In this document: one piece after another, positions 1 to 64,000 of the stretch
How the letters are laid out: each line of letters starts with the position of its first letter
Numbering within the stretch: position 1 is the first letter of the stretch
Assembly (NCBI RefSeq): GCF_003334255.1
Contig: NZ_QOWU01000006.1
Strand: one strand, 5' to 3'
Origin: Escherichia coli
GTDB taxonomy: Bacteria > Pseudomonadota > Gammaproteobacteria > Enterobacterales > Enterobacteriaceae
Length of the DNA: 64,000 bases
The notes under the pieces: model-generated
Told to the model about the DNA's origin: nothing
What the model saw: the letters and a program-made list of their open reading frames with translations, nothing else
The model's database searches: none
Translations under genes and position numbers: made by a program

Positions 1-619
1 TCAGCGTCAGCAGGCCGTTAACGACCAGGTAAATAATCCCTGCCGCACCGAACACCATTACATCGTAGGTGCGTCCGTACAACAACTGGCTGTATCCCAT
101 CACTTCCATCAGCGTAATGGTGTATGCCAGAGAGGTACTTTTGAATACCAGCACCACTTCGTTGGAATAAGAAGAGAGCGAGCGTTTAAAGGCATACGGC
201 AGCAGGATCGCCAGCGTATCTTTTTTGCTCATTCCCAGGGCGCTACAGGACTGCCACTGACCTTCCGGGATCGCACGAATTGCACCGTAAAACAGCTGCG
301 TGGTATACGCCGCACTATTCAGCGACAACGCAATCAGCGCACATAACCACGGTTCTGACAACAAATGCCACAGTGCCGGATACTCCTGCAAAGTCGGAAA
401 CTGGCCCGGCCCGTAATAAATCAGGAAGATCTGCACCAGCAGCGGCGTACCGGTAAACAGCGTGATATAACCCCGCACCAGCCACACCAGCACCGGCGTT
501 TTCAGCGTCAGGATGATGGTAAAAATCAATGCCAGAATCAGTGCCACAATCAGCGAGGCAACGGTTAGCGTCAGGCTGGTGTGTAGCCCTTTCATCAGTT
601 CGGGTAAATACTCAAACAT
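1..619 (-). CDS. artM: Arginine ABC transporter permease ArtM (3' end cut by window edge)
   Basis: Minus-strand frame from ATG at 617-619 translates [13 protein letters not shown]...; start overlaps artQ stop; expected operon position. Confidence 0.85.
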   Translation of the reverse strand, partial: MFEYLPELMKGLHTSLTLTVASLIVALILALIFTIILTLKTPVLVWLVRGYITLFTGTPLLVQIFLIYYGPGQFPTLQEYPALWHLLSEPWLCALIALSLNSAAYTTQLFYGAIRAIPEGQWQSCSALGMSKKDTLAILLPYAFKRSLSSYSNEVVLVFKSTSLAYTITLMEVMGYSQLLYGRTYDVMVFGAAGIIYLVVNGLLTL

Positions 620-1335
620 TAGCTGGGCCTCCGCTCAAAACGTGTCGCGCGCAGGTCAATGCGTTTGAGAATGTACTGACTGAGCAGGGTGATCACCAGG
701 TAAATCGCCGCCGCCACAATGTACCAGGTAAATGGTTCCTGGGTACGAGTAGCGATGCTTTTTGTTTGCAGCATTAAATCATTCACACTAATCAAACTGA
801 CCAGCGCGGTATCTTTCAGCAGCACCAGCCACTGGTTACCGAGGCCAGGCAGCGCATGACGCCACATCTGCGGCATCACCAGACGGAAAAAGATAGCCGA
901 TTTCGACAGCCCCAGCGCCTGACCAGACTCCCACTGACCCACCGGCACCGCTTTCAACGCGCCCCGAAGCGTTTGCGAGGCATAGGCGGCATACAGCAGT
1001 GACAGAGCGATGACACCACAAAGGAACGGGCTAACGTCGAAGTTCTCAATGTCCATCTGCACTGGGATCTGCACGAACCCAAGATTGATAGTGAAGCCAT
1101 CCGAAAGCGTCAGCAGCAGCTGCGAGGAGCCAAAATAGATAAACAGCACCACCAGAATTTCTGGCAGGCCACGCAGAATGGTTACCAGCGCTGAACCTGC
1201 CCACGCGACAGGACGCCATTTTGCCGACTCCCATACCGCAAAGAACATCGCCAGCGCCAGCCCGACAATCAATGCACAAACGGCAAGGCCGACGGTCATC
1301 CCGGCGGCGCTTGCTAAAGGAAAAAATTCATTCAT
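619..1335 (-). CDS. artQ: Arginine ABC transporter permease ArtQ
   Basis: 238-aa ORF, polytopic membrane protein; operon context artP-artI-artQ-artM. Confidence 0.9.
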
Positions 1336-1341
1336 CAGGAA

Positions 1342-2073
1342 TTACTTCTGGAACCATTTGTTGTAGATGGTTTCGTAAGTGCCATCTTTCTTCACTTTTT
1401 CCAGCGCAGTGTTGAGTTTCTGCTGCAGCTCAGTGTTGCCCTGACGTACCGCGATGCCGAGGCCAGTGCCGAAGTAATCTTTATCGGTCACTTTGTCGCC
1501 CACCGCCGCCAGTTTCGGGTTATCTTTCAGCCACTCAGTGACCACTGCGGTGTCACCGAAGACGCCGTCGATACGCCCGTTTTGCAGATCCAGTTTTGCG
1601 TTCTGGTAGCTGTCATACGGAACGGTAGTGATTTCCGGGTGCTTATCCATAATGAATTTCTGGTGTGTCGTCCCGTTCTGTACGCCGACTTTTTTGCCTT
1701 TCAGCTGATCAACACTGGTGTATTTGCCTTGCTGACCCACAAACAGGGCAGAGTTGTCATAGTACGGGGTGGTAAACAGCACCTGCTTTTCACGCTCCGG
1801 AGTGATATCCATGCCCGCCATCACGGCTTCTACGCGACGGAATTTCAGGCTTGGGATCAGGCTGTCAAACGCCTGGTTAGAGAAAGTGCAGGTTGCATCA
1901 ATCTCTTTACACAGCGCTTGTGCCAGGTCGACGTCAAAACCAACGATCTGGTTGTTTGCATCAATCGATTCAAACGGAGGATAGGAGGCTTCGGTAGCAA
2001 AACGAATGGTTTCGGCAGCTGTGGCGGAAAGACTAAAACCTGCAATTAACGCGGCAATCAGAACTTTTTTCAT
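1342..2073 (-). CDS. artI: Arginine-binding periplasmic protein ArtI
   Basis: 243-aa ORF with signal peptide MKKVLIAALIAGFSLSATA; solute-binding protein family. Confidence 0.9.
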   Translation of the reverse strand: MKKVLIAALIAGFSLSATAAETIRFATEASYPPFESIDANNQIVGFDVDLAQALCKEIDATCTFSNQAFDSLIPSLKFRRVEAVMAGMDITPEREKQVLFTTPYYDNSALFVGQQGKYTSVDQLKGKKVGVQNGTTHQKFIMDKHPEITTVPYDSYQNAKLDLQNGRIDGVFGDTAVVTEWLKDNPKLAAVGDKVTDKDYFGTGLGIAVRQGNTELQQKLNTALEKVKKDGTYETIYNKWFQK

Positions 2074-2090
2074 TGTTGTTATCCCGAATC

Positions 2091-2819
2091 TTAGTGAGAG
2101 AGATAGTTTTTAAATGCTTCGGTTTGCGGCTCGGTAAAGCAGCTCGCGTCGCCTTGTTCTACGATATGACCATTTTCCATATACACCACTCGGCTGGCGG
2201 TTTTACGCGCCACTTCAACTTCGTGGGTGACGATCACCTGGGTAATATTCGTTTCTGCCAGCTCACGAATGATGCTGACGATTTGTGCCGTAATTTCCGG
2301 GTCCAGTGCGGCGGTCGGTTCATCGAACAGCAGTACCTGCGGTTCCATCATCAACGCACGGGCAATAGCAACACGCTGCTGCTGACCACCAGAAAGATGC
2401 AGCGGGTAACGATCGCTATAAGGTTTGAGACGCAGACGTTCCAGCAGTTTTTCTGCACGGGCCAGCGCCTGATCTTTACTCAACCCCAGTACACGGCAGG
2501 GCGCTTCAATCAGGTTTTGCTGCACGGTCAGATGCGGCCACAGGTTGTATTGCTGAAACACCATGCCAACGTTACGACGCAAATCGCGAATCGCTTTGTC
2601 AGAGGGTGTTTTGGTGAAATCGAAATGGTTGCCTGCAATGTTGAGCGTACCGGAGCGCGGCATCTCAAGCAGATTGAGTACACGCAGCAGCGAGCTTTTA
2701 CCCGCGCCGCTGGGGCCAAGTAACACCAGCGTTTCGCCCTGTGGGCAATCCAGCGTGATATCGAACAGCGCCTGATGCGCGCCGTAGAAGCAATTAATGC
2801 CGTTTAATTGAATACTCAT
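2091..2819 (-). CDS. artP: Arginine ABC transporter ATP-binding protein ArtP
   Basis: Walker [18 protein letters not shown] signature; start set at internal ATG (MSIQLNG...) rather than longest ORF. Confidence 0.9.
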
Positions 2820-3036
2820 TGACACTCGTATACTGGCAGTCTGATAGCTATTGAGGTCGAAGATAGTACCTTTGACAGAATAATTATGCAATATTTCTGC
2901 TTTAAAAGTTAAAAGCAAAGCGCATTATTCAATAAACATAGCACAAAATAACGGGGGCGGTGGTCGGCGAGCATAAATGTCGGCATTCCTCACGAAATGC
3001 CGGACAATTTACGGGGTTTATTGGTTGATCAAGGCG

Positions 3037-3552
3037 TTAGCGATTCTCGATGGACTGACGGAGCGTACCCGCCGTGGCATGAACGCTACCGCCTAAGTAA
3101 CGCACATCGTCGATGACCCAACACTGGCCTTCCTGAATCATTAACACTTCATCCTGCCAACCCTGGTCACCCTGTTTGAGATCCACGCGCAATGGAATGT
3201 TACGGGCATCACGATTAGGGATAGTCGATGCACTGGCAACGTGGGCGCTATCTGGCAAGGTGGTTCGACTGGAGAATGGATCGTTGGTCAGTAGTTCCCG
3301 ATGGTTATTATCCTGGGAGGCATCGCTAAGCAGTGTCGCCAGTTTGTCGCTCAGATAAGGGCGCAAGGCGGTGATGTCGTTGCTGCGGTGCAAAATGCGG
3401 TAGTCATAAAATTGCTGGGCCACGTTATCCGGGCCTCCTTCAACGCAAGGACCACTGCGTGTGCCGTTATCTTTATAAGCTGGAGTGACTGTGGTGCAGG
3501 CACTGAGGAGCAGTGCGCAGGGGATAAGCATTGTCAATTTGCTGTAGCGCAT
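3037..3552 (-). CDS. ybjP: Lipoprotein YbjP
   Basis: 171 aa, lipobox LLLSAC near N-terminus. Confidence 0.85.
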   Translation of the reverse strand: MRYSKLTMLIPCALLLSACTTVTPAYKDNGTRSGPCVEGGPDNVAQQFYDYRILHRSNDITALRPYLSDKLATLLSDASQDNNHRELLTNDPFSSRTTLPDSAHVASASTIPNRDARNIPLRVDLKQGDQGWQDEVLMIQEGQCWVIDDVRYLGGSVHATAGTLRQSIENR

Positions 3553-3677
3553 AATGATTTCCTTATAAGCGATCGCTCTGAAAGCGTTCTACGATAATAA
3601 TGATATCCTTTCAATAATAGCGTATCAGTCTGATAATGCTTTTGAGATCGAAGGCTTAGCAAACAAGGAGATCGATC

Positions 3678-4001
3678 ATGCAATTTTCTACAACCCCAAC
3701 TCTGGAAGGCCAGACCATCGTTGAATATTGCGGTGTGGTGACCGGCGAAGCGATTTTAGGTGCCAATATTTTCCGTGATTTCTTTGCCGGTATCCGCGAT
3801 ATCGTTGGCGGACGTTCCGGTGCGTATGAAAAAGAACTGCGTAAAGCACGGGAGATCGCCTTTGAGGAATTAGGCTCCCAGGCGCGGGCGCTGGGGGCCG
3901 ATGCCGTCGTCGGTATTGATATCGACTACGAAACGGTCGGGCAAAACGGCAGTATGCTGATGGTTAGCGTCAGCGGTACGGCGGTGAAAACGCGTCGATG
4001 A
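3678..4001 (+). CDS. ybjQ: UPF0145-family protein YbjQ
   Basis: 107-aa [20 protein letters not shown]...; conserved position. Confidence 0.85.
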
Positions 4002-4828
4002 GAAGATTCTTCTGGCTGGTCGCTGCCGCTCTGTTATTGGCAGGGTGTGCAGGCGAAAAAGGCATTGTCGAGAAAGAGGGATATCAGCTTGATACCCGAC
4101 GCCAGGCGCAGGCGGCGTATCCGCGCATTAAAGTGCTGGTGATCCACTACACCGCAGATGATTTTGATAGCTCGCTGGCGACACTGACCGATAAGCAGGT
4201 CAGCTCGCATTATCTGGTCCCTGCGGTACCACCGCGATACAACGGTAAACCGCGCATCTGGCAACTGGTGCCGGAACAAGAACTGGCCTGGCATGCGGGG
4301 ATTAGCGCCTGGCGCGGGGCAACGCGCCTTAACGACACCTCTATTGGCATTGAGCTGGAAAACCGTGGCTGGCAAAAATCGGCCGGAGTGAAATATTTTG
4401 CCCCGTTTGAACCGGCACAGATTCAGGCGCTTATTCCACTGGCGAAAGATATTATTGCCCGTTATCACATCAAGCCGGAAAACGTAGTGGCACATGCGGA
4501 TATCGCACCGCAGCGCAAAGACGATCCGGGGCCATTATTTCCCTGGCAGCAACTGGCGCAGCAGGGGATTGGTGCCTGGCCGGATGCGCAGCGGGTTAAC
4601 TTTTACCTTGCCGGGCGCGCGCCGCACACACCGGTAGATACCGCGTCATTGCTGGAGCTTTTGGCGCGCTACGGTTATGACGTTAAACCTGATATGACAC
4701 CGCGCGAGCAGCGGCGCGTGATTATGGCATTCCAGATGCATTTCCGCCCGACGTTATATAACGGCGAAGCGGATGCAGAAACTCAGGCGATTGCCGAAGC
4801 ATTGCTGGAGAAATACGGGCAGGATTAG
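3998..4828 (+). CDS. amiD: N-acetylmuramoyl-L-alanine amidase lipoprotein AmiD
   Basis: 276 aa, lipobox LLLAGC, amidase_2-like region; overlaps ybjQ stop. Confidence 0.85.
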
Positions 4829-5838
4829 CGCGGCAGTTTTCCGTGGTCGCGTAGCCAGGCGGCAGTTTTCTCGATACCTTCATCCAGGGTGATGACCGGC
4901 TGATAACCTAACTCTTCCTGCGCACGCGTAATATCCAGCGTAAAGTCAAAATTCAACTTGGAGACGCCGTAGTGGGTCAGCGGCGGCTCTTTTGCTGACT
5001 TGCGGCCTAAACGCTCCATGCTGCGGGCGATCATATCCAGCATCGGGTAGGGGACGGAACGAATACGACAGTCAATATTCAACTCGTCGATCAGCTTCTG
5101 CACGATGCTGCGCAGTGTGCGATGCTCGCCGTTGGTGATGTTGTACACACGCCCGGAAGGTAGCTTATCGCAGGCTTCCTGGCTTGCCAGCCACATTGCG
5201 TGCACGGCATTTTCATAGTAGGTCATATCGACCAGCGCACTGCCGCCATGCGGTAACAGAATACTGCCGTAGTGGTGCATCATATGCGCCAGACGGGGAA
5301 TAAAGACTTTATCGTGCGGTCCGAACAGACTTTGTGGGCGCAGAATAGTAAAGCGCGTTTGTGGATTCGCCTGCGAAAGCATATTGATCACTTCTTCGCT
5401 GGCTGCTTTGCTGCGGGCAAACTCGTTGGCGAAGCGGTGAGGGCGAAAATCTTCTTTAATATCGCGATGGTGGTGATAATCGAAGTACAGGGAGGGGGAA
5501 GAGATATGAATAAAGTTACGCACACCCCAGGCGACAGCCCATTCACCCAGGCGGCGAGTGGCGCGAACGTTAGCCAGATCGAAAGCCTGTTGTGTCCCCC
5601 AGGGTGAGGTAAAGCTGGAGCAGTGCCACAGCGTATCAATGCCCGCGAGCATCACTTTAGCTTGTGATGAAACCAGCTCGGTCAGATCCGCCGGAACAAA
5701 CTCTGCGCCCATTTTTTCCAGCAATTTGCCCATTGCCTCGTTGCGACCGGTCGCTCGCACGCTGATGCCTTTCTGGCATAAAAACTCTACCGCGTTTCGA
5801 CCTAAGCCGCTGGTGGCGCCGGTAACCAGTACCTTCAT
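4825..5838 (-). CDS. ybjS: NAD-dependent epimerase/dehydratase family protein YbjS
   Basis: Rossmann motif [11 protein letters not shown]; start set at internal ATG (MKVLVTG). Confidence 0.85.
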
Positions 5839-5936
5839 ATCAATCCACTGTTGTTGAGAAAATAACGTGCGCATTCTTCCGTGATTTCCCCCATGATGCA
5901 ATGGGAAACATGAAAGAATAACGCAGGTTTTGTCGA

Positions 5937-7367
5937 TTAATCTGTGCTTTGTTCTGCCAGTCTGGCGATTTGTTTTGCCATTCCGCGAAAAATAAACAGA
6001 TGCGCGGGGATCATCAATAACCAGTAAAACAGCCCCGGCATACCGTGCGGATGCCAGAAAGCGCGGACATCGATAGTACGATAGTCGCCTTTATCTTCCA
6101 GGCTAAAACACAGTCGTCCCAGCCCCGGCGCTTTCATGCCAAATAACAACGTAAGTTGTTTTTCCGGTTCAACGACAATCACTTTCCAGCTATCCACCGC
6201 ATCGCCAGTCTGTAAATATTCGCGCTCCGGGCGGCCTTTCGCCAGCTTATGACCGATCGCGCGGTCCATCAACGCCCGTGTCTGCCACAAAATATTGCCA
6301 AAGAAATAACGCTCTTTACCGCCGATTTGGTTCACTACCTGCCATAAAGCAGCAAGGCTGGCGGACGTTTTAACGGTAAACCCCGCCTGTTTGGCAAAAT
6401 AACCGTACTCCGGTCGCCAGCGGGCAAAGGCCTGAGCGTCGTAGCCCCAGTCGCTGGAGTTGACCAGTTTTTCCTCCTCTTTCAACGTGCTACGTACCGC
6501 GTCATCGAAAGCGATCAGCCGTTGTGGGATGAGTGCACGTAGCGCGGTATCATCCGCCAGCAGATCGTGTTTCAGCCCCTGAATCAACGCCCTGGCGGTG
6601 GTGGGCGGTACGGAAGTAATCACATTGAGAAACCACACCGAAATCCAGCGGGTGGGGAGGGGGATGGGGATCAACCAGCGGCGCTTACCGCTCACCGCCA
6701 TAAAATGTTCAAACTGTTGCTGATAACTGAGCACCTCTGGTCCGGCGGCTTCGAAGATGCGGTGTTCGCTGGCCGGATGATCTAACAACGCAACCAGATA
6801 GTGCAGCAAGTTTTCCAGCGCAATGGGCGTGGTGCGTGAACGAACCCAGCGCGGAGGCGTTAAGACTGGCAGGTTGTAGACCATATCGCGCATGACTTCG
6901 AACGCCGCGGAACCTGCGCCAACGATAATTCCGGCCCGCAGTTCGGTCACGGGTACATTCGCTTCACGCAGAATGTCCGCCGTAGCCTGACGAGCACGCA
7001 GATGATCCGACTGCTCATGTGGCGGGGCCTGCAACGAACTAAGAAAGATTAATTGCTTAACTGGTACTTCACGTAGCGCATCGCGGACGTTGAGAGCCAC
7101 CTGGCGCTCCTGAGCGATAAAATCGCCGCCTTCGCCCATGCTGTGCACCAGAAAATAGACCGTATCGATATCCTGCAACAGGGCCGGTAGGTTATCCGGC
7201 CAGCTGAGATCGACTTTATGGCAACTGACGTTTGCCAGTTGCAGCTTTGCAAGCCTGTCGACATGACGTGCCGCCGCCAGGATCTGATGCCCTTGCTGGC
7301 TGAGTGTGCGCACCAGATGCTGACCAATGTAGCCACTGGCACCGAGAACTAAAATGCGTTGCGGCAC
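5937..7367 (-). CDS. ybjT: NAD(P)-binding protein YbjT
   Basis: Rossmann motif [12 protein letters not shown]; probable GTG start with AAGGAG upstream. Confidence 0.8.
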
Positions 7368-7377
7368 GTCTCTCTCC

Positions 7378-8379
7378 TTAACGCGCCAGGAATGCACGCC
7401 AGTGGGCGGCGACTTCCGCCAGTTGTTCGCGCGAGACGTCAAGATGCGTCACCAGGCGGACAATCGGCGAGGCGTTAATCAGCACGTTTCTCGCTTTCAT
7501 GTATTCGCCTAACGCGGCAGCATTTTCTTCCCCGACGCGAACAAACAGCATATTGGTGTCCTGACGCATCACATCCGCGCCTGCTTCACGCAGCTGCTCC
7601 GCCATCCAGGCAGCGTTGTCGTGGTCTTCCTGCAAGCGCGCAACGTTATTTTTCAGGGCATATATCCCGGCGGCAGCCAGAATGCCGGACTGGCGCATCC
7701 CGCCACCTGTCATTTTCCGCCAGCGAATGGCACGTTTAATGTAATCACGATTACCGACGAGTAATGAACCGACTGGCGTCCCAAGACCTTTCGACAGGCA
7801 AATGGTGAACGAATCACAATATTGCGTGATCTCTTTCAGTTCGCAGCCGTAAGCCACCACGGCATTAAAGATGCGCGCACCGTCAACATGCAGCGCCAGA
7901 TTGCGCTCGCGGGTAAATTCCCATGCTTCTTTCAGGTATTCCCGCGGCAACACTTTGCCGTTGTGGGTGTTTTCCAGACTGAGTAATTTGGTGCGGGCGA
8001 AATGGATATCGTCGGGTTTGATTTTCATCGCCACTTTATCCAGCGGTAGCGTGCCGTCGGCAGCCGCGTCTATGGGTTGCGGTTGAATACTGCCCAGCAC
8101 CGCCGCGCCACCGGCTTCAAACAGATAGTTATGCGCGGCCTGACCGACAATATACTCTTCGCCGCGTTCGCAGTGACTGAGCAGAGCGACCAGGTTGGCC
8201 TGAGTGCCGGTAGGCAGAAAAATGGCGGCTTCTTTACCGGAAAGCTCTGCTGCGTAGTCCTGCAGAGCATTAACGGTAGGGTCGTCTCCGTAAACGTCGT
8301 CCCCAACCGGGGCGGCCATCATCGCTTCGAGCATGGCGCGGCTTGGTCGGGTAACGGTATCACTGCGTAAATCAATCAT
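7378..8379 (-). CDS. ltaE: Low-specificity L-threonine aldolase
   Basis: 333-aa [16 protein letters not shown]..., PLP-dependent aldolase family. Confidence 0.9.
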
Positions 8380-8415
8380 GGCATGTCCTTATTATGACGG
8401 GAAATGCCACCCTTT

Positions 8416-10134
8416 TTACCTTAGCCAGTTTGTTTTCGCCAGTTCGATCACTTCATCACCGCGTCCGCTGATGATTGCGCGCAGCATATACAGGCTGAAA
8501 CCTTTGGCCTGTTCGAGTTTGATCTGCGGTGGAATGGCTAACTCTTCTTTGGCGACCACCACATCCACCAACACCGGACCGTCGATGGAGAAGGCGCGTT
8601 GCAGGGCTTCATCAACTTCAGACGCTTTTTCTACACGGATACCCGTAATGCCGCACGCTTCGGCAATGCGGGCAAAGTTTGTGTCGTGTAGTTCGGTGCC
8701 GTCAGTCAAATAGCCACCAGCTTTCATCTCCATCGCCACAAAGCCCAGCACGCTGTTGTTAAAGACGACAATTTTCACTGGCAGTTTCATCTGCACTACT
8801 GAGAGGAAATCGCCCATCAACATGCTAAAACCGCCATCGCCGCACATGGCGACCACCTGACGTTCTGGCTCTGTCGCCTGCGCACCCAGCGCCTGCGGCA
8901 TGGCGTTAGCCATCGAACCGTGGTTAAACGAACCTAACAGGCGACGCTTGCCGTTCATTTTTAGATAACGTGCCGCCCACACCGTTGGCGTACCAACGTC
9001 ACAGGTGAAAATAGCGTCATCGGCGGCAAAATGACTAATTTGCTGCGCCAGATATTGCGGGTGAATGGCTTTCTCGCTCGGTTTAGCTAAATCGTCCAGC
9101 CCTTTGCGGGCGTCGCGGTAATCTTCCAGCGCTTTATCCAGAAACTTGCGATCGGCTTTTTCTTCCACCAATGGAAGCAATGCACGCAGAGTCGACTTGA
9201 TATCGCCGACCAGTGCCATATCCACCTTGCTGTGAGCGCCGATGCTGGCTGGGTTGATATCAATCTGAATGATTTTGGCATCGGTCGGGTAGAAGGCGCG
9301 GTAGGGAAATTGCGTGCCGAGTAGCACTAACGTGTCGGCGTTCATCATGGTATGGAAACCTGACGAGAAGCCGATTAACCCGGTCATTCCAACATCATAC
9401 GGATTATCGTATTCGACATGTTCTTTACCGCGCAGGGCATGAACAATAGGCGCTTTAATTTTCCCGGCAAACTCAACTAACTCTTTATGCGCCCCCGCGC
9501 AGCCGCTGCCACACATCAGGGCGATATTGCTGGAATAACGCAGCAGTTGCGCCAGTTTGCGTAACTCTTCTTCTTCCGGCGTCACGACTGGTTGTGGCGC
9601 ATGATACCAGTGCATGGTTGCCCCTTCTGGCGCAGGTTTTAACGCCACGTCGCCTGGTAACACGACAACCGAAACGCCACGGTTAAGCACCGCTTTGCGC
9701 ATGGCAATCGCCAGTACTTGTGGGATCTGCTCCGGGCTGGAAACCAGCTCGCAATAGTGACTACATTCGCGGAATAGCTCTTGTGGGTGGGTTTCCTGGA
9801 AATAGCCGCTGCCAATTTCGCTGGAGGGAATATGAGCGGCAATCGCCAGTACCGGAACGTGATTGCGGTGGCAATCGAACAGGCCGTTGATTAAGTGCAG
9901 GTTGCCGGGGCCGCACGATCCGGCGCAGACCGCCAGTTCTCCGCTAAGTTGTGCTTCAGCGCCAGCGGCAAAGGCCGCCACTTCTTCGTGGCGGGTGGAC
10001 ATCCACTCGATGGTGCCCATGCGATTAAGACTGTCACTAAGACCGTTCAGAGAGTCGCCTGTGACTCCCCAGATGCGTTTCACCCCTGCCGATTCGAGTG
10101 TTTTGGCGATATAAGCTGCAACCGTTTGTTTCAT
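8416..10134 (-). CDS. poxB: Pyruvate oxidase (ubiquinone-dependent pyruvate dehydrogenase)
   Basis: 572 aa, thiamine-diphosphate enzyme family. Confidence 0.9.
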
Positions 10135-10266
10135 GGTTCTCCATCTCCTGAATGTGATAACGGTAACAAGTTTAGTTCATCTGACGGAGGGGGAAGGGAT
10201 GGGAGAGAAAGGAGGCACTAACGGTTAAATAGCCCGATGAAAGGAATATCATCGGGCATAAGGCGA

Positions 10267-11235
10267 TTATGCGAGAACCAAATCCCCCTGCGGATGGCAG
10301 GAGCAGGCCAGTACGTAACCTTCAGCGATTTCGGCGTCGGTCAGCGTCATTGTGCTGCTCACCGTATATTCACCGGAAACCACTTTTGTCTTACAGCAGC
10401 CGCAAACACCCGCACGGCAGGCAGCGACAACCGGAACGTTATTGCTTTCCAGCGCCTCCAGTAGCGTGGTGCCAACCGGGGCGTAAAATTCTCGTGCCGG
10501 TTGCAGTTTGGTGAATTTCAGACCGCTGGTCGCCGCTTCTGCTACTGGGGTGAAGAATTTCTCTTTAAAGAAACGCGTCACGCCGAGCGCTTTCACTTCC
10601 TGCTCTACCCAATCCATATACGGAGCCGGGCCGCAGGTCATCACGGTACGTGAAGCTAAGTCAGGTACACCTGCCAGCAGTTCGCGAGTGAGACGACCAG
10701 CGATAAAGCCTTCGGTAACGTTATTTTCTGCCACCAGCGTTACCGGATAGTTACGCCACTCATCGGCGAAAATAACATCCTGCGGCGTACGCACGTTGTA
10801 GATCACCCGCACATCGGCCTGTGGACGGTTCTTCGCAAGCCAGCGACGCATCGACATAATCGGCGTGACGCCGCAGCCTGCCGCCAGCAACAGGAATTTA
10901 TCTTCTGCTTTATCGTCGCAGGTAAATTCCCCCATCGCGTCCGAAAGCCAGAGATAATCACCGCGTTTTACATCGCGCGTCAGCCACTGGGAGCCGACAC
11001 CGTCATCAATCCGCCGCACGGTCAGGGTGATATATTCACTCACGCCTGGCGTGGAGGAAATGGTGTAAGCACGCAGCGTTTCCGCTGAGTTTCGCACGCT
11101 GACCAGTGCATATTGCCCGGCGCGATATGGGTAGTAATCGTGGCAAATCAGGGAAATCGTCCACACATCCGGCGTTTCTTGCGTAATGTGATGAACCTGC
11201 ATCCGCCACGGGCATTGATTCGTTGGCATCGTCAT
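10267..11235 (-). CDS. hcr: NADH oxidoreductase Hcr
   Basis: FAD/NAD-binding and C-terminal 2Fe-2S ferredoxin cysteines; directly downstream of hcp. Confidence 0.9.
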   Translation of the reverse strand: MTMPTNQCPWRMQVHHITQETPDVWTISLICHDYYPYRAGQYALVSVRNSAETLRAYTISSTPGVSEYITLTVRRIDDGVGSQWLTRDVKRGDYLWLSDAMGEFTCDDKAEDKFLLLAAGCGVTPIMSMRRWLAKNRPQADVRVIYNVRTPQDVIFADEWRNYPVTLVAENNVTEGFIAGRLTRELLAGVPDLASRTVMTCGPAPYMDWVEQEVKALGVTRFFKEKFFTPVAEAATSGLKFTKLQPAREFYAPVGTTLLEALESNNVPVVAACRAGVCGCCKTKVVSGEYTVSSTMTLTDAEIAEGYVLACSCHPQGDLVLA

Positions 11236-11246
11236 CGACAAACTCC

Positions 11247-12899
11247 TTACGCGCTCAACAGTTGCTTCATGTCTTCTTCAACAGTGGTGATAGAACGCAG
11301 GCCGAATTTCTCGTTCAGCACCGCCAGCAGGTCTGGTGTCAGGAAACCAGGTGCAGTCGGGCCGGTGACGATATTTTTCACGCCCAGAGAAAGCAGCGTC
11401 AGCAGAATGACGATCGCTTTCTGTTCAAACCAGGAGAGCACCAGCGACAGCGGCAGATCGTTGACACCGCAGCCCAGTTTCTCTGCCAGAGTGACAGCCA
11501 GAATAATCGCTGAGTAAGCATCGTTACATTGACCTGCATCTACCAGACGCGGCAGACCTTCGATATCGCCAAACTCAAGTTTGTTAAAGCGATATTTACC
11601 ACAGGCGAGGGTCAGGATCAGGCAGTCATCCGGCACGCTGGTGGCGAAATCGGTGAAGTAGTGGCGCTCGCCGCGTGCGCCGTCACAGCCACCAAGCAGG
11701 AAGATATGACGCAGTTTTTCACGGCTCACCAGATCAATCAGCGTATCAGCAGCGCCAAGCAGCGTCTGGCGACCAAAACCCACGGTGATAAGGTGCGGAA
11801 TTTCGCTGTACGGGAAGCCTGCCATCTGTTGCGCCTGGGTGATAACCGCAGAGAAATCATCACCGTCCAGATGACGCACGCCAGGCCAGCCAACAATGCT
11901 GCGGGTCCAGATACGATCGTCATAAGCGCCTACGGTTGGGTCGATGATGCAGTTCGAGGTCATCACGATGGGGCCAGGGAAACGAGCGAACTCCACTTGC
12001 TGATTCTGCCAGCCGCTGCCGTAGTTACCGACCAGATGCTTGAATTTACGCAGCTCCGGGTAGCCATGCGCAGGCAGCATTTCGCCGTGGGTGTAGACAT
12101 TAACGCCCGTGCCTTCGGTCTGTTCCAGCAGGTTGTAGAGATCTTTGAGATCGTGACCGGAAATCAGAATGCATTTACCCGCCGTCGCTTTGACGTTGAC
12201 CTGGGTTGGCGTCGGGTGACCGTATTTACCGGTTTCGCCTGCATCCAGAATGCTCATCACTTTGAAGTTCATCTGGCCGATTTCCATTGAACACTCAAGA
12301 AGCGCGTTCATATCGGCAGGCCAGGTCCCCAGCCACGCCATGATTTTATGGTACTGGGCATAAATATCGTTGTCGTATTGACCGAGAACATGCGCGTGTT
12401 CCATATAGGCCGCCGCACCTTTCAGGCCATACAGGCACAGCAGACGCAGGCCGAGAATGTTTTCGCCAATCGCCGCTTTATCTTTGTTAGGGGTAAATTC
12501 TGCTGCCTGACGTTGCAGCTCGCCGAGATCGTCGCTCACCAGTTGCAGGTCAGCCATCGGGTTATCGACGCGCGCGTTGGCATCTACAGCCAGGCATTGC
12601 GCTTTCAGCGCCTCGCGCAGGGCAATCGCTTCACGAGCGTAGCCGACAATACGCGGAGAATCGAAGTTAACGTTGGTCAGGGTTGAGAAAAAGGCACGTG
12701 GCGCGAAGCTGTCAACATCGTGGTTGATGATGCCGTATTCACGCGCTTTTACCGCCCAGGCAGAAAGCCCTTGCAGCGCCGCGATGAGTAAATCCTGAAG
12801 GTCAGAAGTTTCCGCCGTTTTACCACACATCCCCTGCGCGTATGAGCAGCCGTTTCCTGCCGGAGTACGGATAGTTTGTTCACATTGCACACAAAACAT
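11247..12899 (-). CDS. hcp: Hybrid-cluster protein (hydroxylamine reductase)
   Basis: N-terminal cysteine cluster MFCVQCEQT...; ~550 aa. Confidence 0.9.
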
Positions 12900-13042
12900 G
12901 ATCACACCTTTTAAAGTTATATTTAATATACATGTTTAAGGTTAAGACGCTTAACGCGGGGATAAAAGGGATTTTTCATGCAACTTTAAGGGAGATTGAT
13001 TTAGCGCAATTTTGGCGGCAGGGATCTACCGCCAGAGAGGTA

Positions 13043-13942
13043 TTACGCAGAGAAAAAGGCGATGAGGATCGGCACTAACAGGCTAAGAATAAAACCGTGA
13101 ACAATTGCCGCCGGGACCATATCCAGCCCGCCAGTACGTTGAAGAACGGGCAGGGTGAAATCCATTGATGTGGCACCGCATAAGCCCAGTGCAGTAGAGC
13201 GGCTGCGGCGAATCAGCCCAGGGATCAACATAATAGCAATCAGTTCACGGGCCAGATCATTAAAAAACGCCGCGCTCCCGATTACCGGACCAAAAGATTC
13301 GGTCAATAAAATACCGGAAAGAGAATACCAGCCGAAACCGGAGGCCATTGCCAGCGCGGTATTGATGGGGAGATCAAGAATAAAGGCGTTAATTAAACCA
13401 CCAATTAATGAACTGACAACCACCACCACGGCGACAATCATTCCCCGGCGATTAAGGACAATCTGCTTTAAGGTCATGCCATTATTGCGCAACTGAATAC
13501 CAACGAGGAAAAGTAGCAAAATTAACGTGTATTCACTGGCTTCGGTCGCGTGTTGTAAGAAAGCCAGTCCACTTAGACCAATGGCAAAACCAATCACTAC
13601 TACGCCGCACAGTTTTAGCGACTCCAGCGCCATCGCAATACGCGACGGGAGTTTTTCTTGCTGATGGTGGTTGCGCCACGGCAGGCCTCGCTCCAGCCAC
13701 ATCAGGGCGGCAATATTACACAGTAAAATAACGGTAATACTGACGGCAGAATAATGCAGAATCGCCAACAGGTTACTGGCGAGGTTATCGAGAAACGCCA
13801 GACTGATACCCATAAAAAAGAGAATAAGGTAAACCATCCAGCTTAATAGCTGATTAATAACTTTTAACGCAGCTTGTTGGCGAAGCGGAATGAGGTAACC
13901 CACAATCAGGGGAACCAGAATGATTAACAGCCCAGAAAACAT
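13043..13942 (-). CDS. ybjE: Putative lysine exporter YbjE/LysO
   Basis: Polytopic membrane protein; start set at internal ATG (MFSGLLIILVPL). Confidence 0.85.
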   Translation of the reverse strand: MFSGLLIILVPLIVGYLIPLRQQAALKVINQLLSWMVYLILFFMGISLAFLDNLASNLLAILHYSAVSITVILLCNIAALMWLERGLPWRNHHQQEKLPSRIAMALESLKLCGVVVIGFAIGLSGLAFLQHATEASEYTLILLLFLVGIQLRNNGMTLKQIVLNRRGMIVAVVVVVSSLIGGLINAFILDLPINTALAMASGFGWYSLSGILLTESFGPVIGSAAFFNDLARELIAIMLIPGLIRRSRSTALGLCGATSMDFTLPVLQRTGGLDMVPAAIVHGFILSLLVPILIAFFSA

Positions 13943-14109
13943 GAAAACCCAGTCCTTGCAAAGATGAAGTCGAAATGCGCGATGACACACTACTGAAAGC
14001 GGAAGGACGAGTAAAGTTGCAATTAAAAGGAAATGTTATGCATAAGGAGCAGTAGAGTATTCGTTTTCATTTAAAGATATTCTTGCGCTTTAATTACAAA
14101 CTGCACCGA

Positions 14110-14320
14110 TGTTGGTGGCGTCAAAATCGCCGAGGCGTTCCCTGAAGGCCGGGGCAGCCCACATGGATGTGGGCTGAGGGCGCGTTTTACAGGGATGTTA
14201 CCTCGCGCCCGACCCGGTAGCCGTAAGGGATAAGCCGAGGGCACCGCGCAGCGGCGATTTTGTTCGCCAGAGCCCGGGGGTGCAGGGGGCGGCGGCGATT
14301 GGCCGCCCCCTGCGCGCTCC
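14110..14320. other. GC-rich structured intergenic element with nested inverted repeats
   Basis: Perfect 12-bp inverted repeat gcagggggcggc/gccgccccctgc (14282-14313); hairpin gcccacat-ggat-atgtgggc; long-range complement ggcgtcaaaatcgccg / cggcgattttg. Confidence 0.4.
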
Positions 14321-14436
14321 TTGCGCCAGTGGCAATATGTTGCTTAGCTCATGAAAGGAGCGCAACAAGATGATGAATCAACATATAACAACATCTTAAA
14401 AAAAGGCCTGACATTACGCCAGGCCTTCTGCGTTAA

Positions 14437-15132
14437 TTAATCACGCTTTTCCAGCAGGGTCCGGTAAATCAGACCACCGATAATGCCGCCGACAATTGGC
14501 ACCACCCAGAAGAACCACAGTTGTTCTAATGCCCAGCCGCCCTGGAAGATAGCAACCGCGGTGCTGCGCGCCGGGTTAACAGAAGTGTTAGTCACCGGAA
14601 TACTAATTAAGTGAATCAGGGTTAAGGCCAGACCAATAGCGATCGGCGCAAAACCTGCCGGCGCGAATTTGTCGGTTGCGCCGTGGATCACCAACAGGAA
14701 ACCTGCACTCAATACCAGTTCAACTACCAGCGCGGAAAGCATGGAATAACCGCCTGGTGAATGCTCGCCATAACCGTTAGAAGCAAAACCGCTGGCTGCC
14801 GCGTCAAAACCCGTTTTACCACTGGCAATTAAATACAGCAGCGCCGCTGCAACAATACCGCCGACAACCTGGGCAATTACGTAGCCAACGACTTCTTTTG
14901 CCGGAAAACGTCCGCCAGCCCATAAACCAATAGTGACCGCCGGGTTAAAATGACCACCAGAAATATGACCAACAGCAAAGGCCATCGTCAGAACGGTCAG
15001 ACCGAACGCCAACGCCACGCCGGCAAAACCAATGCCTAATTCCGGGAAGCCTGCGGCCAGTACAGCACTACCACAGCCACCAAAAACAAGCCAGAAAGTA
15101 CCAAAACATTCAGCTGCTAATTTTCTGAACAT
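14437..15132 (-). CDS. aqpZ: Aquaporin Z
   Basis: Two NPA motifs ([14 protein letters not shown]); 231 aa from [11 protein letters not shown]. Confidence 0.95.
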
Positions 15133-15557
15133 ATCCACCTCAATTAAAAATTGACCCTGTGAAAAATATGGTCGTTTTATAGGGTCGTCGTAAAAAAGTG
15201 ACGACGGAAATAATGCGCGGCTATTTTAAAAACGAAGGCGAGTCATTCACCAGATAAATAAATCCAGTAAATTTGATTTAGGGCAACAGCGGGTTGCCCC
15301 ATATAGTCATTTGTCTGATTGACAGTGTAGTGCACGCAAAAGATTTAATCCTTTAGGCGTAATAAAAAATAATTTATCATGCTAATTATTTGATTTTGTT
15401 GTTTTTGCAGACTTATCAGCAAGAGGGAGTATAACGCGATTATTCGCTCATTTTTCAGACATTTGCCATGCTTAAATGTGATGTCATCACGTATTAGCAA
15501 GGCCTTTCCCGTTATACTGCCAGCGTAAAGGATAAGTCACATATTTCTGGAGGGGAT

Positions 15558-17216
15558 ATGATTCTTGAGCGCGTTGAAATTGTGGGTTTTCGCGGTATCA
15601 ACCGTTTGTCGTTGATGCTGGAACAAAACAACGTCCTGATTGGGGAGAACGCGTGGGGTAAATCCAGCTTGCTGGACGCCTTAACTCTGCTGCTATCGCC
15701 AGAATCAGATCTCTACCATTTTGAGCGCGACGATTTCTGGTTCCCGCCGGGAGATATCAACGGGCGAGAACATCATCTGCATATTATTTTGACCTTCCGC
15801 GAATCGCTGCCAGGCCGACATCGGGTTCGCCGTTATCGGCCGCTGGAAGCGTGCTGGACGCCATGCACCGATGGCTATCACCGTATTTTTTATCGTCTGG
15901 AAGGGGAGAGTGCGGAAGACGGCAGCGTGATGACACTGCGCAGTTTTCTCGATAAAGACGGACATCCGATTGATGTCGAGGATATTAACGATCAGGCACG
16001 CCATCTGGTGCGTTTAATGCCGGCGCTGCGCTTGCGTGATGCCCGTTTTATGCGCCGTATTCGTAACGGCACGGTGCCAAATGTCCCTAATGTGGAAGTC
16101 ACCGCGCGCCAGCTCGATTTCCTCGCCCGTGAGTTATCCTCACATCCGCAAAATCTCTCTGATGGGCAGATTCGTCAGGGACTTTCCGCAATGGTACAGC
16201 TGCTTGAGCATTATTTCTCTGAGCAGGGGGCCGGACAGGCGCGATATCGTTTAATGCGGCGGCGAGCCAGCAATGAGCAACGAAGCTGGCGCTATCTGGA
16301 TATCATCAACCGGATGATTGACCGACCTGGTGGGCGCTCGTATCGGGTTATTTTGCTCGGCCTATTTGCTACTTTGTTGCAGGCAAAAGGCACATTGCGA
16401 CTGGATAAAGACGCCCGTCCATTGTTGCTGATCGAAGATCCAGAAACCCGTTTACACCCCATTATGCTTTCAGTTGCCTGGCATCTGTTGAATCTTCTGC
16501 CATTGCAGCGCATTGCCACCACCAACTCGGGTGAGTTGCTTTCGTTAACGCCGGTAGAGCATGTTTGCCGACTGGTACGTGAGTCCTCGCGCGTTGCCGC
16601 CTGGCGTCTGGGGCCGAGTGGCTTGAGTACCGAAGATAGCCGACGCATATCCTTTCACATTCGTTTTAACCGTCCGTCATCGCTGTTTGCACGCTGCTGG
16701 TTGCTGGTGGAAGGGGAAACGGAAACCTGGGTTATCAATGAACTGGCGCGTCAGTGCGGACATCATTTTGATGCCGAAGGGATCAAGGTCATTGAGTTTG
16801 CCCAGTCCGGGCTAAAGCCACTGGTTAAATTTGCCCGCCGAATGGGGATTGAATGGCATGTACTGGTCGATGGCGATGAAGCAGGGAAGAAATATGCCGC
16901 TACGGTACGCAGCCTGTTGAATAACGATCGGGAAGCCGAACGAGAACATTTAACGGCGTTACCGGCGCTGGATATGGAACATTTTATGTATCGCCAGGGA
17001 TTTTCCGATGTGTTCCACCGCATGGCGCAAATCCCGGAAAATGTACCGATGAATCTACGCAAAATTATCTCGAAAGCGATCCATCGCTCTTCCAAACCCG
17101 ATCTTGCCATTGAAGTGGCAATGGAGGCAGGACGTCGTGGTGTGGACTCCGTACCGACGCTGCTGAAAAAAATGTTCTCACGCGTGCTGTGGCTGGCGCG
17201 CGGTCGCGCGGATTAA
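15558..17216 (+). CDS. ybjD: OLD-family-like ATPase/nuclease YbjD
   Basis: 552 aa, N-terminal P-loop GENAWGKSSLLDA; conserved chromosomal position. Confidence 0.8.
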   Translation: MILERVEIVGFRGINRLSLMLEQNNVLIGENAWGKSSLLDALTLLLSPESDLYHFERDDFWFPPGDINGREHHLHIILTFRESLPGRHRVRRYRPLEACWTPCTDGYHRIFYRLEGESAEDGSVMTLRSFLDKDGHPIDVEDINDQARHLVRLMPALRLRDARFMRRIRNGTVPNVPNVEVTARQLDFLARELSSHPQNLSDGQIRQGLSAMVQLLEHYFSEQGAGQARYRLMRRRASNEQRSWRYLDIINRMIDRPGGRSYRVILLGLFATLLQAKGTLRLDKDARPLLLIEDPETRLHPIMLSVAWHLLNLLPLQRIATTNSGELLSLTPVEHVCRLVRESSRVAAWRLGPSGLSTEDSRRISFHIRFNRPSSLFARCWLLVEGETETWVINELARQCGHHFDAEGIKVIEFAQSGLKPLVKFARRMGIEWHVLVDGDEAGKKYAATVRSLLNNDREAEREHLTALPALDMEHFMYRQGFSDVFHRMAQIPENVPMNLRKIISKAIHRSSKPDLAIEVAMEAGRRGVDSVPTLLKKMFSRVLWLARGRAD

Positions 17217-18205
17217 CCGCGAAACATCGTGGCCATTTGTGGCTGAATAGCGTCGAGCATCTCATAGCGCCGACGGTATTCAGCCCGTTTTTTACTGGCG
17301 ATTTCGGCAATCTCTTTTCGTGCTATCTGTGCTGGAAGGCGGTAATGGCGTTCAGCATCACATACGCCGCCAACCGATTCCCAGAAAGCGTTGTAATCAG
17401 CGTGGATCTTGCCTTCTTTATCGCGATAACGCAGGCTGCGGTAAATATGCGTTTCATTGCTGACGGCAATAATCTGCTCTACCTGCAAACGTTGGGCAAA
17501 CAGACAGGCCGCTTCCATCACGAGGCGTTTGGGAAATAGCCCGTGGCAGGCTTTCGTCGCATTCTGGATTTCCTGATGTGGAATTTCCCATTTTGCGCCT
17601 TGCAGTCCGCCAATAAACATCGTTCTTTTCCCCTGATATTCACACAGGGTAAACGTGATCTCTGCCAGAGGAATACCTTCGCTGTTGCGGAACAGGATTG
17701 TGCTGTCACCTTCTTTATCCATTGAGATCATCATGGTCAGCTCAAGCGTGAACTGCTCGCCGTTTTTGCCTTCCAGCTTCGCCAGTTGCAGCCCGGGGGT
17801 ATTCAAATATAAGCTGAATTCTTCCGCCGACATACATTCGCGGAGTAACGCATAATGGTAACGTAACGCCTCCAGCAATTGCTTACGGCTAAGATTCGCC
17901 GCAAGGTAAGGGCGATGCAGACGCACAGGCAGTCGCGGCTGGCGCGTTAACAATACATTGAGATTAGGCCAGTGGGAAAGTTCGTTCATCCACTCAACGC
18001 TTAAACGCGGCATAATCAACGAGCGCAGCAAAAATTTCTGGCGAAAACTACGGCGATGCCAGAATTTACCCGGCCGACACTGTCCACGTGCCAGACTAAG
18101 AAAAAGTGACAGGCTGCTGAGAGATTCAGATGGCGTAAAGGTCCGTTCAGTTAGCTGCGACATATTCATGAAATCAATGGTTATACATGGCGTCGATTTC
18201 ACCAT
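17213..18205 (-). CDS. ybjX: DUF535/VirK-like protein YbjX
   Basis: 330-aa ORF in conserved position between ybjD and macA. Confidence 0.75.
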   Translation of the reverse strand: MVKSTPCITIDFMNMSQLTERTFTPSESLSSLSLFLSLARGQCRPGKFWHRRSFRQKFLLRSLIMPRLSVEWMNELSHWPNLNVLLTRQPRLPVRLHRPYLAANLSRKQLLEALRYHYALLRECMSAEEFSLYLNTPGLQLAKLEGKNGEQFTLELTMMISMDKEGDSTILFRNSEGIPLAEITFTLCEYQGKRTMFIGGLQGAKWEIPHQEIQNATKACHGLFPKRLVMEAACLFAQRLQVEQIIAVSNETHIYRSLRYRDKEGKIHADYNAFWESVGGVCDAERHYRLPAQIARKEIAEIASKKRAEYRRRYEMLDAIQPQMATMFRG

Positions 18206-18319
18206 TGCGTATCTTAACCAAACATCAATAGTGTGATTACTAACGTAAATTTTAGGGTTTTGTTGATATTTCGTTGAAGTTAATGACCCGGATTGGCATA
18301 TGGAGTATTCAGAAAATTT

Positions 18320-19435
18320 ATGAAAAAGCGGAAAACCGTGAAGAAGCGTTACGTTATTGCGCTGGTGATAGTCATCGCCGGACTGATTACGTTATGGAGA
18401 ATTCTTAACGCACCCGTGCCGACTTATCAGACGCTGATTGTGCGCCCCGGTGATTTACAGCAAAGCGTGCTGGCGACCGGAAAGCTGGACGCGCTGCGTA
18501 AGGTTGATGTGGGCGCGCAGGTCAGCGGTCAGTTGAAAACTCTGTCGGTGGCGATTGGCGATAAAGTAAAAAAAGACCAGCTTTTAGGGGTTATTGATCC
18601 TGAACAGGCTGAAAACCAGATTAAGGAGGTCGAAGCAACGCTGATGGAGCTACGTGCGCAGCGGCAGCAGGCGGAAGCGGAGCTGAAACTGGCGCGGGTG
18701 ACGTATTCCCGTCAGCAACGTCTGGCACAAACGAAGGCTGTTTCACAGCAGGATCTCGACACCGCCGCGACGGAGATGGCTGTGAAACAGGCGCAAATTG
18801 GCACCATTGACGCGCAAATCAAGCGCAATCAGGCTTCTCTCGATACGGCTAAAACCAATCTCGATTACACTCGCATCGTTGCCCCGATGGCCGGGGAAGT
18901 CACGCAAATCACCACTCTGCAAGGCCAGACGGTGATTGCCGCACAACAAGCACCGAACATTCTGACGCTGGCAGATATGAGCACCATGCTGGTAAAAGCG
19001 CAGGTTTCTGAAGCGGATGTAATCCACCTGAAGCCGGGGCAAAAAGCCTGGTTTACGGTGCTTGGCGATCCACTGACGCGCTACGAGGGGCAAATCAAGG
19101 ATGTACTACCGACGCCGGAAAAGGTTAACGACGCTATTTTCTATTACGCCCGTTTTGAAGTCCCCAACCCCAATGGTTTGCTGCGGCTGGATATGACTGC
19201 GCAAGTGCATATTCAGCTCACCGATGTGAAAAATGTGCTGACGATCCCTCTGTCGGCGTTAGGCGATCCGGTTGGCGATAATCGTTATAAAGTCAAATTG
19301 TTGCGTAATGGTGAAACACGCGAGCGTGAAGTGACGATTGGCGCACGTAACGATACCGATGTTGAGATTGTCAAAGGGCTTGAAGCGGGCGATGAAGTGG
19401 TGATTGGTGAGGCCAAACCAGGAGCTGCACAATGA
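18320..19435 (+). CDS. macA: Macrolide efflux membrane fusion protein MacA
   Basis: Periplasmic adaptor family, coiled-coil region; start set at MKKRKTVKK. Confidence 0.9.
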
Positions 19436-21378
19436 CGCCTTTGCTCGAATTAAAGGATATTCGTCGCAGCTATCCTGCCGGTGATGAGCAGGTTGAGGTG
19501 CTGAAGGGCATCAGCCTCGATATTTATGCGGGTGAGATGGTCGCGATTGTTGGCGCTTCGGGTTCCGGTAAATCGACCCTGATGAATATTCTCGGCTGTC
19601 TGGATAAGGCCACCAGCGGCACCTATCGCGTCGCCGGTCAGGATGTTGCCACGCTGGACGCCGATGCGCTGGCGCAACTGCGCCGCGAGCATTTCGGCTT
19701 TATTTTCCAGCGTTACCATTTGCTTTCGCATTTAACCGCCGAGCAGAACGTTGAAGTACCCGCCGTCTATGCTGGTCTTGAGCGGAAACAGCGACTGCTT
19801 CGTGCCCAGGAGTTGCTGCAACGGCTGGGGCTGGAAGACCGTACAGAGTATTATCCGGCACAGCTTTCGGGTGGTCAGCAACAGCGCGTCAGCATCGCGC
19901 GGGCATTGATGAACGGTGGTCAGGTAATTCTTGCCGATGAACCAACCGGCGCACTGGACAGCCATTCTGGCGAAGAGGTGATGGCGATCCTGCATCAGCT
20001 GCGCGATCGTGGGCATACGGTGATTATCGTCACCCACGATCCGCAGGTCGCTGCTCAGGCCGAGCGGGTGATCGAAATTCGCGACGGCGAAATTGTGCGC
20101 AATCCTCCCGCCATTGAAAAAGTGAATGTTACTGGCGGGACGGAACCTGTTGTCAACACGGTGTCTGGCTGGCGGCAGTTTGTCAGCGGTTTTAACGAGG
20201 CGCTGACGATGGCATGGCGGGCGCTGGCAGCGAATAAAATGCGTACTTTACTGACCATGCTGGGGATTATTATCGGTATTGCGTCGGTGGTTTCCATTGT
20301 CGTGGTGGGTGACGCCGCCAAACAAATGGTGCTGGCGGATATTCGTTCTATTGGTACGAATACTATTGATGTCTATCCCGGGAAAGATTTTGGCGATGAC
20401 GATCCGCAATATCAGCAGGCGCTGAAGTACGACGACTTAATCGCCATCCAAAAACAACCGTGGGTCGCCTCAGCCACACCTGCCGTCTCGCAAAACCTGC
20501 GCCTGCGTTATAACAATGTTGATGTTGCTGCCAGTGCCAATGGCGTGAGCGGCGATTATTTTAATGTCTATGGCATGACCTTCAGTGAAGGAAACACCTT
20601 TAATCAGGAGCAGCTGAACGGTCGTGCGCAGGTCGTGGTTCTCGACAGTAATACTCGCCGCCAGCTTTTCCCCCATAAAGCAGATGTGGTTGGCGAGGTG
20701 ATTCTGGTCGGCAATATGCCCGCCAGAGTCATTGGTGTGGCGGAAGAAAAACAGTCGATGTTTGGTAGCAGTAAAGTGCTGCGTGTCTGGCTACCTTACA
20801 GCACGATGTCCGGGCGAGTTATGGGCCAGTCGTGGCTTAACTCCATTACTGTCAGGGTGAAAGAAGGATTTGACAGCGCCGAGGCGGAACAGCAACTCAC
20901 GCGTTTACTTTCACTGCGCCACGGAAAGAAGGATTTCTTTACCTGGAACATGGACGGCGTCTTGAAAACTGTTGAAAAGACCACACGTACTTTACAACTG
21001 TTTCTGACGCTGGTGGCGGTGATTTCGCTGGTGGTGGGCGGTATTGGTGTAATGAATATTATGCTGGTGTCAGTGACCGAGCGGACGCGGGAAATTGGCA
21101 TTCGCATGGCTGTAGGTGCGCGAGCAAGCGATGTTTTGCAACAGTTCCTGATCGAAGCCGTACTGGTTTGCCTGGTCGGTGGCGCGTTGGGAATAACACT
21201 GTCACTGTTAATTGCTTTCACCTTGCAGCTTTTCTTACCCGGCTGGGAGATTGGTTTTTCACCGTTGGCGCTGCTGCTGGCGTTTCTCTGCTCGACGGTC
21301 ACCGGGATTTTATTTGGCTGGTTACCCGCACGAAATGCGGCACGACTGGATCCAGTAGATGCTCTGGCACGAGAGTAA
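19432..21378 (+). CDS. macB: Macrolide export ABC transporter MacB (ATPase-permease fusion)
   Basis: Walker [19 protein letters not shown]-terminal FtsX-like permease. Confidence 0.9.
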
Positions 21379-21394
21379 TTTTTGAGATAAAAAT

Positions 21395-21413
21395 GCCAGC
21401 CGATCGGGCTGGC
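21395..21413. terminator. Bidirectional hairpin terminator between convergent macB and cspD
   Basis: Stem gccagcc/ggctggc flanked by T-runs on both strands. Confidence 0.6.
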
Positions 21414-21450
21414 ATTTTGCCTTTAGGATGTACACAATGAGACAGAAGAG

Positions 21451-21675
21451 CTATGCGACTGCCGCTTCTACTTCGACGGGCACAATAACACTGGCGTGAT
21501 TGCCTTTTGGCCCCTGGTGGACATCAAACTGAACGGATTGTCCAGCTTTTAGCGTTCTGTAACCATCCATCTGAATGGTGGAATAATGAGCGAAAATATC
21601 TTCGCCGCCGCCTTCAGGGCAGATGAAACCAAACCCTTTGGCATTGTTGAACCACTTAACAGTACCCTTTTCCAT
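21451..21675 (-). CDS. cspD: Cold-shock-domain protein CspD
   Basis: 74 aa MEKGTVKWFNNAKGFGFI; RNP motifs. Confidence 0.9.
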   Translation of the reverse strand: MEKGTVKWFNNAKGFGFICPEGGGEDIFAHYSTIQMDGYRTLKAGQSVQFDVHQGPKGNHASVIVPVEVEAAVA

Positions 21676-21997
21676 GCTTCGACATCCTTCGCAAATCTTA
21701 TACAAGTAAGATGGAATAAACCGGGGTCAGAGAGGGGGCTGTTCAAAACCTCGCCAACTCTAGAAATACAATTTAGAGAATTAGGGCGAGCCGTCAAGCA
21801 TTTGACAGGGGACAAGGGGCAGGTATGAATCAAAAATTTGAAGCAGTTAACGCTATTGACAGGAATGTGACAGATGTCGCTGATGCCAACGATAGATGAT
21901 AGTTATCTATCATGTGGAGTAGATTGGTCAGGCAAATAAGCTCTTGTCAGCGGCAGGGCGTTCTGCCGATAACCGTAACCGAAGATGATAACTGACA

Positions 21998-22318
21998 ATG
22001 GGTAAAACGAACGACTGGCTGGACTTTGATCAACTGGCGGAAGAAAAAGTTCGCGACGCGCTAAAACCGCCATCTATGTATAAAGTGATATTAGTCAATG
22101 ATGATTACACTCCGATGGAGTTTGTTATTGACGTGTTACAAAAATTCTTTTCTTATGATGTAGAACGTGCAACGCAATTGATGCTCGCTGTTCACTACCA
22201 GGGGAAGGCCATTTGCGGAGTCTTTACCGCCGAGGTTGCAGAAACCAAAGTGGCGATGGTGAACAAGTACGCGAGGGAGAATGAGCATCCATTGCTGTGT
22301 ACGCTAGAAAAAGCCTGA
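21998..22318 (+). CDS. clpS: ClpAP adaptor ClpS
   Basis: 106-aa ORF immediately upstream of clpA. Confidence 0.9.
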
Positions 22319-22348
22319 ATGCAGGCATAAAAATTGGGGGAGGTGCCT

Positions 22349-24625
22349 ATGCTCAATCAAGAACTGGAACTCAGTTTAAATATGGCTTTCGCCAGAGCGC
22401 GCGAGCACCGTCATGAGTTTATGACCGTCGAGCACTTGTTACTGGCGCTGCTCAGTAACCCATCTGCCCGGGAGGCGCTGGAAGCGTGTTCTGTGGATTT
22501 GGTTGCGCTCCGTCAGGAACTGGAAGCCTTTATTGAACAAACCACACCCGTTCTGCCTGCCAGTGAAGAGGAGCGCGACACACAGCCGACGCTGAGTTTT
22601 CAGCGTGTACTGCAACGTGCGGTCTTCCATGTCCAGTCCTCCGGTCGCAATGAGGTTACCGGTGCAAACGTTCTGGTCGCTATCTTTAGCGAACAGGAGT
22701 CGCAGGCGGCATATCTGTTGCGTAAACATGAAGTCAGCCGTCTCGATGTGGTGAACTTTATCTCTCATGGCACGCGTAAAGACGAGCCGACACAGTCTTC
22801 TGATCCTGGCAGCCAGCCAAACAGCGAAGAACAAGCTGGTGGGGAGGAACGTATGGAGAATTTCACGACGAACCTGAATCAGCTTGCGCGCGTGGGCGGA
22901 ATCGACCCACTGATTGGTCGTGAGAAGGAGCTGGAGCGTGCTATTCAGGTTCTCTGCCGTCGCCGTAAAAACAACCCGCTGCTGGTGGGGGAATCTGGTG
23001 TCGGTAAAACCGCGATTGCGGAAGGTCTTGCCTGGCGAATTGTTCAGGGCGATGTGCCGGAAGTGATGGCTGACTGTACGATTTACTCTCTCGATATCGG
23101 TTCTCTGTTAGCGGGCACAAAATATCGCGGCGACTTTGAAAAACGTTTTAAAGCGTTGCTCAAGCAGCTGGAGCAGGACACTAACAGCATCCTGTTTATT
23201 GATGAGATCCACACCATTATCGGTGCGGGTGCAGCGTCTGGTGGTCAGGTCGATGCGGCTAACCTAATCAAACCGTTGCTCTCCAGCGGTAAAATTCGTG
23301 TAATTGGTTCGACAACCTATCAGGAGTTCAGCAACATTTTCGAGAAAGACCGTGCTCTGGCGCGTCGCTTCCAGAAAATTGATATTACTGAACCGTCGAT
23401 CGAAGAAACTGTTCAAATCATCAATGGCCTGAAACCGAAGTATGAAGCGCACCACGACGTGCGTTATACCGCAAAAGCGGTGCGTGCGGCGGTAGAGCTG
23501 GCGGTGAAATACATTAACGATCGTCATCTGCCGGATAAAGCCATTGATGTTATCGACGAAGCGGGCGCTCGCGCACGCCTGATGCCGGTAAGCAAACGCA
23601 AGAAAACCGTTAATGTGGCGGATATTGAGTCCGTGGTGGCCCGTATTGCACGCATTCCAGAGAAGAGTGTTTCTCAGAGTGATCGTGATACCCTGAAAAA
23701 CCTCGGCGATCGCTTGAAAATGCTGGTCTTCGGTCAGGATAAAGCCATTGAGGCGCTGACTGAAGCCATTAAGATGGCGCGTGCAGGTTTAGGTCACGAA
23801 CATAAACCGGTTGGTTCGTTCCTGTTTGCCGGCCCTACCGGGGTCGGGAAAACAGAGGTGACGGTACAGCTTTCGAAAGCTTTGGGCATTGAGCTTCTGC
23901 GCTTTGATATGTCCGAGTATATGGAACGCCATACCGTCAGCCGTCTTATTGGTGCGCCTCCGGGATACGTTGGTTTTGATCAGGGCGGTTTGCTGACTGA
24001 TGCGGTCATCAAGCATCCACATGCGGTGCTGCTGCTGGACGAAATCGAGAAAGCGCACCCGGACGTGTTCAATATTCTGTTGCAGGTGATGGATAACGGT
24101 ACGCTGACCGATAACAACGGACGCAAAGCAGACTTCCGTAACGTGGTGCTGGTGATGACCACCAACGCCGGGGTACGGGAAACTGAGCGCAAATCCATTG
24201 GTCTTATCCACCAGGATAACAGCACCGATGCGATGGAAGAGATCAAGAAGATCTTTACACCGGAATTCCGTAACCGTCTCGACAACATTATCTGGTTTGA
24301 TCATCTGTCAACCGACGTGATCCATCAGGTGGTGGATAAATTCATCGTCGAGTTGCAGGTTCAGCTGGATCAGAAAGGTGTTTCTCTGGAAGTGAGCCAG
24401 GAAGCGCGTAACTGGCTGGCCGAGAAAGGTTACGACCGGGCAATGGGCGCTCGTCCGATGGCGCGTGTCATCCAGGACAACCTGAAAAAACCGCTCGCCA
24501 ACGAACTGCTGTTTGGTTCGCTGGTGGACGGCGGTCAGGTCACCGTCGCGCTGGATAAAGAGAAAAATGAGCTGACTTACGGATTCCAGAGTGCACAAAA
24601 GCACAAGGCGGAAGCAGCGCATTAA
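22349..24625 (+). CDS. clpA: ATP-dependent Clp protease ATP-binding subunit ClpA
   Basis: Two AAA+ modules ([16 protein letters not shown]); start set at [10 protein letters not shown]. Confidence 0.95.
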
Positions 24626-24647
24626 TCTGATTGTTAGGTAGGTTGGT

Positions 24648-24688
24648 CAAGTCCGTAATCTCGAAAGAGGTTACGGACTTTTTGTTTA
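24648..24688 (+). terminator. Rho-independent terminator after clpA
   Basis: Hairpin caagtccgtaa...ttacggactt followed by tttttgttt. Confidence 0.6.
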
Positions 24689-24837
24689 TGGGGTGGAGGA
24701 GGTTCAGACCCTTTTTTTAATGATGATGGTAAGTTGTTGATAATTAGTGCTGCGGGAAGGTAAGGATAAAAAAGGGTGCTGCAGGAGAATGGGATGGTTT
24801 TGCTTTATTAACAACGGGCTAAACGTGTAGTATTTGA

Positions 24838-24925
24838 GTTCACTGCCGTACAGGCAGCTTAGAAATTCACAGGTAACATACTCCACCCGCCCACCATGTT
24901 CACTGCCGTACAGACAGATAAAATG
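24838..24925. CRISPR. Orphan type I-F CRISPR remnant (two repeats, one 32-bp spacer)
   Basis: Repeat 1 gttcactgccgtacaggcagcttagaaa (24838-24865) matches the I-F consensus; spacer 24866-24897; degenerate repeat 2 gttcactgccgtacagacagataaaatg (24898-24925); no cas genes in window. Confidence 0.75.
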
Positions 24926-24968
24926 CGAAAAAAAAGCTCGCACTTTCGTACGAGCTCTTCTTTAAATA

Positions 24969-25056
24969 TGGCGGTGAGGGGGGGATTCGAACCCCCGATA
25001 CGTTGCCGTATACACACTTTCCAGGCGTGCTCCTTCAGCCACTCGGACACCTCACC
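24969..25056 (-). tRNA. serW: tRNA-Ser (GGA anticodon)
   Basis: Reverse complement reads GGTGAGGTGTCCGAGTGG...GGTTCGAATCCCCCCCTCACCGCCA, 88 nt with long variable arm. Confidence 0.9.
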
Positions 25057-25309
25057 AAATTGTTTTGCTACCAAACCTCATGGGTGGCAACGGGGCGCTA
25101 CTATAGGGAGTTGGAGTAAAACGGTCAAGAAGAATTTTAATGATAATTATTGTTTGCTCATACTGTAAACAAGTTGTGCAGTATATCTACATCGAGACAA
25201 GTTACGGACTTATACTTCCAAAGTACTTCATACATATCACAAAATAAAAAGGCCGGTTAAACCGACCTTTTACTCGTTCTTTCTCTTCGCCCATCAGGCG
25301 GTAAAACAA

Positions 25310-25531
<222 letters not shown>

Positions 25532-25812
25532 ATCCTCTGGGGTATCACTACCGTAATTTGAACCGGCAAGATAATGCCGAAGTTCTGTAAATAAGTAAAG
25601 ATTTGCGCGCTAAATCGCAACAAACAGGTTCGGCACATTACTCCGAAAACACACGGCTAAGCCGCACCAAAAGCGCAACGTATAAGGGAGCGGTGAGATA
25701 AACGATGGGCGTTACCTGACGCGAAAAATTCCTTATCGGCAGCGGGGTAATGAGCGTAACCAACTCTGCGACCGCAATTATAACACTCTGGGGAGAAATG
25801 TGCCGAAAACAT

Positions 25813-26517
25813 TCATTCTTGTGGTGAAAACAAGCATCGTGGTACCCAGAAATTATTCGGCAATCGTCCGAGGCGCATTTGATTGAGATAATTAAGGTAA
25901 TCCCGGCGGGGAATTTCGCAGGCACCAAGCGATGCTGTGTGATCGTTAAGGACCTGGCAGTCGATAAGCTTACCGCCATGACCGATAAATTCCTCACAGA
26001 ATACCAGAAGCGCCGTTTTAGACGCATTTTCCATCCGGCTGAACATGGACTCGCCACAAAATAGCGTTCCCTGGGCCACGCCGTACATACCGCCGACAAG
26101 CTCATCTTCACGCCAGACTTCAATGGAGTGGGCATGGCCGAGTTCGTGAAGGCGATGGTAGGCTTCGACCACGCCACGCGTGATCCAGGTTCCTTCTTCG
26201 CGATCGCTGGCACAGCCTTCAATGACCTGACCAAAAGCGTAATTCATCGTGACACGATAGGGCGAGCGTTTATGAAATCGCTTCATACTACGGCTGATAT
26301 GCAGTGATTCTGGCCATAGCACCGCGCGGGGATCGGGCGACCACCAGAGGATGGGGTCGCCTGGAGAAAACCACGGAAAAATACCACGCTGGTAAGCCAT
26401 TAACAGGCGCGCAGGGCTAAGATCGCCCCCAAGTGCCAGCAGGCCGTTAGGCTCACGTAATGCGCCTTCCGGGGAAGGGAAGGCTATTGAATGGCGAGAA
26501 AGCTGAACCAGGCGCAT
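25813..26517 (-). CDS. aat: Leucyl/phenylalanyl-tRNA--protein transferase
   Basis: 234-aa ORF in conserved position downstream of cydCD. Confidence 0.9.
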
Positions 26518-26558
26518 GACCGCAAAACTCCACGCAAGTCGGATCGTTCAATAATAGC

Positions 26559-28280
26559 TTACAAACCCTGCTTGAACTGGTAATAACGCCCCTGTCTGGC
26601 AAGCAGTTCTGCGTGAGTACCTTGCTCAATAATTTGCCCGTTGTCCATCACTATTATTTGTTGGAAACGAGAGAGTCCGCGAAGTCGATGGGTGACCATT
26701 AACACCGTTTTCTCACGCATCATTTCTGCAAGCAATTCAAGGATCTGGCTTTCGGTTGTGGCATCTAAGCCTTCGGTAGGTTCATCCAGCAACACCAGTG
26801 GCGCATCATGTAACAGCGCACGGGCGATAGCCAGACGGCGCAGTTCACCACCGGAGAGCTGGCGTCCGCCTTCACCTAACCAACTGTTGAGACCTGCATC
26901 CTCGAGCAGCTTTTCCAGGCCAACGCGACGCAAGATCTCCGACAGAGCCTCATCACTACTGCCAGGCGAGGCGAGTAAAAGATTATCACGCAGCGTGGCG
27001 CTAAACAGATGCACTCGCTGAGGAACAACGCTGATGGTCTGTCGTAGAGCCGCTTCATTCAGGCTGGCTATGGGGCTATCGTTAAGCAAAATCTCGCCCT
27101 GTTGCGGGTCCCATGCGCGGGTCAGCAGTTGTAACAGTGTTGATTTGCCGCATCCGGTTCGCCCGAGAATCGCTATATGTTCCCCGGCGTTTACCTGAAG
27201 AGAAATCCCTTTAAGTGCCTGTTGAGATTGCTCCGGATAAGTGAACTGAACATCCCGTAACGTCAGCGAAACGCGATCGGCAACACGAGTTTGGGTATCA
27301 GGAAAGGTGACCTCCGGTTTTTGATCCGTTAAGTCAGAGATACGTACGGCAGAGGCAATGACTTGCCCCAGATGCTGAAATGCACCCGTTACTGGTGCCA
27401 GTGCTTCAAACGCGGCTAACGCGCAGAAGACAAACAGGGCAATTAACGCGCCGGGTTGAGCATTGCCGCCAACGCCGCCAGACGCCATCCACAGCATCAG
27501 GATCACCGCTAACGCGCCAATGAGCAGCATTATCGCTTGCGACAATGCGGTCAGTTCAGATTGACGGCGTTGCGCTTCCAGCCATTGAATTTCTGTATTC
27601 TCTAGTTGCGTGCGATAACGATCGCTGGCACCAAAAATGGTCAGCTCAGCTTGCCCTTGCAGCCAGGCCGTCAGTTGTTGGCGATACTGTCCGCGAAGAT
27701 GAGTCAGATTTTGCCCGGTGCTTTTTCCCGCACGATAAAACAGCGGTGGCATCAGGAAAAGCGTCAGTAACATAATGCCGCCCAGCGTAAAGGCGAGGGT
27801 GAAATCAAGGAAACTTAACCCGATTGTCACCACCATAATCACCACAAAAGCGCCCACCAGCGGCGAGATAACGCGCAGGTAAAGATGATCGAGCGTATCA
27901 ACATCCGCCACCACGCGATTGAGCAATTCGCCCTGACGATAGCGCGCCAGTCCGGCAGGGGAGAGGGGCAGCAATTTGCTGAAGGTGTAAATGCGCAGAT
28001 GCTGCAACACGCGGAAAGTCGCGTCGTGACTTACCAGACGTTCAAAATAGCGCCCGGCAGTACGGGTGATTGCTGCGCCACGCACGCCCGCAGCGGGTAG
28101 CATATAGTTGAAGCTGTACAGTCCGGCAACCCCCGCAACCGCTGAGGCCGAGAGGAACCAGCCGGAAAGTGTCAACAGACCGATACTGGCGAGCAGCGTC
28201 ACAATTGCCAGCACAATACCAAGACTTAACATCCATTTATGACGTTTATACAGTGCCAGATAGGGTAGCAAAGCGCGCAT
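26559..28280 (-). CDS. cydC: Cysteine/glutathione ABC exporter CydC
   Basis: N-terminal membrane domain plus C-terminal ABC ATPase (GRTGCGKST). Confidence 0.9.
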   Translation of the reverse strand: MRALLPYLALYKRHKWMLSLGIVLAIVTLLASIGLLTLSGWFLSASAVAGVAGLYSFNYMLPAAGVRGAAITRTAGRYFERLVSHDATFRVLQHLRIYTFSKLLPLSPAGLARYRQGELLNRVVADVDTLDHLYLRVISPLVGAFVVIMVVTIGLSFLDFTLAFTLGGIMLLTLFLMPPLFYRAGKSTGQNLTHLRGQYRQQLTAWLQGQAELTIFGASDRYRTQLENTEIQWLEAQRRQSELTALSQAIMLLIGALAVILMLWMASGGVGGNAQPGALIALFVFCALAAFEALAPVTGAFQHLGQVIASAVRISDLTDQKPEVTFPDTQTRVADRVSLTLRDVQFTYPEQSQQALKGISLQVNAGEHIAILGRTGCGKSTLLQLLTRAWDPQQGEILLNDSPIASLNEAALRQTISVVPQRVHLFSATLRDNLLLASPGSSDEALSEILRRVGLEKLLEDAGLNSWLGEGGRQLSGGELRRLAIARALLHDAPLVLLDEPTEGLDATTESQILELLAEMMREKTVLMVTHRLRGLSRFQQIIVMDNGQIIEQGTHAELLARQGRYYQFKQGL

Positions 28281-30047
28281 TTAAATCTCCTCCTGACGAT
28301 GGGCCAGTAATGTGGCGAATGGGCCACCAGCCACACTTAATTCCGCGTAACGTCCTTGCTCAATAATCCGGCCATCCTGCATAACCCAAATGACATCCCA
28401 GTCAGCAAGATCTTCTAACTGGTGGGTGACCATTAACGTTGTCTGGCGCAGAGAGGCGGCATTCAGCGCCTCCATTACGCGCTGTTCACTGTGAGCATCA
28501 AGGCTGGCAGCGGGTTCATCCAACAGTAATAGCGAACAGGGATTTAGTAACGCACGGGCCACCGCCACGCGCTGCGCCTGCCCCACGGAAAGGCGGGCAG
28601 CCTGGTCGCCAACAGGCGTATCAACGCCTTGTGGGAGGAGCGGTAGAAACTCGCTGACCCAGGCGTTATCCAGCGCTGCTTGTAATTCTTGTTCGCTGGC
28701 ATCAGGTCGCGCCAGTAGTACGTTATCCCGCAATGTTGCTGCCGGTAATTGTGGGTTTTGCCCAACCCAGGAGAGATGTTTACGCCATGATTCTGGTGAT
28801 AAATCGCGTAATTCTATCCCGTTGATTCGTAGCGATCCCTGATATGAGAGAAAACCAGAAAGCGCGTTCAGCAGTGAGCTTTTACCTGAACCGCTGCGAC
28901 CAACCAACACCGCACGTTGGCCTGCTGGCAAAGTAAAGTTCAGCGGTCCGGCCAGCGTTTTACCTTCCGGCGACGTGATAAACAGCTCCTCGGCCTCAAT
29001 GGTCACCGGATCGGTCGATGCTAATTCCGCCTCACCACGTTGCGGATGGGCGAGCGGGGTTTCCATAAACGTTTTCAGACTGTCAGCTGCGCCAACAGCC
29101 TGGGCTTTAGCATGATAAAACGTACCGAGATCGCGTAATGGCTGGAAAAACTCTGGCGCAAGGATCAGGGCCAGAAAACCCGCAGCCAGCGTCACACCGG
29201 TATCGTAGTGACCAAAATCCAGCTCGCCGAGATAGGAAAAACCAAAGTAGACCGCCACCAGAGCAATTGACAGCGAGGTAAAAAATTCGAGAATGCCGGA
29301 GGATAAAAACGCCAGCCGTAGCACTTCCATTGTCCGTTGGCGGAAATCTTCCGAAGCAGAACGAATACTTTCAATTTCAGCTTCACCACGACCAAAAATA
29401 CGCAATGTTTCCATGCCGCGCAGGCGATCGAGGAAATGCCCACTTAAGCGAGCAAGAGCGAGAAAGTTACGTCGGTTAGCATCGGCAGCCCCCATTCCAA
29501 CCAGCGCCATAAACAACGGAATTAACGGTGCAGTGCCCAGCAGAATGAGCGCCGCAGCCCAGTTAGAGGGGAAGATTGCCACCACAATCAGCAACGGCAC
29601 CGACACTGCCAGCGCCATTTGCGGCAGATAGCGTGCATAGTAATCATGCATATCGTCAATTTGCTCGAGTACCAGCGTCGCCCAGCTCCCCGCAGGTTTA
29701 CCCTGAATCCACGCTGGCCCTGCTTGTTGCAGACGGTCGAGAACCTGACGGCGGATGGCAAAGCGGATATGCTGCCCGGCGTGATAACCCACCCGTTCGC
29801 GTAACCAGACCACCCATGCGCGCAGTACAAAGGTCAGAACCAGTAACGTAAAGGGAAGCAGCAGGGCTTCACGGGGAATATTCTCCATAATCATATGTTG
29901 CAGAATTCGCGCCATGAACCAGGCCTGGGCAATGATCAATATGCCGCTCACAAAGCCCAGCAGACGAGAAATATTCAGCCAACGTTGGGAGATGACGCTT
30001 TGCTGTTTTAACCAGCGGGTTAACTCTTTTTGACGAGATTTATTCAT
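28281..30047 (-). CDS. cydD: Cysteine/glutathione ABC exporter CydD
   Basis: Membrane domain plus ABC ATPase (GRSGSGKSS); abuts cydC. Confidence 0.9.
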   Translation of the reverse strand: MNKSRQKELTRWLKQQSVISQRWLNISRLLGFVSGILIIAQAWFMARILQHMIMENIPREALLLPFTLLVLTFVLRAWVVWLRERVGYHAGQHIRFAIRRQVLDRLQQAGPAWIQGKPAGSWATLVLEQIDDMHDYYARYLPQMALAVSVPLLIVVAIFPSNWAAALILLGTAPLIPLFMALVGMGAADANRRNFLALARLSGHFLDRLRGMETLRIFGRGEAEIESIRSASEDFRQRTMEVLRLAFLSSGILEFFTSLSIALVAVYFGFSYLGELDFGHYDTGVTLAAGFLALILAPEFFQPLRDLGTFYHAKAQAVGAADSLKTFMETPLAHPQRGEAELASTDPVTIEAEELFITSPEGKTLAGPLNFTLPAGQRAVLVGRSGSGKSSLLNALSGFLSYQGSLRINGIELRDLSPESWRKHLSWVGQNPQLPAATLRDNVLLARPDASEQELQAALDNAWVSEFLPLLPQGVDTPVGDQAARLSVGQAQRVAVARALLNPCSLLLLDEPAASLDAHSEQRVMEALNAASLRQTTLMVTHQLEDLADWDVIWVMQDGRIIEQGRYAELSVAGGPFATLLAHRQEEI

Positions 30048-30169
30048 TGCACGCTTAGCAGGTGAGTTATCAGAATTATTTGCAGAGCAATGTTACAACG
30101 GGGAAAAAATAAAGGCGACCCATAGTCGCATGGTGTCGCCTTCTTTACTTTTGTTACTGATTTGTAAAA

Positions 30170-31252
<1,083 letters not shown>

Positions 31253-31679
31253 TCAAATTCTCCCGTCATTATCACCTCTGCTACTTAAATTTCCCGCTTT
31301 ATAAGCCGATTAAATGATGAATAAACGCCCCTGTTAATGAATATCTGGCATGTTGTACTAAAAATCGATGTTTTGCTTTGACAATCCCCTGGTGTTTTGC
31401 GAAAACATTCGAGGAAGAAAAAAAACAGTATTCTTATATGCGCATAACCATGCATGTAAATACCATGTTTACCGTGCTAGTGAAATCTACGTATGGCGTG
31501 GACAGACGCCATTCGTGATGTCGATAGCTGCCACAAGGCAACGGTCTTCTCACCGTAGACCCAGGCATTGCGCGCCGTGAATCTTCATGATTTCGGTCTA
31601 TCGTGACGGGTAGCGACTCTGAACAGTGATGTTTCAGGGTCAGACAGGAGTAGGGAAGGAATACAGAGAGACAATAATA

Positions 31680-32174
31680 ATGGTAGATAGCAAGAAGCGC
31701 CCTGGCAAAGATCTCGACCGTATCGATCGTAACATTCTTAATGAGTTGCAAAAGGATGGGCGTATTTCTAACGTCGAGCTTTCTAAACGTGTGGGACTTT
31801 CCCCAACGCCGTGCCTTGAGCGTGTGCGTCGGCTGGAAAGACAAGGGTTTATTCAGGGCTATACGGCGCTGCTTAACCCCCATTATCTGGATGCATCACT
31901 TCTGGTATTCGTTGAGATTACTCTGAATCGTGGCGCACCGGATGTGTTTGAACAATTCAATACCGCTGTACAAAAACTTGAAGAAATTCAGGAGTGTCAT
32001 TTAGTATCCGGTGATTTCGACTACCTGTTGAAAACACGCGTGCCGGATATGTCAGCCTACCGTAAGTTGCTGGGGGAAACCCTGCTGCGTCTGCCTGGCG
32101 TCAATGACACACGGACATACGTTGTTATGGAAGAAGTCAAGCAGAGTAATCGTCTGGTTATTAAGACGCGCTAA
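31680..32174 (+). CDS. lrp: Leucine-responsive regulatory protein
   Basis: 164 aa MVDSKKRPGKDLDRIDRNIL; AsnC-family HTH. Confidence 0.95.
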   Translation: MVDSKKRPGKDLDRIDRNILNELQKDGRISNVELSKRVGLSPTPCLERVRRLERQGFIQGYTALLNPHYLDASLLVFVEITLNRGAPDVFEQFNTAVQKLEEIQECHLVSGDFDYLLKTRVPDMSAYRKLLGETLLRLPGVNDTRTYVVMEEVKQSNRLVIKTR

Positions 32175-32308
32175 CACGGAACAGGTGCAAAATCGGCGTA
32201 TTTTGATTACACTCCTGTTAATCCATACAGCAACAGTACTGGGGTAACCTGGTACTGTTGTCCGTTTTAGCATCGGGCAGGAAAAGCCTGTAACCTGGAG
32301 AGCCTTTC

Positions 32309-35300
32309 TTGAGCCAGGAATACACTGAAGACAAAGAAGTCACATTGACAAAGTTAAGTAGCGGCCGCCGCCTTCTGGAGGCGTTGCTGATCCTTATTGT
32401 CCTGTTTGCCGTCTGGTTGATGGCTGCCTTACTAAGCTTTAACCCTTCGGACCCCAGCTGGTCGCAAACGGCCTGGCATGAACCTATCCATAATTTAGGT
32501 GGGATGCCCGGTGCGTGGTTGGCAGATACGCTGTTCTTTATTTTTGGCGTGATGGCTTACACCATTCCCGTCATTATTGTCGGCGGTTGTTGGTTTGCCT
32601 GGCGTCATCAGTCCAGCGACGAATACATTGATTATTTTGCCGTTTCGCTACGCATCATTGGCGTTTTGGCGCTCATCCTTACCTCCTGTGGTCTGGCGGC
32701 AATCAACGCTGACGATATCTGGTATTTTGCCTCCGGTGGCGTCATTGGCAGCTTACTAAGCACTACGCTACAACCACTGCTACACAGTAGCGGGGGAACT
32801 ATTGCGCTGCTCTGCGTTTGGGCAGCGGGCCTGACGTTGTTCACCGGTTGGTCATGGGTGACCATTGCTGAAAAACTCGGCGGCTGGATTTTAAACATTC
32901 TCACCTTCGCCAGTAATCGTACCCGTCGCGATGATACCTGGGTCGATGAAGATGAGTATGAAGACGACGAAGAGTATGAAGATGAAAATCACGGCAAACA
33001 GCATGAATCACGCCGTGCCCGTATTCTTCGCGGCGCGCTAGCGCGTCGTAAACGGTTGGCGGAAAAATTCATTAATCCGATGGGGCGGCAAACAGACGCT
33101 GCGTTGTTCTCCGGTAAGCGGATGGATGATGACGAAGAGATTACCTACACTGCACGCGGTGTGGCTGCCGACCCGGACGACGTCCTATTTTCGGGCAATC
33201 GTGCAACGCAGCCAGAATATGACGAATACGATCCATTATTAAACGGTGCGCCAATTACCGAACCTGTCGCTGTAGCAGCTGCTGCTACCACGGCGACACA
33301 AAGCTGGGCTGCGCCGGTTGAACCTGTGACTCAGACGCCGCCTGTTGCCTCTGTTGATGTTCCACCTGCGCAACCTACAGTAGCCTGGCAGCCTGTACCG
33401 GGTCCACAAACGGGAGAGCCGGTTATTGCTCCTGCACCGGAAGGTTACCCACAGCAGTCACAATATGCGCAGCCTGCAGTGCAATATAATGAGCCGCTGC
33501 AACAACCAGTACAGCCGCAGCAGCCGTATTATGCACCTGCAGCTGAACAACCTGCGCAACAGCCGTATTATGCCCCTGCGCCAGAACAACCGGTGGCAGG
33601 TAACGCCTGGCAAGCCGAAGAGCAGCAATCCACTTTTGCTCCACAGTCTACATACCAGACTGAGCAAACTTATCAGCAGCCAGCCGCTCAGGAGCCGTTG
33701 TACCAACAGCCGCAACCCGTTGAACAGCAGCCTGTTGTGGAGCCTGAACCCGTTGTAGAAGAGACAAAACCCGCGCGTCCGCCGCTTTACTACTTTGAAG
33801 AAGTTGAAGAGAAGCGAGCCCGTGAACGTGAACAACTTGCGGCCTGGTATCAACCGATTCCAGAACCGGTTAAAGAACCAGAACCGATCAAATCTTCGCT
33901 GAAAGCACCTTCTGTTGCAGCAGTACCTCCAGTAGAAGCCGCTGCCGCTGTTTCCCCGCTGGCATCTGGCGTGAAAAAAGCGACACTGGCGACGGGGGCT
34001 GCCGCAACCGTTGCCGCGCCAGTCTTCAGTCTGGCAAATAGCGGTGGACCGCGTCCTCAGGTCAAAGAGGGGATTGGTCCGCAGTTGCCACGACCGAAAC
34101 GTATCCGCGTGCCAACTCGTCGTGAACTGGCGTCTTACGGTATTAAGCTGCCCTCACAGCGTGCGGCGGAAGAAAAAGCCCGTGAAGCCCAGCGCAATCA
34201 GTACGATTCTGGCGATCAGTACAACGATGATGAAATCGATGCGATGCAGCAGGATGAACTGGCACGTCAGTTCGCCCAGACACAGCAGCAACGCTATGGC
34301 GAACAGTATCAACATGATGTGCCCGTAAACGCAGAAGATGCAGATGCTGCGGCAGAGGCTGAACTGGCTCGTCAGTTTGCGCAAACTCAACAACAACGTT
34401 ATTCCGGCGAACAACCGGCTGGGGCGAATCCGTTCTCGCTGGATGATTTTGAATTTTCGCCAATGAAAGCGTTGCTGGATGATGGTCCACACGAACCGTT
34501 GTTTACGCCAATTGTTGAACCTGTACAGCAGCCGCAACAACCGGTTGCACCGCAGCAGCAATATCAGCAGCCGCAACAACCAGTTCCGCCGCAGCCGCAG
34601 TATCAGCAGCCACAACAGCCGGTTGCGCCGCAGCCACAATATCAGCAGCCGCAACAACCGGTTGCGCCACAGCAGCAATATCAGCAGCCGCAACAACCGG
34701 TTGCGCCGCAGCAGCAGTATCAGCAGCCACAACAGCCAGTTGCGCCACAACCGCAGGATACCCTGCTTCATCCGCTGTTGATGCGTAATGGCGACAGCCG
34801 TCCGTTGCATAAACCGACGACGCCGCTGCCTTCTCTGGATTTGCTGACACCGCCGCCGAGCGAAGTGGAGCCGGTAGATACCTTTGCGCTTGAACAAATG
34901 GCTCGCCTGGTGGAAGCGCGTCTGGCTGATTTCCGTATTAAAGCCGATGTCGTCAATTACTCTCCGGGGCCGGTTATCACTCGCTTTGAATTGAACCTGG
35001 CACCGGGCGTAAAAGCGGCGCGCATTTCTAACTTGTCACGGGACCTTGCCCGTTCACTTTCGACGGTGGCGGTGCGTGTCGTTGAAGTTATTCCTGGCAA
35101 ACCCTATGTAGGTCTGGAGTTACCGAATAAAAAACGACAAACCGTTTATCTGCGCGAAGTTTTGGATAACGCCAAATTCCGCGATAATCCGTCGCCATTA
35201 ACCGTGGTGCTGGGTAAAGATATCGCCGGTGAGCCGGTGGTTGCCGATCTGGCGAAAATGCCGCACTTGTTGGTTGCGGGGACTACCGGTTCCGGTAAAT

Positions 35301-36298
35301 CTGTCGGTGTGAACGCGATGATCCTGAGCATGCTTTATAAAGCACAGCCAGAAGATGTGCGTTTCATCATGATCGACCCGAAAATGCTGGAGCTTTCGGT
35401 TTATGAAGGCATTCCGCATCTGTTAACGGAAGTCGTTACTGATATGAAAGATGCCGCCAACGCGCTGCGCTGGTGTGTTAACGAGATGGAGCGTCGGTAT
35501 AAACTGATGTCTGCGCTGGGTGTGCGTAATCTGGCGGGTTATAACGAAAAAATTGCTGAAGCCGATCGCATGATGCGTCCGATTCCAGACCCGTACTGGA
35601 AGCCGGGTGACAGTATGGATGCCCAGCATCCGGTGCTGAAAAAAGAACCATACATTGTGGTGTTGGTTGACGAATTTGCCGACCTGATGATGACGGTAGG
35701 TAAAAAAGTGGAAGAGCTGATAGCACGTCTGGCGCAAAAAGCCCGTGCCGCGGGTATCCACCTCGTACTGGCAACTCAGCGTCCATCGGTTGATGTTATT
35801 ACTGGTCTGATTAAAGCGAATATTCCGACCCGTATCGCCTTTACCGTATCCAGTAAGATTGACTCACGTACCATTCTTGATCAGGCTGGCGCGGAATCAC
35901 TGCTGGGTATGGGGGATATGCTCTACTCTGGGCCGAACTCCACGTTGCCGGTACGTGTCCATGGTGCTTTTGTTCGCGATCAGGAAGTTCATGCCGTGGT
36001 GCAGGACTGGAAAGCGCGTGGTCGCCCACAGTATGTTGATGGCATCACCTCCGACAGCGAAAGCGAAGGTGGTGCGGGTGGTTTCGATGGCGCTGAAGAA
36101 CTGGATCCGTTGTTCGATCAGGCGGTGCAGTTTGTCACTGAAAAACGCAAAGCGTCAATTTCTGGCGTACAGCGTCAGTTCCGCATTGGTTATAACCGTG
36201 CAGCGCGTATTATCGAACAGATGGAAGCGCAGGGGATTGTCAGCGAACAGGGGCACAACGGTAATCGTGAAGTGCTGGCCCCACCGCCGTTTGACTAA
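32309..36298 (+). CDS. ftsK: DNA translocase FtsK
   Basis: 1329 aa: N-terminal membrane domain, PQ-rich linker, C-terminal motor (Walker A GTTGSGKS) and gamma domain. Confidence 0.95.
34520..34760 (+). repeat. In-frame tandem coding repeats in the FtsK linker ([10 protein letters not shown] units)
   Basis: Near-identical ~33-39 nt units cagcagccgcaacaaccggttgcgccgcagc... repeated about six times. Confidence 0.85.
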
Positions 36299-36456
36299 CT
36301 AATGCATCGTATGCCGGATAAGGCGCGGTAGCGTCGCATCCGGCACTCTATCAACTGAAAATTCAGTATTTTCTTCTTTCCTCAAGCTGATTATTAGCCT
36401 GGAATAGAGAGTAGAGGGAACTCCCGATCGGGAGTGACGTAATTTGAGGAATAATG

Positions 36457-37068
36457 ATGAAAAAAATTGCCATCACCTGTGCATTACTCTCAAGCTTAGT
36501 AGCAAGCAGCGTTTGGGCTGATGCCGCAAGCGATCTGAAAAGCCGCCTGGATAAAGTCAGCAGCTTCCACGCCAGCTTCACACAAAAAGTGACTGACGGT
36601 AGCGGCGCGGCGGTGCAGGAAGGTCAGGGCGATCTGTGGGTGAAACGTCCAAACTTATTCAACTGGCATATGACACAACCTGATGAAAGCATTCTGGTTT
36701 CTGACGGTAAAACACTGTGGTTCTATAACCCGTTCGTTGAGCAAGCTACGGCAACCTGGCTGAAAGATGCCACCGGTAATACGCCGTTTATGCTGATTGC
36801 CCGCAACCAGTCCAGCGACTGGCAGCAGTACAATATCAAACAGAATGGCGATGACTTTGTCCTGACGCCGAAAGCCAGCAATGGCAATCTGAAGCAGTTC
36901 ACCATTAACGTGGGACGTGATGGCACAATCCATCAGTTTAGCGCGGTGGAGCAGGACGATCAGCGCAGCAGTTATCAACTGAAATCCCAGCAAAATGGGG
37001 CTGTGGATGCAGCGAAATTTACCTTCACCCCGCCGCAAGGCGTCACGGTAGATGATCAACGTAAGTAG
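36457..37068 (+). CDS. lolA: Outer-membrane lipoprotein carrier protein LolA
   Basis: Signal peptide [21 protein letters not shown]; ~203 aa. Confidence 0.9.
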
Positions 37069-37078
37069 AGGCACCTGA

Positions 37079-38422
37079 GTGAGCAATCTGTCGCTCGATT
37101 TTTCGGATAATACTTTTCAACCTCTGGCCGCGCGTATGCGGCCAGAAAATTTAGCACAGTATATCGGCCAGCAACATTTGCTGGCTGCGGGGAAGCCGTT
37201 GCCGCGCGCTATCGAAGCCGGGCATTTACATTCTATGATCCTCTGGGGGCCGCCGGGTACCGGCAAAACAACTCTCGCTGAAGTGATTGCCCGCTATGCG
37301 AACGCTGATGTGGAACGTATTTCTGCCGTCACCTCTGGCGTGAAAGAGATTCGCGAGGCGATCGAGCGCGCCCGGCAAAACCGCAATGCAGGTCGCCGCA
37401 CTATTCTTTTTGTTGACGAAGTTCACCGTTTCAACAAAAGCCAGCAGGATGCATTTCTGCCACATATTGAAGACGGCACCATCACTTTTATTGGCGCAAC
37501 CACTGAAAACCCGTCGTTTGAGCTTAATTCGGCACTGCTTTCCCGTGCCCGTGTCTATCTGTTGAAATCCCTGAGTACAGAGGATATTGAGCAAGTACTA
37601 ACTCAGGCGATGGAAGACAAAACCCGTGGCTATGGTGGTCAGGATATTGTTCTGCCAGATGAAACACGACGCGCCATTGCTGAACTGGTGAATGGCGACG
37701 CGCGCCGGGCGTTAAATACGCTGGAAATGATGGCGGATATGGCCGAAGTCGATGATAGCGGTAAGCGGGTCCTGAAGCCTGAATTACTGACCGAAATCGC
37801 CGGTGAACGTAGCGCCCGCTTTGATAACAAAGGCGATCGCTTTTACGATCTGATTTCCGCACTGCATAAGTCGGTACGTGGTAGCGCACCCGATGCGGCG
37901 CTGTACTGGTATGCGCGAATTATTACCGCTGGTGGCGATCCGTTATATGTCGCGCGTCGCTGTCTGGCGATTGCGTCTGAAGACGTCGGTAATGCCGATC
38001 CACGGGCGATGCAGGTGGCAATTGCGGCCTGGGATTGCTTTACTCGCGTTGGCCCGGCGGAAGGTGAACGCGCCATTGCTCAGGCGATTGTTTACCTGGC
38101 CTGCGCGCCAAAAAGCAACGCTGTCTACACTGCGTTTAAAGCCGCGCTGGCCGATGCTCGCGAACGCCCGGATTATGACGTGCCGGTTCATTTGCGTAAT
38201 GCGCCGACGAAATTAATGAAGGAAATGGGCTACGGGCAGGAATATCGTTACGCTCATGATGAAGCAAACGCTTATGCTGCCGGTGAGGTTTACTTCCCGC
38301 CGGAAATAGCACAAACACGCTATTATTTCCCGACAAACAGGGGCCTTGAAGGCAAGATTGGCGAAAAGCTCGCCTGGCTGGCTGAACAGGATCAAAATAG
38401 CCCCATAAAACGCTACCGTTAA
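37079..38422 (+). CDS. rarA: Replication-associated recombination protein A
   Basis: AAA+ motif [11 protein letters not shown]; GTG start. Confidence 0.9.
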
Positions 38423-38491
38423 TGTTATCGTTGCGGTAATGTTGTTACTGTATCCCTGTGGTCGCAGGCTGTGGCCACATCTCCCATTTAA

Positions 38492-39805
<1,314 letters not shown>

Positions 39806-39989
39806 TACCCAATTTTTCTGAATCTAAAAAGCGCCTGCGGGCGGTTTTTGCATGAGATTAATTAACTGAAAATAAAAGGGATTTATTTTCAGGTGTCCAT
39901 ATAATGTCCATCTTTGAAACAAAAAAGCCCGCAGTTTTTACGCTACGGGCTTTGTTTTTCTTTGTGACTTGCGTGTGAGGGTGCTACTT

Positions 39990-40355
39990 TCGACCGAACC
40001 TTTGGCAACCGGATAGCGGGGGCTTTCACCCCCGCTGCGGTTTCTTACTGTTTACACTGCAAGAACGCCGCAAATTCTGACCACATGATGTTAAGTCTGA
40101 ACTCACACGGCGAACGGTGTATCATCCAGACTGTCAACAACATGGTTAAGCATAAAATGCTCACGATGATCGTTTTTTGCGGCATAGCGCTTGCTCCTTT
40201 TTCAAAGAGGCGCTAACCTTCCACTTGCGAAGGTTAGATGGTTAGGGCCTCGGGTTAAACAAATGTTTGACTCGGGGCCTTTTCACATCCGGCCTTCAGG
40301 TAATCCTTCCAGCCGTCAGCCGAAAGGCACCCACGTGTAATCTACTGATTTCCCT
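39990..40355. repeat. Tandem repeat unit 1 (hok-like toxin locus)
   Basis: ~366 bp, ~95% identical to unit 2, with indels clustered in a predicted stem-loop. Confidence 0.85.
40045..40185 (-). CDS. Hok-family type I toxin (46 aa), copy 1
   Basis: Translates MPQKTIIVSILCLTMLLTVWMIHRSPCEFRLNIMWSEFAAFLQCKQ; single TM helix, conserved Cys, resembles HokA (MPQK...); AAGGAG upstream. Confidence 0.75.
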   Translation of the reverse strand: MPQKTIIVSILCLTMLLTVWMIHRSPCEFRLNIMWSEFAAFLQCKQ

Positions 40356-40463
40356 TTGTGCGCGCAATGCTCAGTGTTGAAACTGTTTAGGGGGAGGGCG
40401 GCAAAAAAGCCCGCATATTGCGGGCAAATACGTCTGTAATCCAATGGAGAAAGGGGTGCCATA

Positions 40464-64000: not shown

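Follow-up and report, generated by a model that had tools for sequence, protein, structure and literature searches.

What is the GC-rich, highly palindromic block between lysO (ybjE) and aqpZ in Escherichia coli, and does it act as RNA, as DNA, or simply as a repeat? The stretch analyzed here, called the window, is 64,000 nucleotides long, and it differs from K-12 MG1655 by 3 mismatches in 7,001 aligned bases. The interval 14110-14320 contains 68.7% G+C, compared with 37% in both of its flanks. As the first-pass annotation had proposed, the interval is palindromic and occupies the ybjE-aqpZ intergenic region, both genes lying on the minus strand (Table 1). A repeat scan finds four inverted repeats. 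They include the perfect 12-bp stem with an 8-nt loop at 14282-14313 that had been pointed out before, and a 16-nt pair (closing stem P1) that surrounds inner pairs.

A transcription signal was weighed at this point. An intrinsic terminator would share the GC-rich hairpin, but none of the element's stems is followed by a T-run. The 12-bp hairpin is followed by GCGCTCCTTGCGCC on the plus strand and by ACCCCCGGGC on the minus strand, and a promoter and terminator scan of 13900-14500 returns 0 sites of either kind. The earlier statements that a U-tract is missing and that this is not a simple terminator are thus borne out, and an intrinsic terminator was rejected. The element could still be an unusual terminator of aqpZ, or a leader or attenuator of lysO, as it sits between two co-oriented genes, and as the O157-type allele described below has no separate aqpZ terminator hairpin upstream of the element. 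On the other hand, aqpZ in this window has its own hairpin and T-run upstream of the element (14396-14430, minus strand), which escaped the terminator scan because its loop is 9 nt. Furthermore, the U-tract is lacking after every stem on either strand, and the same sequence adjoins unrelated genes in both orientations. We regard a transcription signal as extremely improbable.

The block is already known, under two names. The repeat was named TRIP1 (Rudd 1999; Li et al., Genes 2024, PMC10888264), and its copy TRIP1a was described as 266 bp long with 62-65% GC, lying 70 bp past the aqpZ stop and 158 bp ahead of the ybjE start (PMC10888264). With the lysO end at 13942 and the aqpZ limit at 14437, these published distances place TRIP1a at 14101-14366; homology to other copies extends over about 14093-14375. 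Position, 266-bp length, GC, the 125-bp-deleted TRIP1b and occurrence in both directions all agree with the TRIP1 description, and no difference was seen.

The 222-bp core common to the lysO and dusC copies was named Replication Risk Sequence, RRS (Pham et al., PMC10287960, PMC11194060), and the interval 14110-14320 coincides almost exactly with RRS-lysO. When the core is compared ungapped with K-12 TRIP1c (RRS-dusC), a single mismatch (14128) is found across 14112-14331, and divergence starts from 14332. The G4-forming motif quoted in PMC11194060, GGGGGTGCAGGGGGCGGCGG, has its sole occurrence in the window here (0 expected by chance), and G4-like runs detected by regular expression are confined to the plus strand. 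Locus, 222-bp core, exact G4 20-mer, strand and inverted dusC partner are the same as in the RRS reports (Pham 2023, 2024; Kusi-Appauh 2026), with no difference within the window. The GC-rich palindromic block is TRIP1a, which is RRS-lysO, two names for one element that is not new.

Table 1 Features of the lysO-aqpZ intergenic region in window coordinates.
Feature	Position	Strand	Remarks
lysO (ybjE)	13043-13942	-	mapped from K-12 annotation
Full TRIP1a repeat	14101-14366	+ (G-rich strand)	266 bp; 65.4% G+C
RRS-lysO core	about 14111-14332	+	~222-bp near-perfect repeat; inverted partner at dusC-yohP
TwoAYGGAY-like domain	14121-14260	+	closing stem and two apical hairpins; sub-threshold RF01731 match
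Closing stem P1	14122-14137 (5' arm) and 14247-14262 (3' arm)	+	16-nt arms, 88% complementary; repeat scan
18-nt direct repeats	14137-14154 and 14262-14279		starts 125 nt apart; repeat scan
125-bp internal segment	14155-14279		missing from TRIP1b-type copies; bounded by the 18-nt direct repeats
Perfect 10-nt inverted pair	14155-14164 and 14167-14176		repeat scan
Hairpin 1, CAGCCCACAT-GG-ATGTGGGCTG	14155-14176	+	10 nt, 100% complementary
Hairpin 1 loop motif ACATGGATGT	14161-14170	+	
Hairpin 2, GGGCGCG...CGCGCCC	14178-14210	+	minimum-free-energy folds; covariation analysis (helices 5 and 6)
Hairpin 2 apical motif ACAGGGATGT	14189-14198	+	
G-quadruplex motif GGGGGTGCAGGGGGCGGCGG	14276-14295	+	exact match
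Perfect 12-nt inverted repeat GCAGGGGGCGGC / GCCGCCCCCTGC	14282-14293 and 14302-14313		8-nt loop; repeat scan
Distal 9-bp stem GCGCTCCTT / AAGGAGCGC	14314-14322 and 14355-14363		repeat scan
aqpZ	14437-15132	-	mapped from K-12 annotation

For copy searches, the element was split into 14095-14154, 14155-14279 and 14280-14372. Each piece has a median of 3 places per genome and is found in all of the 5,426 complete E. coli genomes (5,426/5,426), the number of places ranging from 1 to 10. The copies are intergenic, mostly just 3' of stop codons, and five TRIP1 locus types, TRIP1a-e, have been distinguished (Li et al., PMC10888264). The first-pass annotation had suggested a structured RNA or a repetitive extragenic element, to be checked by a search for other genomic copies. 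Its repeat part is confirmed, as the element is a dispersed repeat of the TRIP1 type with further copies at dusC-yohP and putP-efeU.

At dusC-yohP, K-12 TRIP1c has 94.5% identity over 272 nt; Li et al. reported about 94% identity over the full length at yohI(dusC)-yohG (PMC10888264). In K-12 coordinates, its G4 motif (2,229,193-2,229,212) is on the minus strand at dusC, as opposed to the plus strand at lysO, where the core occupies 915,026-915,247. TRIP1b was described at putP-ycdN (efeU) with a '125 bp internal deletion' (Li et al., PMC10888264). In K-12 it follows putP at putP-efeU as two matching blocks without exactly 14155-14279, and alignment reveals the 125-bp deletion in the pZ1323HEC0475-2 copy as well. 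The segment is bounded by 18-nt direct repeats with starts 125 nt apart, the trace expected of a deletion by slippage or recombination.

Outside Escherichia, matches occur at 13 places of one Klebsiella pneumoniae chromosome, at unrelated loci including sites near rimO, near sitD and beside a mechanosensitive-channel gene. The 64-kb window contains no second copy, and the phage collection contains no match to the element. The plasmid collection contains 34 matching records. All of those inspected either contain genes of the chromosome (aqpZ-lysO, rimO, pcaCD, sitCD) or have a length of megabases, so that these records resemble chromosome fragments and were not counted as plasmid carriage.

The element is like REP/BIME in being GC-rich, palindromic, intergenic, dispersed and often placed just after genes. 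REPs are imperfect palindromes in units of about 35-40 nt with hundreds of copies per genome, whereas the present unit is 266 nt with a median of 3 places. Membership in REP/BIME was rejected, as unit size and copy number do not fit; neither a REP-like match nor a further copy was found in the 64-kb window.

Folding, another check suggested earlier, turned out to be stable beyond chance. With dinucleotide shuffles as the reference, the RNA fold of 14110-14320 has z = -5.7 on the plus strand and -4.5 on the minus strand, and the single-stranded DNA (ssDNA) fold of the 222-bp core has z = -7.5 and -7.0, respectively. In every RNA and ssDNA case, 0/200 shuffles were as stable as the native sequence.

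Conservation of the fold was examined in an alignment of 5 Escherichia and 5 Klebsiella copies, with the window's ssDNA fold of the plus strand as the structure. Where they align, the Klebsiella copies share 81-86% identity with the query. Across the 10 copies, 96.3% of cells are paired, and 11 pairs change on both sides, compared with 0-3 in controls slid by 1-3 columns; 0/500 shuffles reached the observed pairing and covariation values. In the 12-bp hairpin (columns 198-211 with 220-231), pairing is retained through changes of both bases in 4 of the 12 pairs, including two from C-G to A-U. In the P1 helix, 4 of 20 pairs covary. The closing-stem covariation is GGCG/CGCC to GGCC/GGCC and AAAAT/ATTTT to AACAT/ATGTT, and in hairpin 1 an A-U versus G-C covariation splits the Escherichia copies from the Klebsiella copies. 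The right end of TRIP1a is less conserved, and the arms of the distal 9-bp stem there are kept in all copies aligned. When deletion forms were included, RNAalifold gave a different, less informative consensus.

On the plus strand of the same alignment, G.T wobbles occupy 35 cells and A.C mismatches 6 (10 versus 4 positions). The excess fits folding of the plus strand and is suggestive, being a biased count because the structure was drawn from the plus-strand fold.

We assign a probability of about 85% to the reading that the element is one of two near-identical, mutually inverted, self-complementary GC-rich DNA repeats that flank the terminus region and leave gaps through a G4/hairpin structure on the lagging-strand template. 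A role at the DNA level, absent from the first-pass annotation, has been shown experimentally: a G4-containing fold of the lagging-strand template results in post-replication gaps (PMC10287960, PMC11194060). Sequence identity, strand, fold and repeat family of TRIP1a/RRS-lysO come from the present analysis, the replication effect is taken from the literature, and the topological role is the hypothesis of the RRS authors.

The locus is at 0.915 Mb of K-12, which we take to lie on the right replichore, between oriC (clockwise) and dif, so that the top strand (the plus strand of the window) is the lagging-strand template. From these coordinates we infer that the G4 strand is the lagging-strand template, in agreement with PMC11194060. 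Upon fork unwinding, this G-rich strand would become briefly single-stranded, and would fold into a large branched hairpin structure and a G-quadruplex at 14276-14295. The fold would stop the lagging-strand polymerase and leave the Okazaki fragment unfinished, and the resulting gap of up to about 2 kb would be loaded with SSB and RecA. According to the proposal of the RRS authors, such programmed transient gaps may serve as topological swivels in termination and segregation, acting as a 'relief valve'.

The published experiments support several of these steps. RecA and SSB form ssDNA peaks on the lagging strand beside both RRS, at lysO and dusC (Pham et al., PMC10287960, PMC11194060), and these peaks are abolished when the RRS is deleted (Pham et al.). 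RRS transplanted to new sites is still active (Pham et al., PMC11194060), and polymerases halt at the G4 site on the G strand (PMC11194060). A clean double RRS deletion was never obtained. In every double deletion a large region was amplified, or else additional or inverted copies of the RRS were required, and genome-wide supercoiling was altered when both RRS were removed or inverted (Pham et al.). The RRS position is conserved across enterobacteria (Pham et al.). In single-molecule experiments, almost all replisome encounters reportedly produce a gap when the G strand is the lagging-strand template, compared with about two-thirds when the C strand takes this place (Kusi-Appauh et al., bioRxiv 2026 preprint). 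According to the RRS authors, just one further bacterial G-quadruplex triggers gaps, the pilE-associated G4 of Neisseria gonorrhoeae. It differs in serving pilin antigenic variation at one locus rather than forming a terminus-flanking pair, and it has no sequence relationship to the element.

Two structures compete within this model. The G4 motif (14276-14295) and the 5' arm of the perfect 12-bp hairpin share nucleotides, which makes the two folds mutually exclusive. With the G-quadruplex option on, the lowest-energy fold of ViennaRNA keeps the hairpin. In view of the overlap and this preference, the sequence does not decide which structure blocks the polymerase.

The orientation of the element varies in nature. 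In O157:H7, the genes around lysO and dusC have the K-12 order and orientation. Its lysO copy has the G4 on the minus strand (Sakai, Xuzhou21), and its dusC copy has the G-rich strand on the plus strand (Xuzhou21). In the joint scoring of lysO and dusC, done in K-12 and one O157:H7 genome, both O157:H7 copies are flipped relative to K-12, and the mirror symmetry about the terminus is retained. With both copies flipped, the G strand becomes the leading-strand template in O157:H7, and the orientation stressed in the RRS model is thus not universally conserved. An engineered K-12 strain with both copies inverted is viable and lacks the RecA peaks (Pham et al., RRS work). Li et al. counted both directions at TRIP1a and TRIP1c (PMC10888264). 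Neither they nor the 2024 RRS paper (PMC11194060), from which O157 is absent, related orientation variants to replication.

The opposite-orientation allele does not look like a simple flip. Identity between the window and the O157-type lysO allele is about 91-92% within the element. The allele differs in its junction sequences at either end, and the terminator hairpin of aqpZ is missing from it. In a search specific for the junctions, 3,577 of the 5,426 genomes have the K-12 type and 913 the O157 type. A simple local inversion between the 13-nt repeats at 14077-14089 and 14359-14371 was rejected as the origin of the opposite-orientation allele because the junctions differ on both sides. Differing junctions together with the missing aqpZ terminator look like separate insertions or a replaced cassette.

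These features could also be read the other way, the element being primarily a selfish or neutrally spreading palindromic repeat (MITE/REP-like) whose replication gaps are a side effect of foldability and not selected. Between 1 and 10 places per E. coli genome over five locus types (Li et al., PMC10888264), and 13 places at unrelated loci of one Klebsiella pneumoniae chromosome, would be more usual for a spreading repeat than for a chromosomal device with two sites. Intergenic placement, mostly directly after stop codons, and lysO alleles that seem to have arisen by separate insertion or cassette replacement (different junctions, no aqpZ terminator in the O157 type) fit such spreading too. 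So do the TwoAYGGAY-like relatives treated below, which are palindromes of 130-220 nt in 10-17 or more copies per genome, with sharp ends and no orientation bias relative to open reading frames (42 versus 42). However, no complete E. coli genome lacks the element (5,426/5,426), and a flip of both copies leaves the lysO/dusC pair mirror-symmetric about the terminus. In addition, no clean double deletion has been obtained and the position is conserved across enterobacteria (Pham et al.). A transposase, terminal inverted repeats with target-site duplications, and phage matches were looked for and not found, and the inspected 'plasmid' records hold chromosomal genes and are likely chromosome fragments. 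Spreading without selection for gaps seems unlikely, while carrying some weight.

The structured-RNA part of the earlier suggestion was not established, as the Rfam match is sub-threshold, no promoter-like site is present and a CsrA table is negative. The Rfam search that had been recommended yields TwoAYGGAY only. In a permissive scan, RF01731 (TwoAYGGAY) matches 14121-14260 (plus strand) over the full model (1-168) with 30.2 bits and E = 0.01, falling below its gathering score of 43 bits; no family reaches its gathering score within the element. Five other Escherichia copies score 27.6-36.9 bits with TwoAYGGAY, the only consistent Rfam family among them. The match is absent from TRIP1b and from five Klebsiella copies. 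miRNA-family matches on one Klebsiella copy were discarded as generic GC-hairpin matches.

The architecture can be compared feature by feature. Shared with TwoAYGGAY are a long closing stem, two adjacent A-Y/R-GGA-Y hairpins 'AG' apart, and multiple copies per genome in Gammaproteobacteria. The two hairpin tips read ACAUGGAUGU and ACAGGGAUGU, making two ACAKGGAUGU hairpins. As an AYGGAY loop, AUGGAU of loop 1 fits, and AGGGAU of loop 2 has a purine at Y. Loops with ACAGGGAUGU also occur at loci above the gathering score, for example L087 (85.7 bits), and in the alignment of Weinberg et al. The large closing P1 is present, its 16-nt arms being lengthened by GGCG/CGCC pairs, with covariation. 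TwoAYGGAY was described with a large closing stem, and several copies in the alignment come from one Psychromonas genome (Weinberg et al. 2010); in the accessible part of the supplementary alignments, the E. coli hairpins have no match as exact strings. The E. coli domain is unlike TwoAYGGAY in its sub-threshold score, in the AGGGAU second loop and in being embedded with a G4/hairpin module, and the documented activity of the element is on DNA, unlike that of an RNA motif. We take the likeness to be real in architecture and unproven as family membership.

Relatives were sought by scanning the genome collection for two E. coli-type tips 14-26 nt apart. At least 120 loci were found, as compared with about 28 chance matches by our own estimate for the whole collection. 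Among the matches listed, nearly all are in hairpin context, and many copies per genome occur in several Gammaproteobacteria, a Lachnospiraceae genome and other taxa. The gathering score was passed at the pattern site in 6 of the 20 loci scanned. These TwoAYGGAY-like relatives are palindromes of 130-220 nt with 10-17 or more copies per genome, and conservation drops sharply at their ends. By crude calling of open reading frames, the matches have no orientation bias against flanking long frames (42 versus 42). In their apical stems, G.T pairs number 13 and A.C pairs 5, numbers too small for a strand decision.

Could the element then be, or also encode, a TwoAYGGAY-class RNA? A plus-strand transcript would present two ACAKGGAUGU apices that fit the reported CsrA-binding motif, and would act as a small CsrA decoy or an untranslated-region element. 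Among Rfam families, TwoAYGGAY ranks first and is alone in matching consistently in every full-length copy from Escherichia (27.6-36.9 bits, full model), and the tip-pair scan argues in the same direction, with at least 120 loci versus an estimate of about 28 by chance, hairpin context nearly throughout among those listed, and 6 of 20 scanned loci above the gathering score. The plus-strand excess of G.T wobbles over A.C mismatches (35 versus 6 cells) would also fit, but this count is biased by a structure taken from the plus-strand fold. In K-12, the dusC copy lies 43 bp past the dusC stop codon with its GGA strand in the sense of that gene. In contrast, the GGA strand of the window is antisense to both aqpZ and lysO, and orientation versus neighboring genes flips between lineages and between loci, with mirror symmetry retained. 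No sigma-70-like promoter is found in 13900-14500 on either strand, all TwoAYGGAY scores are under 43, and the Klebsiella homologues give no match. Two GGA sites are far below known CsrA sponges, CsrB and CsrC having many more. CsrA binding has been proposed for TwoAYGGAY (Gardner et al., PMC4333381), against which stands the CsrA gene table (PMC5694010), where dusC and ybjE read 'No' in all four flags, these being gene-level flags only. As a CsrA sponge, the element offers two GGA hairpins and no promoter-like site. We regard an RNA of the TwoAYGGAY class as improbable.

The resemblance could instead be turned around. The hairpin half of RRS/TRIP1 might be the enterobacterial branch of the orphan TwoAYGGAY family, and the whole family might consist of foldable DNA that acts in replication like RRS, rather than small RNAs, with the ACAKGGAUGU tips as a recognition or nucleation feature. 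Long palindromes in multiple copies make up the family across Gammaproteobacteria and Clostridia, and the tips are not treated in the cited RRS papers. We consider the conjecture rather unlikely.

Replication gaps formed by TRIP1a/RRS-lysO remain our preferred reading, and its meaning for E. coli is largely given by the published work, according to which just one other described bacterial sequence programs single-strand gaps in replication, and the RRS pair flanks the Ter macrodomain. The O157:H7 inversion, the TwoAYGGAY likeness and the 13 Klebsiella places receive no mention in the cited RRS and TRIP1 papers, and are offered as leads, not conclusions. They bear on which feature selection keeps: the G4, the fold of the hairpins, or the orientation of the copies. 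The orientation in which engineered K-12 lost its RecA peaks is the natural one in major lineages such as O157:H7, and the half of the element outside the G4 is similar to an orphan structured-RNA motif with a wide distribution and multiple copies in other bacteria. If TwoAYGGAY were such a DNA element, programmed gap formers would exist far beyond enterobacteria, and an unexplained Rfam motif would gain a function.

The copies of the element at lysO (TRIP1a, RRS-lysO) and at dusC (TRIP1c) are both reversed in O157:H7 relative to K-12, as seen at the Sakai and Xuzhou21 loci, while the flanking genes at both sites keep the K-12 order. Therefore, the G-rich strand is the leading-strand template at both sites in O157:H7. 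Among 5,426 complete genomes, the K-12-type lysO junction occurs in 3,577 and the O157-type junction in 913.

A simple flip of the lysO element is disfavoured, as the junction sequences of the two orientation alleles are unrelated on either side, and in the O157-type allele no terminator hairpin of aqpZ separates that gene's stop codon from the element. Judged from these sequences, the opposite-orientation allele seems to stem from cassette replacement or a separate insertion. In the window, the aqpZ intrinsic terminator closely precedes the element, upstream of it in the aqpZ sense, and was overlooked by the terminator scan because its loop is 9 nt long.

Feature coordinates (L-numbers are loci extracted from other records, in their own coordinates)
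Feature	Location	Strand
Copies in opposite orientation to K-12	L138:20972-21428 (Sakai); L140:31987-32443 and L139:1082-1470 (Xuzhou21); also L127, L128	
lysO junctions compared	L127:196-243 and 519-552 versus window 14369-14436 and 14047-14092	
aqpZ intrinsic terminator, AAGGCCTGGCGTAATGTCAGGCCTTTTTTT	window 14396-14430	-
Internally deleted copies	L001:2995-3134 (pZ1323HEC0475-2); L004:2954-3172 (pMTY11352_3)	
dusC copies with altered G4 20-mer	L126:243-529; L139:1322-1360	
ORFs of 56-57 aa across the element	window 14071-14244 and 14198-14368	-

The element also varies internally. In some dusC copies, GGGGGAGGAGGC...GTCCTCCCCC replaces GGGGGCGGCGGC...GCCGCCCCC, two compensating changes that preserve the 12-bp hairpin, and the published G4 20-mer is changed. 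Two records labelled as plasmids, both containing the chromosomal hcp-lysO-aqpZ-ybjD segment, carry internally deleted copies; that of pZ1323HEC0475-2, in the O157-type orientation, is missing the 125-bp segment, and that of pMTY11352_3 is missing approximately 14134-14208 (window numbering). The two ORFs across the element in the window are very likely spurious.

A group II intron domain of Parashewanella curva (Rfam Intron_gpII, 63.5 bits; L029:7131-7207, - strand) is ~110 nt away from a two-hairpin element resembling TwoAYGGAY. In K-12, the stretch between the putP-efeU copy (TRIP1b) and efeU, downstream of the former, has a sub-threshold naRNA4 match (28 bits against a gathering score of 59.5; L131:416-452), which may be a REP/BIME-type element.

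In Klebsiella, homologues whose aligned part is 81-86% identical (L133-L137) are found at unrelated loci, e.g., near rimO, near sitD, and adjoining a mechanosensitive-channel gene. At L134:1434-2015, a record of Klebsiella aerogenes has a CDS, annotated as 'Uncharacterised protein', that overlaps the homologous repeat. The literature mentions 'one or more additional RRS', a number well exceeded by CP125156.1, a K. pneumoniae chromosome listed under plasmids, which matches the element in 13 places.

Follow-up and report, generated by a model that had tools for sequence, protein, structure and literature searches.

The gene at 15558..17216 (+ strand) of the 64,000-nucleotide Escherichia coli stretch analysed here (the window) is ybjD (oldB), which is with high confidence a stand-alone OLD-family enzyme, inherited vertically as a core gene of Enterobacterales and without a link to the prophage in the same window. 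By genomic context YbjD is a Class 1 OLD, yet in structural models its C-terminal region folds like those of Class 2 (GajA-type) OLDs. In the ORF list the coding sequence is a single ATG-initiated open reading frame of 552 amino acids plus a stop codon, and a putative Shine-Dalgarno-like GGAGGGG, read from the sequence, occupies 15549..15555 (+), 2 nt ahead of the start codon. With a 2.1-kb query spanning ybjD, the window DNA matched the annotated ybjD of many RefSeq E. coli genomes at 100% identity, which bore out the gene name given in the first-pass annotation; the RefSeq product name is 'ATP-dependent endonuclease'. No regulatory RNA was found with Rfam in the 419-bp aqpZ-ybjD spacer, and a simple sigma-70 scan returned no promoter site upstream of the gene; terminator-like matches inside ybjD from the same scan were unconvincing.

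Earlier literature covers this gene: its OLD homology has been on record since at least 2019, and a paper of 2026 is devoted to it. It was the seed for the OLD family in Schiltz 2019 (PMC6755086), and Atahualpa 2026 (PMC13261556) named it oldB, assigned it to Class 1 and detected its transcript by RT-qPCR. A literature search for b0876 phenotypes returned nothing beyond Schiltz 2019; other papers mentioning ybjD made insertions in the spacer between aqpZ and ybjD or had the gene in a table. As a finding, the gene is of little weight, being already known and unconnected to the prophage of the window, and what is added here is its synteny and selection, the near-invariance of its nuclease residues and the Class 2-like C-terminal region of a protein that is Class 1 by context.

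The distribution of ybjD confirmed its earlier description as a core gene. Of 5426 complete E. coli genomes, 5425 carried it, and orthologues were present in at least 494 species-level genomes; the best 80 were all from Enterobacterales, with identity declining from 98% to 64% from Escherichia to Hafnia, Serratia and Pectobacterium. The order hcp-lysO-(aqpZ)-ybjD-(ybjX)-macAB was kept across Enterobacterales, and the identity of ybjD across genera tracked that of its neighbours. Compared with E. albertii, Ka/Ks was 0.016 for ybjD, 0.022 for aqpZ and 0.024 for macB, and overall the values for ybjD (0.016-0.05) equalled those of the neighbours; purifying selection on ybjD is as strong as on the genes around it. 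The signature of a mobile element, that is, a patchy distribution with absence from most Enterobacterales, was looked for in the distribution of ybjD and was not found. Distant orthologues also lay between housekeeping genes, for example at thiL-pgpA and dxs-ispA-xseB. Together these results show vertical inheritance of ybjD within the core genome of Enterobacterales. Laboratory strains can nevertheless do without it, as IS1 disrupts it in the K-12 strains NCM3722 and WG1. The convergent gene ybjX (VirK/YbjX family; 17213..18205, - strand; ORF list, sequence and RefSeq), whose stop codon overlaps that of ybjD, is given for context only: it was missing, or had diverged strongly, in many of the genera in which ybjD persists, and it was rejected as a conserved partner because outside Escherichia it was absent or 44-76% identical where ybjD was 64-91% identical.

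The first-pass annotation had placed YbjD in the OLD family and proposed a domain search as the check, and this search recovered both expected parts, an ABC/SMC-type ATPase domain, DUF2813, at residues 1-375 (Pfam, E 1.8e-159) and an OLD-like_TOPRIM domain (PF20469) at residues 376-440 (E 7.8e-16), both far beyond chance. PADLOC models for GajA (up to 1.6e-79, the top scores) and Old (1.9e-24), BLASTP similarity to P2 Old and fold matches to OLD proteins agreed with this assignment, and the PADLOC AriA model matched residues 1-51 only. Residues 1-50 also matched AAA_15, AAA_29, AAA_23 and SMC_N in Pfam, and the profile searched against PDB sequences matched chains of Thermus scotoductus (Ts) OLD, GajA, PtuA, SMC, Rad50, RecN and RecF. 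The N-terminal ABC/SMC-type ATPase region defined by these matches corresponds to 15558..16682 (+).

Conservation of the motifs was counted in 115 YbjD relatives with about 30-53% identity. In the Walker A motif or P-loop found by motif scan (G29-ENAWGK35-S36; 15642..15665, +), G29, E30 and G34 were at least 96% conserved, and position 35 was K in 101 relatives and R in 10. The AF2 model places a helical insertion in the ATPase at about residues 160-285 (16035..16412, +; boundaries approximate), where helices 177-195, 202-220, 241-255 and 260-277, of lower pLDDT, lie between ATPase strands; the four-helix dimerisation domain of Ts OLD occupies the same topological place (PMC7049728), and the insertion in YbjD is presumed to be a dimerisation domain likewise. 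The Walker B motif and D-loop, LLLI-E293-D294-P-E296-TRL-H300-P (16422..16460, +; motif scan), were conserved at E293 (102/115), E296 (106/115) and H300 (113/115) and aligned with IDEPELYLHP of P2 Old, in which D299 is the Walker B residue and H306 that of the D-loop (PMC7049728). The ATPase motifs were non-canonical, with E293-D294 in YbjD versus D299-E300 in P2 Old, N323 at the H-loop versus H332, and residues 255-269, the expected place of the ABC signature, poorly conserved in the 115-relative alignment. YbjD may turn ATP over slowly or for regulation only.

The Toprim core (residues 376-470; 16683..16967, +; Pfam OLD-like_TOPRIM) carries the predicted metal-A ligands E385 (115/115), D438 (113/115) and D440 (115/115) and the predicted metal-B ligand E389 (114/115). 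The C-terminal helical domain (residues 471-552; 16968..17213, +), supported by alignment and by a model of the C-terminal region (CTR), would supply D472 (110/115) and E474 (114/115) to metal B and contains K513 (114/115) followed by P514 (115/115). All residues of the predicted two-metal nuclease site are thus invariant or nearly so among the 115 relatives, a conservation pattern that argues for a constitutive chromosomal function in which the nuclease would be needed. We infer the spatial arrangement of the site from the superposition score of the model on 6nk8. Relatives of 800-1900 amino acids were considered as Rosetta-stone fusions and rejected, as in the alignment they had the N- and C-terminal architecture of YbjD with large, poorly conserved insertions and no recognisable extra domain.

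The best PDB fold matches of the full-length AF2 model (pLDDT 85.4) were all OLD proteins, namely GajA (5e-20), Ts OLD (1.4e-17) and retron Eco8 OLD, and the YbjD profile searched against PDB sequences matched Ts OLD (1.2e-21) and GajA (1.3e-19). The first-pass annotation had named P2 Old as a member of the same family; the relationship held (E 4e-12) but is remote, and the C-terminal catalytic region appears Gabija/Class 2-like and not like the solved Class 1 enzyme. The CTR model (pLDDT 93.9) superposed in Foldseek on Class 2 CTRs over its whole length, with about 200 aligned columns (6nk8, E 3e-07 and TMq 0.71-0.73; 6njw, TMq 0.73), versus a TMq of 0.37 on Class 1 Ts OLD (6p74). The structural traits of Class 1, no C-terminal helical domain and an Arg or Lys about 7 residues after the metal-B Glu, were absent from YbjD, in which helices are predicted at 473-490, 500-527 and 534-549 (AF2), position +7 holds an invariant Gly (G481) and K513 is the Lys that is conserved. 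The Class 2 architecture, a Toprim followed by a C-terminal helical domain, was the one found. A mapping of K513 onto the Class 2 catalytic Lys by sequence alone was rejected, as HMM alignment of YbjD with 6nk8/6njv was significant over the Toprim core only; a sub-threshold stretch placing YbjD 'SKPeLA' opposite Xcc 'GKGRFA' was suggestive but not significant.

By context, ybjD stands alone, with neither a helicase nor a retron or AriB as partner. Genes for a helicase or a reverse transcriptase were found neither beside ybjD in E. coli nor beside any family member examined; specifically, no Gabija helicase partner was present within 8 kb of E. coli ybjD or beside five distant relatives, which are also stand-alone. 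For Class 3 (retron Eco8 type), no reverse transcriptase was annotated near ybjD, and Rfam over 13-26 kb returned only a tRNA and a CRISPR repeat, with no msr/msd. The split of Class 4/PARIS into AriA and AriB was not seen, both ATPase and Toprim being encoded by the one 552-aa ORF. The context label 'Class 1' hides a catalytic half that resembles those of Class 2 (GajA-type) enzymes, which bears on the definitions of OLD classes and on the origin of Gabija.

Solved and assayed relatives suggest how YbjD might act. It would oligomerise via the helical insertion; ATP at the Walker A/B sites would control engagement of the heads and so regulate activity; and the Toprim site would cut nucleic acid by two-metal catalysis, with E385/D438/D440 at metal A, E389/D472/E474 at metal B, and K513. 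Both the nuclease and the ATPase activity of YbjD are predictions from these relatives. In the published genetics, the sole functional study, arabinose-induced YbjD gave fewer Bas18 and Bas20 plaques and smaller Bas64-68 plaques and was mildly toxic (PMC13261556). The effect of overexpression needed the ATPase region but neither the Toprim domain nor the three acidic residues in it, and the Walker A lysine was dispensable as well, since K35A kept the anti-phage phenotype; unlike that of P2 Old the effect was independent of RecBC status, without killing of recBC-ts cells, and the Keio ybjD knockout left phage sensitivity unchanged (PMC13261556). Because the Toprim and the Walker A Lys are dispensable and the knockout has no phenotype, the link between the predicted mechanism and the phenotype is unproven. 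YbjD keeps a perfect nuclease site that is unneeded for its sole reported phenotype, and it evolves as slowly as its transporter neighbours.

Two readings of its function, each tentative, have to be weighed against these results. YbjD might be a dedicated single-gene anti-phage defence (Class 1 OLD, 'OldB') that, in the manner of P2 Old or Vibrio cholerae OLD, senses infection and halts the phage by cutting or nicking nucleic acid. The lowered plaquing under induction, a family shared with P2 Old, GajA and retron Eco8 OLD, and strong matches to PADLOC defence models are in its favour, but loss of natively expressed ybjD has no effect on phage sensitivity, and the dispensable Toprim and acidic residues and the lack of recBC-ts killing also count against it (PMC13261556). 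Nor does it sit easily with a core, syntenic and slowly evolving gene that is flanked by housekeeping genes in E. coli and likewise in distant relatives. Typical defence genes are accessory and patchy. We consider this reading possible but doubtful. The other, which we hold no more firmly, is that YbjD is a housekeeping enzyme of nucleic-acid maintenance or processing (repair, replication-associated, or RNA), its anti-phage effect being a by-product of an overexpressed DNA-/ATP-binding head. Core status, a fixed locus, Ka/Ks values equal to those of the neighbours, the housekeeping surroundings of distant orthologues and a nuclease site that is invariant though not needed for the overexpression phenotype all point this way, as does the resemblance of the ATPase head to SMC, Rad50, RecN and RecF, and the archaeal OLD Cran1 offers a precedent, acting in the cell cycle and not in defence (PMC12796447). 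Against it, ybjD is non-essential and carries IS1 in laboratory strains, the literature search found no repair, growth or RNA phenotype, and no conserved partner or operon points to a pathway. A more specific and rather unlikely proposal is that the DUF2813/YbjD clade is a distinct, vertically inherited 'housekeeping' branch of OLDs, an orphan GajA-like nuclease that has a C-terminus of the Class 2 catalytic type but no helicase of its own and whose Toprim-dependent task would be to maintain the genome or RNA, possibly together with core SF1 helicases acting in trans (UvrD, Rep), and not defence, the anti-phage effect being a side effect of overexpressing the ATPase head. Core status, strong purifying selection, an invariant yet dispensable nuclease site and a Class 2-like fold are compatible with this proposal. 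In any case, stable core genes occur in the OLD family, which is known chiefly for mobile anti-phage systems (P2 Old, Gabija, retron Eco8, PARIS).

Two further readings are improbable. That ybjD is a decaying and functionless Gabija (GajA-GajB) relic which has lost its helicase would agree with GajA models being the best PADLOC matches, with the Class 2-like C-terminal region and with the lack of an adjoining GajB-like gene, but the ORF is kept in 5425 genomes, the transcript is detectable (PMC13261556), and the whole DUF2813 clade is stand-alone in E. coli and the five distant members examined. An intact ORF, a Ka/Ks of 0.016 and catalytic residues all retained across the YbjD family are the signature of a functional gene, and we regard decay as very unlikely. 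Still harder to credit is a tie to the prophage of the window, with ybjD as a captured phage old gene or an interacting host copy. The P2-type prophage mentioned in the first-pass annotation is indeed there, at about 40-64 kb of the window beside serS and about 23 kb from ybjD, with P2-family portal, terminase, scaffold, capsid, sheath, tube, tape measure and gpD genes, and the protein family is that of P2 Old. However, ybjD keeps its locus across genera and strains irrespective of prophage, in conserved host synteny and not at the old/tin location of P2-type prophages between the replication genes and cos, and its 28% identity to P2 Old covers a third of YbjD. The serS-site prophage, moreover, differs among strains with identical ybjD (81% and 71% nucleotide identity to the G1/2 prophage). 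No Old homologue was present among the prophage ORFs examined in the window, the large ones being structural (PHROGs), and four cargo-like prophage ORFs had no PADLOC matches. We reject the link on synteny and because none of the prophage ORFs examined was OLD-like; ybjD is not a prophage gene, and its co-occurrence with the prophage is coincidental.

Compared with named systems, the gene is nearest to E. coli K-12 YbjD/OldB (b0876, Pfam DUF2813 family), being the same gene with the same neighbours, aqpZ and ybjX; nothing differs substantively, and it is another strain's allele. P2 Old, the Class 1 archetype (586 aa), is like YbjD a single-gene ABC-ATPase plus Toprim protein, and tblastn with YbjD recovered P2 old from phages. 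BLASTP identity between the two was 28% over residues 252-440 (190 aa, E 4e-12) and 36% over residues 3-53, and an overall identity of 18% has been reported (PMC6755086). Walker A, Walker B, the D-loop His, the Toprim Glu and the DxD are alignable, whereas P2 Old is encoded by a phage, in the old/tin locus adjoining cos, and YbjD by the chromosome; the conserved Lys of P2 Old (K550) follows metal-B E543 by 7 residues, where YbjD has G481 and carries K513 on a later helix; the H-loop His of P2 Old is replaced by Asn in YbjD; and P2 Old kills recBC-deficient cells while YbjD does not (PMC13261556).

The solved Class 1 enzyme, Ts OLD (PDB 6P74), shares with YbjD a stand-alone gene, a helical dimerisation insert in the ABC ATPase (presumed in YbjD), a Toprim and a Glu at Walker B (E276 in Ts OLD, E293 in YbjD), and it was the best PDB sequence-profile match and a strong fold match. 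No C-terminal helical domain is present in Ts OLD (PMC7049728), and the CTR model superposed on it poorly. Class 2 OLD/GajA proteins (B. cereus GajA and the B. pseudomallei and X. campestris CTRs, 6NK8 and 6NJW) have, like YbjD, a Toprim and then a helical domain, which supplies metal-B ligands and the catalytic Lys as is predicted for YbjD, and GajA was the best full-length fold match. Unlike GajA, ybjD is not accompanied by a UvrD/PcrA/Rep-like GajB helicase, either in E. coli or in five other family members, and for this reason it does not count as Gabija. Vibrio cholerae OLD, a Class 1 DNA-nicking defence (PMC12392090), shares with YbjD a single chromosomal gene and an anti-phage phenotype; as cited in PMC13261556, its defence needs ATPase residues and protects at native levels, whereas in YbjD the K35A mutant keeps the phenotype and the knockout has none (PMC13261556).

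The gene at 15558-17216 of the window, on the plus strand, is ybjD, as the first-pass annotation had proposed. The interval is exactly the sole long ORF there, with an ATG start, 552 codons for amino acids and, 2 nt 5' of the start on the same strand, a GGAGGGG ribosome-binding sequence read from the sequence. A 2.1-kb query around it matched numerous RefSeq E. coli chromosomes at 100% identity, and the matching gene is labeled there ybjD, 'ATP-dependent endonuclease'. Its neighbours are also arranged as in E. coli K-12: hcp, lysO (ybjE) and aqpZ are upstream on the opposite strand, and the convergent ybjX, followed by macA, macB, cspD, clpS, clpA and tRNA-Ser, is downstream. In the divergent aqpZ-ybjD spacer (15139-15557; 419 bp, AT-rich), which serves as a neutral insertion site (PMC9203016), Rfam detected nothing, and a simple scan for a consensus sigma-70 site was likewise negative. 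In two laboratory strains, E. coli K-12 NCM3722 (NZ_CP011495.1) and WG1 (NZ_CP099590.1), IS1A splits ybjD, which is annotated there as two DUF2813 fragments, so the gene is dispensable in culture.

Pfam searches placed DUF2813 at aa 1-375 of YbjD (E 1.8e-159), short P-loop matches (AAA_15, AAA_29, AAA_23 and SMC_N) at aa 1-50, and OLD-like_TOPRIM (PF20469) at aa 376-440 (E 7.8e-16); a Toprim domain of the OLD type is therefore present beside the AAA-type matches. PADLOC GajA models matched YbjD at up to E 1.6e-79 and the PADLOC Old model at 1.9e-24. NCBIfam held no equivalog for YbjD, and the P-loop end alone resembled SMC-like defence ATPases and RecF, far under their cut-offs. A tblastn search with YbjD against 50,697 phage records recovered P2 old itself, and BLASTP against the P2 Old protein from AF063097 aligned aa 252-440 at 28% identity (E 4e-12) and aa 3-53 at 36% identity (E 1e-4); the overall identity is 18% according to Schiltz et al. 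2019 (PMC6755086). The BLASTP alignment pairs the Walker A K35 of YbjD with K37 of P2 Old, the Walker B E293 with D299, the D-loop H300 with H306, the Toprim E385 and E389 with E398 and E402, and the DxD residues D438/D440 with D453/D455, and these P2 Old motifs are those mutated by Schiltz et al. (PMC7049728). Together with the fold matches described below, these results support the earlier placement of YbjD in the family of P2 Old, and the homology to P2 Old is real yet remote.

Among 1.84 billion cluster representatives, 1970 YbjD relatives were found, 334 of them with E <1e-30, and conservation was read from an alignment of YbjD with 114 mostly full-length relatives of 500-680 aa, ~30-53% identical (n=115). 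The predicted nuclease residues are essentially invariant across the aligned sequences: E385 (115/115), E389 (114/115), D438 (113/115), D440 (115/115), D472 (110/115), E474 (114/115), K513 (114/115) and P514 (115/115). The predicted ATPase site is conserved though non-canonical. At Walker A position 35, 101 of the 115 sequences have K and 10 have R, and Walker B E293 is kept in 102; the next residue, D294 in YbjD and E300 in P2 Old, is D in 67, E in 28 and N in 10; the H-loop position, N323 in YbjD and H332 in P2 Old, is N in 72 and H in 18; and aa 255-269, the expected site of the ABC signature, are weakly conserved. Schiltz 2020 had already described a Glu at Walker B, a degenerate signature and, for many Class 1 homologues, an Asn instead of His in the H-loop. 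These deviations would fit ATP use that is slow or serves regulation. Some YbjD-family proteins from the search (P0151, P0161, P0163, P0164, P0176, P0196 and others) are two to three times longer, at 800-1900 aa; they retain the N- and C-terminal blocks of YbjD, but the region of the ATPase insert and the part past the Toprim core hold very large insertions of low conservation.

Of 5426 complete E. coli genomes, 5425 had a ybjD match, nearly always in single copy. When one genome was scanned for each species, at least 494 species carried a YbjD relative, and the best 80 were all Enterobacterales, with identity declining steadily from 98% in E. coli and 97% in E. albertii to ~90% in Citrobacter, ~85% in Enterobacter, Klebsiella and Raoultella, and 64-68% in Serratia, Hafnia, Pectobacterium and Brenneria. 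Comparison of E. coli neighbour proteins with the best-relative loci by tblastn showed that the order hcp-lysO-(aqpZ)-ybjD-(ybjX)-macA-macB is held throughout Enterobacteriaceae and partly further out, that YbjD identity parallels that of lysO, aqpZ, macA and macB in every genome compared, and that ybjX is frequently missing or just 44-76% identical. Against E. albertii, Ka/Ks (Nei-Gojobori) was 0.016 for ybjD, 0.022 for aqpZ, 0.024 for macB and 0.065 for ybjX; at larger distances, where Ks is saturated, the Ka of ybjD was level with that of its neighbours. Five distant DUF2813 proteins (~40-53% identity) are encoded by solitary genes amid metabolic or housekeeping genes, as in thiL-pgpA | ybjD-like | dxs-ispA-xseB, and no helicase or reverse transcriptase gene adjoins any of the five. 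The synteny, Ka/Ks values and solitary distant relatives thus confirm and extend the first-pass view of a core-genome gene: ybjD is vertically inherited, strongly constrained and stand-alone, an evolutionary profile unlike that of a usual defence gene. The adjoining ybjX (VirK/YbjX family; 17213-18205, minus strand), whose stop codon overlaps that of ybjD (ATTAAC) and which is listed with it as a convergent 'excludon' (PMC12288877), evolves far faster than all neighbours (57% in Citrobacter, where the rest are at ~90%; Ka/Ks 0.065-0.22) and is absent from several genera.

The P2-type prophage noted in the same window is also present. Past the end of serS (39805), at ~39900-64000, PHROGs identified the gpD-like tail protein (41139-42614), sheath (42409-43605), tape measure (44663-47491), tail fibre (48603-49943), major capsid (58862-59962), scaffold (59980-60849), large terminase (60867-62705) and portal (62711-63754); a 169-aa ORF in the tube position (43605-44114) is labeled 'head closure', although the corresponding ORF of strain G1/2 bears the annotation major tail tube protein. 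The prophage, which is P2-family (Peduoviridae-like), also has the divergent Q-P | O-N layout typical of P2, and its closest deposited phages, P88 and Xuanwuvirus, reach just ~72% nucleotide identity over terminase and portal. Strain G1/2, which has an identical ybjD region, carries another P2-like phage at the same site, with patches of 81% and 71% nucleotide identity, so the phage occupying the serS-side site varies from strain to strain. That ybjD and the prophage share the window is a coincidence. The window stops right after portal, ahead of the old/tin slot of P2, and therefore shows no old gene of the prophage, and four non-structural prophage ORFs had no PADLOC match. A 687-aa ORF between the lysis and tail genes (53813-55879, minus strand; DUF1737, SASA of the sialate O-acetylesterase type, and DUF6645; phrog_143, 983 bits), with no PADLOC match, resembles the NanS-p-type esterases found in Stx prophages; this likeness probably accounts for the numerous Stx-phage matches in the DNA search.

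A remnant CRISPR array (24838-24927, plus strand) lies between clpA and tRNA-Ser (24969-25056). In it, a single intact repeat of type I-F-like sequence, GTTCACTGCCGTACAGGCAGCTTAGAAA (Rfam CRISPR-DR4, 50 bits), precedes a 32-nt spacer and then a second, degenerate repeat, GTTCACTGCCGTACAGACAGATAAAATG. There are no cas genes near it, and it fits the orphan CRISPR remnant reported from the clpA-infA interval of E. coli.

Atahualpa et al. 2026, who proposed the name oldB, detected ybjD transcription and found phage sensitivity unchanged in the Keio deletion; under arabinose induction, YbjD reduced plaquing of Bas18 and Bas20 and made Bas64-68 plaques smaller (PMC13261556). This phenotype required the ATPase region, was unaffected by Toprim removal (aa 378-552) or acidic-residue mutation, and was retained with higher toxicity in K35A, and recBC-ts cells were not killed by YbjD, in contrast to P2 Old (PMC13261556). 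Because the predicted nuclease residues are invariant, we infer that native YbjD function requires the nuclease, and it would therefore differ from the function read out by overexpression. For this native role, a low level of surveillance against foreign DNA or RNA and a maintenance or processing task are about equally plausible. That ybjD, a gene under purifying selection, is a relic, or that it is a prophage-linked gene, is less probable than either.

Domain organisation, motif conservation, fold, solitary context, vertical inheritance and purifying selection are established here for YbjD; by analogy with Thermus scotoductus OLD (Ts OLD), Bp/Xcc OLD and GajA, the protein would oligomerise via its helical insert, its ABC heads would engage in an ATP-dependent manner, and its Toprim site would cleave with two metals, a Lys steadying the transition state. 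The non-canonical Walker B and H-loop, with the K35A hyper-toxicity (PMC13261556), suggest that ATP binding acts mainly as a switch.

An AlphaFold2 model of full-length YbjD from 66 sequences had a mean pLDDT of 85.4 and pTM of 0.83, with confidence lower only in the helical insertion (aa 160-285). Its top solved-structure matches were all OLD proteins, namely Gabija GajA (E 5e-20), Ts OLD (1.4e-17) and retron Eco8 OLD, with PtuA and SMC heads ranking after them, and the YbjD-family sequence profile found Ts OLD (1.2e-21) and GajA (1.3e-19). Since Class 1 and Class 2 C-termini differ, Ts OLD (Class 1) being without the helical domain that provides the catalytic Lys in Class 2 (PMC7049728), aa 366-552 were modelled separately (pLDDT 93.9) and searched against PDB. 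With the whole query aligned, TMq was 0.71-0.73 to the Class 2 C-terminal region of B. pseudomallei (6NK8) and 0.73 to that of X. campestris (6NJW); TMq to Ts OLD was only 0.37. The sequence pattern agrees: Ts OLD (R487) and P2 Old (K550) have a basic residue 7 residues past the metal-B Glu, whereas YbjD has an invariant Gly there (G481) and an invariant Lys, K513, on a later helix. The modelled C-terminus and the Lys placement thus indicate that YbjD, although contextually a Class 1 protein, has a catalytic half probably built like Class 2. YbjD (b0876) is already known; it was the seed with which Schiltz et al. 2019 gathered 837 OLD homologues, and they assigned E. coli to Class 1, isolated genes (PMC6755086). 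Our analysis contradicts neither that study nor Atahualpa et al. 2026, and adds only two points to them: the Class 2-like C-terminus, as modelled, in a contextual Class 1 protein, and its quantified housekeeping-like evolution.

Follow-up and report, generated by a model that had tools for sequence, protein, structure and literature searches.

The array and its genomic setting

The window analysed here is a stretch of 64,000 nucleotides (64 kb) from Escherichia coli. Apart from the array described below, it represents the collinear E. coli core region from artM to serS, followed from position 39850 by a P2-like prophage. Between clpA and the tRNA-Ser gene serW lies a short CRISPR array in which a single spacer is framed by a canonical type I-F repeat and a degenerate terminal one; a leader precedes the array and the serW terminator follows it (Table 1).

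Table 1. Features of the clpA-infA interval in the window (positions refer to the whole stretch)
Feature	Position	Strand	Remarks
clpA, upstream core gene	22349-24625	+	Annotated by transfer from L004, a genome with 99.97% identity to the window
Leader, CRISPR4.1-type	24626-24837	+	AT-rich; holds the clpA terminator hairpin (24649-24680)
Type I-F repeat 1	24838-24865	+	GTTCACTGCCGTACAGGCAGCTTAGAAA; canonical, 28 nt; Rfam RF01317 CRISPR-DR4
Predicted mature crRNA, 60 nt	24858-24917	+	8-nt handle, 32-nt spacer and 20-nt 3' hairpin
Spacer, anti-cas1f, 32 nt	24866-24897	+	TTCACAGGTAACATACTCCACCCGCCCACCAT
Repeat 2, terminal, degenerate	24898-24925	+	GTTCACTGCCGTACAGACAGATAAAATG; last 8 nt diverged
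tRNA-Ser terminator	24928-24963	-	Directly abuts the terminal repeat
tRNA-Ser(GGA), serW, downstream flank	24969-25056	-	
infA	25310-25528	-	

The first repeat matches the CRISPR-DR4 model at 28 of 28 positions and reaches 50.1 bits (E 5e-10, Rfam), compared to a gathering score of 35 bits for this family. It is present in a single copy within the window, with none expected in 100 shuffles. Its hairpin comprises a 5-bp stem and a 5-nt loop with a predicted fold of -8.6 kcal/mol, and its last 8 nt, CUUAGAAA, correspond to the 5' handle of a crRNA. The second repeat starts 60 nt after the first and is identical to it at 22 of 28 positions, including 19 of the 20 positions of the hairpin part, so that the two copies frame the spacer with the period of a two-repeat array. 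The terminal copy scores 20 bits in Rfam, which is below the gathering score, and its G17A substitution disrupts the fourth stem pair, leaving a predicted fold of -1.4 kcal/mol that is no better than that of shuffled sequence. Cas6f cleaves at the 3' base of the repeat hairpin. From this established position, the predicted crRNA would extend from the handle of the first repeat to the hairpin of the terminal repeat, and it would arise solely when Cas6f is provided in trans. Degenerate terminal repeats are usual for CRISPR arrays, and at this locus modified terminal repeats were recorded in 100% of cases (PMC2886076 Table 1).

Repeat consensus, the presence of two repeats and the leader all place the array in the type I-F repeat family, and only cognate cas genes in the vicinity are missing. 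Across the entire 64 kb, genomes collinear with the window (at least 99.6% identical, compared over window positions 1-4862, 4600-39849 and 39800-64000) contain no annotated cas genes. The array is therefore an orphan, which leaves its assignment to the repeat family unaffected. A first-pass annotation made from the DNA alone had proposed a type I-F repeat, a 32-nt spacer and a degenerate second repeat at 24838-24925, without cas genes in the window and at the known E. coli CRISPR3/4 locus; boundaries, type, orphan status and location are all confirmed, and the repeat withstands the exact alignment to the I-F consensus on which that proposal depended. The RefSeq/PGAP records examined leave the two-repeat array without annotation (features 'none'), and where longer orphan arrays occupy this site they are entered as 'CRISPR' direct_repeat, e.g., in ET650.

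The leader has a GC content of 41%, compared to 53% for the window. It contains no strong match to a sigma-70 promoter at the standard threshold; a relaxed scan retrieved candidates with at best 8/12 matches and a lone weak -10 element, GATAAT, at 24739-24744. Overlapping open reading frames, such as that at 24704-24943 on the minus strand (79 aa), are unannotated in the RefSeq records examined and were taken as spurious. Sub-threshold Rfam matches to sX4, Thr_leader and Plastid-psbl-rps4 over this region were dismissed as side-effects of the tRNA-Ser gene and its terminator.

E. coli strains with a type I-F system carry CRISPR4.1, the operon cas1f-cas3f-csy1-csy2-csy3-cas6f, the tRNA-Ser gene and CRISPR4.2 between clpA and infA (PMC2886076, PMC3903273). 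We found this order in strain DEF10 (locus L001), in which the CRISPR4.1 leader and array are followed by cas1f, cas3f, csy1, csy2, csy3, cas6f, tRNA-Ser and a second leader with CRISPR4.2. Window positions 19629-24865 align contiguously with L001 positions 1-5237 at 98.3% identity, and because this alignment runs through the leader to the end of the first repeat, the window retains the CRISPR4.1 leader and its first repeat. The alignment breaks at window position 24865 (L001 5237) and resumes at the tRNA-Ser terminator, where window position 24925 corresponds to L001 14001. Thus, approximately 8.8 kb of L001, containing spacers and the cas operon, are replaced in the window by one spacer and a distinctive terminal repeat; the absence of the I-F cas operon, which the first-pass annotation had attributed to loss or to its never having been present, is thereby borne out, as is the identification of the locus. 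The terminal repeat of the window ends in ATAAAATG, while the terminal repeats of I-F-positive strains end in TATTCACA or TCTTCAAA.

The two loci also differ on the other side of the tRNA gene. Between tRNA-Ser and infA, L001 contains 440 bp of leader and CRISPR4.2, compared to 89 bp of unrelated sequence in the window. Neither an array nor a leader of CRISPR4.2 was detected in the serW-infA spacer (25057-25309), and local alignment to the L001 CRISPR4.2 leader gave a score no higher than that of shuffled sequence, on which ground a CRISPR4.2 remnant at this position was rejected. Two short direct repeats, D1 and D4, were also considered; they are not collinear and look like chance occurrences.

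Several observations concern other parts of the window. The prophage (39850-64000) lies directly downstream of serS, runs off the end of the window and encodes ogr, gpD, tail sheath and tube, tape measure, baseplate, lysis, capsid, terminase and portal genes. Just 12 of 5,426 complete E. coli genomes contain 80% or more of this stretch, and the collinear genome L004 has a serS-dmsA junction without a prophage. Two genes for Hok/Gef-family toxins are located at the serS-proximal prophage edge (approximately 40045-40185 and 40517-40657, minus strand; annotation from DETEC-S792), and no Sok-type RNA scored above the Rfam threshold. A 688-aa open reading frame at 53813-55879 (minus strand), annotated as 'DUF6645' and situated between the lysis and tail genes, matches phrog_143, a family of unknown function (E 1e-295), and has no PADLOC defence match; it may be a cargo gene. 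In the core region, ftsK contains in-frame tandem repeats of 39 nt and 117 nt at 34526-34746 (and at 33516-33591) that encode a Gln/Pro-rich linker, and the length of the gene varies between strains (3,990 nt in L004, 4,068 nt in L002 and 4,107 nt in L001).

The spacer and its target

In DEF10, the antisense strand of cas1f (L001 5687-5718) agrees with the spacer at 30 of 32 positions, and the two bases located 5' of this protospacer are CC, the canonical I-F PAM. CC on the spacer-sense strand is equivalent to GG on the complementary strand at the leader-proximal end in the notation of Almendros et al. 2012 (PMC3506596). The mismatches fall on spacer positions 4 and 6. A second E. coli cas1f allele, present in approximately 40 of 241 cas1f genomes, has three mismatches to the spacer. 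No perfectly matching cas1f was found among the two sampled E. coli alleles, both of which have G at position 4 and hence a mismatch in the seed, or among the matches listed below. The window itself contains no second site for the spacer.

The protospacer encodes part of the conserved motif NGGRVEYVT-S-EG near the N-terminus of Cas1f. A codon-degenerate scan with one genome per species retrieved this motif, as NGGRVEYVT[D/E/S]EG, from at least 120 loci of 120 species (L012-L131). Among the matches listed, the PAM flank CC is present in 116 of 120; it is retained because the PAM is the complement of a conserved Gly codon, and escape by PAM mutation would consequently alter the protein. The variable residue of the motif is Asp in 101 of the 120 and, among the matches listed, Ser solely in Pseudocitrobacter faecalis. 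Among these 120 listed matches, cas1f of other species has at least four mismatches to the spacer of the O157-type array described below and at least five to the window spacer. The nearest non-E. coli protospacer among them is that of P. faecalis, with four mismatches to the O157-type spacer. As judged from these sequences, the closest known source of the spacer among the listed matches would be an E. coli-type cas1f.

Four further spacers, sampled from orphan arrays of other strains, also hit I-F cas genes: the target is cas3f in three cases and csy3 in one, at 1-4 mismatches, and a CC flank is present in 3/4. Two traits of the anti-cas CRISPR4.1-2 cassettes, the position at the clpA to tRNA-Ser/infA site in the absence of cas-F and a spacer match to an I-F cas gene with an I-F PAM, are found in the window. 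We conclude that this is very probably the K-12 allele of the orphan anti-cas1f type I-F array of cas-F-negative E. coli, known as CRISPR4.1-2 (Diez-Villasenor, Almendros, Mojica) or CRISPR3 (Touchon and Rocha). The array is present in most E. coli and has already been described, and the first-pass annotation recognized and interpreted it correctly, without naming the target of the spacer. The comparisons which that annotation had suggested turned out informative: the spacer has no phage or plasmid target but the cas1f match with its PAM, and the clpA-infA interval is collinear with the DEF10 locus through the leader and first repeat and identical to that of K-12 MG1655. Because of the cas1f match with a CC PAM, the locus is a published anti-cas array and not just an inert 'remnant'.

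Distribution and alleles in E. coli

The region is matched in all 5,426 complete E. coli genomes, 4,444 of which cover at least 80% of it. A spacer match is present in 2,579 of these genomes and is exact in 1,433, including B REL606. Approximately 241 of the matches correspond to cas1f proper, a gene that occurs in 241/5,426 genomes, and the orphan spacer is present in about 2,300-2,340. The matches fall on 2,583 places in 2,579 records, so that at most four records contain two, and the orphan anti-cas1 spacer and cas1f therefore almost never occur in one genome; across strains, their distribution is near-exclusive. Spacer and terminal repeat are both identical to the window in 1,429 of the 5,426 genomes, including K-12 MG1655, to which window positions 23966-25825 (1,860 bp) are 100% identical.

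Alleles that differ by one or two bases from the spacer and terminal repeat of the window account for approximately 560 genomes, compared to approximately 1,430 of the K-12 type. They include the array of O157:H7-type strains (L005), in which spacer position 6 is T and the terminal stem (GGCAG) is unbroken, whereas the window and K-12 have A at this position in addition to the G17A stem break. The O157-type spacer has a single mismatch to cas1f, which is synonymous (AGT versus AGC, Ser). With cas1f and the consensus repeat as outgroups, both substitutions of the K-12 allele, at spacer position 6 and at G17, are derived. Type I surveillance complexes flip out every sixth base of the crRNA, leaving it unpaired with the target, and the change at position 6 should therefore be neutral for targeting. 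G17A breaks the Cas6f-binding hairpin at the 3' end of the sole crRNA, and it might impair Cas6f binding. It is conceivable on these grounds, although we consider it doubtful, that the K-12-type allele, the commonest in E. coli, descends from the O157-type allele and has lost part of its function. If this were true, the barrier against I-F uptake would vary by E. coli lineage and would be close to a fossil in K-12-like strains.

Further variants of the locus exist. In L006 and L007 (373-456 in both), the anti-cas1 spacer has lost 4 nt and measures 28 nt (CCACCCGCCCACCAT to CCACCCACCAT), which looks like decay in these lineages; additional anti-cas3f spacers, one of them 33 nt long, lie upstream. 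E. coli E28 has a different, anti-csy3 spacer together with an intact GGCAG terminal stem. Its locus (L002 13466-14046) further contains three tandem units of approximately 179 bp between the orphan array and tRNA-Ser, each with the serW terminator, the tRNA 3' end and an element annotated as 'RtT sRNA'; no such unit is present in the window or in the MG1655 record examined.

Proposed function, alternative readings and related systems

Touchon & Rocha 2010 found CRISPR3 between clpS and aat in all Escherichia genomes that they analysed, with spacers matching Ypest-type Cas1, Cas3 and Csy2 solely in genomes lacking those genes, and they proposed for it an 'anti-CRISPR' role in keeping out invading I-F systems (PMC2886076). 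The single cassette was named CRISPR4.1-2 by Almendros et al. 2014, who observed at least one CRISPR4 repeat in every strain analysed (PMC3903273). As cited in PMC5972030 and PMC13142298, Almendros et al. 2016 (Nat Microbiol 1:16081) report that such arrays are constitutively expressed and block the uptake of I-F cas genes.

In the best-supported account, which is taken from this literature, the array would act as a trap. It would be transcribed from its own leader, as indicated by the published work, and would be silent on its own in a cell that lacks Cas6f, the Csy complex and Cas2/3. If an expressed I-F operon enters, its own Cas6f and Csy proteins would load the resident crRNA. The loaded complex would then turn against cas1f of the invading DNA, either through interference or, because of the mismatches, through primed adaptation, and the I-F system would be unable to establish itself. 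The seed mismatch at position 4 would favour priming over direct interference; the abstract of the 2016 study by Almendros and colleagues is said to report both. The route of entry possibly matters as well. An I-F locus that recombines into the chromosome via homology in the clpA and infA flanks would replace the orphan array itself, and in this case the trap could presumably act solely via pre-existing crRNA or via sister chromosomes.

Three other readings need to be weighed against such a barrier. The array could be an inert fossil left by deletion of the I-F operon, with the K-12-type allele yielding no usable crRNA and persisting because it is short and neutral. The broken terminal hairpin (-1.4 versus -8.6 kcal/mol), the mismatch that extant E. 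coli cas1f shows in the seed, at position 4, the 4-nt spacer deletion variants and the lack of a predicted strong leader promoter would all be in line with this, and the Cas6 of a type I-F CAST needs a 5-bp repeat stem for efficient activity (PMC11300857). Yet the spacer is kept in about 2,300 genomes across lineages, and every sampled orphan spacer targets an I-F cas gene, nearly all with a PAM, which is not expected from random decay of an ancestral array. The K-12-specific substitution at position 6 should cost nothing, as every sixth crRNA base is unpaired, and arrays of this kind are reported to be active (PMC5972030, citing Almendros 2016). An inert fossil thus appears rather unlikely.

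An autoimmunity scar is the second alternative, i.e., an ancestral I-F system acquired an anti-cas1 spacer, which selected for deletion of the cas genes and left an array that has been without a role since. PMC2886076 attributes this scenario to Diez-Villasenor et al. 2010. It accommodates the match of the spacer to the cognate cas1f with a PAM and the position of the gap, since the cas operon is absent precisely from the interval between the first repeat and the serW terminator. However, Touchon & Rocha argue that most E. coli branches contain cas-less arrays while those accompanied by cas genes form a monophyletic group, that cas-less genomes have a conserved terminal repeat, and that anti-cas spacers are retained where other spacers turn over (PMC2886076). 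Furthermore, the tail ATAAAATG is unlike those of the CRISPR4.1 and CRISPR4.2 terminal repeats of I-F-positive strains, and because of this difference the orphan form did not simply arise from the extant locus by a recent deletion. We regard the scar as an unlikely explanation; it concerns the origin of the array and is compatible with a present function as a barrier.

That the spacer is an ordinary phage or plasmid memory with an incidental match to cas1f is hardly credible, since searches of PLSDB, INPHARED and IMG/VR with the spacer yielded no supporting evidence (the best plasmid match is itself a cas1f, from Vitreoscilla, with 22/25 bases and E 9; the best phage match covers 17 nt with E 3; and the lone exact IMG/VR match is a mislabelled E. 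coli clpS-clpA-array fragment of 4 kb), in contrast to the 30/32 match to cas1f with its PAM. The latter IMG/VR contig (L134, IMGVR_UViG_2534682060_000012), listed as 'viral', consists of E. coli clpS-clpA and a three-repeat orphan array whose first repeat also carries G17A, and it probably represents host flank or a misclassification.

The anti-cas reading makes the array a textbook case of CRISPR turned on its own cas genes, and it helps to explain why most E. coli lack a constitutively active I-F system. Beyond confirmation the finding matters little; K-12 MG1655 carries the identical copy. Its value lies in annotation: without a RefSeq feature, the array will be detected anew by each scan, and it can safely be labelled a CRISPR4.1-2 anti-cas1f orphan array.

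The closest known counterpart is the orphan array between clpA and serW of K-12 MG1655, which agrees with the window in leader, repeat, spacer, terminal repeat, position and geometry, although the host of the window is not K-12, as shown by the P2-like prophage next to serS. The O157:H7-type allele shares the locus, the origin of the spacer and the tail of the terminal repeat. I-F-positive E. coli have the site, the repeat and the CRISPR4.1 leader (98% identity) in common with the window, which lacks their cas1f, cas3f, csy1-3 and cas6f genes and their CRISPR4.2 leader and array; in addition, the window contains one anti-cas1f spacer, whereas the spacers of the I-F-positive strains examined have no match to I-F cas genes. 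Orphan or isolated I-F arrays of Pseudomonas aeruginosa are likewise cas-less or distant from cas genes and have kept a recognisable leader (PMC13142298). In contrast to the array in E. coli, they are described as horizontally moved or reductive remnants with spacers against mobile genetic elements, and not as targeting their own cas genes (PMC13142298).

Follow-up and report, generated by a model that had tools for sequence, protein, structure and literature searches.

The tandem repeat in the linker of Escherichia coli FtsK is the VNTR typing locus CVN001

The ftsK gene and its linker

The window that was analyzed is a 64,000-nucleotide stretch of an Escherichia coli genome (contig NZ_QOWU01000006.1 of RefSeq assembly GCF_003334255.1). 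The repeat of interest is housed by ftsK (32309..36298, + strand), an open reading frame of 3990 nt that encodes 1329 amino acids from a TTG start, as assigned by the ORF tool. Over its full length (residues 1–1329), the protein matches the NCBIfam equivalog NF007615, "DNA translocase FtsK", with a score of 3049 bits against a cut-off of 1566. A Pfam scan covering residues 501–1329 placed three domains in the C-terminal part of FtsK: FtsK_alpha (PF17854, aa. 840–940), FtsK_SpoIIIE (PF01580, the beta domain with its P-loop, aa. 948–1161) and FtsK_gamma (PF09397, aa. 1264–1324). The ORFs of the window are arranged in the order lrp-ftsK-lolA-rarA, with lrp upstream of ftsK and lolA and rarA downstream, in agreement with the RefSeq annotation of four of the E. 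coli alleles described below (L006 to L009). By equivalog, C-terminal domains and gene order, the host gene is E. coli FtsK.

A 701-nt stretch around the repeat shares 100% identity with many E. coli chromosomes, K-12 derivatives included. When used as a query, this stretch matched ftsK in each of the 5426 complete E. coli genomes, and RefSeq annotates "DNA translocase FtsK" under every match listed. The query was unsuited to allele sizing since it contains the repeat and more than half of its alignments broke at the array boundary.

The proline/glutamine-rich linker of FtsK (FtsKL) was reportedly described by Bigot et al. in 2004 and by Dubarry et al. in 2010. In the literature on the protein, the linker is presented as PQ-rich and unstructured (or "putatively unstructured"), with a length that differs from one species to the next; it is non-essential for growth and contacts divisome proteins (PMC5357621, PMC3140498, PMC3646729). 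The reviews among these papers report length variation between species, with no mention of a within-species VNTR. In the E. coli protein of the window, the linker extends over about 640 residues (roughly residues 180–817).

Anatomy of the array

The end of the linker is formed by a tandem array of six in-frame units of 39 nt, each encoding 13 amino acids (34526..34759, + strand; FtsK residues 740–817). Tandem Repeats Finder reported one array at 34526..34746 with a period of 39 nt, 5.7 copies, 88% matches and a score of 344. When translated in the ftsK frame, the unit consensus ends in (Q/P)QY and the final, sixth unit ends in D. The units share a mean pairwise identity of 87%, with a range of 77–95%. 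A higher-order period of 117 nt, or three units, was also reported within the array of the window (1.9 copies, 94% matches), and points to a past three-unit duplication of which it would be the trace.

At a lag of 39 nt, the array matches itself at 170 of 195 positions. Shuffling the codons of the whole gene gave a mean of 69.5 matches at this lag and a maximum of 84, and shuffling the 78 codons of the array alone gave a mean of 97.4 and a maximum of 116. The lag of 39 at 34526 is also the strongest short-period self-match anywhere in the 64-kb window. The tandem repeat is therefore real, far above chance and statistically unambiguous. An earlier note on this DNA had described near-identical tandem in-frame units in the FtsK linker, and Tandem Repeats Finder, the codon register and the shuffles uphold that description with coordinates that were essentially right. 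The unit length of about 36 nt given there needs correction to 39 nt (13 codons), as a period of 36 nt is ruled out by both Tandem Repeats Finder and the codon register.

The 78 residues of the array comprise 39 Q, 22 P, 6 V, 5 A, 5 Y and 1 D. Glutamine accounts for 50% and proline for 28%, or 61 of 78 residues together (78%). Only nine codons are used: CAG, CAA, CCG, CCA, GTT, GCG, GCA, TAT and GAT. The scan of residues 501–1329 found no Pfam domain over aa. 740–817, and 22 residues separate the end of the array from the start of FtsK_alpha at aa. 840. In both its low-complexity composition and its absence of a recognized domain, the array belongs to the PQ-rich linker, which is described as low-complexity, unstructured and of species-variable length. 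The earlier note had the repeats encode this linker. While the array does lie inside the linker and is PQ-rich, residues 740–817 are only its last 78 residues, or its C-terminal 12%.

Identity with the typing locus CVN001

CVN001, a VNTR of generic E. coli MLVA (GECM-7/GECM-10), was reportedly described by Lindstedt et al. in 2007, and it has also been adopted in the single-tube MLVA cited in PMC11773471. The CVN001 primers of the Lindstedt generic E. coli MLVA scheme (PMC8143711) both have exact and unique matches on either side of the array, the forward primer AACCGGCTGGGGCGAATCC at 34413..34431 (+ strand) and the reverse primer GGCGGCGGTGTCAGCAAATC at 34838..34857 (- strand). A variant primer pair (PMC11773471) also gave unique exact matches, at 34411..34431 (+ strand) and 34827..34848 (- strand), its forward primer being a longer version of the first. 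The primer table of the latter paper labels the locus "CNV001 (ftsK)", and the assignment to the host gene comes from this label together with the primer mapping.

With the primers of PMC8143711, the amplicon from the window is 445 nt. The sizing rule in the same paper, (product - 250)/39, gives (445 - 250)/39 = 5.0, or allele 5. The offset of 250 bp is composed of 211 nt of true flank and one unit; as a result, the MLVA allele number equals the unit count minus one. The array of the window and CVN001 agree in their primers, 39-bp unit, ftsK host, integer allele, and allele range and frequencies. They differ only in numbering, as the six 13-codon units of the sequence count as five in CVN001. 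With a flanking primer pair, a 39-bp unit that yields an integer allele and a copy number that changes from strain to strain, the array is the VNTR locus CVN001 of generic E. coli MLVA and is already well known. CVN001 has been placed among the most diverse loci (PMC8143711), and its variation was found to be second only to that of CVN014 (PMC5217547).

Copy-number variation in E. coli

For allele sizing, 120 nt of the left flank was joined to 240 nt of the right flank with the array omitted, and this query was searched against 5426 complete E. coli genomes. Both flanks were matched in all genomes but one. The array length was taken as the span between the flanks in 59 informative rows from a sample taken at even intervals along the ranked list; the sampling was systematic, neither random nor corrected for phylogeny. 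Eight matches of the flank query were on records labelled plasmid and one of the 5426 genomes was without a chromosomal match. The plasmid-labelled matches may represent mislabelled replicons or chromosomal segments on plasmids.

Nine length alleles were observed among the 59 genomes, and the array ranged from 39 to 351 nt. The most frequent lengths were 273 nt (seven units, 23 genomes) and 234 nt (six units, 22 genomes), followed by 312 nt (eight units, four genomes), 351 nt (nine units, three genomes) and 195 nt (five units, two genomes). A single genome had an array of 39 nt, or one unit. The other lengths involve partial units: 210 nt in two genomes, and 249 nt and 264 nt in one genome each. 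In 59 of 59 sampled genomes, the array length was a multiple of 3. Copy-number variation had been predicted in the earlier note, with a comparison of repeat number across strains as the suggested check; this comparison confirms it, and the variation is also the basis of the published typing locus. On the MLVA scale, allele 4 makes up 3% of the sample, allele 5 37%, allele 6 39%, allele 7 7% and allele 8 5% (n = 59). These figures resemble the PCR-based frequencies in Swedish ESBL isolates, where allele 4 was found at about 1%, alleles 5 and 6 at 40% each, allele 7 at 13% and allele 8 at 5% (PMC5217547).

Nine alleles were fetched for comparison. According to RefSeq, ftsK is an intact CDS in all nine, and the CDS lengths correspond to FtsK proteins of 1277 to 1381 aa. 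The number of whole units per array was 1, 5, 6, 7, 8 or 9. Partial units were present in three alleles, with the sequence QQPQY in L006 and L007 and QQPVVPQPQY in L008. In allele L004, one two-unit block is present twice and the units carry V-to-I and P-to-S changes. Among five full-length alleles, 10–23 substitutions were counted in the linker, and no more than one across the N- and C-terminal domains together. All of the length change in these five alleles fell within two arrays, the second of which is described below, and one flank deletion.

The shortest array, in L001 (NZ_CM149872.1, strain HCP4S3_I4), consists of a single 39-nt unit at 421..459 whose last residue is D, within an FtsK of 1277 aa that is annotated as intact. 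This allele was seen in a single assembly and could be either a real extreme or a collapsed repeat.

The flank deletion is that of L009 (NZ_CP148366.1, strain Z1323HEC0300), the sixtieth sampled row, in which the left flank was missing. An in-frame deletion of 126 nt, equivalent to 34419..34544 of the window, has occurred between 9-nt direct repeats (AACAACCGG) located at 34410 and 34536 of the window. It takes out 42 residues, AGANPF...EPVQQPQQP, including the conserved FEFSPMK...EPV segment. Since the site of the CVN001 forward primer is within the deletion, this strain would be scored as a null allele in MLVA.

Other features of the linker

A second in-frame tandem repeat of 39 nt is present in the same linker (33516..33591, + strand; FtsK aa. 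403–428), with two copies in the window and A/V as the last residue of the unit. Tandem Repeats Finder gave it a period of 39 nt, 1.9 copies and 86% matches. There are three copies in L006, L007 and L009, and four in L008. Since the second array is also polymorphic in copy number, ftsK carries two independent VNTRs.

Just upstream of the CVN001 array, a 14-residue motif occurs twice with a spacing of 21 residues (34256..34297 and 34361..34402, + strand; FtsK aa. 650–663 and 685–698). Salmonella and Klebsiella have retained both copies, and Edwardsiella has them in a diverged form. Conservation of this kind amid a variable linker suggests that the duplicated motif may be functional. Just past the membrane domain, Tandem Repeats Finder also identified an acidic tract with a 9-nt period, GAGTATGAA, in 3.2 copies (32954..32982, + strand; FtsK aa. 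~216–225). No variation of the acidic tract was seen among the five full-length alleles compared.

Many database entries are named "DNA translocase FtsK, partial" and come from contigs of approximately 0.5 to 2 kb; the two examined, P0044 and P0057, both stop inside the array. Such truncated entries indicate that assembly from short reads routinely fails at the VNTR in E. coli and Salmonella, which yields the many partial FtsK entries.

The array in other genera

A protein search with FtsK residues 640–900 returned mostly fragments, and example sequences from four genera were compared. In Salmonella, tandem copies of the E. coli 13-residue unit are found at the same position of FtsK. Another enterobacterial protein has three copies of a close variant of the unit, QQPAQPVAPQQHY. 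In Klebsiella and Cronobacter, the sequence at the position of the array is PQ-rich but degenerate, and no PQ segment was found there in the Edwardsiella examples compared. The flanks are conserved throughout the sequences compared, both in the upstream F/Y-E/D-FSPMK segment and in a segment downstream. Judged from these sequences, most of the enterobacteria compared, Edwardsiella excepted, would have a PQ-rich spacer at this position, and the clean, homogenized array seems not to extend beyond Escherichia, Salmonella and their near relatives.

The Salmonella array corresponds to the VNTR known as STTR7 or SENTR2, a 39-bp repeat in ftsK with 9.3 copies in S. Enteritidis (PMC2430564). Both loci occupy the orthologous position just upstream of the conserved sequence at which the motor region starts and have a 39-bp, 13-residue unit in common. 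Like the E. coli array, STTR7/SENTR2 of Salmonella enterica is polymorphic in copy number, with 9.3 copies in S. Enteritidis NCTC 13349 and about three in S. arizonae. It differs from the E. coli array in its genus, in having typically more copies and in substitutions at the level of the unit.

A more distant likeness is to phase-variable contingency loci, which also consist of tandem repeats in coding sequence that mutate by slippage. In contrast to these loci, the ftsK unit is made of whole codons, none of the 59 sampled alleles leaves the frame, and the gene is not switched on and off. Phase variation of ftsK is ruled out by the 59 in-frame lengths and by the intact ftsK of all nine fetched alleles.

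Mechanism and tolerance of length change

The gains and losses of whole units and blocks, and the occurrence of partial units at short direct repeats, suggest that the array changes in length by slippage or unequal recombination. Units that are long, similar and arranged head to tail would allow either replication slippage or unequal recombination to add or remove whole units, and short direct repeats within or beside the units would account for the occasional loss of partial units. Since 39 is a multiple of 3, each event preserves the frame, so that the tether is changed by 13 residues in either direction and the gene is not inactivated. The encoded segment is most likely part of a flexible, low-complexity tether that joins the membrane and divisome anchor to the hexameric motor, and length changes on the scale of these units would be tolerated by such a tether. 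That the array is CVN001, and that its alleles reflect tolerated in-frame length changes made by slippage or unequal recombination in a flexible tether, is the best explanation of the whole and one that can be held with high confidence.

From the natural alleles and one phenotype test in Salmonella, the length variation is probably tolerated and near-neutral. In the Salmonella study, a two-unit indel in the ftsK array was exchanged between strains and the phenotype tested was unchanged in the assay used (PMC6137255).

Another explanation, which appears unlikely, is that the copy number is functionally tuned. The length of the linker or the number of modules would set the reach of the motor, its force-sensing or the valency of its divisome contacts, and selection would hold the array at six to seven units. 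Six or seven units are indeed found in 76% of the sampled genomes and the extremes are rare (n = 59); however, a few dominant clonal lineages could be enough to produce these modal copy numbers. The concentration of alleles at six to seven units could be due to stabilizing selection or simply to clonal descent, and weak stabilizing selection around these values may be present. Tuning is also favored by the retention of the 13-residue unit in Salmonella and by the triplicate unit variant of the other enterobacterial protein, whereas the degenerate PQ sequence of Klebsiella and Cronobacter and its absence from Edwardsiella argue against it. In the ftsK frame, synonymous changes prevail among the codon differences between units (52 synonymous versus 19 non-synonymous), which implies some constraint on the peptide sequence and is in keeping with tuning, although the excess may stem from recent duplication and a constraint on composition. 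The natural isolates speak against tuning, as arrays of one to nine units, partial units and a 42-residue deletion of the flank all occur with an intact ftsK. The unchanged phenotype after the two-unit exchange in Salmonella argues in the same direction.

A bolder proposal, and a slightly more doubtful one, is that the module number is non-neutral and sets either the length or compliance of the tether from the septal anchor to the DNA pump or how many weak sites are available to a divisome partner. The two independently varying 39-nt arrays would then act as a mutational "length dial" bounded by selection.

Returning to tolerated in-frame change at CVN001, the copy-number differences themselves could in principle be artefacts of assembly, produced by collapse or expansion of the repeat. 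The array does break short-read assemblies, many database proteins are partial FtsK fragments from contigs of 0.5 to 2 kb, P0044 and P0057 among them ending inside the repeat, and the one-unit allele of L001 rests on a single assembly. The sample, however, was drawn from assemblies at the "complete genome" level, and PCR fragment sizing, which is independent of assembly, gave the same range of alleles at similar frequencies (PMC5217547). Unit-specific substitutions, among them the V-to-I and P-to-S changes of L004, also fit real lineages. An artefactual origin is consequently very improbable.

Alternative-frame ORFs across the array

Three long ORFs in other frames span the array and were judged spurious: two on the antisense strand, of 247 aa (34154..34897, - strand) and 115 aa (34503..34850, - strand), and one of 100 aa in the +1 frame (34479..34781, + strand). 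Within the array, four of the five other frames are free of stop codons and the fifth has a TGA at each unit junction. Since four other frames are rendered stop-free by the nine-codon inventory, open frames are expected from the composition alone. The codon differences between units are also distributed unlike those of the ftsK frame, with 31 synonymous and 40 non-synonymous in the frame of the 247-aa ORF, 6 and 63 in that of the 115-aa ORF, and 0 and 69 in that of the 100-aa ORF. Variation between units is mostly synonymous in the ftsK frame alone and, on this pattern, the alternative-frame ORFs look spurious. The earlier note had expected the repeats to produce spurious antisense ORFs; two such ORFs are present, and both the codon inventory and the substitution pattern argue that they are spurious.

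That one of these ORFs is a real overlapping gene, whether the 247- or 115-aa antisense ORF or the 100-aa ORF in the +1 frame, is scarcely credible. The ORFs are long, and indels in multiples of 39 nt would keep them open in all alleles. However, the open frames follow from the nine-codon inventory, and the ratios of 31/40, 6/63 and 0/69 compare poorly to 52/19 in ftsK. In addition, the translations are of low complexity (LLRLLILLL...) and the region of the array is annotated solely as ftsK among the RefSeq matches listed. On the codon inventory and the substitution pattern, the reading as a genuine antisense or overlapping gene was rejected.

Implications

The practical value of the array is modest and already in use, as CVN001 is among the most variable markers of generic E. 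coli MLVA and its orthologue serves in the typing of Salmonella. For annotation, the locus is a reminder that the length of FtsK is strain-dependent and that long ORFs in other frames over such arrays are not to be called genes. For the biology of FtsK, the natural range of one to nine units provides a measure of how much length change the tether tolerates.
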